A stretch of 64,000 bases of DNA from Minutocellus sp. GHC0000111 (GCA_977018835.1 OZ361260.1:1054001-1118000); one strand, 5' to 3'; positions 1 to 64,000 are shown, counted from the first letter of the stretch. Translations and numbers: made by a program. Notes: generated by a model from the letters alone, not told the origin.

Positions 1-2193
1 GGCGGACACGGCCGCCCCGGCGAGGGCCAGTACGTTGCCGGACTTGCGCGCCTCGATCTGGTCCATCTTGGTAAGGACCGCGTCGTACTCGATGCACTCG
101 TCGAAGGGGGTGTCCTCCTGCAGCTCCTCGAGGGCCGTGAGAAGATCGTCCTCCTTGCCCTTGTATTTCTCCAGCAGCTCGTCGTGCTGCGTCTGCTGAT
201 CGGGCAGGGCCGAAGCCAGAGCCTTCTGCAGCTCGAGGTTGACGGGATCGAAGGCCGGACCACCGCCGGACGACGCCAGGGCCGCGCGCTTCCTCTCCTT
301 GGCCTCCGCCCGCTTCCGCTGGCGCTCCTCCTTCTCCTTCTTGAGGGCCTCCTGCTGCTCGTCGAAGCCGGCGGGCTTGACCCACGTCACCTCCTTGGTG
401 ATGGTGTGGTAGAAGTAGGTCTTGCCGGACTTTTGGTCGACGGCCTCCTTCCAGATGGCCCGCCGGGGCTTGGTGGAGGACGACGCACCGGCGGGATCCT
501 TCTTGCTCCGATTCTTCTTCTTGCTCTTGGAACGGCGAGCGTCGAGCGCCTCGTCGTAGTCCTCGGGCTTGTCCCACCGAGTCTCCTTGGTGAGGGTGTG
601 GTAGTAGTACGTCTTGCCGGAATTGTCGTCGACGACGGACCTCCAGCCGTGAACACGCTCCTTCTTCTTCTTGCTCTTGCCACCGCTGGCGGCGGCCGAC
701 GACTTGTTGCCGTGATGCTTGTTGAGGGAGCGGGTCCGAGTGCGGAGGGCGTGGACGGCGGCCATCATGCCCAGATTCTTCTTGGAGTGGGACACGTTGG
801 ACCCCGAGCGTTCGATGGACACCTCCCCCTCGGCCCCCTGGACGACCTCGACGTTGGAGAAGGTACGGGTGGGAGTCAGGCCGAGGTCGGTGAGCTCGTC
901 GTCGGGCAGCTCCTCGTTGGCGGCGGCCATCCCGTTGAGGACGGCCTGGTCGGCGGTGGTGGCTTCGTTGCTGGTGGTGGCTGGGGCGTCCTTGGTCTTG
1001 CCGTGGCCCTTCTTGCCCATGCCCAGCATCTTGCGGATGGACTTGCCACCCTTGGACAAAGCCGACTTGTTGGTGGACTGGGTGGTATTGGCGTCGGACT
1101 CGTTGTTGGCGTTGGCGGCGGCCACGGCGGCGGCTCCAAAGACGGCGGCCCCACCGGCAGCCGTAGTCGTGCCGGCACCGATGCCGGCACCCTTGGAGTT
1201 CTGCATGGCACCCTTCTTGGCCACGACGGAGCGGTAGGCATCCACGAGCTCGGGAGGCGGATCCCACTTGGTCTCCTTGGTGACGCGGTTGTAGTAGTAC
1301 GTCCGGCCGGTGGCGGGAACGGTGGCACTCCGCCACGTTTCCAGGGCCGACGCCACGGAGGCATCGACAAAGTCTTCGGTGGGGGCGGCGGAGGCGGCGT
1401 TGGTCGAGGCTGCCGAGGAGATGGGCCGGGAGGAGGAGGAGGCGGCGGCGGCCCGGGCGGCCGCCTGACGGGTGCGGCTCTCCTCCTTGCTCTTGAGGAG
1501 GTTCTTCCGGGCCGCGCTGACCACCTCGTCCTGCTCCATCTGCTGCTGCTGCTGCCGCTGGGCCTCGGCCTCCATGGCCCCGGCCAGATTGGCCGAGGGG
1601 CTGCCATTGTCGGGAGTTTCCACCCCCCCATCGGTATCCGTCCCAGCGCCACCCCGTTCGGGCGTCTGCTGCAGGACGAGCTCGACGTCGTCGTACTCGC
1701 CGACGTCGCTGCTGCGGCCGACGGTGTCGTCGTCGTCCGACAATACCGGGGCGATGCCCCAGATGGGGGCCTTGGCAAACTTTTGGCCCTGGACGCGCTG
1801 TCCGCTGCGTACCTTGGACAGCTGCGAGGCGGCACTTTCCTCACCGGCCTGGCCCTTTTCCAAAATGCCGCACGCCTCGAGGGGCGCCGAGGCATAGTCG
1901 AGGGCGGACGAGACCATGTCGCCCATGTACGAATCGAGGCCCGGCGTCGGCGCCGCGGTGGCCGGGGTGGTCTCCGTGGCACGATTGCGCGATACGATGG
2001 CCACCTTCATGTGGGTGCTGGGCTCCTCCGCGGCGGGAGTGGACAGATTCTTGCGAGATTTGCGCAGAGGCGAGCCCGGTTTCTTCATGCTGACGCCCGA
2101 GAGGAACCGACCGCTCTTGCTCGATTTGCTCACGCCCCCACTACCGCCGCCGGTGGACGACGACCGGGTCTTATTCCGGCCGACGATCGCCAT
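1..2193 (-). CDS. Multi-WW-domain low-complexity protein, 3' end runs off the window
   Basis: Own translation from ATG 2193 (MAIVGRNKTRSSS...), in frame with the codons at the window edge. Three WW motifs: WRSATVPATGRTYYYNRVTKETKWDPP, WRSVVDDNSGKTYYYHTLTKETRWDKP, WKEAVDQKSGKTYFYHTITKEVTWVKP. The + strand 742 aa ORF is its antisense shadow. Confidence 0.85.
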   Translation of the reverse strand, partial: MAIVGRNKTRSSSTGGGSGGVSKSSKSGRFLSGVSMKKPGSPLRKSRKNLSTPAAEEPSTHMKVAIVSRNRATETTPATAAPTPGLDSYMGDMVSSALDYASAPLEACGILEKGQAGEESAASQLSKVRSGQRVQGQKFAKAPIWGIAPVLSDDDDTVGRSSDVGEYDDVELVLQQTPERGGAGTDTDGGVETPDNGSPSANLAGAMEAEAQRQQQQQMEQDEVVSAARKNLLKSKEESRTRQAAARAAAASSSSRPISSAASTNAASAAPTEDFVDASVASALETWRSATVPATGRTYYYNRVTKETKWDPPPELVDAYRSVVAKKGAMQNSKGAGIGAGTTTAAGGAAVFGAAAVAAANANNESDANTTQSTNKSALSKGGKSIRKMLGMGKKGHGKTKDAPATTSNEATTADQAVLNGMAAANEELPDDELTDLGLTPTRTFSNVEVVQGAEGEVSIERSGSNVSHSKKNLGMMAAVHALRTRTRSLNKHHGNKSSAAASGGKSKKKKERVHGWRSVVDDNSGKTYYYHTLTKETRWDKPEDYDEALDARRSKSKKKNRSKKDPAGASSSTKPRRAIWKEAVDQKSGKTYFYHTITKEVTWVKPAGFDEQQEALKKEKEERQRKRAEAKERKRAALASSGGGPAFDPVNLELQKALASALPDQQTQHDELLEKYKGKEDDLLTALEELQEDTPFDECIEYDAVLTKMDQIEARKSGNVLALAGAAVSA

Positions 2194-4332
2194 GATGTAT
2201 GGGATAGGGTCACTTTCAATATATCGTCTGGAACTCCAAAAGTCAACTTTTTGCAAAGGTTCTCCACAAACGAAGCTCAACTTAGCTCAAGTCAGCGCGC
2301 ACAAAACAAAGCCGCCTGTGCTGAATGCAATGCCCCGCCCTCTCCACGAAGTTATCTTCAAAAGAAAGAAGGAAAAGAATCACACACAAGACGTGGCTGG
2401 GCTGGGTGCTAGTCCGATATGTGCTCCGAAGTTCTATTCAAAGATACAGCAACTAAACTGCAGGCCGATCGATTAGGAACCAGGCGTTGTGATGGGGACA
2501 ACAAGGCGCAACTACTTCCACGGCACTTGCGGACAATGAGGCGAGCGTGCACCTCTCTGTCTCCACGGACCAATATGTGAGTGGACCGGCTATCTACGGC
2601 GGGTGGAGAAAGAGCGCGGTTTCCGCCAAGCCGCGATTTCCCGATAAAATCAACTCAAACGATGCGCCCTCGATCGATCGACGGGCAGTAATCAATGGAT
2701 CAATCGATCAGACTATATATATGCCTATTCTCTCTTGCAAATGATACGACGGCAATAGCTATGCTCTCCCCTCATTCGATTCTTGTCAGTACCGGCAGGC
2801 GCCAGCAGCACTTGGCTGAGGGCTTGTCGTGTTGAAGGGAGTTTTTTTCCCGGCAGTCAGGTGCGCGCTTGTGTTTTGCTCCTTACCGGATGACATAAAA
2901 TGGAACGTTTTAGCCACACGTCGATCTGACGTCAGATTGCGTGGGAGATTTGTACATGTGTAGGCCTAGAGTGATTCCACGAGACCGCCGACAAAATCGC
3001 CGAAAATAGTAAGGCACTAGGAAATTTTTTTGTGCGATACTTTATGCAGCGCAAAAATGAACCCACTAAATGGCCTCTCTCAACACGGCGAAAGCAAGGA
3101 GAATTCATCTCCACAAGAAGGCCACCAAATGATGGTATAACGATAAATAACTCCAAGCCAACCGATGTATACGCCAACTACATGCGTTAGGTGAGTATTG
3201 CATACTTGAAAGCAAACTCATTCGTACATCATGTGCTATTTTAGCAACATCTCCTCATGCCCAGAAATTTTCAATATTTTTTTACCCTCAAAATGGCAAA
3301 GAATGATGGCTGATGCTTGTCTACATCCATTTCAATCCTCCCTGACCGGCATTACTTTCACTTGGGTAATATTGGGAGCAAGTTTGCGCCAGAGGGTCGA
3401 TATTGGGCCCCATCTTTGTATCATTGTGGCCGTCACCATGGAAAGCAAAAACATCTGAAAGTAGCAAATCCCCAACTACAACCCCCTTCAAGCCTCAACC
3501 ACTGTTCCTTCACGCAATATCAGCACGCACGATGCTCATTCTATATTACATCCATCGATCTCACGTGTTGGTTTGGCCGCTTTCTCCGGTTTCGTTCCTC
3601 TCGGGCGGCAGAAGCAATGAAGGTGAAATCTGGTGCCGACATCAGACACGGGACTTTGGGAATAGTTTTCTCTATGAATTGTCAAGAAATGCCACCACCC
3701 CCCACTCAAATGCGCTTGGTATATATATGGGTGAAGCGTCGACGGCTCAGTGCAACGGAAGTGGTGCATGGACCGCATAAAAGCATCCGGACCAACTTTC
3801 GGATGGGTGGTGTAATGGGGGTGGTAATGGCGCTGGGCCACATTTCGCGGTACAGGCACGCACCGACGCACCGCTATCGCCCAAAAATCCCTTCCAGTAA
3901 TATTCAGGAAGGCATCTAGGTGGTCAGAGTGTATGCGATGGCCGGGGTGGTGCTGTACATCGGGCGAACATGGTCGTGATGGAACGTCGGAAACTGTCGA
4001 AAAAATCGGGTCTAACGCGAACGAATTTTTCAAGGCTCAAAAAAGTAATTGCAAGTCTCCTGCTGCACCACAGTGTTGTGAAAGGCTATTACAAGGGTAT
4101 GGTGCCCCGTAGTCTTGATTGTTCTCAATGGGAGGCACGTCGGCGACACATGTTGTGGCCCCATTCGTTGAACGAAATGGGTTTTGTTTCGTTATAAAGT
4201 TTGATGTATTTTTTCTTTCTTGAAACAGCACAAGTGTATTCTACGACATAAAAATAAATTTTCAAACAATAGTGTACCAAAAGAAACACTCTAATACCGT
4301 ATCTATATCATGTGCAAAAAGAGCACCAAGAT

Positions 4333-4419
4333 CATTGTACCAACTTCCTTTTATTGTTGATTATGGTCTACAATACCCTTCTGAGTAAGGATCATCAATA
4401 AAAGGAAGTTGGTACAATG
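4333..4419. repeat. Perfect 24-bp inverted repeat (hairpin or MITE-like)
   Basis: CATTGTACCAACTTCCTTTTATTG (4333-4356) pairs with CAATAAAAGGAAGTTGGTACAATG (4396-4419); 39-nt loop. Confidence 0.9.
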
Positions 4420-4653
4420 TTTACGAAACATCGCGGAGGGGGTGTCTGCTCTCTCGTGAAATCACTCTGTAGTGTTTTTTGCACGACGCGACCGATGCCG
4501 AAGAGAATGGATGGATGGAGCCGAGGAATAGAACAGTACCGGTACAAAATGTAGAAATATTCAACCCCAATCTTTATTTGCTCTATTCTATCTATCTTTC
4601 GAATATCTAGCTCGAAAGTTGCGGTACCGTTGCATTAGATCTAGCATGTTTCG

Positions 4654-6712
4654 TCACATCACCACGACAATTCCCATCTTCTTCAATCCCTTTTCTTCAA
4701 AATTCTGTCGAAACATGCCCCTCAGTTTCGTAGCAGTCTCATCGTAGGCTTCCTTGTCCTTCCAAATGTTCCGAGGATTCAAAATCTCATTAGGAACTCC
4801 AGTACAAGTCTTTGGAATTGTCAACCCAAATATTGAATCCTTCTCCACCTCCACATCGTCCAATTCACCGGCGAGGGCCGCATTCAACAGAGCTCGAGTA
4901 TACCGAATGGGCATGCGGTCGCCCGTACCATAAGATCCTCCAGACCAGCCGGTATTTAGCAAGGTGCAGCGAGTTTGATGCTTCTCCATCTTCTGAGCGA
5001 GGAGGTTGGCATATACCGAGGGATAATGAGACATGAAGGGTGCCCCAAAACAAGCCGAAAATGCAGCCTTGGGTTCCTTGATGCCAACTTCGGTGCCTGC
5101 CAGCTTGGAGGAGTAGCCGGTGACAAAGTGATACATGACTTCTTCCTTATTGAGGAGGGAGACGGGCGGTAAAACGCCAAAGGCATCGGCGGTAAGCAAG
5201 ACAACGGTCTCCGGATGACCGCCCCGAGCTCCCTCCATGACTTGTGGGTTGCACTCCAGCCCATAGGCAAAGCGAGTATTTTCCGTAATGCTTCGATCGG
5301 TCAGATCCAGCTCCTGTGGATCCACGTCGCAAAGTCGACAGCCTGGTAGAGGCGGGACATTTTCAATGACGGTGCAGGGCATGGAGAGGGCGGAAGCTAT
5401 CACGGGCTCGGCTTGCTTGTCAAGGTCAATCAACTTTGCGTAGCACCCATCTTCAATGTTGGATATGCCATCATCGGTCCAGCCTATCTCATCATCACCA
5501 ATGAATTGGCGATTCGGATCAGCACTGAGCGTAGTCTTTCCGGTACCGGACAAACCGAAAAGTATTGCGGAATCGCCCTCTTCTCCCACATTTGCCGATG
5601 CATGCATAGGAAGGCCGCCCATCTTTGGAAGTAAAAAGTTCATAACTGTAAACATGGTCTTCTTGATGGTACCACAGTAATCGGCAGGACCAACAACGAG
5701 GGCAAGCCTGTGGCGAAAGTCAACAATGATCGCGGCGTCGCTTCGACTCCCATCGCGCTCCGGTATGGTACGAAATGACGGCACATTCACCAACGTCCAG
5801 CGCTTGGAATCGATTTTTTTTAAACCCTTCACCGCTTTTGGGAACATCGTCTTGGCGAAGAGTGCGTGCTTGGCATATTCTCCAACAAAACGAAATGGTA
5901 TGGCGTACGAGGGATCGCGTCCAACATATAAATCTTCGACGTAGAGCGTCCCTTTCTTTTCATTGAGATACTCAATTGTTCGTTGCAGCAATTGTTCATA
6001 CTGATCCGGATCGTACTTGCCAAAGTCGGATTTCCACCAAACTTCATCTTCAATTTCTGGATAGGCTGCGGCAAAGGTATCAGCGGTCCTTCTCCCTGTC
6101 GCGTCTGGATCCGTGTAGAACATCAGAGGACCCTTCTCACAGAGCTTGGTCGCGAACGCCTTTTGATCAGCGTAGGATCCACCCTCCTTGGTTCGTCCTC
6201 GGTCATTCTCAATGGCATCGTTAAATAGCTGTGTTTTGGTCAGATTGTATCGCAAATCGATATTGTCAACATCTAGCCCCAGTATTTTGTTGAGGTCAGA
6301 AGCATAGTCGCTCGGTGCAATAGTAGTAGTAGTAGGCGAAACATGCTTTGACTTTGTCGACACCCTACATGTACTTTCAAGCTGGGTCGATGGGATGGGT
6401 GTCAAACCAACGAGTGGCTGACAAAAGTGTTTTGATGACCCCTCCATCTCTTGTTTTCGAAGCGGTGCTTTCCAGCATACCCTTCTCGACACCTTCCAAC
6501 ATGCCCTCCTTGACGGTAGCTGCAGTATGCGATGGGATGACACAGACCACAAAGGGCGTTCGCCTCACAAGAGCGGTACATGTAGGGCGACGAGGATGAG
6601 ACCGACGTCCCAGGGCAGGTGCCTGTTGTGGATTGACGACGAAGGCATCACATGTTCTGATTAGCGAAAATAACAACAAATAGAAAATTACCTGTCGTTG
6701 AAGTACGTGCAT
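4654..6712 (-). CDS. pckA: ATP-dependent phosphoenolpyruvate carboxykinase; N-terminal presequence in a different frame (apparent frameshift at ~6380-6550)
   Basis: Motifs MHASANVG, LFGLSGTGKTTLSADP, IGDDE, GCYAK, ENTR, LTADAFGVLPP, FSACFGAPF, NTGWSGG. ORF 6377-6712 supplies a signal peptide ending TCDAF. Confidence 0.92.
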
Positions 6713-7216
6713 TTGTGTTGGTGATGGATGGTCTTCTGGTGGTTCGTCAGATCTTTATCAATTGGTTTTTATGTTCGTGGCTGCAATGTGCTTAGATTCG
6801 GTATTGATTCGTTTGGTTGTCAGTGCATAATTATTCTTTTGTGCGGGCCCATCGTCGTGATCACAAGGCCCCCTACCGGCACCATTCACGGCGAAGAGCC
6901 GCTGGAGCGGCGGCTGACAACATGGTGCCACCCATTGCCATCACAAGTCGTGAGAGGTTGATGGCGCGGCCGCGCCATTTTGTTCCTGTAGAAAAAAATT
7001 CAAATGGAATTGTGTCTGGCCTTCGTCGGTACGAAGTGAAATTTGAACGGAGAAGAGAAATTTTTGAATCTGCCGCTGTGTTGCTTTCTGCTCTAAACTA
7101 CGTAGTAGCTACACGTCCTGTTCACTCTTTAAAAGCAATAGAGATATCCCGTTCTCTAATTTATTTACAAAATCTGAAGTAGATGTAAATGCTAGCTGCC
7201 GTTCTATTGATCTGCC

Positions 7217-8322
7217 TCAAATGTTGTTGTTGGCGCCACCAGCCGCCGAGGCATCAAAGCTGCAGCTCTCGGCCGAGGTCGAGGAGCAAAGGAGCGACGA
7301 ATAGGTGGAAGTAGACGACAGCTGGACGGTGCTGCCGTCGGTGGTGCTGGTCCACGAGGCATGGATGAGGGGATGGTGCAGATATTGCAGATTGCTGCCG
7401 CTGCTGCCGTGTTGATTATTTTGCTCATCGTGGTACAGACGAGAGCGGAACGGACTTCGCTGTTGCTCTTGCTGCCGATCCACGTCGTCTTCGACGTAGG
7501 AGTTGATGTTGCTAATGGTAGGAGTTGAGGGGGCGAGCTTGGAAGTGTATCCTTGGTGGTGATGGGCGGCATCCCCGTCGTTGTTGCGGCCCCCTCCTCC
7601 CTGCTGATGCTGCTGATTCTGATTTTGAATCTCGGTCACGCCCGAGGGTGAAAAGGATCGTTGTCCGTTCTGGTCTTGGCCTGGGAGCAGCGTGGTATCG
7701 TTGTTCGTTGGAGATGATGTTTGAAAGAAGCTGGGCTGGATCTGATTCGTAGCAAGCACGCTCTGGTCGGTGTTCAGTACGACGGTACTGGTGGATACGT
7801 CCGGCGTGACGGGGGCTGGGTTGGCACGGAAAAAGGGCGAAAAGTCGATTGCGCCTGTTGGCATGTTGGCGGAGGGAGTGGACGTGTTGTAGCGACGAAG
7901 CACGTCGTCTTGCTCGATGGAAGTATCGCGGAGGATTTGGTGTCCATATCAACGTCGCCTCCCTCGCAGCAGCTGTCTCCTCGGACGATGGCGCCATATC
8001 TATCATTATTCGAAGCCGAGTCGTAGGAGCTGATGGGATTGGCCCTGGTAATGGCCAGAAAGGGCGAGGGTTCAAAAGATTCACGCGGTTGGTATTCAGA
8101 CGGAGATCTGTCAATCCCGGGGGAAGGTTGAGCAAAAGGCGCACCGTCCTCAATGGGTCGTTCCATCGGAGCAACGCCGTCGGCCTCCCGGAAGATTTGG
8201 TGGCACGAAAATGGCACATCGTCGTTGCTGCCGCTCATTTCGCCGCTGCTGGAGGATGAGAGGCCGAGCTGCCGGCAGGGGCTGCTGTAGGCGAGCAGTT
8301 GTGACGATGATTGGTGCTCCAT
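7217..8322 (-). CDS. Hypothetical S/Q/N-rich protein, probably frameshifted near 7890
   Basis: Two overlapping ORFs (7774-8322, 7217-7903) with coding-like composition; no recognisable domain. Confidence 0.45.
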
Positions 8323-8545
8323 GATGTGAGTATATATATGTGTGCATACAATCGGTTATCACTTGAAAGCAATTATTTGAATGAAGACTGTTGCTTCCGA
8401 TTATTTGAATGAAGCTTAGTGGTGGCAAGTTTTTTCTCCATCTCAAATTTTGGTCGCAAAAATTTGAATGTCGTCGAACCGTAACCCACAGATTTGAACA
8501 CAATAATCTGTCCGTTGCAACCAAACGATTCGACGATTCGAATAC

Positions 8546-9343
8546 ATGTACAGGCAGCATGTACCTCTTCAGAAGTACATCATCGCCTTTACTGAATTTG
8601 AAATCGCTCGACGACCGAACGACGCTGTCGAGAGAGAAACTGGAACTGAGCTACAGGTTGTAATCGTCGATAGAGTCAGTTACAACATTCTTGCAAACGG
8701 GTCGGGGCTGGGGGGTTTGATATCGGAGAGGGAGTATGCAAACGATCTTTTCAGCGGATTGCATAATGGCCGCGCAGACAAGCAGAGCGGAGCTTTGGTA
8801 CTCGTCTTATTGCAGCAGCAACGTGTTGAGATTGCAGTCAGTAAGGATTTGAATCCCTACTTGGCATCACAATCTTATGGCACAACCTCCTATTGGTGCA
8901 CTGACATGCCCAAACGAGGGGCAGTGCCCATGTTCCAATCTGACTGCTACGGTGAATGGATATACAATGTAGTTGTTGGCGTCGCGAATGAAACACGAGC
9001 GATTGACGGCGGTGTCGCTTCGAAGCGGCCTTCTTCTACTGACGATATTCCTGATGCACTCGCTAAGATGTCATTGGTCGGGCTTCCTGGTGTTATTGTC
9101 TGGACCATTGGTTGTGACATCATTCACGATAGAATGTACCCCATGGGAGAGGGTTATGACTGTTCCCAGTGTGGAGGTAAAAAGTGGAAGAAAGTTGGCT
9201 CCGCCTGGGTCCAAGAGCCGACGTACGATACAGATGGCTTGGAGAAGATAATATGCAAGTGCTCGAGTTGTGGTTTTGAAGACTCTACGACTCGGAAAGT
9301 GTCAAAACTTTCGGGTTCTGACTTTAGCGGATCTAGACCTTGA
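8546..9343 (+). pseudogene. TPM (YgcG/Psb32-like) domain protein with C-terminal CxxC pairs; 5' end appears replaced
   Basis: ERETGTELQVVIVD...YANDLF...GALVLVLLQQQRVEIAVSKDL...PMFQSDCYG matches the TPM pattern; CSQC and CSSC motifs follow. The 5' part overlaps a duplicated non-coding segment. Confidence 0.6.
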
Positions 9344-9628
9344 CATCTGAATGCGGACTGTAAGACACACATGTAAGATTGTCGGCACGCGTGCCGAAAA
9401 ACGATAATCTATCTCCATTTACATCGTCAAATAAATACATGTACATCACGGAGTATTGCAGACGACACGTGTAGGAATTCCTATTTCAGCCATTTAATCC
9501 AGACACATTGGGCCCTTGAACCCAGGCTGTGCGCTTTGAGCGCAAGCCCACCAGTCCATGCTCATGCGATGTTCCAAGAAGTACATCATCGCCTTTATTA
9601 AATTTGAACTCGCTCGAGCCGAACGACG
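8571..9628 (+). repeat. Imperfect ~53-bp direct repeat pair (8571-8624 and 9577-9628)
   Basis: AGAAGTACATCATCGCCTTTA(CTG/TTA)AATTTGAA(A/C)TCGCTCGA..CCGAACGACG in both positions. Confidence 0.85.
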
Positions 9629-9704
9629 AAGTTCTTGTCAAAGAAGGCAAGGCGGAAGGCGAGTGCACGAGAAGCAAAGCCAAGTGCATAACCTATGTCT
9701 ACCC

Positions 9705-11327
9705 ATGATGAAAAGGCCAGCATTGCATGTATCTTTATCGCTTGCCATCGCTGGAACGTCATGCGTGATCCAGCGGTCCAATGCATTTTCCAGCACGTCG
9801 GTGCCATCGCCACCTCACCAAAGACAACACCATCTGCTAAAAGCTTGCGGCAGTGAGGATGATTTCGATTCCATACATGAAAACCGAAGAGATTTCCTCT
9901 CTGATGCGGCAAAAGCATCCATATTTTCCATTATTGCGTCGTCATCATCATCTCCCGCACATGCGAATGACGACATAATGAAGGACGATGGCAAGGTGGC
10001 ATTGCGGACCAGCACCAACAACATTCCCCAACGATACGTCGGTACATCTGCCCAGCCTGTAGCAGCAGATGACGATTTTACAATCGGTTCTGGCAGCGCG
10101 GACTCACCAGCCGCCGCTGTATGCGGTCCCGACCCCGACGAGAGGAGAATTGCCGTCTTTGAGCGCGTCGCACCCTCGGTCGTTTACATCGACACGTTCG
10201 TGGAGGCCAGAGACGCCTTCTCTCCGAATGTTATGGAGGTACCCCTCGGTGCCGGAAGTGGATTCGTTTGGGATGACAAGGGACACATTGTGACGAATTA
10301 TCACGTTGTGAACAAAATGCAGCAGGCGCAGGTGGCGATTCTTACCAAGGTAATGCCCGATGCACCGACCACGACCGCCTCCAAACCTGCCTCCCCGTCG
10401 GTGGCCAATCGCAATCAGCAGAAGCAGGAATCGGGACAGTTTCGTACGTCGATGAGACCAACGTCGTTGGGTTCCGACATGGTGGACTACACACGAAAGA
10501 TCTACAAGGCCAAGGTGATTGGCGTGGACCCCGGAAAAGATATTGCGGTGCTCAAGGTCGATGCACCGGTCTTTGATTTGTATCCCATCTCGGTGGGCAC
10601 CAGCGCTGGTCTGCGCGTAGGTCAGGCATGTCTTGCTATTGGAAACCCATTTGGCCTTGACCACACGCTGACGTCAGGTATTATTAGTGGGATGGGACGT
10701 GAAATCAAGAGTCCCGTCGGTAGGCCCATATCGAACGTGATCCAGACAGATGCAGCGATTAACCCCGGAAATTCTGGCGGGCCGCTTCTCGATGCAAAGA
10801 CTGGAAAGCTCATTGGAATGTCAACCGCCATTTTCAGCACTTCTGGTGCATCGGCTGGGATTGGCTTTGCCATTCCCGTCGACTCGGTCAAGTTCATTGT
10901 GGAAACGCTAATTCGTGACGGAAGAGTGATTCGGCCCGTTCTTGGTGTATCATTGCTGGAATCTAAGCAAGCGAGGGCTCTTGGAATCAACAAGGGCGTT
11001 TTGGTGCTCAATGTACCGACGACAAGCCCAGCATTCAAGGCAGGTATGAAGGGAACGTCCCGAACGGAGGCAGGTCTTATTGAGATTGGTGATATCATTG
11101 TGAAAGTGGATGACAAGAATATTGACACCGAAGCGGACTTGTTCCAAGCATTGGAAAATTACAAACCCGGCGATAGAATAAAGGTCACTGTGAATAGACC
11201 TGGAAGTGAATCTCCCAACAGCACCAAGCTGAAGTTGAAAGAGGTGACGCTGACGGTTCAGTTGACGAGCAGCGACATGATCAAGAACATTATGTCGCTG
11301 AAACAACAGAACAGTAAGCAAAGCTAA
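9705..11327 (+). CDS. degP: Deg/HtrA serine protease with PDZ domain (Deg1-like, predicted thylakoid lumen)
   Basis: GSGFVWD, TNYHV, DIAVLK, AIGNPFG, QTDAAINPGNSGGPL, then a PDZ. Signal peptide plus SNAF motif and twin-arginine RRDFL. Confidence 0.93.
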   Translation: MMKRPALHVSLSLAIAGTSCVIQRSNAFSSTSVPSPPHQRQHHLLKACGSEDDFDSIHENRRDFLSDAAKASIFSIIASSSSSPAHANDDIMKDDGKVALRTSTNNIPQRYVGTSAQPVAADDDFTIGSGSADSPAAAVCGPDPDERRIAVFERVAPSVVYIDTFVEARDAFSPNVMEVPLGAGSGFVWDDKGHIVTNYHVVNKMQQAQVAILTKVMPDAPTTTASKPASPSVANRNQQKQESGQFRTSMRPTSLGSDMVDYTRKIYKAKVIGVDPGKDIAVLKVDAPVFDLYPISVGTSAGLRVGQACLAIGNPFGLDHTLTSGIISGMGREIKSPVGRPISNVIQTDAAINPGNSGGPLLDAKTGKLIGMSTAIFSTSGASAGIGFAIPVDSVKFIVETLIRDGRVIRPVLGVSLLESKQARALGINKGVLVLNVPTTSPAFKAGMKGTSRTEAGLIEIGDIIVKVDDKNIDTEADLFQALENYKPGDRIKVTVNRPGSESPNSTKLKLKEVTLTVQLTSSDMIKNIMSLKQQNSKQS

Positions 11328-11791
11328 ATTTTTGAGTTGCGATGCATGAATACTTGCACATACATTAGAATTTGCGTGTATAACCACTAGCACGGCACTC
11401 AGTACCTGGTTTGCTTGCTCTTGTGGTGTTCTCTTGCTTCCTCCTCCTGCTCAGCCTTCAATCGGTTGACTTCACGAAATCGGTCGAACAAGTCCATTTT
11501 GATAATTCTGACAGACGCCGGCACGTCTCGACCACCGCATTTTTGAATGAGTCAGTGCATGCCATCAAAGAACTCGAAGGAGGCAGTCGCCGCAGCACAA
11601 CTTTCATTCATTACGTTGCCAACCCAAGCCGTCTCTCACTGAGAAACATTCAATTCTAATCCTCTCTCTCCCATCTCCTACTCTGCCGAGGTTTGCTGCC
11701 GCTGATTTCTAGCGCTCTTCTTTCATCGCATCACCACCTAATACGTAGTATCATTCAATCGCACAAGAATTCTCGGCCGCCAAAATTTTTC

Positions 11792-13027
11792 ATGACACAT
11801 CCCAACATGCGGTACCAAACAGCCAGCATTGTTTCGATATTTCTACTTGCTTCGCCAGAGCAATCCTTTGCCTATTTAACGAACGCGAATACTCTCGATG
11901 CGTCCAAGGTGGGATCACTGACTGTGCCGAATGTCGGCATCGGCACCATCGCATGGTCCAGCAACAGTCTGACGAGACTTGAGAATCCCGACCTCGACAC
12001 TCTCGTCGAATCGGCATGCAATCAAAACGGCGGATTCTTTGATACCGGGGAGCGATATGGCTCACATATCAAGACAGCCATGGGCATGGGATGGGGTGAG
12101 ACCGAGACAATGATATCGAAAATGCTCAAGGATGCTGATATCAAAGATGACGCTCTTCGCCCAGTCGTTGCGACCAAGTTTACTCCGTCGCCCTGGCGAA
12201 CTACAGCCAAGAGTGTCGTAGAGGCATGCGAAGCGTCACGGGAGCGGTTGGGTGTTGACTCGATCGATCTGTATCAGATCCACATGCCAGACATTGTGAA
12301 ACCGCTCCGCTTTTTGGGCAAGGATGAGACATACGACGAACAATATTGGGAAGGCCTGGCCGAATGTTATCACCGAGGCCTTGTCAAGAATGTCGGAGTT
12401 TCCAATTATGGCCCAACTCTTGTTACGAAATGCCACGATGCACTGGCAAAGCGAGGTGTTCCCTTGGCGTCAAATCAGATTGCTTATTCTCTCATTGGAC
12501 GTCACAATGGTGCTCAGCAGACGGTGGATAGATGCAATGAGCTCGGGGTGAAAGTACTTGCGTACTATCCCTTTGCTATGGGTCTCCTAACGGGAAAGTA
12601 TTCGAGTCTTTCTCCAGAAATGGCGACCGAAGATGTTGTAACGTCGCTATCGAGCAGTCGGAGAAGTAAATTGGAGCTGAAGGATTTGCAGCGATATGCA
12701 AACGGGGATGGAAAAGAAATTCAAGCCGGTGGCATTTCGCCCCTATTGCGAGCGATGGAGGCCATTGCCAGCGCAAGAGGCAAGACGGTTGCTCAAGTTG
12801 CCCTCAACTACATCATTTGTAAAGGCGCTCTACCAATTGCAGGTAGTAGGACTGCGGATCAGGTAACAGATAATCTCGGTGCGCTGGGATGGCGTCTGAG
12901 CGAGGACGAAGTTACCTTGCTCGAGCACACAGCCGACGGCTTGGGGATCAACTTTGACGGCGCTGGCTTCAAAAAGACTTCGGAAAAATTCGTGGGCTAC
13001 GGAATGGAAAGGTGGTCATTGAATTGA
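11792..13027 (+). CDS. Aldo/keto reductase (pyridoxal-reductase-like)
   Basis: GIGTIAW, FFDTGERYG, VATKF, SRERLGVDSIDLYQIH, VGVSNY, AQVALNY, NLGALGWRL; N-terminal signal peptide. Confidence 0.9.
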   Translation: MTHPNMRYQTASIVSIFLLASPEQSFAYLTNANTLDASKVGSLTVPNVGIGTIAWSSNSLTRLENPDLDTLVESACNQNGGFFDTGERYGSHIKTAMGMGWGETETMISKMLKDADIKDDALRPVVATKFTPSPWRTTAKSVVEACEASRERLGVDSIDLYQIHMPDIVKPLRFLGKDETYDEQYWEGLAECYHRGLVKNVGVSNYGPTLVTKCHDALAKRGVPLASNQIAYSLIGRHNGAQQTVDRCNELGVKVLAYYPFAMGLLTGKYSSLSPEMATEDVVTSLSSSRRSKLELKDLQRYANGDGKEIQAGGISPLLRAMEAIASARGKTVAQVALNYIICKGALPIAGSRTADQVTDNLGALGWRLSEDEVTLLEHTADGLGINFDGAGFKKTSEKFVGYGMERWSLN

Positions 13028-13105
13028 TCCTGCATCGCTATGGCAATAACATGCAGCCGCGGGCATGATCTTTACTGATTGTTATACATTAGAATTGTAC
13101 AAAAA

Positions 13106-14333
13106 CTAGGCACAAGTTATCACATGCGTCGTCATCTTGAATTGACTACCAAAGTTCCCGAAGCTTTCTCGCCATCGCGGCATATCTTCAGTCGTGACAT
13201 GCGGCAAAGAAGTATGCACAACATCGGCACTGTAGTTGTAGAAATTTTTCATTGATAACACTTGGGGAAGAATTTCAACTGATGCGGGAGCTACAACAAA
13301 TACCTTTTCTTGCCCAACATCTTCAAGGCGACACTCGAGAGCCACATTGAATGTAAATCGAAGAGCAGTAACTCGGACATCTTTCAAATCGATGATATTG
13401 TGTCCGTTTGGCTGTGTGCCTGTATAGGCTGAACACACTTCTTCGCCCTTGGTGCACTGTGCGATAGAATCACGTTTCGACGTCCGCGTCAGAAAGGATG
13501 GCGGCATATATGTGTGGTGATAAATAAACATGGCTGGCCCAACAATCCCATTTTCGACAGCAACGCGGCTGCTGTCCAGTAAGCTAGGGACCACGCCCGA
13601 CTGATGTAACATTCCAAAAAACACCAAGAGCAGAGAATTGAAGATAAGCCGAAGGTACTGCAGCCATTGTCGTCCCTTGGTCAGATTTGTTCCATACAAA
13701 ACTACCAGGGGAACAATGACAGGGAGTAGAAACCGCGGTTCTTGGTGAGGAGCGCACGATAACACAAAAAGTCCGCTGCCAATGGCCATGCGGCACATCA
13801 TCCGGCCATTGTTGGGAGAAAGGGGGGCGCGTTGTTGCTGGTTTTTGCTGGGTCTCTTCCTTCGCAGCAGGACTCTCGAAACCATCGCGCCAACATCAGC
13901 ATAGTAGAAGAATGCCAATGGACCAAAGAGCATGGGCAGATTGACCAGAAGATGCGTGATGCGCGGATGAATTCCGTGGTCCCCAAGATTCTCAACATTG
14001 GAGTTGTAAAGCAATGCATTGAGTGGTGTTATGTAGTGCCCTCCAATCTCGGCTCGGTCGCCGATGCTGCCACCGTCCTGGGAAGTAGATAACGACAATT
14101 GCGAATAAAACTTTGTGTCTGCGGCTATGAAAGCCATTGTTGTGACCAAGAAGCCACACGCTGAAAGAACTCCATGTCCCAGTATCCTGCCTATCTTTCC
14201 CTTGTTGAACAGGTACATCAGCACAGGCGGCAGGGCGAAGAATGCAAAGGTGAATCTAACGAAAAGACCAACGCTGGATAGTGTTCCGACAAGTATCGAT
14301 CTTGCCATGCATCTGAGCGTCCCTTCGTTAGTT
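13106..14333 (-). pseudogene. PIGZ: GPI mannosyltransferase 4 (PIG-Z/Smp3, GT22), C-terminal part only, fused in frame to a foreign 5' end (ORF 13106-14458)
   Basis: GLFVRFTFAFF, TPLNALLYN..NL..HGIHPRITHLLVNLPMLFGP, LSCAPHQEPRFLLP, FGMLHQSGVVP, TYMPP. The N-terminal half is lost at the inverted-duplication breakpoint. Confidence 0.85.
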
Positions 14334-14652
14334 CGGAGATTGTTCAGCTCATCCTCCAGCGCCTCCCCCTGCTCCTGCATGTAACGGTCCTTAGCAGCAG
14401 CACGCCCTGCGGCAGTCTCTTGCTCCTTTGCTAAATCGTTGAGAGTACGGTCGCTCATCTTCGGACGAGGTAGAGCTTGTACGATTGTAGTAGATCGACT
14501 CTGAGCAGTTTGAAAAAGTGATTATCAGAAGCTCGTCGATTCGGCTGCATTTCAAAAAAAAAACATCGTCGGAGCGCTATTTTTCAAAATAAGAGCAAAG
14601 CACCTCGTTGCCAAGCTCCATCTCATCACCATCATCACCCTGCCCCTCAAGA

Positions 14653-15045
14653 ATGGCTGCAACCATGACCACCGATAGCAACTGGCATACCACCAGCAAT
14701 CGGCACGACATTGAGCGGGGTTTGGCCATCAGGAACGACTACAGGGACAACAGCACCATTGGTATCTGCGCCGCCCATCGTATCAGTGAAGACTCAAACG
14801 GACCGCACCGTACGTTTGAGATGTATGGCGGCCAGAGGAACGGCGGTATCATTAACAACTACACCATCTGGATGAATGAAGAGGGTATTCTTTGTGACTG
14901 CCCTCACAACCGGACCTGCAAGCATTGCATCTACGTTCTTCACTACCACGTCGGCGTCCCTATCCATCACCTCCGCTCTACCCAGATGATCAAGCAGGAG
15001 CTCCGCAGGTACTTCGATGAGAGATTCGTCGTCATCTCGGACTAA
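14653..15045 (+). CDS. Small SWIM zinc-finger protein (duplicate copy)
   Basis: YTIWM...CDCPHNRTCKHCIYVL (CxC-xn-CxH). Confidence 0.8.
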   Translation: MAATMTTDSNWHTTSNRHDIERGLAIRNDYRDNSTIGICAAHRISEDSNGPHRTFEMYGGQRNGGIINNYTIWMNEEGILCDCPHNRTCKHCIYVLHYHVGVPIHHLRSTQMIKQELRRYFDERFVVISD

Positions 15046-15121
15046 ATAGTGGCTGATGTGGCTGCACAATGAGTAGAGGAAGACAGGCACGGCGACATAG
15101 GAAAGGGATACATGTAGATCT

Positions 15122-16201
15122 TCAAGCATGCGATAAAGACTCTTCCGCCAAATAAATTGTGTAATCATTTGGATCCTTAACGCCCAGTATTGTTGTTCCA
15201 AACATGGCCGTAGGTTCCAGAAAGATTGCTTCCTTTCCTTGCTCTGTTGCCTTCAAAGTTTCCGCTGCAGCTTCTACACTGGGGGTCCCAATGACCAGAT
15301 GATCGAGCATGTTTCCCATAATCAGCTCTTCATTGGATTCGCCTTCGGTGGTGAATACCAGCATGGTCGATACTCCAAAGCCACTATCCTTGTAGCGCAA
15401 GCATAATAGATCACTATCGTTGGCCACCACCCTCATTCCCAGAACGTCGGTATAGAATTGCTCGGTAATCTCGAGTGGCGATAAATTGCCACCGTCTTCG
15501 CCATTGACGGCATCCTTGTCCAATGGCTTGGGTCGAAGACATAATCTCGCAAAGTAATCCCCAGGCCCGCTCGCTACGCGCCGTACTTCGATGTCATTGG
15601 GCTCTACCGCATCCTCGCCATCTTTCGCAATCTTTTCCCCAGCCGCTGCACCGATCAGATTGTTCTGAAAGTCGAGCAGCATGGACGTGCCCAAATACGC
15701 GAGACCATCGCCCTTCTCCAATGTTTCATCTGCCGGAAGAGACGAAATTTCCAATGCGAAACAGGAGTCCAGCTGATCGTCCTTGCCATTGCCAAGCGCG
15801 ACAAAGGCCGTCTCACCGCCGGCAGGTGACTTGTTGCGCTGCTTGACGGTGGCACCCTTGTCGACCCAGTAGTCCACCGTCTTGGCTACATCTGGCACGC
15901 GTAACATCATGTGTGAGAGTCGGTTGGACGACATGACGTTGTCGTCCTCCCCGTCATCGCTCCCGTCAGATTTGTTCTTATCGTCACCAATGTACATTGA
16001 TCGTTGTGAGTTGGATTGGGAGTACGACCATGGTCGTTCGACGAAGGGGCCTGATAATTGCGATGCGTCAGCGGACTTGACGCTCACGAGATCGGTGCGC
16101 GAGATGCCGATGCGTTGGACAAAGGCATCTGCCGATCTGATGGTCAGCAATGATACGATTGCAGTTATTCCAATTAAGCGTGCAGAAGTGCTCTTGACCA
16201 T
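15122..16201 (-). CDS. Glyoxalase/VOC-family protein, predicted plastid-targeted (duplicate copy)
   Basis: Signal peptide plus ADAF; LSHMMLRVPD, FYTDVLGM, LDHLVIG, VKDPNDYTIYL. Protein identical to 21572-22651. Confidence 0.85.
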   Translation of the reverse strand: MVKSTSARLIGITAIVSLLTIRSADAFVQRIGISRTDLVSVKSADASQLSGPFVERPWSYSQSNSQRSMYIGDDKNKSDGSDDGEDDNVMSSNRLSHMMLRVPDVAKTVDYWVDKGATVKQRNKSPAGGETAFVALGNGKDDQLDSCFALEISSLPADETLEKGDGLAYLGTSMLLDFQNNLIGAAAGEKIAKDGEDAVEPNDIEVRRVASGPGDYFARLCLRPKPLDKDAVNGEDGGNLSPLEITEQFYTDVLGMRVVANDSDLLCLRYKDSGFGVSTMLVFTTEGESNEELIMGNMLDHLVIGTPSVEAAAETLKATEQGKEAIFLEPTAMFGTTILGVKDPNDYTIYLAEESLSHA

Positions 16202-16337
16202 GGTGGCAAATTGCGATGCGAACGGAGGTGAATTGTGATGAGGACACGCACGGAGAGTGAACGCGGATGCTCTTTCTCTCCGTCGTCCCGTGACGCCTTT
16301 GCTGCAATGCGCCATACTGTAATGATAATATGATATG

Positions 16338-18938
16338 CACAGCCCCATCTCGTCTTGTTTCGCCAGTCGGATGAAGCGTTTTTCGGCAGAAGACGAACAC
16401 GTCACGAAGAAACCCACCAAAACCCAATCTCGTTCGTCACCCATTCTTTGACCGTCCAACACCATGGTGGTCCGTCGGCGTTGCGCCGGCGTATAACTAT
16501 ATTTTCGTACCAAATATGCATTCATTATCATGTTTGGATATAGTTGAAGCTTACTGTATCCTCAGATTGGCCTCCGCTGCGTATCAACGCCACGAACCAT
16601 CGGCCTACTTTTCCTCCATCTGTCGGCCGTTCGTTTCTCTGGGGTGGTGCCATTGCTCCGTCTTTGTGCTCGTCGTGCTCCCGTTGTGATGCCCCAGACC
16701 CTCTGGTACTTTCCCACGTTGTTGTTGATGATAAACTGCCGGGATTGCGCCGCACCCCCCGCATGACCGACTCTCGCTGATCCCGACCGATCGCATCCCC
16801 ACTCTCGACCTCCCGGAATTCCGACAATAATTTTGCGCCCGAGAGGAGACAGATAGTATTGGGATAAGTTTATGCAACAATCAACCCGACAAAGGGACTT
16901 TTTGGTCTGGGAGATAAATGGGTGAGTTAAGAAGGACGTGATGTGTTTGTTTGGGTGTGCTATTTACTTTTTTGCTCAATCGCGACACTGTTTGTAAAAG
17001 TTGGACCATGCAATTCATTTGTTGTTGTGTAGTAGCAGTGTAATTTCATTTTCTAATTTTATACATGCCCTGCTCCCACCTCTACATCCTCATCTCCATC
17101 GGCGGCCATCATGATCATTTGTTGGCGCTTGTCATCAGTTTCTGCTTTAACAGCTTCGGTCCTTGTCCTTTTCCTTGTTCTTGCCACCCGAGAGTTTCGC
17201 TCCCGCCTCTCCTCGACCTTTGGATTGGATGCCCTCTCCTCAGCCTTGAACTGCGCCGTCTGTTGGGCCTCATATCCCTTGACGCCCTGAGTCCGACGAT
17301 CTTCCTTAACGCCCTCTTGGTGGGCTCGCTCTACAAACGATTCGTCGAGCCAATAGATGCCGCCCCATCCATTCTTCACTAGCCAAATGTGTTGGTCCAA
17401 GATGTGATCTTCGAGTAAGTGCCACTTGGGCGTTATGCTAATGTCGATTGCCCGTGCTTGCTTGAGGGCACTTGCAATCAATTTTCAAGCTCTCTCACAG
17501 CCTTCTTTGCCTCATCATCCCATTTCATGTGCCATTTCAGAAACCTGGAATATATTGCGTCAAGAGTGTGGAGCAAATTAGAGCAAGCTTTGCAGAGCTC
17601 TTTGATGTCGTCATCCGTCATGCCATCTTCCTCGCGATTGTGCTCTAGGAGAGTTCCTTTGGTGGAGGTGTTATGGTGGATGAACTCTATTGTCCTTGGT
17701 TTCTTCTTGTTGTTGCCATCAGAAATATTAATAGATAAAGCTCTCCAGCATTCTGCCAGCACTGCCCTTATTTTACCTGAGTCGGCCGCCTCAATGCCGG
17801 CCTTTTTCAGGAAATGGAAGTGAGGGGCATCGTCATCCTCGGCATCATCGACAGCTCCCATCTCTGGCTCGCCATCACCGTGCTTCTGACGATTCTTCTC
17901 AAAGTACTGCTGCACATGCATGCTTCATGTGCAGCGTCCTCTCTTGCAATGTCAGCTTCGTCCTCATGACAGGGCACACAGTCCTCGTCTTCGTCGTCAT
18001 CGTCCTCACTGATCTCGCCGGCCTCCGTCGTGGTCAGGGTGCCCACCGTCCCAACATCGTCGTCATTGTCCCACCCATCGTCCTGGCCATTACACCCACC
18101 AAGGAACTTCTGGGCCTCGAGCAACATCTGCCTGTTGATTTCGTAGTCCATCGCCGCACATCCCACCGACATATGTGGTGCGACCGACTTGAGGAATGCA
18201 TTGCATGCCTTCGTCAAATTGAGCCGCGGCGGCGGCATTTCGAGGCGAAATTGTTGCTCGACCGTGACCATGTCGAAAGCCATCCATCCATCATCATGGA
18301 GAGCGTCGGCTGCACGAGGATTGATAGAACCGAGGCGAACAAATATGCTCTTTTTGTATGGGGTTCGCTGAACGTCGTCGGCAAGGCAGTGTCTTGATGC
18401 CATTTCATCCCATCCATTCTGGTTGTCTGTCCTCACAAAAAACACATCGCAGTCTTCGTGTTTCTTCTTCTTCAAACCCAAGATGCCCGCAGTGTGCATG
18501 ACGGCGCCGTACATGATGGGACTGCATCCCAACACATTCATCAAGGAGTCGTTGTTGCCGATGAAATTGTAGTAATGAAGTTCCTTTCTGCGAAGACGGA
18601 CGAGCAGTTCAGCCAGGCAGAGCGTCCTGCACCGCAATTCTGTCTGCGGTGTTGACCGCGGGATTGCGGCTGTTATTTTTTTTGCTCATGGAGAATTATG
18701 GATCGAGACCAACGGGAATATCACCAGGATGTCGGGAGTGCCTGGTTGGTCTCGTGCCGTAATTCTCCCACACCAGCAGCGCGAGATATCGCCTTCGTTC
18801 TGCACGTAGCGGCAATTTGAATTTTTGCCGCCATGGTGGCTCGCGTTGGGCGCGCCGGTCGGTTGCTTCGCGCGCCGGCCGGCCACTGAAAGTGCGACCA
18901 AAAGTATGCGAGACATCCGGCTGGCAGATGGTGCTGTG
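16338..18938 (-). mobile_element. Transib/Chapaev-like (CMC/RAG-related) DNA transposon, degenerate, with asymmetric TIRs
   Basis: Ends CACAGCCCCATCT-N11-GCCAGTCGGATG (16338-16373) and CACAGCACCATCT-GCCAGCCGGATG (reverse complement of 18914-18938) enclose a transposase-like ORF. Flanks ATATG and TCTTG do not form a TSD. Confidence 0.75.
17059..18689 (-). pseudogene. Transposase remnant with frameshifts (near 18640, ~17915, ~17480)
   Basis: C-terminal TPKWHLLEDHILDQ...GGIYWLDESFVERAHQ resembles the PKxHxxxxH...G...E-x3-E-x2-H helix carrying the third catalytic residue of Chapaev/Transib/RAG1-type DDE enzymes. The first two catalytic Asp are not recognisable. Confidence 0.65.
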
Positions 18939-19105
18939 TCTTGGCGGAAGTGAGAGACAATGGCCTCGGCTTCTGCTTCCGATGTGCATCCCTTGGAATT
19001 GATTATCGCGTTATCCACCCACGTTGTGCCCCACTGCAATGTCCCGATTGCCAGAGGAAGTTGCAGCACGAGGCCGGCGGCCAGGTCGATCGGCTTCTTT
19101 TTCAT
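18939..19105 (-). pseudogene. 5' fragment of a second aldo/keto-reductase-like gene cut by the transposon end
   Basis: MKKKPIDL...PLAIGTLQWGTTW...SEAEAEAIVSHFRQD stops exactly at the CACAGC terminus, before the expected DTAxxYG motif. Confidence 0.6.
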
Positions 19106-19424
19106 CTTGCTGATGGCCGGCCGGGCGGGTTTGGATCTGATCACGCGGTGAGCTGTGCGGGGGGGGGTTTTGCGGTGCGACCTCTTTTTGCATGCAGCCT
19201 GCGCCAACGTCCGACCGAATGTCGAACGTCCGAACCGACTGTGGTGGAATCACACGCAGCCACTGTCTCAATACTTAGTAAAGTGGTGATACGCACTTCT
19301 TTTCTACCGGTCTTGCCACAAGAATATCTAATAAATAAACGCGGTTGGGTCCAAAGAAGAACTAAAACATCGGCGCCGACGCAATTCAAGCCTTGCCAAC
19401 CCAACCATCCGTCCACATACACCG

Positions 19425-21435
19425 CTATCAATCCTCGTGCAGCCGATGCTCTCCATGATGATGGATGGATGGCTTTCGACATGGTCACGGTCGAGCAACA
19501 ATTTCGCCTCGAAATGCCGCCGCCGCGGCTCAATTTGACGAAGGCATGCAATGCATTCCTCAAGTCGGTCGCACCACATATGTCGGTGGGATGTGCGGCG
19601 ATGGACTACGAAATCAACAGGCAGATGTTGCTCGAGGCCCAGAAGTTCCTTGGTGGGTGTAGTGGCCAGGACGATGGGTGGGACAATGACGACGATGTTG
19701 GGACGGTGGGCACCCTGACCACGACGGAGGCCGGCGAGATCAGTGAGGACGATGACGACGAAGACAAGGACTATGTGCCCTGTCATGAGGACGAAGCTGA
19801 TATTGCAAGAGAGGACGCTGCACATGAAGCATGCATGCAGCAGTGCTTTGAGAAGAATCGTCAGAAGCACGGTGATGGCGAGCCAGAGATGGGAGCTGTC
19901 GATGATGCCGAGGATGACGATGCCCCTCACTTCCATTTCCTGAAAAAGGCCGGCATTGAGGCGGCCGACTCAGGTAAAATAAGGGCAGTGCTGGCAGAAT
20001 GCTGGAGAGCTTTTTCTATTAATATTTCTGATGGCAACAACAAGAAGAAACCAAGGACAATAGAGTTCATCCACCATAACACCTCCACCAAAGGAACTCT
20101 CCTAGAGCACAATCGCGAGGAAGATGGCATGACGGATGACGACATCAAAGAGCTCTGCAAAGCTTGCTCTAATTTGCTCCACACTCTTGACGCAATATAT
20201 TCCAGGTTTCTGAAATGGTACATGAAATGGGATGATGAGGCAAAGAAGGCTGTGAGAGAGCTTGAAGCATTGATTGCAAGTGCCCTCAAGCAAGCACGGG
20301 CAATCGGTATTAGCATGACGCCCAAGTGGCACTTGCTCGAAGATCACATCTTGGACCAACACATTTGGCTAGTGAAGAATGGATGGGGCGGCATCTATTG
20401 GCTCGACGAATCGTTTGTAGAGCGAGCCCACCAAGAGGGCGTTAAGGAAGATCGTCGGACTCAGGGCGTCAAGGGATATGAGGCCCAACAGACGGCGCAG
20501 TTCAAGGCTGAGGAGAGGGCATCCAATCCAAAGGTCGAGGAGAGGCGGGAGCGAAACTCTCGGGTGGCAAGAAGAAGGAAAAGGACAAGGACCGAAGCTG
20601 TTAAAGCAGAAACTGATGACAAGCGCCAACAAATGATCATGATGGCCACCGATGGAGATGAGGATGTAGAGATGGGAGCAGGGCATGTATAAAATTAGAA
20701 AATGAAATTACACTGCTGCTACACAACAACAAATGAATTGCATGGTCCAACTTTTACAAACAGCATCGCGATTGAGCAAAAAAGTAAATAGTACACCCAA
20801 ACAAACACATCACGTCCTTCTTAACTCACCCATTTATCTCCCAGACCAAAAAGTCCCTTTGTCGGGTTGATTGTTGCATAAACTTATCCCAATACTATCT
20901 GTCTCCTCTCGGGCGCAAAATTATTGTCGGAATTCCGGGAGGTCGAGTGGGGATGCGATCGGTCGGGATCAGCGAGAGTCGGTCATACGGGGGGTGCGGC
21001 GCAATCCCGGCAGTTTATCATCAACAACAACGTGGGAAAGTACCAGAGGGTCTGGGGCATCACAACGGGAGCACGACGAGCACAAAGACGGAGCAATGGC
21101 ACCACCCCAGAGAAACGAACGGCCGACAGATGGAGGAAAAGTAGGCCGATGGTTCGTGGCGTTGATACGCAGCGGAGGCCAATCTGAGGATACAGTAAGC
21201 TTCAACTATATCCAAACATGATAATGAATGCGTATTTGGTACGAAAATATAGTTATACGCCGGCGCAACGCCGACGGACCACCATGGTGTTGGACGGTCA
21301 AAGAATGGGAAAACATAGAAAAACGGAAAATAGAAACGAACGAGATTGGGTTTTGGTGGGTTTCTTCGTGACGTGTTCGTCTTCTGCCGAAAAACGCTTC
21401 ATCCGACTGGCGAAACAAGACGAGATGGGGCTGTG
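19425..21435 (+). mobile_element. Second, 5'-truncated copy of the transposon; transposase frame open 19425-20692; long TIR at 21400-21435
   Basis: Same sequence family as 16338-18327, without the two internal frameshifts; lacks its own start and the short TIR. Confidence 0.75.
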
Positions 21436-21571
21436 CATATCATATTATCATTACAGTATGGCGCATTGCAGCAAAGGCGTCACGGGACGACGGAGAGAAA
21501 GAGCATCCGCGTTCACTCTCCGTGCGTGTCCTCATCACAATTCACCTCCGTTCGCATCGCAATTTGCCACC

Positions 21572-22651
21572 ATGGTCAAGAGCACTTCTGCACGCTTAAT
21601 TGGAATAACTGCAATCGTATCATTGCTGACCATCAGATCGGCAGATGCCTTTGTCCAACGCATCGGCATCTCGCGCACCGATCTCGTGAGCGTCAAGTCC
21701 GCTGACGCATCGCAATTATCAGGCCCCTTCGTCGAACGACCATGGTCGTACTCCCAATCCAACTCACAACGATCAATGTACATTGGTGACGATAAGAACA
21801 AATCTGACGGGAGCGATGACGGGGAGGACGACAACGTCATGTCGTCCAACCGACTCTCACACATGATGTTACGCGTGCCAGATGTAGCCAAGACGGTGGA
21901 CTACTGGGTCGACAAGGGTGCCACCGTCAAGCAGCGCAACAAGTCACCTGCCGGCGGTGAGACGGCCTTTGTCGCGCTTGGCAATGGCAAGGACGATCAG
22001 CTGGACTCCTGTTTCGCATTGGAAATTTCGTCTCTTCCGGCAGATGAAACATTGGAGAAGGGCGATGGTCTCGCGTATTTGGGCACGTCCATGCTGCTCG
22101 ACTTTCAGAACAATCTGATCGGTGCAGCGGCTGGGGAAAAGATTGCGAAAGATGGCGAGGATGCGGTAGAGCCCAATGACATCGAAGTACGGCGCGTAGC
22201 GAGCGGGCCTGGGGATTACTTTGCGAGATTATGTCTTCGACCCAAGCCATTGGACAAGGATGCCGTCAATGGCGAAGACGGTGGCAATTTATCGCCACTC
22301 GAGATTACCGAGCAATTCTATACCGACGTTCTGGGAATGAGGGTGGTGGCCAACGATAGTGATCTATTATGCTTGCGCTACAAGGATAGTGGCTTTGGAG
22401 TATCGACCATGCTGGTATTCACCACCGAAGGCGAATCCAATGAAGAGCTGATTATGGGAAACATGCTCGATCATCTGGTCATTGGGACCCCCAGTGTAGA
22501 AGCTGCAGCGGAAACTTTGAAGGCAACAGAGCAAGGAAAGGAAGCAATCTTTCTGGAACCTACGGCCATGTTTGGAACAACAATACTGGGCGTTAAGGAT
22601 CCAAATGATTACACAATTTATTTGGCGGAAGAGTCTTTATCGCATGCTTGA
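21572..22651 (+). CDS. Glyoxalase/VOC-family protein, predicted plastid-targeted; last codons supplied by the inserted cassette
   Basis: Two VOC domains; ends GVKDPNDYTIYLAEESLSHA*. Alternative 3' ends occur ~4.2 kb downstream. Confidence 0.85.
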   Translation: MVKSTSARLIGITAIVSLLTIRSADAFVQRIGISRTDLVSVKSADASQLSGPFVERPWSYSQSNSQRSMYIGDDKNKSDGSDDGEDDNVMSSNRLSHMMLRVPDVAKTVDYWVDKGATVKQRNKSPAGGETAFVALGNGKDDQLDSCFALEISSLPADETLEKGDGLAYLGTSMLLDFQNNLIGAAAGEKIAKDGEDAVEPNDIEVRRVASGPGDYFARLCLRPKPLDKDAVNGEDGGNLSPLEITEQFYTDVLGMRVVANDSDLLCLRYKDSGFGVSTMLVFTTEGESNEELIMGNMLDHLVIGTPSVEAAAETLKATEQGKEAIFLEPTAMFGTTILGVKDPNDYTIYLAEESLSHA

Positions 22652-22727
22652 AGATCTACATGTATCCCTTTCCTATGTCGCCGTGCCTGTCTTCCTCTAC
22701 TCATTGTGCAGCCACATCAGCCACTAT

Positions 22728-23120
22728 TTAGTCCGAGATGACGACGAATCTCTCATCGAAGTACCTGCGGAGCTCCTGCTTGATCATCTGGGTAGAGCGG
22801 AGGTGATGGATAGGGACGCCGACGTGGTAGTGAAGAACGTAGATGCAATGCTTGCAGGTCCGGTTGTGAGGGCAGTCACAAAGAATACCCTCTTCATTCA
22901 TCCAGATGGTGTAGTTGTTAATGATACCGCCGTTCCTCTGGCCGCCATACATCTCAAACGTACGGTGCGGTCCGTTTGAGTCTTCACTGATACGATGGGC
23001 GGCGCAGATACCAATGGTGCTGTTGTCCCTGTAGTCGTTCCTGATGGCCAAACCCCGCTCAATGTCGTGCCGATTGCTGGTGGTATGCCAGTTGCTATCG
23101 GCGGTCATGGTTGCAGCCAT
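22728..23120 (-). CDS. Small SWIM zinc-finger protein
   Basis: CDCPHNRTCKH motif; divergent from the large cassette gene with a ~195-bp spacer. Confidence 0.8.
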   Translation of the reverse strand: MAATMTADSNWHTTSNRHDIERGLAIRNDYRDNSTIGICAAHRISEDSNGPHRTFEMYGGQRNGGIINNYTIWMNEEGILCDCPHNRTCKHCIYVLHYHVGVPIHHLRSTQMIKQELRRYFDERFVVISD

Positions 23121-23315
23121 TCTTGAGGGGCAGGGTGATGATGGTGATGAGATGGAGCTTGGCAACGAGGTGCTTTGCTCTTATTTTGAAAAATAGCGCT
23201 CCGACGATGTTTTTTTTTTTGAAATGCAGCCGAATCGACGAGCTTCTGATAATCACTTTTTCAAACTGCTCAGAGTCGATCTACTACAATCGTACAAGCT
23301 CTACCTCGTCCGAAG

Positions 23316-26300
23316 ATGAGCGACCGTACTCTCAACGATTTAGCAAAGGAGCAAGAGACTGCCGCAGGGCGTGCTGCTGCTAAGGACCGTTACATGCAGG
23401 AGCAGGGGGAGGCGCTGGAGGATGAGCTGAACAATCTCCGCAAGGAGGACGTACAGTGGACCAAGAGCCCTGAGTGCCAGAAAGAAGTCGAGAAGGTTCG
23501 GGTGAGTCTTTTCTCTTCTCTGCCCCTGAGCCCCTGTCTCTGCAATACTATTATTGTTCATTTGCCCATAGACATCCTAACATAGTATCTTACTTCCTTG
23601 TTGCCATTCCATTTGCTACTGTACGTATTATTTTCGAACAGAATTACTTGGCACATTTGGACATGTATTTGTCCAGACGATACCAAACCAAGCCTTCTAC
23701 CACCAAGGCCGCTACGCCTACAGTTGATCCTGATGCCGAAATCGAGATCAAACCTCCTTCATCACCCCGTGTGAACGTTGTCGAGGCTCCATTCGTCGAG
23801 GCTCCACCCAATGAGACTCCTGTCGTCGAGACTTTCCCCTGCATGGACGTCGAGGCCCCATCGGTCGTAACCCCATCTCCCGCCGAGGCTCCTATCCTCA
23901 ACATTGACATTGAGGCTCCTGCCCATTCCCTCTCTGAGGTCGGTGTCGGGGAGGGCCGCGTTGAAGTCGAGACCTTTACCGACGCCGACAAAACCCACCA
24001 ATTCGCTCCTTGTTCCACTCCATCCTCTTCATCTGATGATTCCGGCTTCTCGATTGCCCCCCTCGTGGTCTCTGAAAATCTTCCTCTCGCCAAGGCCGAA
24101 GTCCCTCCTGTACCCACTGCCGCAGTGCAGCTTGGCTCTGACGATACTTCATTGGAACCTCCCTCTACCCACGTCATGGTCGATATCGAGGCTCCTATCG
24201 TCGAACCCACACCTCCTTCACCAGCCGCATCCTCTTTGTCGGCTGCTTGCATTTTGATTGCCTCCCATCATCATCAGGAGGAGGGCGACGTCGATGAATC
24301 AAATCCCTGCATCGTGTGCCATGCTTCCGTCCAGTCCAACATGGTCTATGATTGCTGCTCCTCGATGACCCTTTGTAGCGAGCAATGCCATCACATGGCC
24401 CATCAATGCCACGGCATGTCGGTCAGAAACGGTTGGGACTGCGACTCTATTGACTGGGCCCAGTACGTCGAGCCCAAGCCGCATTCAGCTGCCCTATCAG
24501 CTATCGTATCGGCTATGTCCCTCTGTCTTGGCTTCATCCTTCTTGCGACCGCCATTTTACCCCAGGAGGAGGTATCTACCACGCCGGTGCCACCTGGGCA
24601 GGACCCTTCGAGCCGAGATCTTTCTACCATTACCGCCGAGGACTCGTCCCTTGACGACAACCATGGCGCCCTGTACCAAGCCATGGCCCTCGTTGGTGTT
24701 GGCGTTGGTGTTGGTGTTGGTGTTGGCATCACTTGGAAGAATTATGTCTTGAGGCGGGTTGGCTACAACCTACAGAGTGGGCCCGAAGGATACCGCGCTG
24801 CAGTCGCTTTTGATGGCAGCAACATGCTGGCCCGTGGTAGAGGGTGCATGAGTGGGGGGCAGCGTCCCGTCGTAGGGCGAAACACCCCAAATTACCGCGG
24901 TGAGGCTTCCATGTGGTACGAGCGTCAGATAGTCTTCTTTGCATCAGAAGCAGACCGGGAGGGGATCGACTCATCCGATCTCAAGCCTTCTCATTCTTTC
25001 ATCACTGATTCCTTCAATAGACTCCAACAAGATGTTCCCGGTATCTCGATTGTCTACAACGTTGGTGGACAGTTCTACAAGTGTAGGGATGCGGCACTGA
25101 AGAGGCAGATAGTCGTTGACATCAAGCTAATTCGTGGCGATACGAGTCATGCTATTCGAACACACCTTGTTCCTGGAGCGGCTGGGACTCCTACTCCAGA
25201 CGTCAATAGCATCGTCTGCCTCGGCCTCGGTGCTGCAACTAGGACTCAATTTTATGGCGATGCTGGGAAGCAATATCAATTCCTGTGCCGCGAGAAGGCC
25301 GGCAACCTGGTTCGCCTCATGCTTGCAGCCAATGGCGATCCAGTACGTGATACTGTCAGCATCCCAACGGAGGCCGTGGAAGACGTCCTTGCTGTGTTAG
25401 AGTCGAACGACATTGGCATTGCGTGGAGGGACGAGGGCGCAGCTAACTTCTTTCCGCTTACCGATGACGGAAAGCGTGTCGCGATTCGCAGTCGCATTGT
25501 TTCTCAGACCAGCAGCATTACGAGCTCTAGGCTGGAGACCTACCGTTCCCCAGATGGATATCCCGATCCTGCCGCGGATATTGCGAGGCCCATTATTATG
25601 GCCTATCGCCGACGCGAAAACGCTGGGCAGAACCAGACAACTGTTGTTGTGCGAACCAACTTTTTCTCCGACGAGCCCTGTTGCAAGGGTGATGCGTGCA
25701 AGGGTTCCGGTTTTCTGACCTACAGAATGAACAACAAAATCCGAGCTCATGTTAACCCCCACAACAGCGCCGAGAGAATGTGCGTGTGGTGCTACGAAGC
25801 GCAGGAATGCCATCACAATGTGGTGTTCTTCAATTGCAAGCATAGCGAGTGCAACCCTACCCGTTGTACTAAGCATCAAAAGCCGAGCGATTGCTGCATG
25901 GAGTGCCGTCCTGCCCTTACCATTACAGCTCGTCGCAGACGACGCCGTAGAACCCTGTACAACGCACGCGTTGCCAGCGGAGTCATTACTGAGCAGAATG
26001 CACAGAACCTACTCCACGTGAGTGTTGCCCAGATCGAGGCTGAACTGGGATCAAGTGCTGAGCACTGGAGCAATCATCTTCTTGCAACTTTCAATGACAG
26101 GTACGGCACGTCCTTTGAAAGCCTCGGTGACATCGAACGAGCTGGCATCGATGTCCACATTGATGAGATTGTTGGTTGCTGCAACTGGGGATTCGACGAA
26201 CTTCGATACTGTTTCCATTGGAGAAATAGTCAGCTACTCAAAGCGGATGACAATCGGCGCAAAACCAAATATGTCAGCCCCCAGGAGAAACAAGCAAAGA

Positions 26301-26347
26301 AGGTCGAGATCGACAGGATTTTCCTCGCTGAAGAACTTTCCGACTAA
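23316..26347 (+). CDS. ~960-aa mosaic protein (P/E-rich repeats, Cys cluster, hydrophobic segments) with C-terminal Cys/His knuckles and an NCLDV-type HNH/EndoVII-like domain; predicted intron 23502-23641
   Basis: GTGAGT donor at 23502 and in-frame CAG acceptor at 23641. C-terminal CKHSEC..CTKH..CCMECRP, then LGSSAEHWSNHL..TF..VHIDEIVGCCNW..RYCFHWRNSQLLKADDNRRK. Confidence 0.7.
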
Positions 26348-26963
26348 AGTGCGCAGCAGGTAGATAGCGCCGAAAACTAAAAGACGAAGACTTAGATCAC
26401 TTTTTGACTACTGTAGTACAAACGCTAGCTACAGACGCTGCTCTCATATTTTTAGCTGACTATCTACACCATCCTTCCAACAACTCTGGGCGTTAAGGAT
26501 CCAAACAAAATTGTCTAAAAAAAAAAAAGAGGCATGACATATTTATGACATCATCATCTAAACCCCAAAAAATTACATATTTTAAAAATTTGCGACAAAT
26601 TTACTACATTTCCGCAACCCACCTCTCAACGAAATAGATGCCATATTGCTTAAGAGGGTTGGTTCCCCAAAGTAATATCCCCCCAATACGAAGGTTTACC
26701 TGAAAAAGCCCTACTTTTTTTCCACACGTAAAAAATGGCATATTTTTTACCTTACATTCAAAAATATATATTTTTTCTATCAAAACATCTAAACTTTGTG
26801 CTTCATGTATAAGATATATCTGGCGGAAGAGCCTGCGACAATCGATGATTAGCATTATACACAATTTATTTGGCGGAGGAGCTATCCGACTAAATTTAAA
26901 TTTAATTTTCAACTTATTTTGATCCAGGCATTTTGAAACCCAACATAACAAATCAATCTCACG

Positions 26964-28946
26964 ATGGATATTACTGCAATCACCACCGGCCTCGACGCCA
27001 TGACTCTTGAGAGCTGTGCCTCATGTGGCGAATCCAGCACAGCCCTGAAGAAATGTGCTTCTTGCAAGTGCGTCTGGTATTGTAATGTCGAGTGCCAGAA
27101 GGCCCATCGAAAGGCCCATAAGAAGGTATGCAGGCGCATCGGGAGGGAACTCAGGCTTTTTGCCGACCCACCTCCGCGTGAAGAATGTGCAATCTGCATG
27201 GTTCCCCTTCCTCTTTCACCACGCATGATTACTTTAGCGGGGTGCTGTGGGGCGCTGATCTGTTCCGGATGTGAAAGATCCCATTCGACTTGCGTGAGAG
27301 AGACAGGCCGCGATGCCACCTGCCCTTATTGCCTGAGAGCGACGAAGAAATTCTTTCGCAGTATCGTGCTAGAGCTGAGAAGAATGATCCCCGCGCAATT
27401 TGGAATCTTGCGACTTGTTACAAGGAAGGAAATTTTGGCTGCCCTGTCGACTTTGGCAAGGCGCTCGAGCTGTACGAGAGGGGCGTAGACCTATCCAGTG
27501 CCGATGCATGCTACGACCTGGGATCCTTTTACTGGGACGGCGATCACGGACTTCCCCAGGACGATGAAAAGGCAAGAATGTACTTCAAAAAAGCCGCCAT
27601 CGCCGGAGATTCCTATGCTCGATCAAATCTTGGCACCCTTGAGTGGCACCACGGCAACTTCTCCTTAGCTATCCGTCATTGGCGCATTGCTGCTGCGGCC
27701 GGAATGAAATCGGTGGTGGTGGTGTCGTCCCGCTCTTCTCGATCCAACGGATTTTTGCAGCTTCGACCAGATCTGCTACTTGACGTCTCAGCTTCATTAG
27801 CTTGATCTTGGACGAGGCATCACCAATTTGATAGAACTTCTTCGTGGCTCTTTTCTTCTCCTCTATTGCTGGTAGAAGTACTTCGGCGCTTAGCTCGAAC
27901 CAGCGCGGCGACGATTTGCGTTTATCACGAGATAGTACTTTGGCTCCTGCTGCATTCCACCTGTCCATCATGCTCTGAAGGTCGGTGGGGTCAAAATCGG
28001 TGGTTGGGTCGTTAATGATGGCTTCCAGCTCGACAATCAGCTGCGATCGAAGCACTGGATCTTTTTGGATGCGTGGGAAGTCAGCCTCTGGCGGCTTCTC
28101 CTCCCGTTCCTGCCTCTTCTTCTCCCTTTCCCATCTTATCCTCGGTAGGTCCTTAGGCAATAGCTTGGCTTCACTCCGGAGGTGCATGCATACACCTAGA
28201 TGGTCGGTGCTGGCTGCCGGGGCATATCTTCCTTGCCTTTCTGCTCTGTACAAGTATTTCCGTGGGATGACGATGTGATCAATGAAGTGGCCGGTCATCT
28301 TGGGAGATCTCCAAGTGCAAAAATATCCTTGGGCCCACATGAGTGCCGAACATAGTTTGTGCTTGGCCATGAACGAGGTGAAGAGAGTGCCATTGCGATT
28401 TGTCGGCCGGTCTAGTCCATATGGACCAATTGGGCTCTCTCTTAGAGCGTCGCTGCCCTCTTCTTCTTCGTCCTCGGCCTTGCTGATTCCCACTGACCCA
28501 TTGATATCGGCGCCGATGATTGGGATGCGGCCCTCTTGCTTGCACCCATCGAGGACCTTCTTTTCAAGCTCTTCCAGTACTTCCTCGTGTTGCTCTGCTG
28601 AACATGATGATGTGGGCATATATAACGATGTGACCCGGTATTGTAGTATCCTCCCTCTCGAGTCCTTCCAATTTAGATCCAGCGACATGTAACGAGCGGT
28701 TCCTGATAATAAACCTGATCCGATAGGCTCGGTGGTGGAGGAATGAAATCGTGCGTCAACAAACTCGATGAATGTTTTCAAATGGGTCTGATCAGTAAGA
28801 GCGAGCTCGAGGAGTCAAGACGAGCATGGAACGAGGCCTCCAAGGACATGTGGAGCGAGGACAGAGATTCATTTGTTGAGGACGAGATAAAGCGTGGCGA
28901 AATCAGCAAAGACGTTGAGTACGTTGTGGGGATTGGCGCAGACTGA
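26964..28946 (+). pseudogene. MYND zinc finger + RING + Sel1-repeat gene, frameshifted (~27335) and interrupted by a LINE fragment
   Basis: CASC..LKKCASCKCVWYCNVECQKAH..HKKVC; ECAIC..CCG..IC..C..CPYC; Sel1 repeats. The frame resumes after the insert at GMKS|CVNKLDECFQMGLISK. Confidence 0.88.
27713..28739 (-). mobile_element. Non-LTR retrotransposon fragment (APE/EEP endonuclease plus linker) with 12-bp TSD
   Basis: SLYMPT, IIGADINGSVG, GPYG..NRNG, TW..IDHI, STDH motifs; GGAATGAAATCG at 27701-27712 and 28740-28751. Confidence 0.88.
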
Positions 28947-29019
28947 GACAACAAGAGCAGCACGCTGTTATTCTATAACTCTGGTTCTATTATGAATCTG
29001 CTTTTATTTATATATCATC

Positions 29020-32000
29020 TTACACCATCCTCGAGAAATGCCGCAAGAGGCACAGAGTGTTTTGCATCTTGCCTCTCAGCTGATCATCGGCCTCTCGCTG
29101 GGCAGTGCGGAGCTTGGATATTGCGTCAAGCAAATCGGCTCTGCTTTGCGCGATTTCCTCGCTTTGTCCCGCTTCGTGCATCACACCTCGATTCTGAGAC
29201 TCGTCTTCAATGTTGGCAATGACTGCCAGGTGGATCGTCAAGAACCGATGAAGGTAGGCGTTGACAGCCTCGTAGTTTTGGCGTGATTCGATACATTCCA
29301 GTAGCCAAAGCGATGCGAGATAAAGTAGAACCAAACCATCGTCGAGGTCGTGCATGCCTTGGCAGAGCGTCGAGAGGGCGACATCGATTGCCGATGGGCC
29401 AAGAGTAGTCACATATCGTGTGACCTCGGCAAACATTGGCTCGGCAGAAGACGACGAGCCATTCTCATGGCATTGAACAAGAAGTGTGGCAAAGTGAGAT
29501 CGGTGGTGGGTCATTTTGCGTCGTTTACCCTCTTGCGCCATCTTTCCTTCTCCCCACGTAGTAATCCTCGAAGCAGGGGCCTCGGTTTGAGTCGATTCCT
29601 GTTTGTTCTCCTTCGTCTTCTTCGAGATCTTTGCACTTGCTTCGTCGCCGGCGGTGGCGTCTTCCATATTTTCATCCTCCTCATTGTCTGACCACACCGC
29701 ATCCCATCCCTCCAAATCTTTGTCGCCGTCCTTTGCCGCAGCAGAGTCGGCACCAGGAACGTCGCCATTGGGATTTCCGAGAATGCTCTCGCCGGCTCGA
29801 TATTGCAGGAAGAAAGGAGCCGATGGAGGCTTCTGAGGGGCTTCTTTTGGCTTATTGCGTTCTTTTACAAGCTCAAGGTGGAAGAGATTCTTCCAGTGAG
29901 CAGGTGGTAGGCCGCTAAGAGTGATAAGACCATTGTCCTTTGGCGACACGTCGGCTTGGTCTGTCTTATCACCGTCGTCTCCGTCGTCATTCTGGCCAGC
30001 ACTGATGTTGAAAGCAGCGGCGAAGTCGGCCTCGAGGCGCTCTTCTTCCGTTTGCTCGTCTTCGGCAAGAGGGACAGGATCGTCCATCTTTGCTGGTGCG
30101 GCAAGCGTACTGCCACCGTCCAGATGAACCGTTTGGAAGAAGCTTCGGTCGCACCAGAGGCCTAGGCCGACCTTGTTGAGATGAGTAGTTGCCATGTACT
30201 CTCCGGTAGGACTGAGAGTGACAGAGGTCGGCGCGGTCGAGAACCGCATCCAGTCGACACAAGTTGCTGTTGGAACGTCCCATACTCGAATGGTATTGTC
30301 CAAACTCGCGGTGAGAAGACGACGGCCGCTCGGGTTGAAGGAAAGATCAGTGATGGGCCCGGTATGGCGGGGTGGCGAGGGACCAATCGATGGCAAAGGA
30401 GAAGACATGGGCAAGCCAAAGCGTCTCACAACCTTCAATGCCTCACAATCAAAGACCAAGATGGAGTAGTCTTCCAGGGCAATAGCGGCCAGGTCCGAAT
30501 CGCGGACATGACGCAGCTTGGTGGCGGGGCTAGGCAGATAGATGGGACTCTTTCGGTGCGGGGCCTGTGTTGCGAAGGACCACAGGATGAGCTTGGAATC
30601 GGCGCCGACGCTGATGAGAGTTTTGTTCAACGAGTCGACAGCTAGTCCAGTGACGGCAGCGTTATCGTGGCGAGCCAACTGAAGTCGAGCCTTTCGCCTC
30701 TCTTCAATCTTGGACTTGGCGAGCTTCTCTTCGTTGTCCTCGTCATCATCGAGCGCTGCGATGCCGTCGACCGTCATCTTCTTCTCGAGCATGCGCATGG
30801 TACGATCGAGGCTTCCAGCTTCGCCACTACCTGTGCCCTTCTTCTTATTTTCGTTGGCAGTAGCATCGCGAGGGTAGCTGCCTCGTGCTATGCCAGACTG
30901 CATGTTGTATCGGTATATGACTCCGCCCTTGGTACCGACGAGAGCAAAGTTACCGCAGCTCGAAATGCAAACAGAAGTGGCGTGGCAGCGGACCGGTGGC
31001 GGCACCTTCATGGCACTCACGTTCCAATGGGCCTGCCTCAGCACAGGGCCGGATTGGGCACCTCGGCGAGTGGACCAAACGTATGCCATGGCATGATCTC
31101 GATGAATGGTGACGAGGTCACCCCAATCACGGCTACGCGCCTCAGACGTTGTCAAGCCAATGATTTCAGGTAGAAGCAGTTCCGTCCGATCTTCCAAGCC
31201 AAGCTCTCTAGCGCGCTTGGTCAGCCCCTTGCCCTGAGAGTATTCCTTGTCCAGCACCGACCGTGCTGTGCTGAAGACTCGTAGCGTCCGATCACGGTTG
31301 CCACCGGCACTCAGAATCTGGCAGCTGGACGCATCGGTGCCGTCAGCTGCGTTGGCTAGGATGCCACCGCCCATGCTTCCAGGATGAAGATACCGGATCA
31401 GACCAGGGGGTGCCGAATGGCCGACTCGAGATCGGAGAGTCCGGCCGGAATGATCCGGAGAATCAAAGATGGACATCACCAAGGAGTTGGACTTGCTTCC
31501 TGACGAAAGAAGCAACGGTTCGTTGGGAAGATACGTAAGATGCGACACTCCACCGGGATGCAGCTGCTCGAGAGTGGTAAGCAGAGTTCTCTGGGCGCTG
31601 CCTGGATTCTTCTTTCCGACAACATCCTCATCGTCGTCGTCTCTTGGAGTCAGATCCCAAACACTGACATCGCCATCCTCTCGACCTACAGCCAATGGAG
31701 CAATGCCCTGCCGAAGGGCACCGGCATCGGTCCGAAAGCTCAGGGCTGTAACCTTGACGGGCACCGACCCACCCTTGGTCCGACGGGTGTGGTTCAACGT
31801 AAAGAGCTTGACGTCATGACGAAGATTGATCAGATGAGCCTGTCCTCGGGACGTGCCGACGGCGACGGTATCGACCGCCGGCGACTGTTCCATGACGGTC
31901 ACGACCTCGCCGGGTTGGGTGCATTTCAGCAGACATTTGAAGTCGTGTACGACCTTGCCGCTGCGGATGTTGAGGAGGGCCATATTGGCCTTGCCCGATG

Positions 32001-33279
32001 CGCTGTCGACGCCTGATACCACAACCTTGTTGACGTAGGTCGATGGATGGATGCCAAAGGTGGGGACAAATGTGGGTAAAGTTGAAAGTGCGATGCGATT
32101 CTTGATTTGGAGACCGGACCGGGTGGCCAGGACGAGGATGATTTCACCGCGATGATTGCCACCTTCGTCGTCATCGTCCTCCTCGTCGGAGGAGCTATCT
32201 TCGTCACTGCTGGAGTCGGCACCATCATCAGCATCACTTTCCTCGGCATCGCTATCGACGTCGTCACCGACAATCTCCACCCCATCCTGGCCAACCTTGC
32301 GCTTGTCGTTATTATTTTCTTCAACATCCTCCTCGACATCCGTATCCTTGGAGCAAATCAATGCCACCAGCAATGCATTCTCCTTGGACCCCTCCTTCTC
32401 CTCATTGATTCTGCCGGCATCGACCTTGACCTTGCCCAGCTGAATGACATCGCTGATGCCCCACCCAGCCCGGACCTTGGACTTGCCATACACGGCCAGA
32501 GATCGGATAGCTTTTGTGCGATTGTACAATGTTACAGACGATGGTCGGGATCGCTTGGGACCGTGGACGCACAGGGTCACCTGGAGGGAGGCGTCGGAGA
32601 TGACGTGCGCCATGACCTCGGGAGTGCCACTCTTGCTCTTACCCCCACTGCCACTAATACCTGTAGCCTTTGCACCACCCGACTTGGGCAGCCCCTCCCC
32701 GACCATGACGCACCGCAGCCCATCGCCCTTGTAGACATGGAATCGATCTCCGAGGGGGACGGTGATGAAGGAGGTTTCACTGCTGGCACCGTGATTCTGC
32801 AGATGGAAGCGATGGCGGGAAGTGATCAACCCCAACGTGTGGAAGGGATAGTACAGCTTGGATCCATCGCCGGAGGGATGACCGTATGTATTGGACAATA
32901 TGGTATTATTGGTGGGGGAGGGTCCTGCCGTCGATTTCGTCTCCTTGGCAGCGGCACCATCAGCCGAATAATCATCATCGTCGTCATCACTGTCCTCTTC
33001 ATCGGATGAGGAAGATTCGGAAGATTCCGACGACGACGAAGTCACCTCGGCGGCCTCGTCCATCTGCGCATCCTCCTCTTCCTCAATCTTTTCAATTTCC
33101 TTCACCTCCTCAACTTCTTCCTTGCTGGGCGGCGTCTGCTCGGCGCTGGCGCCGCTCATCGAGCGAGTCCGACGAGTTCTTCCGGCACTTGCCTTTGAAG
33201 GTGTCTTCGACGCCGCCATAGATACATTGGCAGTGGGCTTGGCAGGAGTGCCGCCCCGACGTCTGGTCCGGACCGTCAT
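29020..33279 (-). CDS. UTP21: U3 snoRNA-associated protein 21 / WDR36
   Basis: WD40 repeats, QSPAVDTVAVG, SFRTD, GHSAPP, RDWGD, LSGLP..W..L..LELVKERNKPKEAPQKPPSAPFFL, LGPSAIDV. Intact 1419-aa ORF. Confidence 0.93.
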   Translation of the reverse strand: MTVRTRRRGGTPAKPTANVSMAASKTPSKASAGRTRRTRSMSGASAEQTPPSKEEVEEVKEIEKIEEEEDAQMDEAAEVTSSSSESSESSSSDEEDSDDDDDDYSADGAAAKETKSTAGPSPTNNTILSNTYGHPSGDGSKLYYPFHTLGLITSRHRFHLQNHGASSETSFITVPLGDRFHVYKGDGLRCVMVGEGLPKSGGAKATGISGSGGKSKSGTPEVMAHVISDASLQVTLCVHGPKRSRPSSVTLYNRTKAIRSLAVYGKSKVRAGWGISDVIQLGKVKVDAGRINEEKEGSKENALLVALICSKDTDVEEDVEENNNDKRKVGQDGVEIVGDDVDSDAEESDADDGADSSSDEDSSSDEEDDDDEGGNHRGEIILVLATRSGLQIKNRIALSTLPTFVPTFGIHPSTYVNKVVVSGVDSASGKANMALLNIRSGKVVHDFKCLLKCTQPGEVVTVMEQSPAVDTVAVGTSRGQAHLINLRHDVKLFTLNHTRRTKGGSVPVKVTALSFRTDAGALRQGIAPLAVGREDGDVSVWDLTPRDDDDEDVVGKKNPGSAQRTLLTTLEQLHPGGVSHLTYLPNEPLLLSSGSKSNSLVMSIFDSPDHSGRTLRSRVGHSAPPGLIRYLHPGSMGGGILANAADGTDASSCQILSAGGNRDRTLRVFSTARSVLDKEYSQGKGLTKRARELGLEDRTELLLPEIIGLTTSEARSRDWGDLVTIHRDHAMAYVWSTRRGAQSGPVLRQAHWNVSAMKVPPPVRCHATSVCISSCGNFALVGTKGGVIYRYNMQSGIARGSYPRDATANENKKKGTGSGEAGSLDRTMRMLEKKMTVDGIAALDDDEDNEEKLAKSKIEERRKARLQLARHDNAAVTGLAVDSLNKTLISVGADSKLILWSFATQAPHRKSPIYLPSPATKLRHVRDSDLAAIALEDYSILVFDCEALKVVRRFGLPMSSPLPSIGPSPPRHTGPITDLSFNPSGRRLLTASLDNTIRVWDVPTATCVDWMRFSTAPTSVTLSPTGEYMATTHLNKVGLGLWCDRSFFQTVHLDGGSTLAAPAKMDDPVPLAEDEQTEEERLEADFAAAFNISAGQNDDGDDGDKTDQADVSPKDNGLITLSGLPPAHWKNLFHLELVKERNKPKEAPQKPPSAPFFLQYRAGESILGNPNGDVPGADSAAAKDGDKDLEGWDAVWSDNEEDENMEDATAGDEASAKISKKTKENKQESTQTEAPASRITTWGEGKMAQEGKRRKMTHHRSHFATLLVQCHENGSSSSAEPMFAEVTRYVTTLGPSAIDVALSTLCQGMHDLDDGLVLLYLASLWLLECIESRQNYEAVNAYLHRFLTIHLAVIANIEDESQNRGVMHEAGQSEEIAQSRADLLDAISKLRTAQREADDQLRGKMQNTLCLLRHFSRMV

Positions 33280-33674
33280 GCTGGATTGCCTCTTGCTTCA
33301 GTTCGATACGTTCCTACTTTGCTTCAGAGCTCGTGATGTGCCGGAATTGAATAGCGTAGCACAAACTCGAGCACAAGGAGCCGATTCGATTGATGTGTAT
33401 GCAGCCAACTAGAGCTAGTCTTGAGCTTATGCAACCTGCTAAAAGAGGGATCGTATCCTGCTTTGGACTTGACCTCTCGTGAAGTCGTCTTGGGAGTTGG
33501 AAATGGCTCGGCTTGGCGGATTTTCAGTGGCGGAGAGAAAAGCTTTCGGTTCGATGCAGAAATGACGTGTCGAGAGGGTCTGGCCGTCGTCGAAAACTGC
33601 AAATCTGAAAACCACAAGCGATGTGAAAAGATACGGCTGTCGTGGATAACAGCCCAAGGCTGCCGCTGCTCTTC

Positions 33675-35042
33675 ATGGCAGGCACAGTGGACGCTGATAC
33701 AGCAGATGCAGCCGATGCAGCAGCATCTCGCTGTTGCCCCGCCCTCTTCCTATCGGCCCCCGCCAGCGGCTGCGGCAAGACCACCATCACCGCCTGCCTC
33801 GCCAGACTCCTCCACCGCCAGGGCAAGACCGTCCGGGTGTTCAAATTCGGACCGGACTATCTGGATCCCCAAATATTGGAACGCGCCTCGCACGCCCCCG
33901 TCGTTCAGCTCGATCTGTGGATGGCCGGCGAGGCGTGGTGCAAGCAGCAAATCTACAAGGCCGTGCACGACGACGAAGCCGATATTGTGTTGGTGGAGGG
34001 TGCCATGGGATTGTACGATGGGATACCCTCCAGTGCCGACCTGGCGGCCCAGTTTGGCATACCCGTGGCGCTTATTATGGACGTGCGGGCCATGGCTCAG
34101 ACGGCGGCGGCCATTGCGGTTGGGTTGAAGAATTATCGGGACGATTTCGAAATGGTGGGAACGATTGCTAATTATTGTGGAAGCAATTACCATGCCAAGT
34201 TGGTGCGGGATGCGTTGCCGGATGATTTGCCCATGTTTGCTGCTCTCAAGCGCACGGAGGAGGTGGGATTGCCCGAACGACATTTGGGATTGGTCCAACC
34301 TTCGGAACAGAATGCCGATGCCATCGAATCGAGGCTCGAGGTAGGAGCTGACATGTTGGAGGAGGCTGGAATATTGAAACACATTGACCAGCTGGAACCG
34401 ATATGCTTTGAGTCACAGGAGATACCGGCACCCCCATCGGATGCTCTGATGGGTAAAACTATCGCAATCGCTCGTGATGAAGCTTTCAGTTTTGCCTATG
34501 CGGCGAATGTCGCATTACTGAAAGATATGGGGGCGAAGATTTGTCATTTCTCTCCGGTGCACGATGATTGCATACCGCCAGAAGCAGATGCGTTGTGGTT
34601 GCCTGGAGGCTATCCGGAGCTTCATGCAAAGAAATTGTCTGAAAATAAGAGTATGATATCGTCATTGAAACAATTCCACAAAGAAGGCAAACCAATACTG
34701 GCGGAATGTGGTGGATTTCTCTATTGCATGGACACCTTGGTCGATCTTGATGGCAATTCTTGGAACATGGCAGGCCTGATGAGAGGCACCGGAACAATGA
34801 AAAACAAGGCCGGATGACAGGGAATGCAAACAGCTCCTTTACCCGAGGGCAAGGTTCGGGCGCACGCCCATCACAAATCCAAGAGCAGCGATACTCCCGA
34901 ACCATACTCTCATGGTATCCGCCAAAGGTCGACTTATCCCGGAGAGGCAGTCTACAGAGAAGGGTCATTGACGGCCACTTATTTGCATCTCTTTTTCCCA
35001 TCAAATGTTGAAGCTATAGCGAAGTTGTTTGGTTCATCGTAG
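33675..35042 (+). CDS. cobB: Cobyrinate a,c-diamide synthase (bacterial type, intronless) with in-frame TGA at 34815-34817
   Basis: SAPASGCGKTT, FKFGPDYLDP, VEGAMGLYDG, LPERHLGLVQ, ARDEAFSFAY, LPGGYPELH, ILAECGG. The same frame continues after TGA to ATYLHLFFPSN. Confidence 0.88.
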
Positions 35043-35154
35043 GGGCAAATATGCCAATATGGCCCAAATACATTTGGCTTAATGACATTGTCGGCGTCTC
35101 GGAGAAGACCTGTCAATTGAAGCAGCAAAGTGCAATTGGTGCTTATAAATTTAT

Positions 35155-36676
35155 CTAGCTAGAGCATAACCCTTGCCTTTCCATTCTACCTGCAGTAGAA
35201 TGCAACCCATCCAGCAATATTCGTATTCCATCATTGTCGTCCTCCAACGAATACTGAAATTCTCTTGCATAACAACTTATCGTTTCTTGCATAAGCGTTA
35301 CAAGCTTTGGCGGTGCTGATTCTAAGAGCTTCTTGAGATCAATTTTCCCCTTCGCATATTCCTTTCAAGGAACCAACACTCGCCCTTGATCTCTCCACTT
35401 GTACCAATGCCACGGGGCTACTTCGTCTGTCAAGTCAGAAAATAAGACTGGAATGCATCCGTAGGTGACACTATCCGATAATGATTTGCGGTAGGGAGAA
35501 TCTCCTGCCGACTCCAAGCAAAACACACTTCTCCCCTTGGTCGATAAAGTGACATTTTCGCCGCTAACGGCTGCCACTCCTGTCTTCTTACTATCCACAC
35601 ATATTGAATCATCTTTGTACGACATGCATTGCTTGGCTATCCGTTTTCGTACGTCAGTATCCCCATGTGTCGTTGCACCCAAGAAGAGCATCAGTTTATC
35701 TCGTCTTTCATGCTGTGTCCAAGGCAATGGAAATTTCTCCTTATCCAATTTTGACGTATAATGAATCGATGAGGGATATGGCACCGACATGAGATTTGGG
35801 AAATCCACGTGCGTGTTCTCATCTGCGCGAATGTGCGACGTTGTTGGGCCGCCATTCAATTTGTCGCAGATGAAGTCAATGTGGCTATATGCAATCCGTT
35901 GTGTGTTCTTGAGCTCATCAACTGGTCGGTACCAGCTTCCCTCGCATTGCCTTGCCACATAATGCCCCTTCGAAACAACAAAGAAATGCCGACATGCAGT
36001 CGATGAGTTGAGAAATGGCAACTCCTTCAACAGCTTGGGAACGTTATGCTTTCGCTTCGACAAACAAGTTTCCTCCCACTCCCCCGTCTTTTTTGGTTTG
36101 GTATGCATCGGCACATAGAAGAGATCGGCCTCCCCGGGATTCTTTGTAATGCAGAGCTTCGATTTACGTAATCGATACTCTAAGATGACGGCCAAATTGA
36201 ACATGTTGGTCTCTCTGTGATATGGATTGATCTCTTCATTTTTCTTCCCATATACCTTGTCTTTGTCCTTGGCCCTGTCTTTAGAGGAAAACGAGGTATC
36301 GTATATGTACACTTTGGGACACGATTTCGCCTCTACATTGTGTGATGATTGTTCTTTCTCGGCTTTGGCCGACGTCTTGTTATTGGCGACGGCGACCTCC
36401 CATGCCTTTTTCCAAAAGGCCGCATAATCGAACTCGTTAGATTTTTTCAGAATATATTGTCGCGGAAGTGATCGTTGTCGGCAGTTGAATTTGTGAGTTT
36501 GCATGGCGAAGTCCTTGCCCTGCAGATTCTTTCGCTTCATCTCCCAACTCTGTGCCATTGCGTCCTCCGAAATGTAGCGGCATTCGTTGCAAGTCTTTGA
36601 TGAAGGACAATGCGCCGAACACGAAAAGACCGATGACAACCACTGGTTGCGAAAATAAAAGGAAGAATATGTTCAT
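35155..36676 (-). pseudogene. Exostosin/GT47 glycosyltransferase; frameshift at ~36440 and in-frame TGA at 35365-35367
   Basis: N-terminal TM anchor (ORF 36437-36676); PKVYIYD, ADLFYVP, RHFFV, SVFCLE..GDSPYRKSL.DSV..GCIPV. The frame continues 70 codons past the TGA (MQETI..AREFQYS). Confidence 0.8.
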
Positions 36677-36920
36677 AGTTTATTGTAGCATCTGGTGTAG
36701 TGGATCACTTGTCGAGGAACCTATCGGCACATCATGGTGGCCTGGATCTGATCTTTTGGCGAGGTTCCGGCACGTGTTCGACGAGAAAATTACGACGGAA
36801 AGACGATATATAAAAGGAGTGCCACTTAGTCAGCTCACCAAAATGGCGATGACCGACCACAAAAAACGCCGTCGCCGCCGCCGCCGCCGTAGTGAACACG
36901 TGCGTGCTTTCTTAACCCAT

Positions 36921-37256
36921 ATGCCCCCCACCATCATAACACCGGGCACCGCCAAGACCGCAGCCAAGTACTTCAAATCCGGCACGTCCCGTCGCGAGGC
37001 CCTCTCTCTCTACCGCGAGATTCTTCGCACCTGCAAAGCCTTCCACTGGTGCGACGATAACGGCGTGCCGTGGAATCAGCGGTTGCGCAACGAGGCCCGA
37101 AAGGAGTTTGAGGCCAGCAAGGAGGAGACCGACCCGTTGATCATTGCCCGTATGCTAGTAACTGGCAGAGACTGTGTGCAGCAAATTCAACACAAGTTCA
37201 ACGAGGCCGACAGAAAAGCTTGGGAACGTATTGAGAAGGACTCGTCGAGGCGGTAA
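36921..37256 (+). CDS. LYR-motif (complex I LYR family) protein
   Basis: EALSLYREILR...ARKEFE...ETDP..I...GR pattern. Confidence 0.8.
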   Translation: MPPTIITPGTAKTAAKYFKSGTSRREALSLYREILRTCKAFHWCDDNGVPWNQRLRNEARKEFEASKEETDPLIIARMLVTGRDCVQQIQHKFNEADRKAWERIEKDSSRR

Positions 37257-37264
37257 TTGAATTT

Positions 37265-38464
37265 ATGATCCAAATGACGGAATCTCAAAGCAACAAGGAA
37301 CATGCGCTTGAGGCCGGAGATTATGATTGCGCATTATGCTTGAAGCTACTTTATGATCCATGCACGGCATCCTGTGGCCATTCTTTCTGCAAGCGATGCG
37401 CCTACGAGTTGGTTGCTTCTCATTGCAAATCCGATGAAACGAACAATGGAAAGGCATCGAGCATATCGTCATTGAAATGTCCCATCTGTCGATCTGCTTT
37501 GGATAAAAGATGGGTTCCATCTTCTTCCATCGCTTTGTGCCGGTTTTTATAACTTTCGTTTGGGAAGGAATACGAAGCAAGAACGGCGGAAGAAGAAGCA
37601 TTAGAGCAGGCCATGCCTCGACTCCCACACGCCCCACTCTCGTCAGAGGGGCAGAAGATATTGCCACTATTCGTCCTCGATCCGATCCTTCCCGGACAAA
37701 AGACGTTGCTGCACATATTCGAAATTCGCTACCGACTGTTAGTGCAGAGGGCATTGGCGGAATATGGTCGGCGCTTTGGCATGGTGGGATTCGATCGTAC
37801 CGCCATGACCAACGGATCGGAGGGTATTGCAAATTATGGCACCGAAGTAGAAATTTTGTCGTGTCATGAACTGCCCGACGGTCGATTTCGCTTGGAAGTG
37901 GAGGGCAAGTCACCCTTTGAGGTTATGGAGCGCCATCGACGCGACGGGTACTGGGAGGCTTCAGTCAAGAAGATTGAGTTGGACGCCGGCGATGAAAATG
38001 AAGAGGTTACAGAGCTCGCAAACAAAGTCATTGAGCTGTTTGACCAATGGGAATCCTTCATTCGTTCCAATCGCTGGGAACGTCACCCGGAGCACATGGA
38101 TCAAGTCATCGATACACTGGGCGATCAACCGACTGCTGACCAGCCAGGAGCTCTCGCGGTATGGATAGCGGCGGCCATCAATCCTTTGCCTCCGCTTGGC
38201 GCCGCGATGGAGATACGACCGGCGGTCCTTGATGCTGCAAATGACTTTGAGCGGCAAAATGTAAATAATGCACTCAAGGAATCTATTGAGCTAGTCAAGA
38301 AAAAGAGAGGAACGGTAGACGTCTTTGGATTTGATATGGAGGTCATTATAATTCTCTTTGGCATCTTTGGTTTGATTGTCGGATCGTTTGTACAGAGTTA
38401 CTGCCGGAGAATATTTGTGGAGTTTGGTTTTGATAGAGCGTTGCTTGGAGTTCATGGGCTGTAA
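37265..38464 (+). CDS. RING finger + LON N-terminal substrate-binding domain protein (LONRF-like); frameshift at ~37545
   Basis: CALCLKLLYDPCTASCGHSFCKRC..CPICR; LPLFVL..LPGQ..LHIFEIRYRLLV..FGMV..GTEVEI..LPDGR. Confidence 0.82.
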
Positions 38465-38762
38465 AAACGAAACTAGCAGCCATATTTACAGATTGGCATA
38501 AGGTTAAACTAAAAACATACTACACGTACATTTGCCAGTGTTGACATGTATTTGTGCCGCTGTTTGGTTGGTTGGCTTGCTTGCCGTGTGTGTAGCCCCC
38601 CGCCCCCCGGCTCTGCGGTGAAAAAGTGAAATCGGGACCAGTTGATCCCGCAGGGGCATATCTCCGCCTCAAAACGCACCATGGCAAACGACCGTCGTTG
38701 TTTGCGCTTCTTCTGTTCCAAACATAACTCGCTGATTGAACACGCCTATCCTCAACCGCAAC

Positions 38763-40632
38763 ATGTCAGGAGAACCGTCTCACCCCGAGACAGCCCCGGC
38801 CGTATCTGAATTGGGCGCCGTAGATGCCAATAACAACCCGGCACAAGATGTGCCGGTTCCGAGCTCAACTGACGTACCGGCAGCTTCCTCCGTTGGCGAT
38901 GCATCGGAGGGAGCTTCTCTCATGCCTGCCGTTGCTGCGGTAGCCGCCGCAGGCGATAGTTCGTCGGAAACTGGTGGCAATGACAATGCCGCGCAAGTTG
39001 CGCCTGATAACAAACCCGGGCAGCCTGCACCTGCTCAAACTCCGGCAGCGCCAGCCGCAACCCCATCGAAACCGGCCCCGGCCGCCGCCGCGGCAGTCCA
39101 CAAACACCAACCATCAGCAGCACCCTCCGCCCTCATCGATCAGGCCAACGAAGAACTGGCCTTCCTCCTCACGCACGGCAAGATCAATCAATCGGAAGTC
39201 ATGGCCCTCCAAAAGGTTATCCGCGAGAATGTCGCCCTCAAGGAAAAGGTGGCCAAGCTCAAATCACTGCTGGCGCGAAGTGCCAAGGCGCAGAAGGATG
39301 CCAAGGTGGAGTTGGAGGGGACTCGACGAAGATTGGAGGAGTCCAACGGAGAAGTGCGACGGTTGACGGCACGGGTCGACAGTTTGGCCAGTCGGCCGAC
39401 GCATATGGATCTGCTTGCTGACTTTGAGACCAATGTGAGTTGTTTGTGCTGCTGGGAGGAATATGTGTTGAGATGGTAGGGACTCATCATAGGATATCAT
39501 ACATGCTTCTTCTGTTTGTTGAACACTTATCTAACATTCACTTTGCTCAACATCGCAACAGTTCGACAAAGCATTGCTATCGATTGGTACGAGTGAGCAA
39601 GCATCGGGACAGGAATCATCCTCATCGGCAGCCAAGCCGTCTGCTACCGCCGGTGTCGATTCGGCGTCGGATTTGTTCGGTGGTGATACCGGCGCATCAG
39701 CACCAGATTCTAGTGGTGCCAACGTCGAATCCTCACTCCTCCTCACTGAGTTATCGGATGCCAAGGCCCGAATCGACAAGCTGGAATCGCTCAACGCCGC
39801 CCTGCTGGCACGTGCGTCCAAGCTGGAAAAGACCAACGAATCCTTTGCCGACGAACGCGAAAAGGCGGCCGCCAAGATGACCAACCTCCAGCTCGAGCTG
39901 CGGATGGCCAAGATGGAGGCCGAGCATGCCGCCCGATCGGCGCGGGATCGAGAGTCCAGCCTGACAGAAATGCAGCTGGAGATCGATCTGGTCACCAAGA
40001 GTGCGATGGATGCCAACGTGAGGGCGGCGGTCGGTGAAGAGGCAGCCAAGACGGTCCAGACCGACAAGGAGTACGTCAAGGAGTTGGAGGCCAAGGTGAC
40101 GGCATTGCAAGAGTGGGCGCTGGCGGCTGCCGAAGCCAAGCGAGTAGCGCAGGAGAGAGCGGCTCGGTTGGAGGAGAAGATACGAGATCTGACCGAGGTC
40201 GATGAGGATGGTGGGTTGAGTGGTGGGAAAATGGGATCGACCAATGCAGGCAGCGAACGAAGGCTGTGGCAACAACATTCCAGTCTTGTGGTTGGTGCCG
40301 GCCTTGTCGGTACAAGAGTGCATGTTTTGGGTGATGCTGTTCTAGAGCCAAATGAGAGTGTGGTTCTTCGATGGAAGTTCGACCTGACTCCTGCTGATAC
40401 TGACATCGTATTTTCGATTTTGAAGGGCCGATGGGAAGAAGTCAAGAAATCCTCTCAACTCAAATCGGCCGATGCCATTATTCGCGATAGAACAGTATTG
40501 GGCGGTGCGGCTGGTGAGGCCACTGGCGCATTTGCGGTGAAGAATGCTTGCACTCTGGTGTGGTCGAATGAAAAGTCCTGGGTCCGACCAAAGACGGTCA
40601 AGTACACCGTTGAGGCGTTTGCGATAATGTAA
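38763..40632 (+). CDS. Coiled-coil protein with C-terminal GOLD domain; intron 39435-39561
   Basis: GTGAGT..CAG intron keeps the frame; LRWKF..DIVFSI..CTLVWSNEKSWVRPKTVKY. Confidence 0.82.
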
Positions 40633-40734
40633 GCCTAGCTAGAGTTTCAAAATTACCTTCTTGTCTTCTCTACGTAGCTTTTGCTAGTCTACGATCGTAG
40701 TGGCTCTCTATTAGACTATGGTAGAAAGTATCTC

Positions 40735-41616
40735 TCAAAACCCCGTGAAAGACATAACTAAGAACACCACAGGAGCTAGTACAAAGCTACCATGCATGTG
40801 ATGACCACCCAAAGTCGAGCTTTCCTCCGCGGCCAATGGGTCCGTTGTACCCATTGAGGAATCTAATGCGTCCAGATCCGAAACTATTTCCTCATCGTCG
40901 TCAATATCAAACGATACGTCTCCACCCTCGATCATGACACCACTACCATTTTCATCCTCCGATTCTAGCTCGTACAAGGATGCAGTTCCATCAGCAAAAC
41001 CGCCGACCGAATCAACCTCATATTGAGCCGACCACGATATCTTTTCAATATTAGCCAGGATTACCCCGTCTTCTATAGTGGGTTGAAAGAAAAGTCTGCT
41101 TTCTACCACACATCCATACTTGTCGATGGACACGTACGATCGTTCCCATGCAAACGCCTGTGATAGCATGTCGGCATCCCGCCCAACGACAGATGCCGTG
41201 AAGAAACCGCCAATCAACAATTGATCAAATGCTCTGTCGTCATCATCATTATCAGCGGTGCTGTTGTGACATTTGTCCAAATTTGGTCCATCGACCAGGC
41301 TGGCACGAAAGATGACTTCAATGGCCTCCCCAGGTGCCGACGATGAAAGCCGCATCTCATCGGCATCTTGAGGCGGCTGCAAGACGAAGTCAATGCTGTC
41401 TGAAGAATACAGATCTATCGGAAATTCATCGTGATAAGTTTCCTCTGTGGTATTGTTGACCACCCGGAGAGTTGATGTGATGACAAAGGTGGAATCGGAG
41501 TTGGGCACCCACGGTTCGAGCGTGATGGAAGCCGCATCAGCGGTACTGACACGTGATGGGTTGAAAATTAAACCAGCCAAAGATACGACCAAAAGCGAGC
41601 GAAGAGAGCTTAACAT
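40735..41616 (-). CDS. Hypothetical secreted/surface protein (signal peptide, hydrophobic C-terminal tail)
   Basis: Long acidic ORF with hydrophobic N- and C-termini. Confidence 0.6.
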   Translation of the reverse strand: MLSSLRSLLVVSLAGLIFNPSRVSTADAASITLEPWVPNSDSTFVITSTLRVVNNTTEETYHDEFPIDLYSSDSIDFVLQPPQDADEMRLSSSAPGEAIEVIFRASLVDGPNLDKCHNSTADNDDDDRAFDQLLIGGFFTASVVGRDADMLSQAFAWERSYVSIDKYGCVVESRLFFQPTIEDGVILANIEKISWSAQYEVDSVGGFADGTASLYELESEDENGSGVMIEGGDVSFDIDDDEEIVSDLDALDSSMGTTDPLAAEESSTLGGHHMHGSFVLAPVVFLVMSFTGF

Positions 41617-41895
41617 TCTTATCACCGATGTGCGCAGTTGGTATTCCTCGTAGGTCTCAGCAAGTGCATTCGAATAGGCGCGGAACAATGATCGGACGAA
41701 AGCGCGCGCTGGCCAGCGTACCTCTAGCTAGCTACGTAGGCCTAGGTACATCGTGGCGCGGATTACTGCGGGAGAGCCGGCTTGCTCGCTCGGTTCTCGT
41801 TAGCAGCAGGCCACCCGACACCCGACGCCACACCACGCCACCACTTTTGTTACCGATACCGCCCTATTGCCTACTTCCGAATCCCTTCTTTCACC

Positions 41896-43268
41896 ATGAA
41901 TGTCGGCCCAAACAAATACCCCGATGCTCAGCAGCAGTGCGACGCTCTTTGGCTCGTCCTGGAAGAGCACAGCAAACGGCATTCAGGATCACCAACTGAT
42001 TCATGTCCCACTGTGGGTTCATCTCCGTCGGTCTCTTCAACAGCTGGAGGTTCCGGTTCCCCCGGCACGAGATCTTGCCCTCGACGTCAGTGGCCATCAT
42101 ACGACACCGTCGTTTCGGACATAACCCAAAGCGATTACAGCGACAACCTCCAGTGTCCGCACGACCTGCGCTTTCTGGGAAGCGGCAAAACATTGTGCCC
42201 TCACGGAGTCATTGGCAAGGCAAAGATTGAGATGTTTGGTCATCCATCGTCGTCAAATACCGGTAATCAAAAGGACTCATCCTTGCCTCCAGCCTATACT
42301 GGTCTATTGAGGCCTGGCCAATCTGTTGAACACTGCATAGTTCGATTGTCATCGGCAATGAGGCCGCCCAATGATGTTGTAAAGAATCCCGTGGCTCAGG
42401 CAGTCCTTCGAGCGGCAGGGTCCAAGTTGCGAAAGGCAAACCTGTTTCCCTGCGCGGCTATCAAATGCTTTCGAGGCAATAATGTTCCGAGTGGCAACCT
42501 ACTTTTTTCCGGCTGTAAAGTTGGTCAAATTGAGCCGGATTATTTTGCACACTGCCAATGTACACAGCTTAGTGAACGAATGTCCCCGGCTCTGAAACCA
42601 CTCGTCCGACCATTCTGGAAATACTCAGATCATCCTCTTTCTCTGGGCATCTCTGATTATTGTGCGTACGATGTGGATGGCAATGCGCCGAAAGAGGAAG
42701 GAGGGGACATTCAATTTCCTTTTGTTTTGATACTGAACCCTGTAGTCAATATGGGCGGTGATACAAGGGCCGACGCTTCGCTGGAGAGGCTGAATTCAGC
42801 ATTCACAACTGGGACATCGCTGGGTCCATCAGAACACAGCACCGCCGTTTCAGCATCGAAGGGATTATTTGGGGATACAGAAGACGAAGAAGGGAAAAAC
42901 TAGCAGCAAAGAGGATGAGCCATTTGATAAATTCTTGGACGACTTGGAAAAGATCGAGCCGGGGACTGTATTATTTGATATTTATGCCTGCCCCGAGCCG
43001 AAGGATGTGCCCGATCCGGCTCGACTTGAAAGAATTGGCAGGGTCGTTACAGTTAGCGCGCTCATCCCCAGCCCACCGAATGATAACTTGTTCTTTCGTC
43101 ACCAGAGAAAAGAGGCAGACTTCGCCTTGCGCCCGGATTGGCTTTCTCAAACTAAAATGAAGTGTTCGGTCGGCAAAGAGAAAGGCTCTATAAAAAAAAC
43201 TCGCCGGGTGGGAACTCTTTGAAGCAAATATTGGTGCCGGAAAGTATGCTGATTTTGAGGCGCGATAA
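41896..43268 (+). CDS. Catalase-like (heme-dependent fold) protein; two frameshifts in A-runs (~42895, ~43195)
   Basis: KTLCPHGVIGK..YTGL..IVRLSSA..P.AAIKCFR..PSGNL; continues LFDIYA..IGRVVT..LFFRHQR. Confidence 0.6.
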
Positions 43269-43621
43269 ACTCTCTATAAAATTTAGAGGCATACATACAA
43301 CCAAATTACTTCTTCAAAACCCGATACATGCCATCAGCTGCACACTCGAGCTTTTCCTCCTTGCATACATGTTGCTTCTGTAGGAAACTGCTCAGTGCCA
43401 TTAGTTTTTCACCCCTCGTCGAATTCATAATATCCTTAAAACGGAGCAAAGTTCACTGGTCTGCACATGTGACGGAATGCAGGGAGAACTGGCTTGTTCG
43501 CTCGGCCTTCATTGACTCCCACTCCAGCCTTCCTCGCACAACGACGATATAAAATAGAAAGTCTTAGCCAGATGTATTCATTTTTTCCTTTCAAGATTAC
43601 TTTCCGCCAGCCTATGTGGTC

Positions 43622-44572
43622 TCAGCTCAATTTGCGAAACTGAAGACCACGATACATTGGGCCGCCACCCAAGTCATTAACCAACAACGATGGCATGAGA
43701 CCAAAGGGGAGCAACAAATCCGTGACCCTGCTCTCCAGAAGTTTCCACGACCGATTGCTTTCTATGGTCGCCTTTTGCCTCTCCTCCAGCGATGATTCGA
43801 ACTTGTACACGTAATTCTTGATCCTGCGTGCATCGCCCAACTCATTAGTAAACGCCAAATGCAGTTCCTCATAACGGAATTTCTTCTTGAGGAGCGATAC
43901 CTCCTTGTCTGCTGAGAACTGGTTCTTCACCGTCTCCTTCACTTCCTTCCAGATTTCCGCCCATACAACTTCGCTAATATTCAGAGATTCAAAGGTCGTG
44001 AAGAGCTGTCCCAGTGGCAAATTCCAAGCACCGTCACCAGACCGACGATAATCGTATCGGATCATTGCCTTGGCGTTGGAGCCAGTTCTGCCAGTGGCGA
44101 CCGTCATTTCAAGTCCAAACTTCTTGCCCTTGGAAGTTTGCATTACTTCTACATACACGCCATACTTTTGGCCAATATAGGTAACCTGCTGCGCCAATCG
44201 ATCCCAATCCTTGGTGATTGCATCGCGTTCCTTCTCGATCTGCTCTTCGATATTTTGAAGCTGATCGCCGCCCTTTTTGGTTTTATCTTTCTTCTTCTTA
44301 CTGCTGCCGCCAAACAGATCCCACGACTTTTCCTGCCGCTTGTTGGACTCCTTGTTTTTCAATACTCCAATATTTTGCTCACGTTTGTGCGTTCGGGATG
44401 CCACGGCAACCGTGTCGGCGTGGATTTGCCTCCAGTCATCGTCGGCCTCTTCCATCCCAATAAGTTGGGGAGGTGGTGGGTCCGATGGCAAGTTCAATGT
44501 ACCGGGCTCGGCGGATTCATCAGAGATAATTTCGAGAGTGAAGGTTGTTGGGAATAGAGATTGGGTCGACAT
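43622..44572 (-). CDS. Hypothetical protein
   Basis: 316-codon ORF from MSTQSLF with protein-like composition. Confidence 0.6.
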   Translation of the reverse strand: MSTQSLFPTTFTLEIISDESAEPGTLNLPSDPPPPQLIGMEEADDDWRQIHADTVAVASRTHKREQNIGVLKNKESNKRQEKSWDLFGGSSKKKKDKTKKGGDQLQNIEEQIEKERDAITKDWDRLAQQVTYIGQKYGVYVEVMQTSKGKKFGLEMTVATGRTGSNAKAMIRYDYRRSGDGAWNLPLGQLFTTFESLNISEVVWAEIWKEVKETVKNQFSADKEVSLLKKKFRYEELHLAFTNELGDARRIKNYVYKFESSLEERQKATIESNRSWKLLESRVTDLLLPFGLMPSLLVNDLGGGPMYRGLQFRKLS

Positions 44573-44641
44573 GGTTTTCTGAAAAAATAAGATGTAAATG
44601 GCCAAAACCAACTCGAACTCTCTCTCTATATATAAACTTTC

Positions 44642-44719
44642 GATGTTCTTCACAATGATCTTTCTCGAATCTCAGATGTTCTTCACAATGATCTTCCTCG
44701 AATCTCGGATCTTTCTCGA
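44642..44719. repeat. 33-bp tandem duplication plus a partial third copy, in a divergent promoter
   Basis: GATGTTCTTCACAATGATCTT(T/C)CTCGAATCTC x2, then GATCTTTCTCGA. Confidence 0.85.
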
Positions 44720-44852
44720 CTGACTCAGAGGGTCTGTCCGGCGTTTCGTTTCCCCCGTTTCGCCCCCGCGCCCTATCGCCCCCGCCTTTTGCGTGCCGAA
44801 TTTCTTCTTTCCGCCCAGGGGGATAATCAGGATTAGGAATTCGTACGTCGGT

Positions 44853-45881
44853 ATGGACGGCGAAAAGGACTCAGCAGCCGCTGTCAAAGCGGAGGGAGCA
44901 GTAGATGCATCGGTAAACGAGGCTGCTGATGAGTTTGCGTCGGTGAACGACGAGGATCGAACCAACACGGCCAAACCGAACGCGAACGATGACCCCGACC
45001 TGTGGAAGCCTCATCCATTGCCAGAGGATTGTCCCGTTTGTATGGTTCCCTTGCCAAGAGAAGCTGATAAATCTGTTTACTGGCCATGTTGCAGCAAGAT
45101 GATTTGCACTGCATGCGACGCGGAGAATGATCGGGCTCGGGCCATAACTAATAGAAAGAGAGAAGAAAAGGAACTGCCGCCGATGCAAGCCTCTTGTGCC
45201 TTTTGTAGGACACCCGCCCATGAAGACGATGCGGGCTGGCAAAGGTCTATCATGCAGAGAGTGGACAAGGGCGATGCGCGCGCAATGCTAATCTTATCAA
45301 AGTCGTATGGTACTGGGGATGGTGACTTGGCAAAAAATGAGGCAAAAGCCGCAGAGTTGCTTGAGAAAGCTGCCGATGTCGGCTGTGCCGAGGCAAAGGG
45401 CGTGCTCGGTCTTACCCTCGCCGTGGGTAATGATGAGGAGAGGGGAACGAGTCTCATTTTTGATGCTGTAAAGAAGGGAGATGTCCTTGCTCGATACTTT
45501 CTCGGGGCATTCTGTGCTGATAGCAAGGATCATGCTGTTGCTATCAAGCACTGGAAGCTTGCTGCCGTTGCAGGACACGAAGAGTCAATGAAAAAACTCT
45601 TTGAACAATTTTCTTTGGGACAAATCAGCAAGGGAGACCTTGAGGAATCTTTGAGAGCTCATCAGGAGGCTTGTGAGGAGATGAAGAGCGAAGAGCGCCG
45701 ACAAGTCATAGCTGCTCAAGAAGCAAAGGCTGGAAATGACGAGGCGCTCAAACACATCTACGGTGCCTATTACGTGGGATACATAAGCAAAACCCACCTT
45801 GAAGAAGCACTAAGCATGCATCAAGCTGGTAGTGAGGAGGAAGAAATCGATCGTTTTCTGTCCAGGGTGTCTAAAAATTAA
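44853..45881 (+). CDS. RING + Sel1-repeat protein (same family as 26964-28946, lacking MYND)
   Basis: EDCPVCMVPLP..CCSKMICTAC..CAFCR; AIKHWKLAAVAGH..SM..GQISK..LEESLRAHQ..MKSEER. Confidence 0.85.
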   Translation: MDGEKDSAAAVKAEGAVDASVNEAADEFASVNDEDRTNTAKPNANDDPDLWKPHPLPEDCPVCMVPLPREADKSVYWPCCSKMICTACDAENDRARAITNRKREEKELPPMQASCAFCRTPAHEDDAGWQRSIMQRVDKGDARAMLILSKSYGTGDGDLAKNEAKAAELLEKAADVGCAEAKGVLGLTLAVGNDEERGTSLIFDAVKKGDVLARYFLGAFCADSKDHAVAIKHWKLAAVAGHEESMKKLFEQFSLGQISKGDLEESLRAHQEACEEMKSEERRQVIAAQEAKAGNDEALKHIYGAYYVGYISKTHLEEALSMHQAGSEEEEIDRFLSRVSKN

Positions 45882-45918
45882 AACACTGATTACATCGCAT
45901 TAATAACTACTCATGCGT

Positions 45919-47049
45919 TTATCTCGGAACATAGTACGGAACCTTCAGATACTGACCATGTCGCAAGGGGAGAGTCTCGTGCTCCAGCTCCAACAGTTTT
46001 TCTCCTGTCTCAAAATCAACAATATCCTTGAATCGAAGTGTCCTAGACGCAAATGCTTCCTCCCACGTATCGCAGCTGTCCAACCTTGTAAATCTTGGAT
46101 TCGTCCATATCAAGTCCTTCCCCTTCAACCTATCGTATAAATACTTGAAGTTATTGGCATAGATGCAAATGTGAACGCCCTCCATGCCTTTGATTGTTTC
46201 GTCTGTGAGTTCAGGGTTTTCAGTATAGACCAAGTGAACCCCAGGACCAACCGTGATGGTACATCGTCCATCTCCATCATGCACGTCGCATTCCAACATT
46301 TGCTCGTAAAACTTGGCAATTCGAGCAGCCGTTCCAGATCGGCAGGCAATCTCCACATATCGAATACCGGGCTGGCCTCGCACCGCCATTCTAGGGCCGT
46401 ACACGCTGCCATCGGAATGCATATTGGTCATCTTTTGAGGCGAGGCCAGTCCACCATCAGTCTTGTCATCGTCGACTCCATACAAATGAAGGGTGTTGCC
46501 GTCAGGACAGGACATGGTGATGCAATCGTCTGAATCCTCAAGTACCGAATACTTCGTTCCTTCAAACAACGCGTTTGCCTCCACCATTCGTTCCCGTATG
46601 GTCGATAGACTGGGCACTGCCAGTCCAATGCTTCCCGTCACCACTTGCGCCGGGTCTCCATTTTCGGCCAGATGCAGCTGCTGCTGACCAAGGTTGACGT
46701 GGAAGCTTGGGGATTTGTCCTTGGTAAATCCCAGAAAATCCATGTAGAACTGCTCGGCGATGGGACGGGACGATACCACCAGATTGATGTGCTCCATCCA
46801 CATGATGCCATTGACGTCGAGAGAGGACGTGGCGCTACTGACGTCGGGGGCCGAGGCCTCGAGGACGGCCTGACGGAGGGCTGATCCTCCGCTGGAATTT
46901 TGGATGGTTGGGGTGGTCATTTTGGTAGGAGATAACGAGAGAGCAGAGCTGAGTGGCGATGCGAATAGGAAGACAAGAGTAGTCACAGCGCTGGCAGCGG
47001 CGCCGACGAAGCCTCTCATGGTTGGAAAATGAGGCAAACCTGCACGCAT
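45919..47049 (-). CDS. Glyoxalase/VOC-superfamily protein with signal peptide
   Basis: MEHINLVV..FYMDFLGF..HVNLGQQQLHL, CPDGN, IRYVE, HICIY, LELEHE. Confidence 0.72.
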   Translation of the reverse strand: MRAGLPHFPTMRGFVGAAASAVTTLVFLFASPLSSALSLSPTKMTTPTIQNSSGGSALRQAVLEASAPDVSSATSSLDVNGIMWMEHINLVVSSRPIAEQFYMDFLGFTKDKSPSFHVNLGQQQLHLAENGDPAQVVTGSIGLAVPSLSTIRERMVEANALFEGTKYSVLEDSDDCITMSCPDGNTLHLYGVDDDKTDGGLASPQKMTNMHSDGSVYGPRMAVRGQPGIRYVEIACRSGTAARIAKFYEQMLECDVHDGDGRCTITVGPGVHLVYTENPELTDETIKGMEGVHICIYANNFKYLYDRLKGKDLIWTNPRFTRLDSCDTWEEAFASRTLRFKDIVDFETGEKLLELEHETLPLRHGQYLKVPYYVPR

Positions 47050-48102
47050 TATTGGCTCAAGGTACCCGAGCCCTCAGCTACAAATTTAGCTTGTGTAGCA
47101 AGATTAAATTTGTGAGGGGTGGAGTGGAGGGGGGATCTGGTGGACCTTGCCTCGAAAAGTCACACCTAGTTAGGGTCATTAGGGTTGTTACTTAAAGAAA
47201 TGCATGCATCGAAAAATTTTGCACGACTGCTGCAGCAGCTTAGGTAGACCTGGTACTAAAAAGCAAGCCGGCCGAGGATGGCATCGCCATTTTAGGCAGG
47301 CTTTTACTGTGAAATTTTGGCTACCCCCTTTTTGCTTGATGATTCGGGACAATCTTCGCACGCACATTTTTTATCTTCAATTTTTGCCTCGCAAAATATT
47401 CAGCCATGAAGATTTTTATGATGAGGGCGACCACCAATGCCTTTGCACATGGCTATCAAGGCGGTCGCCGACGGCAATGAAACTTGCACAGCAGGTAGAC
47501 TAGATGATTGCGCATTCGTGGGTGCAAGTGCGGTCGAATTTGGTTGCATGTTTGTTGAGGAACGGTTCGTCGAAGATGTGCTTTTTGGGGGTGTCTTCGT
47601 GCATCTCGTCGATTGAGACTGAAAAATCATTACAACCCTAACCCTCACAGTTAAAACACTCGAAAATGCGCATGCGTTGGAATGACTGCCAAAAGTGCAA
47701 GTGTTGTCCGATCGCACATGTTTCCTCACAGAAAATAAGGCCTTTATCAACTTTTGGTTCGAAACCAGGCGTAATGATTATGCCAATGACCGAGGAAAAA
47801 AGGTGGTGAGAGAGCTGGCGAGGTTGCTTTGATTTATGTTGGTCTCCGGGTCTCTTGCGAAAATTGTTGATTCCGGCTTGCTTTCGAAAGTCTGCCGCTC
47901 TTTTGTGTCAGATAAAGGGAGGGAAGGGGGTGCGGGGGAGGGGGGAGCGGAGCGACGGGCTCCCCCGCTGGAGCTGGAGCTATGGTTCTCTAACGGTCTG
48001 TCTACACGTAGGCATTCACAAAGCTATGTAGTACACTGAAGTTTGGATAACTTAAGTTTATGATAGGTCTATCATGGTGAATTTTGGATAACTTAGGGTA
48101 TT

Positions 48103-48984
48103 TCACATTTCACATTGGTTGTATGTTTCATCTCTTTTTTTGGTCGTGCCGTCTTCTTCTGATTTGGCCTCATCTATGTTGACGTCTATTTTGTTCTTTG
48201 CAGCAGATCTTTTTCGGTCGTCTTTTTCTTCTGATGACTCTGAGATTGTTCGGATCGGCTTCGATAAATGCACACGTCCTCCATCGACGGAGCGTATCTT
48301 CCGTGCCTTGCCGTTGCCATCGACAATGGTTCTCCCAACCGACAAGGCCGGTGCCGATCGATACCTGCCAAGCCGCCCCGACCAACCAATTGCCGACCAT
48401 ATGCGGTCCAGTACGGACTGATTTGCGACATGTACCTTTGTGTATCCAACACCGAGGCGAACGTACGACTCCTCTTCGAAGAGATCGATGTACAAGTAAT
48501 CCTTTGGCTTGTCGCGACCGTCGTCCCTTTTGACCTCAGAGGGGAGCTGGGTAGGGAGCATATTTTCCTCACCGACACCACCGGCAAACCATCCAATGAT
48601 ATTGGCAAAGAACCCAACTCCAATCTTCTTGCCACTGTCGCCCTTTCGATTGGACGTTGCATATGTCGGCCGGGGACGCAGTACAAACCCGAAGCCGACG
48701 CCGTTTCCGAACAGCTTCCGGACCCGCTCCGCCTTGTCCTCGCTGTCAACAAGGACGAGACGATATCCATGATCGGCGACCTTCCGCTGCGTAAGGTCGG
48801 GACCGGTTACGAATGCGGGGCGCTTCTTGGCAACGCGCATCTTATTCGGAACGTGAAATTTATTTGCAAAGTACGGGAGCGTATCTCTGGGCAGGGGGAC
48901 GATGGCGGTAGTATCGATTGCCACCGCCACCACCACCACCTCAGCTGTTGTTGCGGTGCCCCCTCTGCTGGGCCAACCAGTCAT
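48103..48984 (-). CDS. Orphan basic ORF within AT-rich flanks
   Basis: 293-aa ORF; no recognisable domain; start uncertain. Confidence 0.4.
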   Translation of the reverse strand: MTGWPSRGGTATTAEVVVVAVAIDTTAIVPLPRDTLPYFANKFHVPNKMRVAKKRPAFVTGPDLTQRKVADHGYRLVLVDSEDKAERVRKLFGNGVGFGFVLRPRPTYATSNRKGDSGKKIGVGFFANIIGWFAGGVGEENMLPTQLPSEVKRDDGRDKPKDYLYIDLFEEESYVRLGVGYTKVHVANQSVLDRIWSAIGWSGRLGRYRSAPALSVGRTIVDGNGKARKIRSVDGGRVHLSKPIRTISESSEEKDDRKRSAAKNKIDVNIDEAKSEEDGTTKKRDETYNQCEM

Positions 48985-49603
48985 CTGCCGGGTTTGCCTG
49001 GTGGGGTTCGCGTTGTGCTATTACTAGGATTATGCGTTGAGCGAGTTTTTGATCATACCAGAAGTTTTATTAGCGCTTGTTTGAATAATGAGTTTTTTTT
49101 GTCGTGGTTTTCCTGGCATGTTTTAAAACTATTGTTATCGTGTTCTGATGAAGGACAGACAAGGAGGCACTTCCGCAGAAACATTATCTTTCTTACCGTT
49201 TGTTTAAACAATTAGTCATTTTACATGTGGTTTTACTGGCAGGTTTTACTATGGTGCTAATCCTTGGATGCAAGAAGTTTGGACCAAACAAATATCACTA
49301 TGAATTTCTGAGGGGAAAATCTCATCGGATCGCAAGCTAGCCCGTCAAATGACAAAAGAAATATATTTATTACAAATTGTCTCACAAATTACCATAATTG
49401 CCTGTAATGTTACTGGCAGGTTTTACAATTATATTATCAATTAACCCGACAGTAAAAAAAGAGGGGGAGAGAAAAAATGCATGACGCCTTCCCTTCCGTT
49501 CCCTTGTGTTCCCCTTTCTCCTCGAGCCCCCCCCTGGGATCAGTAGAAAGAGGTGTTTGTACTTTAAATCAGGCAGCAAGGCCGGGATACAAAGATTCGA
49601 AAG

Positions 49604-50704
49604 ATGCCGTTCCCCCAGTTGGTGCGTAGTTGTGTGTCCGGTCCTTTATCTCGTTATTTTCCTTGGCATTTACAAGGCCCTTGTTGTTTTCGCGCTAACG
49701 AGGTGGGGAGAAAGAATCGGCAGCGCCGTTTGGGCAAGAAGGCGGGTGACACGCAGAACGATGATGGGAGTGATGGAGGGACGAGCGGGAGACCCACGGT
49801 GATGAAGTGCACGGCCTGCAAGCGGGTTGTCGACTCTGCTACGTCGACATCGTGCCCGATCATTGAATGCGGTAGGGTGTTTTGCACCGACAAATGTGCC
49901 TCCACTTGCATCGTCACTTGTGGCAAATCCGGGTGCGAGACCCGCCGATGCCGACCCTGCGCCACCGGCAAGACCTGGTCGCTTCTGCACAGACGCAAGG
50001 TTGAAGTCATTTTGGGGTGTTCTCTGCGTGATTTTTATCGCATGGACAAGAAAGAACGGGCTGCTCTTCAATCGGAGCTTCGAGCCGCAAACGACACTGC
50101 CCGATCATCAATGACCGATGACCACAGGCCTTTTCATTTCTGTAAAAAGGCGGACGGGTGCAACCAAAGCTATTGTTGGGAGTGCTCCCTCCATCAATGT
50201 CATGACGATCGGATTGGTCGAACGACATGAGAATGCCCTTCTTGTCAGACTGTGCAATGCTCCCACTGCGCTGTCGAGTTTTGCTTGGAGTGCGATCCTC
50301 ATTTCAATTTCAGGTCGCAGACATGCAGCGGGTACCTTGAGGATAATGAACCCCAACCACAAACACCACCAACACCACTGTTGGAAGGCTCGATTATGGC
50401 CCGGCGACTTACGGCCCGGCAACTGTCCAAACAACGCCCGGCCTTCATGCACAGACTCTTTCGGATCGGGAAATGCGGACATTGCCTACGATTGGTTAAA
50501 TGGATCGCCACCGAAGATGGTGTTATCACGACCAAGCAGTGCGGCGGGTGCAAGGCTGTGTATTATTGCGATGAGATGTGTCAGGCTCATAACTGGCCAT
50601 TACATCGCGAAAAGTGCGCTTCCCTCAAAGAGCACACTGCCAGGGTCATGGAGAGAGAGGAAGCGAACAACCTTGAAGCACGAAAATATACTAACGTGTG
50701 CTAA
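49604..50704 (+). pseudogene. Cys-rich protein with C-terminal MYND finger; in-frame TGA at 50228-50230
   Basis: ORFs 49604-50230 and 50252-50704 share a frame (GRTT*ECPSC); CGHC..KQCGGCKAVYYCDEMCQAHNWPLHREKC. Confidence 0.7.
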
Positions 50705-51160
50705 CGTTTTAATACTAAATGTATCAAGTGCCGGCATGTCATCGTTTCGCATTAGTTTAAAATTGTTTGAAACACATTTGGTTCATTGGCAGTGAGATTC
50801 TTCAGGTTCCACCGCTTGAAATGCTAGACGTAAACGACGCGAACTAGGTGCTTTGGCCCAGCCCTTGCCTCAATTGCCATTTTGCCTGCTGTCCGGTCCG
50901 GAGAGCCATGCACCAAAGCACTGGTAGAAAGGCCTACAGCCTACAATTACTGGAATTGTGCGTGGCACATAGGTTTTACATAGCACATAAGAGGAACAAA
51001 CTCACACACATGTGTAAAATTGCACTGCAACTGTGTGCACATTTATAGATCTACTTGCATGCACCTACCGACCGGTTGCACCGGGAGGAAAAAAGTGCTA
51101 GATCTCCTTTCTATTGACCGTTTTTCCGCTTGTGCAAATTCCCTCAAAGCATCCATGTCC

Positions 51161-51995
51161 CAGATAAATTGACTTTTCACACTCCAACAGATAAATTGAC
51201 TTTTCACACTCCAACGATGGTGAAAAACACGATGAAGTTGTGGGGTGGACTAGTCGGGAGAGGGTGGTGGACTAGTCGGGGAGAGAAACGATGGACGTGG
51301 TGCCAAGGGAGCTCATTCAAATCGCAAGAAAGGGATCCTCGGTCGCTCAAGTTTGTGCGCCATGTTGCCGACGACCAACACTTTTGCAACAACTGGCTCC
51401 AACGCACAGCGGCGAGCATTAATTAAACTATTTTAATGTCTGCATGTTGTTGCAATGATCGCCAGTGTAAGATGCTTGGAGGCATCACAAAAAAAATTGG
51501 CGATGAAATGGAAGATTCCCCGGGCGGGCGTGGCACTCGACGAATCGGCGATGCTGCTGCTGAACGGGCAAAAAATGAGTGGACGAGCAGATTGGTCACG
51601 AGCAATTTTGCTGGTTTGCAACGACAAAATTCACCACGTCAGTGCCTGCAATCTGACAGAATTTGAGTGGATTCTGCTCACTCTGACGGATGGACGGCCA
51701 GGCCAGTGAACAGATTGCAACGTGCAGATTGGTCACAACACAGGCAAGCGCCAGCATCGCCAGGCAAGTTGAAGTCCGGGCAGTTGAAGTCCGGGCAGGC
51801 AAGTTGAAGTCCGGGCAGGCCACGCATGGCGCATGGCATGACGCGACGCGAAAGGCGCAAGATATGCAGGCAGAGGTGTTTGTACTTTGGTACAAAATAT
51901 TTGGCAACAGGTGTCTGCACTCTGAATCGAATCGCAATCGAATGAATCGAACCGAATGAATCAATCAGGAAGCAATGAATCATCGAATCGAATCG
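51161..51995. repeat. Cluster of short tandem repeats in non-coding DNA
   Basis: 27-mer CAGATAAATTGACTTTTCACACTCCAA x2 (51161-51214); GTGGACTAGTCGGG x2; AGTTGAAGTCCGGGC x3 (~51767-51816); dispersed GAATC pentamers. Confidence 0.8.
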
Positions 51996-52315
51996 TCGCT
52001 CGTCACGTCACATGATATCCTGCCATGTATCCGACGCCGCTGTCTTTGCCGTCCTCTTTCGGACGCTGTGACCGGCGGCTGGGTAGACCTCCCTTTCTAG
52101 CGATTGAATTGCCCAACTTTGTCTGACTTGCCCTCTTACGCGAGATCACTTGAACTGCTAAGACCGACGGAATAATACCCGGGAATTTTCGGTGGTGTCT
52201 TTTTGCTGAGAATCGAATCGGTCGTTGTTATTGAAATGATTTCTGTTTGTTGTTGCGATGCAGTTCATTCGGCGAGTGGCATTTGCGATCTCATTTTCCG
52301 CCGTAGAAGAACGCA

Positions 52316-53766
52316 ATGCCGTCGGTTGGAAACAACACCGGACAGGAGGAGGATGGTGGTACCGATGTCAAGCCGACGGTGGCCTCCAGGCACTCTCCAG
52401 GCAGGCTTGGCAAGGACCTGCTCGATGCCTACAAGAACATGGAAGCATTCAACGATGTGACGCTCGTCGGAGTTGATGGTGGCAAAGTCCCAGCTCCGAA
52501 ATTATTGCTTGCCGCGAGAAGCACGTATTTTGAGCGACTTCTGATGGGCGTTTTCGAGGAGGGGGGCAAAGATGAAGTTTGCCTACACCACCCTTCTTGC
52601 ACTTCCGAAGTGTTGAACTATGTGGTGGAATACCTTATATCCGGCGAGATCCGACGTTTCCGCTCGTGCGTCTATCTACCACACGAAGAAGAGTTTGGCA
52701 AACACGATCACATTGGTGGCGCCGTTCTCAGGATCATGGTGAGAGTGGACTATGCCGCTCACTATTTGGGTCTTGATAGCCTTCAATCTTACGTTGAGAC
52801 GATGATCAATAATCGTATGTTTGCAACTGACTACGAGGAGCCAGAGGATGGTGATACGTATCACCCCAATATTGAAACAGACCGCACGGACGAAATTGAT
52901 GCAGCAGCAATTTACGATGAGTCCACAAAATACCAAGAATTGACCATCATTCAATCCCTTGCTCTTCGGAGAATTGTCGACCTTGGCATTCACGAACTTA
53001 TCGATCACGACGTCTGGGGCAGTCCCGATGGTCTGTCAATGGACGAATATCGCGATATACGATACAACCCAGTGTATGAGCTGCGGTACGAAAGTCTACT
53101 CCAGCTCATGGCGGTATACTTCTGGGGAATCATCGCTCCTGCACATGCATATGATATAGATGGACCGGTCATTCGGGAGGAGAAAGAACAATTGAAGTCT
53201 AGAGAATGCTAGTTGAGAGCCGTCTCACATCTGCAAAGCAGCTTGTTTCCAATATCGACCTGCGGTTCCTTCCCACGCAATATCTCTTGGGTCGAGTCAA
53301 TGATTCTGGGCTTGTTACTCCCGAGCACATTCTGGACGTACAAAATATGCAATTCAAATCGGCGTTTGCATTTGTGCGTGGAGCCGGTACGGACATTGTG
53401 AACGGACTTTCCGAATGGGTAGGCCACATTTGTCTTGAGGAAGGCGCTTCTTGGGAGGCCAGTGCTGAAGATAGTATTTCATACAAGAAGATCGGCGAAA
53501 CCGAAAGTGTCCCAATGACTCTCTTCCTTCATTCCGATAGGAAATCCACTTTCGTCGCATTAGGAAGTGGTTCTGTTACAGATGGGATGCAGACTACTTA
53601 TTATGCGACAACAATTCCAAGAAACTTTCTCAATACCAATTCTGCATTGTGCGGAGAAAATGTTGTCTATCAGAAAGGCACTGAAGGAGAAGGTAAGAGT
53701 CCATTTCCAACCATTGATTTTTCTCCTCCCCAAAACAGAGCCGCCAGGGAAGTGAGATTGGGATGA
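52316..53766 (+). CDS. BTB/POZ-domain protein; apparent frameshift at ~53205
   Basis: DVTLVG.DG.KVPAPKLLLAARSTYFERLL.G.F.E; a second ORF continues with IDLRFLP..LL..V..SGLV (BACK-like). Confidence 0.75.
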
Positions 53767-54014
53767 ATTGGGCGGCACACCCGCGTCGCAGTTAAAGCCG
53801 ACACTCTTCAAAATCAGTTTTTTAAACATATACACGAACGTATGCTATCGTTTCGAATTACTTTAATTGCTTTACATGTAGAACTGCCGAATCATCGAGC
53901 TTTAGGTAACGCGATATTGCCTAGCTACTGTTTTAGACTCGACAAATCATAAAACGATCGTAATTTGCTTTGCAAATCGAGGCCGGGGCATCAATGTTGC
54001 GTCGCTGTGTAATT

Positions 54015-54806
54015 CTACTTAGGAAAAAATTGGTGGCCCTTTCGTACCTTGGCATTCAATGATGGCTCTTCATATGAGATCGGCTGCGTCACACTTCTTT
54101 CCGACCTCCGCGTTCCACATGAGGTATCCCTAACAGCAGGGGGAAGTGCCGCACCTGCCTGACTTGAACTGACAGCAAAAATAGCGTGCTCACCACTTGA
54201 GTCGGGAGAAGTTGTGAGAGACATACTCTGGAGGTGTTGCTCAAGACCGGGGGAAACGGTAAGGTCGATGATTCCGGCCAGAGAAGGCGCTATCTCGACG
54301 CCGCCACCAGCATTGCCAAAAATGGGGTCTTCGCTGCCATCATCATCGTCACCGACCTCGGATTCCTCGTCGCTGCTACTATCACCGGAAAGGAGCTGCC
54401 TCCTGTACGCGAGTTTGGCCTCTACAGCCGCCCGAAGGGCTGCCTCGGCATGGGTTAGATCCTCATTGGTAGCTGCGATAGCTGCTTTAAGACCAGTGCG
54501 CTTGTCAATGGCGAGCTGGAGTTCGACCTGAAGCTTTGCCTCCAATCTCGCCAATTTCTTCTTGGCCTTTCTATCATTGGGATCATCCTTGACGAAGGCC
54601 CTCAAGTCAAGGATATCATGACCAAGTTCAGTCTCGTTCAGAATGCTCGACCGAAGGTCTGATGTCATGTTCTCTTCTTCGGTCTTGTGGCCTTCAGGCT
54701 TCTCTTTGAGGCTTAGAACGACCATGCGTTTTGCAGTAACATCATCAATCAGCGCAGCTGCGGTCGTGGACCGCCCGGAGGCGGTACTTCTCGCAGATAG
54801 AATCAT
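54015..54806 (-). CDS. Coiled-coil protein with C-terminal Shugoshin (SGO) motif
   Basis: RRSERS...ISYEEPSLNAKVRKGHQFF matches the SGO basic motif. Confidence 0.7.
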   Translation of the reverse strand: MILSARSTASGRSTTAAALIDDVTAKRMVVLSLKEKPEGHKTEEENMTSDLRSSILNETELGHDILDLRAFVKDDPNDRKAKKKLARLEAKLQVELQLAIDKRTGLKAAIAATNEDLTHAEAALRAAVEAKLAYRRQLLSGDSSSDEESEVGDDDDGSEDPIFGNAGGGVEIAPSLAGIIDLTVSPGLEQHLQSMSLTTSPDSSGEHAIFAVSSSQAGAALPPAVRDTSCGTRRSERSVTQPISYEEPSLNAKVRKGHQFFPK

Positions 54807-55100
54807 TCTTTTTAGCGCTACACTTTATTGGCATAAACTCGTTGGCACGTTGGTGTAGTTTGCTGGAACGGAAGACAGATAGATTTTGTTTTGAATCTGC
54901 GTTTGTTGTTTGCAATACTTTCTTTGATCGAATGTTAGTAGTTCAGTCGTGGTAGTGTGATTTGTGATTTGTGGTAGGCGCTTCTTCACTGGGCAAAATC
55001 TCAGACACGCGGGCTGCAAGTGAAAAACATCGAAGAGTATTGGTCTGCTGCCGTATGCAACTTTCCCCCTTCCTGGTCTGACAAGAAATTCCACCCCAAC

Positions 55101-56372
55101 CTACCTCCCCTGAAACAGCTCCGTCATAGAGGAACAGACTGGAAAGCTTCCATTGCTACATGTATTCGCAGCGTTGCTCCAATCGGCTGGCCGACGCCGG
55201 AGAACAGCGTGCGCTCCCGCATCTAGTGCCGTCAAAAGATCCTTCTCGTTCACGCTCAAGACAATCATATCCTTGATATCAACATTCATCCGCTGCGCAA
55301 TTGCGTGATAACTCTTGGGGTCCGTCTTTGGACCGACAGATTCATTCGTTGTTGTAGCACCGGTAGCTGTATCAAAATATCCCGTGATGAATAGACCCAT
55401 GTCGCCTTGACTCGACAATCTCATCATTTGCATCTGCTCCTTCACGCTTGGATCGGCATATAAACACACCAGTATGCCCATGGCCTTGCACATTCCCAGC
55501 GTTGGAAGCACATCCGGATAGATATGCCCTTCCCGTCCTTCTCCTCCTCCATTTTGGTGCGCCATTGTATTCCGACGTCCAATCTTCCATATCTCACCCT
55601 GAATTGACAGCAGTTCCTCTGTTTGGACATTGCTTTCCAGCAGGACATGGACACATCCTTCGATGACGGCATCGTCGCCGGCATCACTCTTTCTATTTGA
55701 CTGTATCTCCTCCCACACATGCTTCGGCATCTGCCGTTGCATCCTACGGACCATGCGCTGCTTGTCAACACCAGATAAAGTGGCTAGATATGCCGGGAGA
55801 TGTCGACGGGTGTAGTCCTCGTGGCATTTCCGCGCGTAGTCCTGGCAGGTCATGCATCCCTCGATGTCCAATACCAACAGCTTGCCGTCTCGTGGGAGCT
55901 TGGGCAGTGCTTGCGTACTGGTGGGCTGTGTTTCATCAACCGACGGTGGTACCGCCTGCTGATCGCCTGGACCAGCCGATTGCGACGTGGCAGTATCAAC
56001 CCCATTGGGAGAAGCTCCAGACACTTCTCTGCCATTAGGATTGCCGCTGACGTTGTCGTCATCGACCCTCCCCCTCTTGGCCGGTGGTGGCTGGGCATTG
56101 TTGTCATGCGCGTCCTCCTGGTGAGAGTTATGGTTTGGACTCGAATTCGTCATCATCTCGCTGCTGCTCGACGAGCCAGGACCGACTGAAGCATCCCCTG
56201 CGCCGAGATGCTGCTGGACAACTGCGCTCAGAGCCGACAGTCCGGCCTGTTTGGAACCACCGTCGTCCATCGCCGTTGACTTTGCCGTTTGCCAACTTGG
56301 GCCTGCGCTTGCGTGGCTGGAGGATGGACGACTGCGCGTTGTGCAGTTTTTTGCTTCAAGTTCCTGTGTCAT
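55101..56372 (-). CDS. Enolase-phosphatase E1 (MtnC)-like HAD hydrolase, divergent, with long N-terminal extension
   Basis: VLDIEG, L.SIQGEIWKIG, GHIYPDV, SVKEQ, GYFDT..GPK..PKSY..I. Confidence 0.78.
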   Translation of the reverse strand: MTQELEAKNCTTRSRPSSSHASAGPSWQTAKSTAMDDGGSKQAGLSALSAVVQQHLGAGDASVGPGSSSSSEMMTNSSPNHNSHQEDAHDNNAQPPPAKRGRVDDDNVSGNPNGREVSGASPNGVDTATSQSAGPGDQQAVPPSVDETQPTSTQALPKLPRDGKLLVLDIEGCMTCQDYARKCHEDYTRRHLPAYLATLSGVDKQRMVRRMQRQMPKHVWEEIQSNRKSDAGDDAVIEGCVHVLLESNVQTEELLSIQGEIWKIGRRNTMAHQNGGGEGREGHIYPDVLPTLGMCKAMGILVCLYADPSVKEQMQMMRLSSQGDMGLFITGYFDTATGATTTNESVGPKTDPKSYHAIAQRMNVDIKDMIVLSVNEKDLLTALDAGAHAVLRRRPADWSNAANTCSNGSFPVCSSMTELFQGR

Positions 56373-56639
56373 GTGTATGGCCTCATGTGATCAAAAAGCA
56401 TGTCTTGAGGTGGACGATATTTCTTTCATACGTCATAAATGAACAATATGGGATCCCCAGAAAACCCAACAGCCCCTCCACTCCACAAGACCAAATTTGG
56501 CGGCGCCGCCGCCGCGCCGCGATGCAACCAGCAAGTGCGGAGAAGGCATCGGAGGTTGCTTGCGCACCGCCGGTCTTTGTATCGTCCCACTGTAGGAAAG
56601 CTCATTCTTTCCTTCCCAATTGCATTGCATTACTCAACC

Positions 56640-59600
56640 ATGGCCGCCCCGCCGTCGTTCAACTTTGCCCCGGCCCCGGAGGAGCAGGTGCGTTTCGGTG
56701 TATGTTTGGGCTTTGGGCTGTGGTATTGGAGGCTTTCAGTTGCGTGCTGCAGACGCGGGTATCTTGGGAAGTTATGCCGATAAATGAGTGAGGTGCACCG
56801 ACCGACGAATGTTTATGCGTCTAACCTCGGAACGATCCCCGACGGATGGAATCAGTATTATTGTGGCATTAATATCTCTTCACTAACACATCTTGTTTAA
56901 TTGTTTTGCTTCACGTTATGTGCTCGAATCTTGTGGTCCCTCCAATCCATGCGTTGAACTTTTTTGGGTGTTCGATGGAATGAATCTGGTTCCCCTCCGA
57001 TGTGGTAATGCGATATGCGTGGCCGTTGGAATCGCCTTGCGTCTCTCTTTGATACTGAACAAAATGCATTCGGATGTATCGTCTTGTTTTTGTGAAACCG
57101 ACGCATGATGTTGCGGTGCTTATGAATAAAATAACACGAACATAACAGGCGTACTACGCCGCATTGTTCCAGGCGGCCGACACCACCCGGTCGGGTGCCC
57201 TGGCGGGCAAGGAGGCGGTCGCCTTCCTGGCCACCTCGGGCGTCCCCATGGACACCCTCAAGAACATTTGGACCATGGTCGACACCAGCCCCAAAACTTC
57301 CTCTCTGGATCCGCGCAAATGCCGTCCGGCTCATCCAGCTGCATCAGAACGGCCGGCGTCCAACCGATGCCTCGCTGAGCTGTCCCCCCGGAGTGAGTTT
57401 GCGTCCGCCGATGTTTGAGGGGATCAGCGGCGTGAGCATTCCGTTGCCGGGTGCCGGTGGTCCTCCGCCGGCTGCTCAGCAACCTCCTGCCCAGCCGCAG
57501 CAGCAACAGCCGCAGCCACCCATGCAGCAGCAACAGCCTCCTCAGCCTCAACCTTCGGCCGACCCATCATCCACGGCCCTGGCAGCCCAAGATCCCTACG
57601 TGGCGTACCCCCAGGAACTGTCCCGCTACGACGTCCTGTTCCCCCAATACGCCAAGGACGACGGATACATCTACGGTGCCGAAGCCGTCGCCCTGTTTAG
57701 CAAATCGGGTGCCGACAAGGCCGCCCTACGGAGCATCTGGACCATGGTCGATACCGACCCGGTCGACAATCGGCTGGACAAGTTGGAATTTGCCCTGGCG
57801 ATGCATCTGATTGTTTGCATTACCAAGAAGGGTTTGCCGGTCCCGCCCTCGTTGCCTCCCAGCTTGAAGGCTTTGAAGGATCAGCAGTCCGGTGGTGGCG
57901 GTGCTCCTGGCCCTCAGGGTCAGGGAGGACAGCAGCCTCCCGTCCCCCCGTCACCGGCGAGGACCGTCCAGACCATCCCCTCCCCGACGATGCAGGGTCG
58001 GCAGATGGCGTCTGGACAGCAGATGATGCAGGGACAGCAGATGGGCCAAGGCCAGGGTCCGCCTCCCATGATGCCCGGTATGGGCGTCCCGCCACCTACC
58101 GAGCAGCAGCCTCAGATGCAGGGTGGTCAGATGCAGATGCAACAGCCTCAGATGCAGCAGCCGCAAATGCAGATGCAGGGCGTACCAGCCGTCGCCAGCA
58201 TGGGCAGCGGTATGGGTGGGAGCATGGCCGGACCGCCGCCCCTCGCGGCGCCCGGCGGTGCCTCCATCAGCGATGCCTTTGAGGGCCTGGCCCCCGGTCC
58301 CTCCATGTCGTCGGTCGGTGGTGGCGCTTCCGTGACCGGCGGTGCCTCCTACACTGCCGGTGGTGGTGCCTCCTACACTGCCGGTGCGTACAATGCCCCA
58401 CCGTCGCCCAAGGCCGAGGCTCCACCCGCCGTGGTGGTGCCCAACGTGCAGCAGCCCCAGCCGGAGCCGTTGGCGGTTCCCACCCCTCACGTGGAGGTTC
58501 CCCAGCCAGCCGCCGCGGATAATATTCCCGCCCCAACTCCCGTTGCCGCCAACCGGGCTGCGCCCGCCGTTGCGCACGACAGCCACGGCGAACTCGCCAC
58601 GCTCCAGGCCACCCTGCAAAAGCTGCAGGCCGAGAACATTTCCCTCAAGGCCAAGCTCGGCGATGTGTCCGAGGAGGAGGCCGAGGTACGCAAGGAGATT
58701 GGCACCACCGTGGCCGAGATTGGACGGCTCAGTCAGGAGCTGACCGGACTGAGGGAGAAGGTGGCCGATGCCAAGGCCGCACTGATCGAGGCTACCGCCG
58801 AGCTCAAGGCTCAGAAGGAGAAGAAGGGGTGAGTTTCTTTTTTGTTGAGTTGCGAACATGACCAAGCATGTGCCTGGGTTTGTACTGCTGAAATTTGTGT
58901 TGGTGAATCGCAATACCATATGGGATATCATATGTCTAACTTGTTGCTTCTTTCTGGCATTTCTCTGTTCTTTAGCATGGTGACGGATCTGATTGACGAC
59001 ACCAACCAAACACTTGATGCTTTGAATGATGTCCGTGGCAGCATTCAGGACTTGCAGGCTACCGACGCCCGCATTGAACAGCAGCAAAAGGAGCGGAATG
59101 CGGCCGGCAATGCGTTTGAGTCTGGTCTCTTTGAGGGGTTTGGTGATGCCCCAACTCCGGCACCTGCTGTTGCGGCTGAGCCGGCACAGGTCCCTGAGCC
59201 AGAGGCTTCTGCACCTGCCCCCATGGCTGCAGAGCCTGCTCTTGCACCGGCTCCCGTCGAGCAACCTGATTACATGCGGGCCTCGGCTCCGGAATATGGC
59301 GGTGTTATGGGAGGTGCCGCGTCTGCCGTTGCTTCCTCGTACGAGCAACCGGCAATGGCCCCGATGGGAGGTACGAGCATGACAAATGCTCCGTCGGCTC
59401 TCAACCCCGATTCTTTCGGCCACAATAGTTCCATGGGCGGCATTAGCCAATCGCTTTCAGCAGAAGAAATCGATGCCATCAAGCAGCAGGTGACAGAGCT
59501 TGATCGCAAGGCCGTCGCCGCGGAGGATTCTCAGCGTCAGCTCATGGCGCAGGCTGAAGCGCTTCGTCAGGAGGCTGAACAGGCAGAACTTGCTGCTGCA

Positions 59601-60285
59601 GAGAAGGCTTCAGCGGCGGAGGGCAAAAAGAAAAAGAAATTCGGCGGTGGAAAGAAGGGCGCTATGGTGCGTTTATCTTACAGGAATACATTTTGATTTC
59701 GCTTCCTCCATCACCACATGTTTGTCTAACAAGCCTTCTTCTCATTCTTACTTGGTATTACAGAAGGATGCCGATGCCGCACGTGCAGAGGCCCTACAGA
59801 AGAAGCAGGCCGCGGAAGCTGCTCAGGCCGCTCTCAGCAATGCTCAGGCCGAGGCGATCAGTGCCAAGCGTCAGGCGGATGAGCTTCGCATGAAGGCCGA
59901 GGAAGCTGAGCTTCAGGCTGCGTCGGAGGCATCAATGCAGCAACAGCAACAGCAGACCGCTGCGGCACCGCCAACACCAGCCGTCCCACAGATGGAAATG
60001 GGAGGCTACGCTGGATATGCCGCTGCTCCTCCTCCCATGGGCGGTATGCCCGAGAACAAACCGATGGACGGTGGAATGGCCAATGGCCACGGTATGATGG
60101 GAGGAGCACCGGCGCCAACTCAAGAGTACCAGTACCAACAGCAGCCCATGGGCGTGATGGGTGGCGGGGCTCCAATGGGTGGCATGCCCGCCGCAGACCA
60201 GATGAATGGTGGCGGCGGACCTGGTATCCCTACCCTGGAGGTCTCTCAGAATGACGATTACAGCAACCCTTTCGGCGGGTGGTAA
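56640..60285 (+). CDS. EH-domain (Eps15/Ede1-like) endocytic protein; introns 56688-57148, 58829-58975, 59667-59763; frameshift at ~57320
   Basis: Two EH domains (EAVAFLATSG..LKNIWTMVD; EAVALFSKSG..LRSIWTMVD..LDKLEFALAMHLI), coiled coil and terminal NPF. GT..AG introns restore the frames. Confidence 0.85.
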
Positions 60286-60528
60286 AGTTCTAAGCATGCC
60301 CATGCATATTCTCTTCTTCAGGCCTTCAGAGAAAATAAGTACCAATCAATGATGGTCTTTCAGGCTACAGATTAGCATAGAATTATTGACTTGTGCTTTC
60401 GTTTACTACGAATTATATATATGTAAGTCGGTATGTCTCTAGACAGGTAGTGTTATGAAATCTGTTCATGTAGCAATGGTGAAGTGTAAATTTTCGTCGT
60501 TTTGTTTTCTTCGCATGCACATCTATAT

Positions 60529-61800
60529 TCATGCATGGAAGGCATTGGCCAGCGCAATGTTACTGAGAGTATCCTTGATAGCCTGGTGATTATCACCCAA
60601 TACCGACTGCTGTACCAGGAGCGCATCTTCAAACACAGCCGTGGCCTCCTCATAATGCTTCAGCCGGAACTTCATGTAGCCCAGATTGCACAACGAGGCC
60701 GCTGTGTGGAGCAAATCCAAATTCGAACGCGTCGATTCCGATCCCATGCAGTCCTCCAGGATATCCTTGGCGGTCTGGAACGACGCCAGCGCCTCGTCCT
60801 GCTTCTTCATTTGAAAGTACACGCATCCAATGTTGTTGTCGACCAGCGCCACTTTGGGATGATCGGGTCCAAGGGCCTGCACCCGGATGCGCTTGGCTTC
60901 CTCAAATATCTCCAGGGCATCTCCCGGCCTGTTTTGAGCAAAGTATTGGATGCCAATCTCATCGAGCGATTCGGCCACGATGGGATGCTCCGACCCGAAC
61001 GCCTGCTTCTTGGCCTCGGCGGCCTCACCAAAGAGCTCGATTGCCATCTGATCGTTGCCACCCTCCAGCAATCTCACCACTCCCAGATTGTGCAGGGTGA
61101 TGCCCAGCAGATATTTGTTATCGCCCTTGTTCAAGTGGCGCTTCTGATCCCTGACCACCTCCTCCAACTGTCCGATGGCCTTGTCGTACTCCCCCGCCCG
61201 AATGTGTCGAACGGCCGCCCGTTCCCGTCGGTTAAGGCTTCGGTCAAGATCGCCGGGGTAGCTGCTCTCGTACAATTCCAGAGGTACCATCTTGGTCTTG
61301 ACCCGTATGGCCGTTTGGGAGAGGTGTGCTGCAGCTTCCTCGGCGCTGGCATCGGCAAATCCAACCTTGTGCGTGTGGGGGTGGTTGACGTGCAACCTAT
61401 CGTCTTCGTGGCCGTCGTATTTCCCCTCCTCTAAATGTCCGATGCTGATCAGCCTCGTTGGGTCGGACGTGGAGAGCTGGTTGATGGTCTCCCGAACGCG
61501 CTGGGCGGGCGTCTGCTCGGCCTCGACGGAGCCTAGATTGATGCATTCCACACCATCCAGCTCGGTGTACAGGCTGTGCGGTTGGGTCACGTCGGCGTCG
61601 GATGGGCTGCCGCGTCGGGCGGTGGCACTTGTCGCGGACTTGAAGGATTTGAGGGCATTGTTGGCATCGCACATGCAATCTCCGAACAATGTGGAGAAGA
61701 TGGATAGCTTTCTGTTGGTGTTGGCAGCAATGCCAGATTGCGTTGATCTGGGCAGGTTGGCACCGCTTGGGCTCGCTTCGACTGACGTTGGCGACGACAT
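60529..61800 (-). CDS. TPR-repeat protein (kinesin-light-chain-like)
   Basis: TLHNLG, GSEHPIVAESLDEIG, LGPDHPKVA..NNIG, SLCNLG, LGDNH repeats. Confidence 0.85.
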   Translation of the reverse strand: MSSPTSVEASPSGANLPRSTQSGIAANTNRKLSIFSTLFGDCMCDANNALKSFKSATSATARRGSPSDADVTQPHSLYTELDGVECINLGSVEAEQTPAQRVRETINQLSTSDPTRLISIGHLEEGKYDGHEDDRLHVNHPHTHKVGFADASAEEAAAHLSQTAIRVKTKMVPLELYESSYPGDLDRSLNRRERAAVRHIRAGEYDKAIGQLEEVVRDQKRHLNKGDNKYLLGITLHNLGVVRLLEGGNDQMAIELFGEAAEAKKQAFGSEHPIVAESLDEIGIQYFAQNRPGDALEIFEEAKRIRVQALGPDHPKVALVDNNIGCVYFQMKKQDEALASFQTAKDILEDCMGSESTRSNLDLLHTAASLCNLGYMKFRLKHYEEATAVFEDALLVQQSVLGDNHQAIKDTLSNIALANAFHA

Positions 61801-62902
61801 GATGTGCCGATGTATGGATCCAAGGAATTCTTTTTCTTTGTGTTTCTCGGAGCTGCTACTTCAAGGTTGGAGTTGTTTATCTGGTCTTTTTGGTGGAACA
61901 CTGCTCGTAGCAATCAATATCTTTGAGTCTTTTTTCTTTCGGAGCGAATCAATGGATCTTTATGTGGGCTGAGTTGGCGAGGGTCTTCTTCTTTCCTTGC
62001 ATTCGCCTCCCAAGAAGCAAAATCAGCATGCGGCTTCTGTTTTGACTGCCTTGTGCTGTGATCGGCCGGCAAGCAACTTTCACTTTGATGTGGCCGAAAA
62101 CAAGTGAGCTGTGTCTGCCACGTCACATAGAAGTTCTTTATAGTGTTGTGAAAAATGAGATACTGTGGAAATGTTTCATTAATATGCATTATAAAACAGA
62201 TGTTTTTGGGACTTTTCATAAATTATTTGCATATGTCTACAAGCCTGCCTCGCTTTCGTGCACTTGTTGGAGGGAGCCCTGCAGCCCACCCCACAAAAGC
62301 TCGCCGTCGGCCCAACTCTCACCAGACTCAACCGACGGTCCCTGACGTTACGGCAAGCGTTAGGCGGCATTGAAGCATCAACCACACGCATCGAATGCAA
62401 GTCGAAGAGTAGCTGATCTTTTGATTGGTGCTTGCATTTCCTAAGTGAAAGCTTACCGGCGTATCTTTGGAACCAACACATCTTGTGCCGGTTTTTCTGT
62501 TCCAGAATTTATTCTGTGGCGGGAGCGGCAGAGCGCGCGGTACTGACTGCACTGGGTTTCATTCCCACCAACACGACTTGTGTTTCCCCAGAGGTGCTGT
62601 GTGTTTTGACATTCTCGCTACCTTAGGAGAAGTCATACACATTCATATCTGAGAGACCGCAGAGAGAGGTGCTTCTACTGGTGGGATTGGAATTGAAATT
62701 TTACATTTCGAATCGAGTCGTCGACGGCGGTGGCAGTAAGAGCGTTGGACGACCCAGAGGAGCAGCGGCAGCTTCTGTGCAGTTCAATTCGGATCGATCG
62801 TCTTGCAAGCCGGCAAAGTGACGTCGGTTTGGCCGATATTGACCTTTTGTCCAGTTTGATTTGATTTGTCCAGATCAGATAATTAGCAAACCAGCAACAG
62901 TC

Positions 62903-64000
62903 ATGCCCGAGAAGGCCCCGACCATGGCGTCGTCGTCGTACGACGAGGAGGCGAATAATCCGACCAACCTGTCGGGCGAATCGTGGGATCCGCAAATCAT
63001 TGCCGGCGGCGGCACCCCCTCGAAAGTCGGTCCGGGCGGGATGATCGACGTATCGCCCCGATCCCGCAGCTATCGAGAGCAGCAGCGGCGCAAGACGTTT
63101 GGCAAGCGAGGACAGCCGAGCCAGCATCGGCACATCACGTCGGATGCTGCGTCTGGGAATGATATGACTGCCCAGGCTGCCGCCCTCAGTGCCGCCGAGG
63201 GGGGACCCGCCGCCCCCTCGGCCCAGGTCGGTGTCGAGGTGACCCCCTCCAAAAGCAAAACCTACGCCGACAACGCCGCCTATGCTAAAAAGGATGACGA
63301 CGACGACTCCCTCCTCCGGGCCGCCACCGGCTCGGCCGAGGAGGCCGCGGCCGCCGAACGGGCCATGCGCGAGCACGAGCTTCGTGCTCAATCCAACCCC
63401 GTCCTAGCCTGCGTCGACAATGCCTCGGTCATGTTCCGCGAGAAGGTGAACTGCGAATACTTTGAAGAGCGGCAGCCGACTCCCCGCAAACAGCGTCCCG
63501 GGGCTCTCAACACCAGCGTCGGCAGTGCCGGCAGTGCCGGCAGCGCCGGGGGACGGGTGGTCACCGTCGGGGGTCAAACCACAACGACCCAATCCAGGAC
63601 GTTGTCCCCACCCTCGGTGCAGGGTGGGGTGGCCTCTCCCGTCCGCGAAATCATCGAGGAATCTGCCCAGATGGCCGACCGGCCCAGTCCTCACTCGGCC
63701 CGCAAGTCCCAGGCCTTCTTCTCCCAGTTCGACGTGAGCGTTGTCAAGTCCTCGAGCACCGATGCCGGTGACGAGGAGAATGGTGGCGCTGCTGCCGCTG
63801 CTGCCGCTGGTACGGCCGGTAGAGAGTATGAGGACGAAGACGAAGATATGCCGGAGGATGAGCTCAACGAGTCGAGGTCGCGCAGTCGGTCCAACTCGGC
63901 GGTTGGCACGGCGCGCGACGGTCCATCGCCCAGCAATACCGTCCCCCCTCCTCCTGCCGCCGATGGCAAGGTTGAGCAGAAGGTGGAAGAGGAGGAAGAG
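62903..64000 (+). CDS. Low-complexity protein, 5' part; runs off the window
   Basis: Own translation MPEKAPTMASSSYDEEANNP... is open to the window end; GC3-rich codons. Confidence 0.7.
   Translation, partial: MPEKAPTMASSSYDEEANNPTNLSGESWDPQIIAGGGTPSKVGPGGMIDVSPRSRSYREQQRRKTFGKRGQPSQHRHITSDAASGNDMTAQAAALSAAEGGPAAPSAQVGVEVTPSKSKTYADNAAYAKKDDDDDSLLRAATGSAEEAAAAERAMREHELRAQSNPVLACVDNASVMFREKVNCEYFEERQPTPRKQRPGALNTSVGSAGSAGSAGGRVVTVGGQTTTTQSRTLSPPSVQGGVASPVREIIEESAQMADRPSPHSARKSQAFFSQFDVSVVKSSSTDAGDEENGGAAAAAAAGTAGREYEDEDEDMPEDELNESRSRSRSNSAVGTARDGPSPSNTVPPPPAADGKVEQKVEEEEE

Follow-up and report, generated by a model that had tools for sequence, protein, structure and literature searches.

Organization of the locus

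The window analysed here is a 64,000-nt stretch of Minutocellus sp. GHC0000111 (GCA_977018835.1 OZ361260.1:1054001-1118000). It contains a glyoxalase-fold gene and a head-to-head cargo pair, one member of which is SWIM-like and the other spliced and 963 codons long. At the end of the cargo gene and behind it lie four stranded pieces (R0 to R3), all from the last 20 conserved glyoxalase codons (the same 56 nt). The features are as follows.

14334..18327, minus strand: inverted duplicate arm with a second glyoxalase gene (SLSHA*), a second SWIM-like gene and the beginning of cargo exon 1, with a fusion to an Alg9-like mannosyltransferase fragment
21572..22651, plus strand: glyoxalase-fold host gene, 359 aa (Pfam PF00903, E 1.4e-6; 31 matches including its own cluster)
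22578..22633, plus strand: last conserved glyoxalase codons, TTILGVKDPNDYTIYLAEE, the sole part of the gene copied downstream and the presumed target region
22728..23120, minus strand: SWIM-like zinc-finger gene of 130 aa that converges with the glyoxalase gene and makes up half of the mobile module
23316..23501, plus strand: cargo gene exon 1, 62 codons, followed by an intron (23502-23641, GT..AG) that is spliced in RNA run X6
23642..26347, plus strand: cargo gene exon 2 (963 aa in all), with a C-terminal HNH-like domain and Asp-Glu at 26162-26167
26318..26347, plus strand: R0, IFLAEELSD*, the in-frame last 10 codons of the cargo gene, supplying its stop
26345..26475, plus strand: non-coding flank to which the glyoxalase end is joined in organism C's module-free contig (joint 22633 to 26345)
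26478..26505, plus strand: R1, TTLGVKDPN, 26/28 identical to 22578-22605
26506..26807, no strand assigned: AT-rich insert separating R1 from R2, part of which recurs at other places in the genome
26808..26852, plus strand: R2, YKIYLAEEPATIDD*, 5 changes over 24 nt, of which 4 are silent
26858..26893, plus strand: R3, YTIYLAEELSD*, 23/24 identical to 22610-22633

The glyoxalase-fold protein carries a targeting-like peptide at its N-terminus and has the C-terminus YTIYLAEE-SLSHA* (...GVKDPNDYTIYLAEESLSHA*), with the stop at 22651. Conservation ends at 22633, where the contig alignments of two relatives end as well. RNA contigs from two studies cross the stop (X6, 22211-22713; X9, 22311-23058), and this answers the question, posed in the first-pass annotation, of which end is used: SLSHA* is the end present in the RNA. 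In these two runs the remnants are uncovered, which need not mean that they are silent, and no gene-to-remnant joint was seen. The replaced tail is largely dispensable. In a redundant set of 48 retrieved relatives that match the C-terminal motif, 30 stop at the position of the second Glu with no tail at all, so that the earlier description of the gene as being "repaired" by the inserted end was overstated. No close relative of the glyoxalase was found in viral contigs, and none at all in prokaryote genomes.

The neighbouring genes, including Utp21, are nuclear, and the cargo intron is of the spliced GT-AG type. The region is unstable, with a high-copy transposon, repeat relics and a 4-kb inverted duplication (14334-18327 versus 19425-23440, 98.6%) that the first reading had missed. 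The duplicate arm has neither the nuclease exon nor the remnants. Independent short-read contigs cover 21481-23440, 23411-26516 and 26779-27325. An assembly artefact, for which the only opening is the interval 26517-26623 within the AT-rich stretch, the sole part unbridged by the listed contigs, deserves hardly any credence: every remnant lies within independent contigs that join it to its neighbours in runs of two studies, and the same two protein ends are encoded in a second assembly.

Stranded ends of the glyoxalase gene

The coordinates given earlier for the gene end and for three remnants all hold, and R0 is added here as a fourth version of the glyoxalase end. The remnants are 28-45 nt long, separated by spacers of 130, 302 and 5 nt, with no older nuclease genes between them. 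The core of R1 (26486-26505) is identical to 22586-22605 over 20 nt. In R3, 26858-26877 equals 22610-22629 over 20 nt, and the match becomes 23/24 when extended to 26881. In 2000 dinucleotide shuffles of 22652-26963, none gave an I[YF]LAEE, observed three times, and none gave a 20-nt match to the last 80 nt of the gene.

R0 differs from R3 by 8 base changes, yet 9 of 10 codons keep their meaning (P ~0.001 under neutral change). For R2, the chance of 7 of 8 residues remaining the same after 5 neutral changes is ~0.03. Since R0 and R2 differ mostly at silent sites, they appear to have been coding sequence elsewhere and not decayed local copies. The R0 sequence was not found at the ends of cargo homologues. 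An IYLAEEP... end like that of R2 also occurs among relatives, and the closest other species (P0002) ends in YAIYLAEEPSD*, which may be compared with the YTIYLAEELSD* of R3. Among the protein ends compared, the remnant tails LSD* and PATIDD* are nearer to those of relatives (PSD*, P*) than the present SLSHA* is. R3 is likely the oldest resident end; one run, X5, has a non-silent change at 26874 within it. The DNA of the present YTIYLAEE is 23/24 identical to R3 and so shows no resistance-type recoding relative to it.

The AT-rich insert is likely a later transposon relic that split a single R1+R2 copy. Its depth is raised, contigs break in it and one has a loose end at 26653; a search for a terminal inverted repeat gave no clean one.

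Older tandem copies of the glyoxalase gene would also differ from it mainly at silent sites, and a longer decayed tandem paralogue had been named at the outset as the reading opposed to displacement by insertion. Relaxed tblastn with six family members over 22652-29000, however, finds no glyoxalase trace beyond the last 20 conserved codons, and the same few codons would have had to be all that was left of three separate paralogues. The proposal that the remnants are the final traces of such paralogues is thus largely refuted, and we consider it very improbable.

The SWIM-like gene and the HNH-like cargo gene

The name SWIM, given to the smaller gene in the first-pass annotation, holds at the level of a CxC...CxH motif, invariant in five aligned rows, and not at the level of a Pfam match. 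The gene has four homologue clusters at 59-65%, and dN/dS is ~0.27-0.31 against L002/L004. Neither cargo gene has a match in Pfam (cut-off for exon 2, E<=0.5) or PHROGs. The cargo protein consists of a Pro-rich N-part, a conserved middle region of ~300 aa, a Cys-rich region and the C-terminal HNH-like domain. A 572-residue conserved region was modelled at a pLDDT of 36, and a structure search (Atlas) with the middle region gave no match above 0.83. A sequence search of the PDB with the cargo returned nothing useful.

The C-terminal domain is modelled at a pLDDT of 88.7. Its fold matches viral proteins down to E 2.6e-6, with the best rows unnamed and named HNH rows starting from E 3.5e-3. Matches to solved structures are weak (Z<=3.4, the best being 3.4), and several of these are HNH domains. 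An Asp-Glu pair at residues 78-79 of the domain is nearly invariant over 23 aligned rows. Judging from this motif, which would mark the general-base position, Glu appears to replace the usual catalytic His of HNH enzymes. The Glu variant NucB is active, but ColE7 and I-PpoI lose almost all activity when their His is mutated to Glu (PMC5758888). The cargo gene is frameshifted by the loss of one base at 23833 in all four conspecific-level runs. It is at single-copy depth in this genome, further copies of the module having been judged from contig depth only.

No transposase, recombinase or reverse transcriptase match was found in the cassette, and its terminal repeats do not exceed chance level. 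The stops of both genes share a short SD* inverted repeat (8/9 nt), which was rejected as a terminal repeat, as other homologues end differently. An endonuclease/phosphatase-like relic at 27669-28814 was likewise rejected as part of the element, being beyond the remnants and separately repeated.

Relatives of the nuclease in giant viruses

The last domain of the cargo belongs to a giant-virus HNH-like family with a HIDEI motif (loci L005-L054), whose members are free-standing proteins of large DNA viruses of algae. The viral relatives share the Asp-Glu motif, are 29-40% identical to the cargo domain and form a separate clade. In 41 of the 50 viral loci fetched, the nuclease gene lies tail-to-tail over the last codons of one among three recurrent genes, and the nuclease clades sort by target gene; these recurrent neighbours may have been inherited instead of re-targeted. 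With the present locus the viral loci share an overlap with final host-gene codons and, in some cases, short recoded stranded ends. Stop-ended target ends scoring >=28 were found in 3 of 19 thinned loci, against 0/19 in opposite-strand and 0/212 in cross-target controls; the remnant in L048 spans ~30 codons. None of the 11 YqaJ-linked loci has a remnant. Unlike the cargo protein, the viral proteins are mostly 250-570 aa, and are encoded antisense to their target, and no SWIM partner was found for them. Viral contigs gave no close relatives of the cargo or the SWIM-like gene.

Module copies at other sites and a probable module-free allele

The SWIM-like and cargo pair is also present at two unrelated sites of another eukaryote (L001/L002 and L003/L004), where the shared sequence ends ~9 nt past the SWIM stop. 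No glyoxalase lies on the SWIM side of these copies, the side that the sequence covers. The pair is therefore mobile but not always placed at a glyoxalase gene. These copies bear out the view that what separates the gene from its remnants is a mobile cassette; a family dedicated to the glyoxalase site, as first supposed, is contradicted at least on the SWIM side.

In organism C (~92% identical), one contig joins 22633 to 26345 without the pair, skipping 3711 nt. The depth is 56 on the SWIM contig and 45 on the cargo contig, versus ~107-117 on the glyoxalase gene. Given the module-free contig and the pair at half depth, organism C is likely a filled/unfilled heterozygote. Contig overlap and depth arithmetic indicate that the joint probably contains ~440 unseen letters. 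The empty allele expected earlier, ending in LSD* directly before the MYND gene, did not appear in this form: the module-free contig joins 26345, and no joint to 26882 occurs in the contigs of 8 runs. Those contigs, which drop rare forms, also show no backward joint over the cassette of the kind that an excised circle would give. No empty allele was found in four runs at same-species level. Organism C shares the Pro-rich cargo part, and its nuclease part is uncovered; run X15 has the nuclease part with a different N-part, and organism B (X16) gave three short near-identical pieces.

The module-free allele could instead be derived, an old resident pair having been deleted in some lineages and the remnants being by-products of local rearrangement unrelated to the nuclease. 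The instability of the region would suit this proposal, and the roughly equal divergence of SWIM and glyoxalase in organism C (8%) fits shared descent of the filled allele. Local copying, however, cannot yield silent-biased copies with their own tails and stops, and all pieces come from the same 56 nt. It would also have to be coincidence that R0 is fused in frame to the nuclease gene and that viruses offer parallels. We regard it as improbable.

A module that is transposon-like or derived from a virus and selects its targets loosely is a stronger competitor, although in our view still unlikely. A single insertion here would have duplicated 24 nt of target (22610-22633 / 26858-26881), with no need for allele-to-allele homing. 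The module would have acquired the other pieces at its right end, either while it previously resided at glyoxalase genes in other strains or species or by break repair here. A near-exact 24-nt direct repeat does bracket the entire 4.2-kb insert, the two unrelated sites and their common boundary past the SWIM stop are as expected of it, and the conserved middle region could hide an integrating activity. On the other side stand the missing enzyme matches and chance-level terminal repeats, the single-copy depth of the cargo, which is unlike an active transposon, and the silent-biased R0 and R2, which need repeated contact with glyoxalase ends and hence a site preference.

A proposed end-replacing homing mechanism

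We consider it somewhat probable that the pair behind the glyoxalase gene is a selfish element of the homing type that resides in the nuclear genome of an alga, acting like the yeast WHO elements or the fungal mORFs while being a member of neither. The short copies would be former gene ends pushed aside by successive insertions. In this mechanism, the predicted nuclease would cut alleles that lack the module, within or close to their last conserved codons (22578-22633), and repair of the break from an occupied allele would supply a new in-frame end and strand the old one downstream. R3, R1+R2 and R0 may represent separate rounds with diverged alleles or species. R0 would have turned into the nuclease gene's own stop, which would account for amino acids being kept while silent sites drifted.

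The element looks fixed and decaying in this species, given the loss at 23833 in all four runs and the empty allele in none. This would be expected of a homing gene that is fixed and decaying, given the life cycle described in the available part of bioRxiv 10.64898/2026.08.13.744650. The cargo variation among relatives (organism C, X15) and the viral parallels also count for homing. The same holds for the restriction of the copies to the last 20 conserved codons, the silent-site bias of R0 and R2, the likeness of the remnant tails to the ends of relatives, and the module-free contig and half depth in organism C. Of the two options offered by the first-pass annotation, a non-autonomous cassette or nuclease-driven homing, the second fits, because the cargo is HNH-like and of a family leaving stranded gene ends in viruses; the att/integrase analogy found no support.

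Several observations weigh against homing. The remnants are short for homologous repair, compared with ~400 nt in WHO clusters. The pairing of the present YTIYLAEE with R3 is equally well explained by a plain 24-nt target duplication. With its ~440 unseen letters, organism C's module-free contig does not represent a clean empty allele, and the glyoxalase is absent on the SWIM side at the two other sites. The Glu in place of His, the weak matches to solved folds, the distant viral clade and the 0/11 count at YqaJ-linked loci also tell against it.

Comparison with known systems

Bacterial islands integrate into gene 3' ends by means of tyrosine or serine recombinases, the replacement and the displaced end forming a direct repeat. 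A replacement and a displaced end in direct repeat are shared by the present locus, but no recombinase was found and several pieces are silently diverged instead of being exact att cores.

Layout precedents are described in the available parts of PMC7282813 and PMC3630166. The nearest described nuclear case found is that of the budding-yeast WHO homing elements at FBA1 (Coughlan et al. 2020, PMC7282813; Osborne et al. 2026, bioRxiv 10.64898/2026.08.13.744650). The accessible portion of the latter calls WHO elements considerably rarer than inteins and introns and gives the known nuclear homing nucleases as LAGLIDADG. Both systems are nuclear, with a free-standing endonuclease gene behind an intact conserved host gene, although here the nuclease is a prediction and the SWIM-like gene lies between. 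Nuclear group I introns with His-Cys box enzymes depart from the LAGLIDADG-only statement. In both systems pieces of the host gene's 3' end follow the endonuclease gene (here four, and much shorter) and the element decays; presence/absence variation, described for WHO, is probable here. As far as the available text describes them, WHO proteins are LAGLIDADG/intein-like with a zinc finger, target the middle of FBA1, leave fragments of ~400 bp and form clusters of up to nine nuclease genes; here a single HNH-like gene with a SWIM-like partner gene lies at the last codons of a glyoxalase-fold gene, with fragments of 28-45 nt.

The mORFs of fungal mitochondria (Allomyces atp6; Glomus atp6, atp9, cox2 and nad3) consist, in the part of PMC3630166 available, of an inserted C-terminus, an endonuclease ORF and the displaced native C-terminus directly after it. 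As here, the duplicates of the end are in some cases short (51 nt for atp9), and diverged DNA encodes the same protein. The same part of that source describes mORFs as mitochondrial, of LAGLIDADG or GIY-YIG type and with one displaced end per gene (PMC3630166), whereas the present element is nuclear and HNH-like, has a spliceosomal intron in its nuclease gene and leaves several stacked ends. Literature searches for HNH/SWIM elements in diatoms, algal nuclei or viruses returned no title describing this element or homing by the viral proteins, and searches for displaced C-termini returned no matching report.

Implications

A wider reading is that a giant-virus-derived two-gene homing family, a Glu-type HNH nuclease with a SWIM-like partner, colonised algal nuclei, overwrites only the last few host codons, swaps nuclease modules and targets between lineages, and left a multi-round record at the glyoxalase gene. 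We offer this as a tentative proposal that falls short of being probable. The stacked ends are candidate sensitive and resistant targets, which makes the homing claim directly testable. If true, the wider reading would mean that a system of WHO type exists beyond yeasts and beyond the LAGLIDADG family and has a viral counterpart so far undescribed. An independent, virus-related HNH-like case would show that end-replacing homing evolved more than once. It would also assign a function to a nuclease family that is common in algal viruses and lacks annotation, and would suggest a route by which selfish genes of viruses enter algal chromosomes.

Stranded ends of the glyoxalase gene

The argument concerns the following features, in window coordinates:

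21572..22651, glyoxalase gene, whose present end (G) reads SLSHA*
22728..23120 (-), SWIM-like gene
23316..23501 and 23642..26347, exons of the HNH-like gene (the cargo)
26318-26347, R0, short version of the glyoxalase gene end
26478-26505, R1, a second such version
26808-26852, R2, a third
26858-26893, R3, a fourth
26964-27805, MYND plus Sel1 gene

The glyoxalase gene, both exact 20-mers and the three remnants R1-R3 lie where the first-pass annotation had placed them. R0 is a third, previously unreported copy of I[YF]LAEE, at which the large cargo ORF ends, ...KVEIDR-IFLAEELSD*. A chance origin of these copies is excluded, since none of 2000 shuffles contained even one, versus three observed. 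R0 and R3 differ by 8 base changes with the meaning kept in 9 of 10 codons (P ~0.001 under neutral substitution); the same test on R2 and the glyoxalase gene gives P ~0.03. IFLAEEL is specific to the cargo copy of the window, because the nearest homologues end otherwise (EIDGEIR*, EIDQVV*, EIDQV*, EID[RGT]VSNSD*) and the alignment of one relative's contig to the cargo ceases at 26313. Decayed glyoxalase paralogues were rejected as the source of the remnants, as a relaxed search of 22652-29000 with six family members as queries found no other glyoxalase trace. An artefact was also rejected, because the gene-SWIM, nuclease-R0-R1 and R2-R3-MYND junctions are covered by contigs assembled in runs of two studies. 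The layout is real and is neither artefact nor paralogue decay.

The SLSHA* end is crossed into downstream DNA by RNA contigs of two studies (runs X6 and X9). The X6 run also holds the spliced cargo intron, with the caveat that RNA libraries can contain DNA. Forty-eight retrieved proteins match the terminal motif (a redundant set, three of them from this species). Of these, 30 end at the second Glu position, 10 extend by P and 3 by PSD, so the C-terminal tail is largely dispensable. The remnant tails LSD* and PATIDD* resemble the ends of relatives more than SLSHA* does.

Genomic setting

The neighbours Utp21, PEPCK, MYND/Sel1 and DegP, together with the spliced GT-AG intron, place the locus in a eukaryotic nucleus. 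The organism is probably a diatom, to judge by the targeting-like N-terminus of the glyoxalase and by its occurrence in marine runs. The region 14334-23440 holds an inverted duplication of 4 kb (98.6%) with transposon copies at its centre; 1766 nt around the glyoxalase gene are identical in the two arms. In the left arm, cargo exon 1 is fused in frame with an Alg9-like mannosyltransferase fragment (13106-14333). Contigs of runs X1 and X2 branch at 23440, and proteins of a 3.28-Mb contig suggest the duplication in another assembly too. The transposon-like element (~19334-21436, mirrored at ~16330-18330) is of very high copy, with a summed depth of tens of thousands versus ~200, and spliced or deleted forms are present in RNA. 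Its KWHLLEDH...ESFVERAH motif, which we take to be transposase-like, had no match in Pfam. One X2 contig carries different sequence upstream of 21452, which suggests an insertion polymorphism. The window carries a frameshifted MYND plus Sel1 gene, to which X2 and X5 add 13 bases at 27331; its Sel1 part is truncated by a repeated relic (27669-28814, -), presumably akin to the endonuclease domain of LINE-type elements, although a Pfam search of the relic gave no match. A 54-nt direct repeat (89%) lies at 8571-8624 and 9577-9628, close to two gene starts.

Alleles in the species and a relative

Four species-level runs were available, three DNA-like (two studies) and one RNA, and in none of them does a contig branch at the gene end or a joint skip the cassette. 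Each of the four lacks one base at 23833, after which the spliced frame would stop 11 codons later, and the predicted protein P0064, from a contig equal in length to that of X5, terminates early in a different frame. We read the window as carrying an intact cargo allele because its frame stays open across the splice site; a sequence error in the window may instead explain this.

The glyoxalase gene of organism C, a relative in run X18, differs by 4-9% from that of the window. There, both cargo genes are bypassed by a 658-nt contig (depth 57.5) that links 22633 with 26345. Coverage of the SWIM contig (depth 55.8) and of a cargo contig of 4065 nt (44.8) is roughly half that of the glyoxalase gene. 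From depth arithmetic we infer that two contigs leave the gene at 22556, with ~440 unseen letters in the 22633/26345 joint. The cargo varies among relatives, as that of organism C aligns to the window only in its Pro-rich part and the X15 version has the same nuclease part with a different N-part. The predicted empty allele, with LSD* directly before MYND, was seen in none of eight runs.

The SWIM-like and cargo genes

The two genes stand head to head. The SWIM-like gene encodes 130 aa with an invariant CxC...CxH motif and a dN/dS near 0.3; Pfam returned no match for the protein. Two full-length homologues of the 963-codon cargo gene were found (76% and 51% across exon 2 residues 330-901). Its last 190 residues retrieved 26 proteins, most with a HIDEIIPC...YCWH.LNSQ motif, whereas its middle region drew no Atlas match above 0.83. 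The C-terminal domain model is confident (pLDDT 88.7). In the viral library its fold matches giant-virus and named HNH proteins, and in the Atlas it matches Nucleocytoviricota clusters; matches to solved structures are weak (Z up to 3.4), several of the highest-ranked being HNH domains. Glu is found throughout the family where a His general base is usual, and from our reading of the motif this Glu would occupy the general-base position. As described in PMC5758888, NucB is active with Asp-Glu at this position, but ColE7 and I-PpoI lose nearly all activity when their His is mutated to Glu. P0044 (1093 aa) carries a RING finger at its N-terminus and this Glu-type HNH-like domain near its end, and is possibly a second eukaryotic capture.

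The pair is mobile: four loci (L001-L004) came from a metagenome scan, and L001, L002 and L003 each have a SWIM-like gene head to head with a cargo homologue. Sequence shared by L001/L002 and by L003/L004 ends ~9 nt past the SWIM stop, after which the neighbourhoods differ, with a GH123 fragment nearby or a DUF5522 gene. Glyoxalase is absent from the SWIM side in all four, and the earlier proposal of an element family targeting the glyoxalase site is therefore disfavoured as a strict family-wide specificity. The main rival explanation is a mobile module of loose target choice that made a 24-nt target duplication and captured gene ends. It better accounts for these other sites and for the close match of R3 to the last conserved codons of G (23/24 nt), but still requires repeated contact with the glyoxalase gene end. 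In L002 the cargo gene (L002:1-111) has lost an internal segment, so that its N-part runs into a diverged Cys-rich part, and the cargo starts of L001 and L003 are almost the same but their SWIM genes only 87% alike; both are signs of recombination among module copies.

Viral relatives

Fifty viral loci carry a related nuclease (29-40% identical). In 41 of them its gene meets the last codons of a neighbour tail-to-tail, this neighbour being DUF5824 in 26, YqaJ-like in 13 and an 85-90-aa gene in 2. We searched beyond the nuclease gene in 36 loci for a version of the target end with a stop, excluding four with too little flank, four without a converging gene and six with other or doubtful neighbours (one YqaJ-like). 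Stranded ends at p<0.05 were found in 13 of the 36, spread over four sequence groups and two targets, and in none of 11 YqaJ loci. In a thinned set of 19, three loci scored >=28 versus 0/19 opposite-strand and 0/212 cross-target controls; with the threshold lowered to >=22, there were five such loci and one hit in each control set. L048 retains ~30 codons, and most matching codons of the L037 end, YTADKKM*, are changed silently. On the algal-virus-like contigs L048:2250-3703, L037, L028 and L007/L008, a HIDEI-type nuclease gene extends over the end of a conserved one, and a recoded stranded end follows on its far side. Viral proteins cluster by target in a 38-row tree. The window domain sits apart from them in a clade of six rows (97/84, with bootstrap not settled and long branches), which makes the viral case a family-level parallel rather than a donor.

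Proposed mechanism and known systems

A title-level literature search found no prior description of such an element. As described for WHO elements, homing replaces the 3' end of yeast FBA1 and shifts earlier ends rightward (PMC7282813; bioRxiv 10.64898/2026.08.13.744650). In fungal mitochondrial mORFs, according to PMC3630166, the displaced native end lies directly behind the endonuclease ORF. The layout in the window resembles both. The window element differs from both in enzyme family, from the WHO elements in target and from the mORFs in compartment, and membership tests on these points placed it outside them. We propose that the predicted nuclease would cut module-free alleles within the last conserved codons, and that the break would be repaired from an occupied allele. 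Successive rounds would leave R3, then R1 and R2 as one copy, later split by an AT-rich repeat, and then R0, which would have been turned into the nuclease gene's own stop. The window element probably acts like the WHO elements and mORFs.
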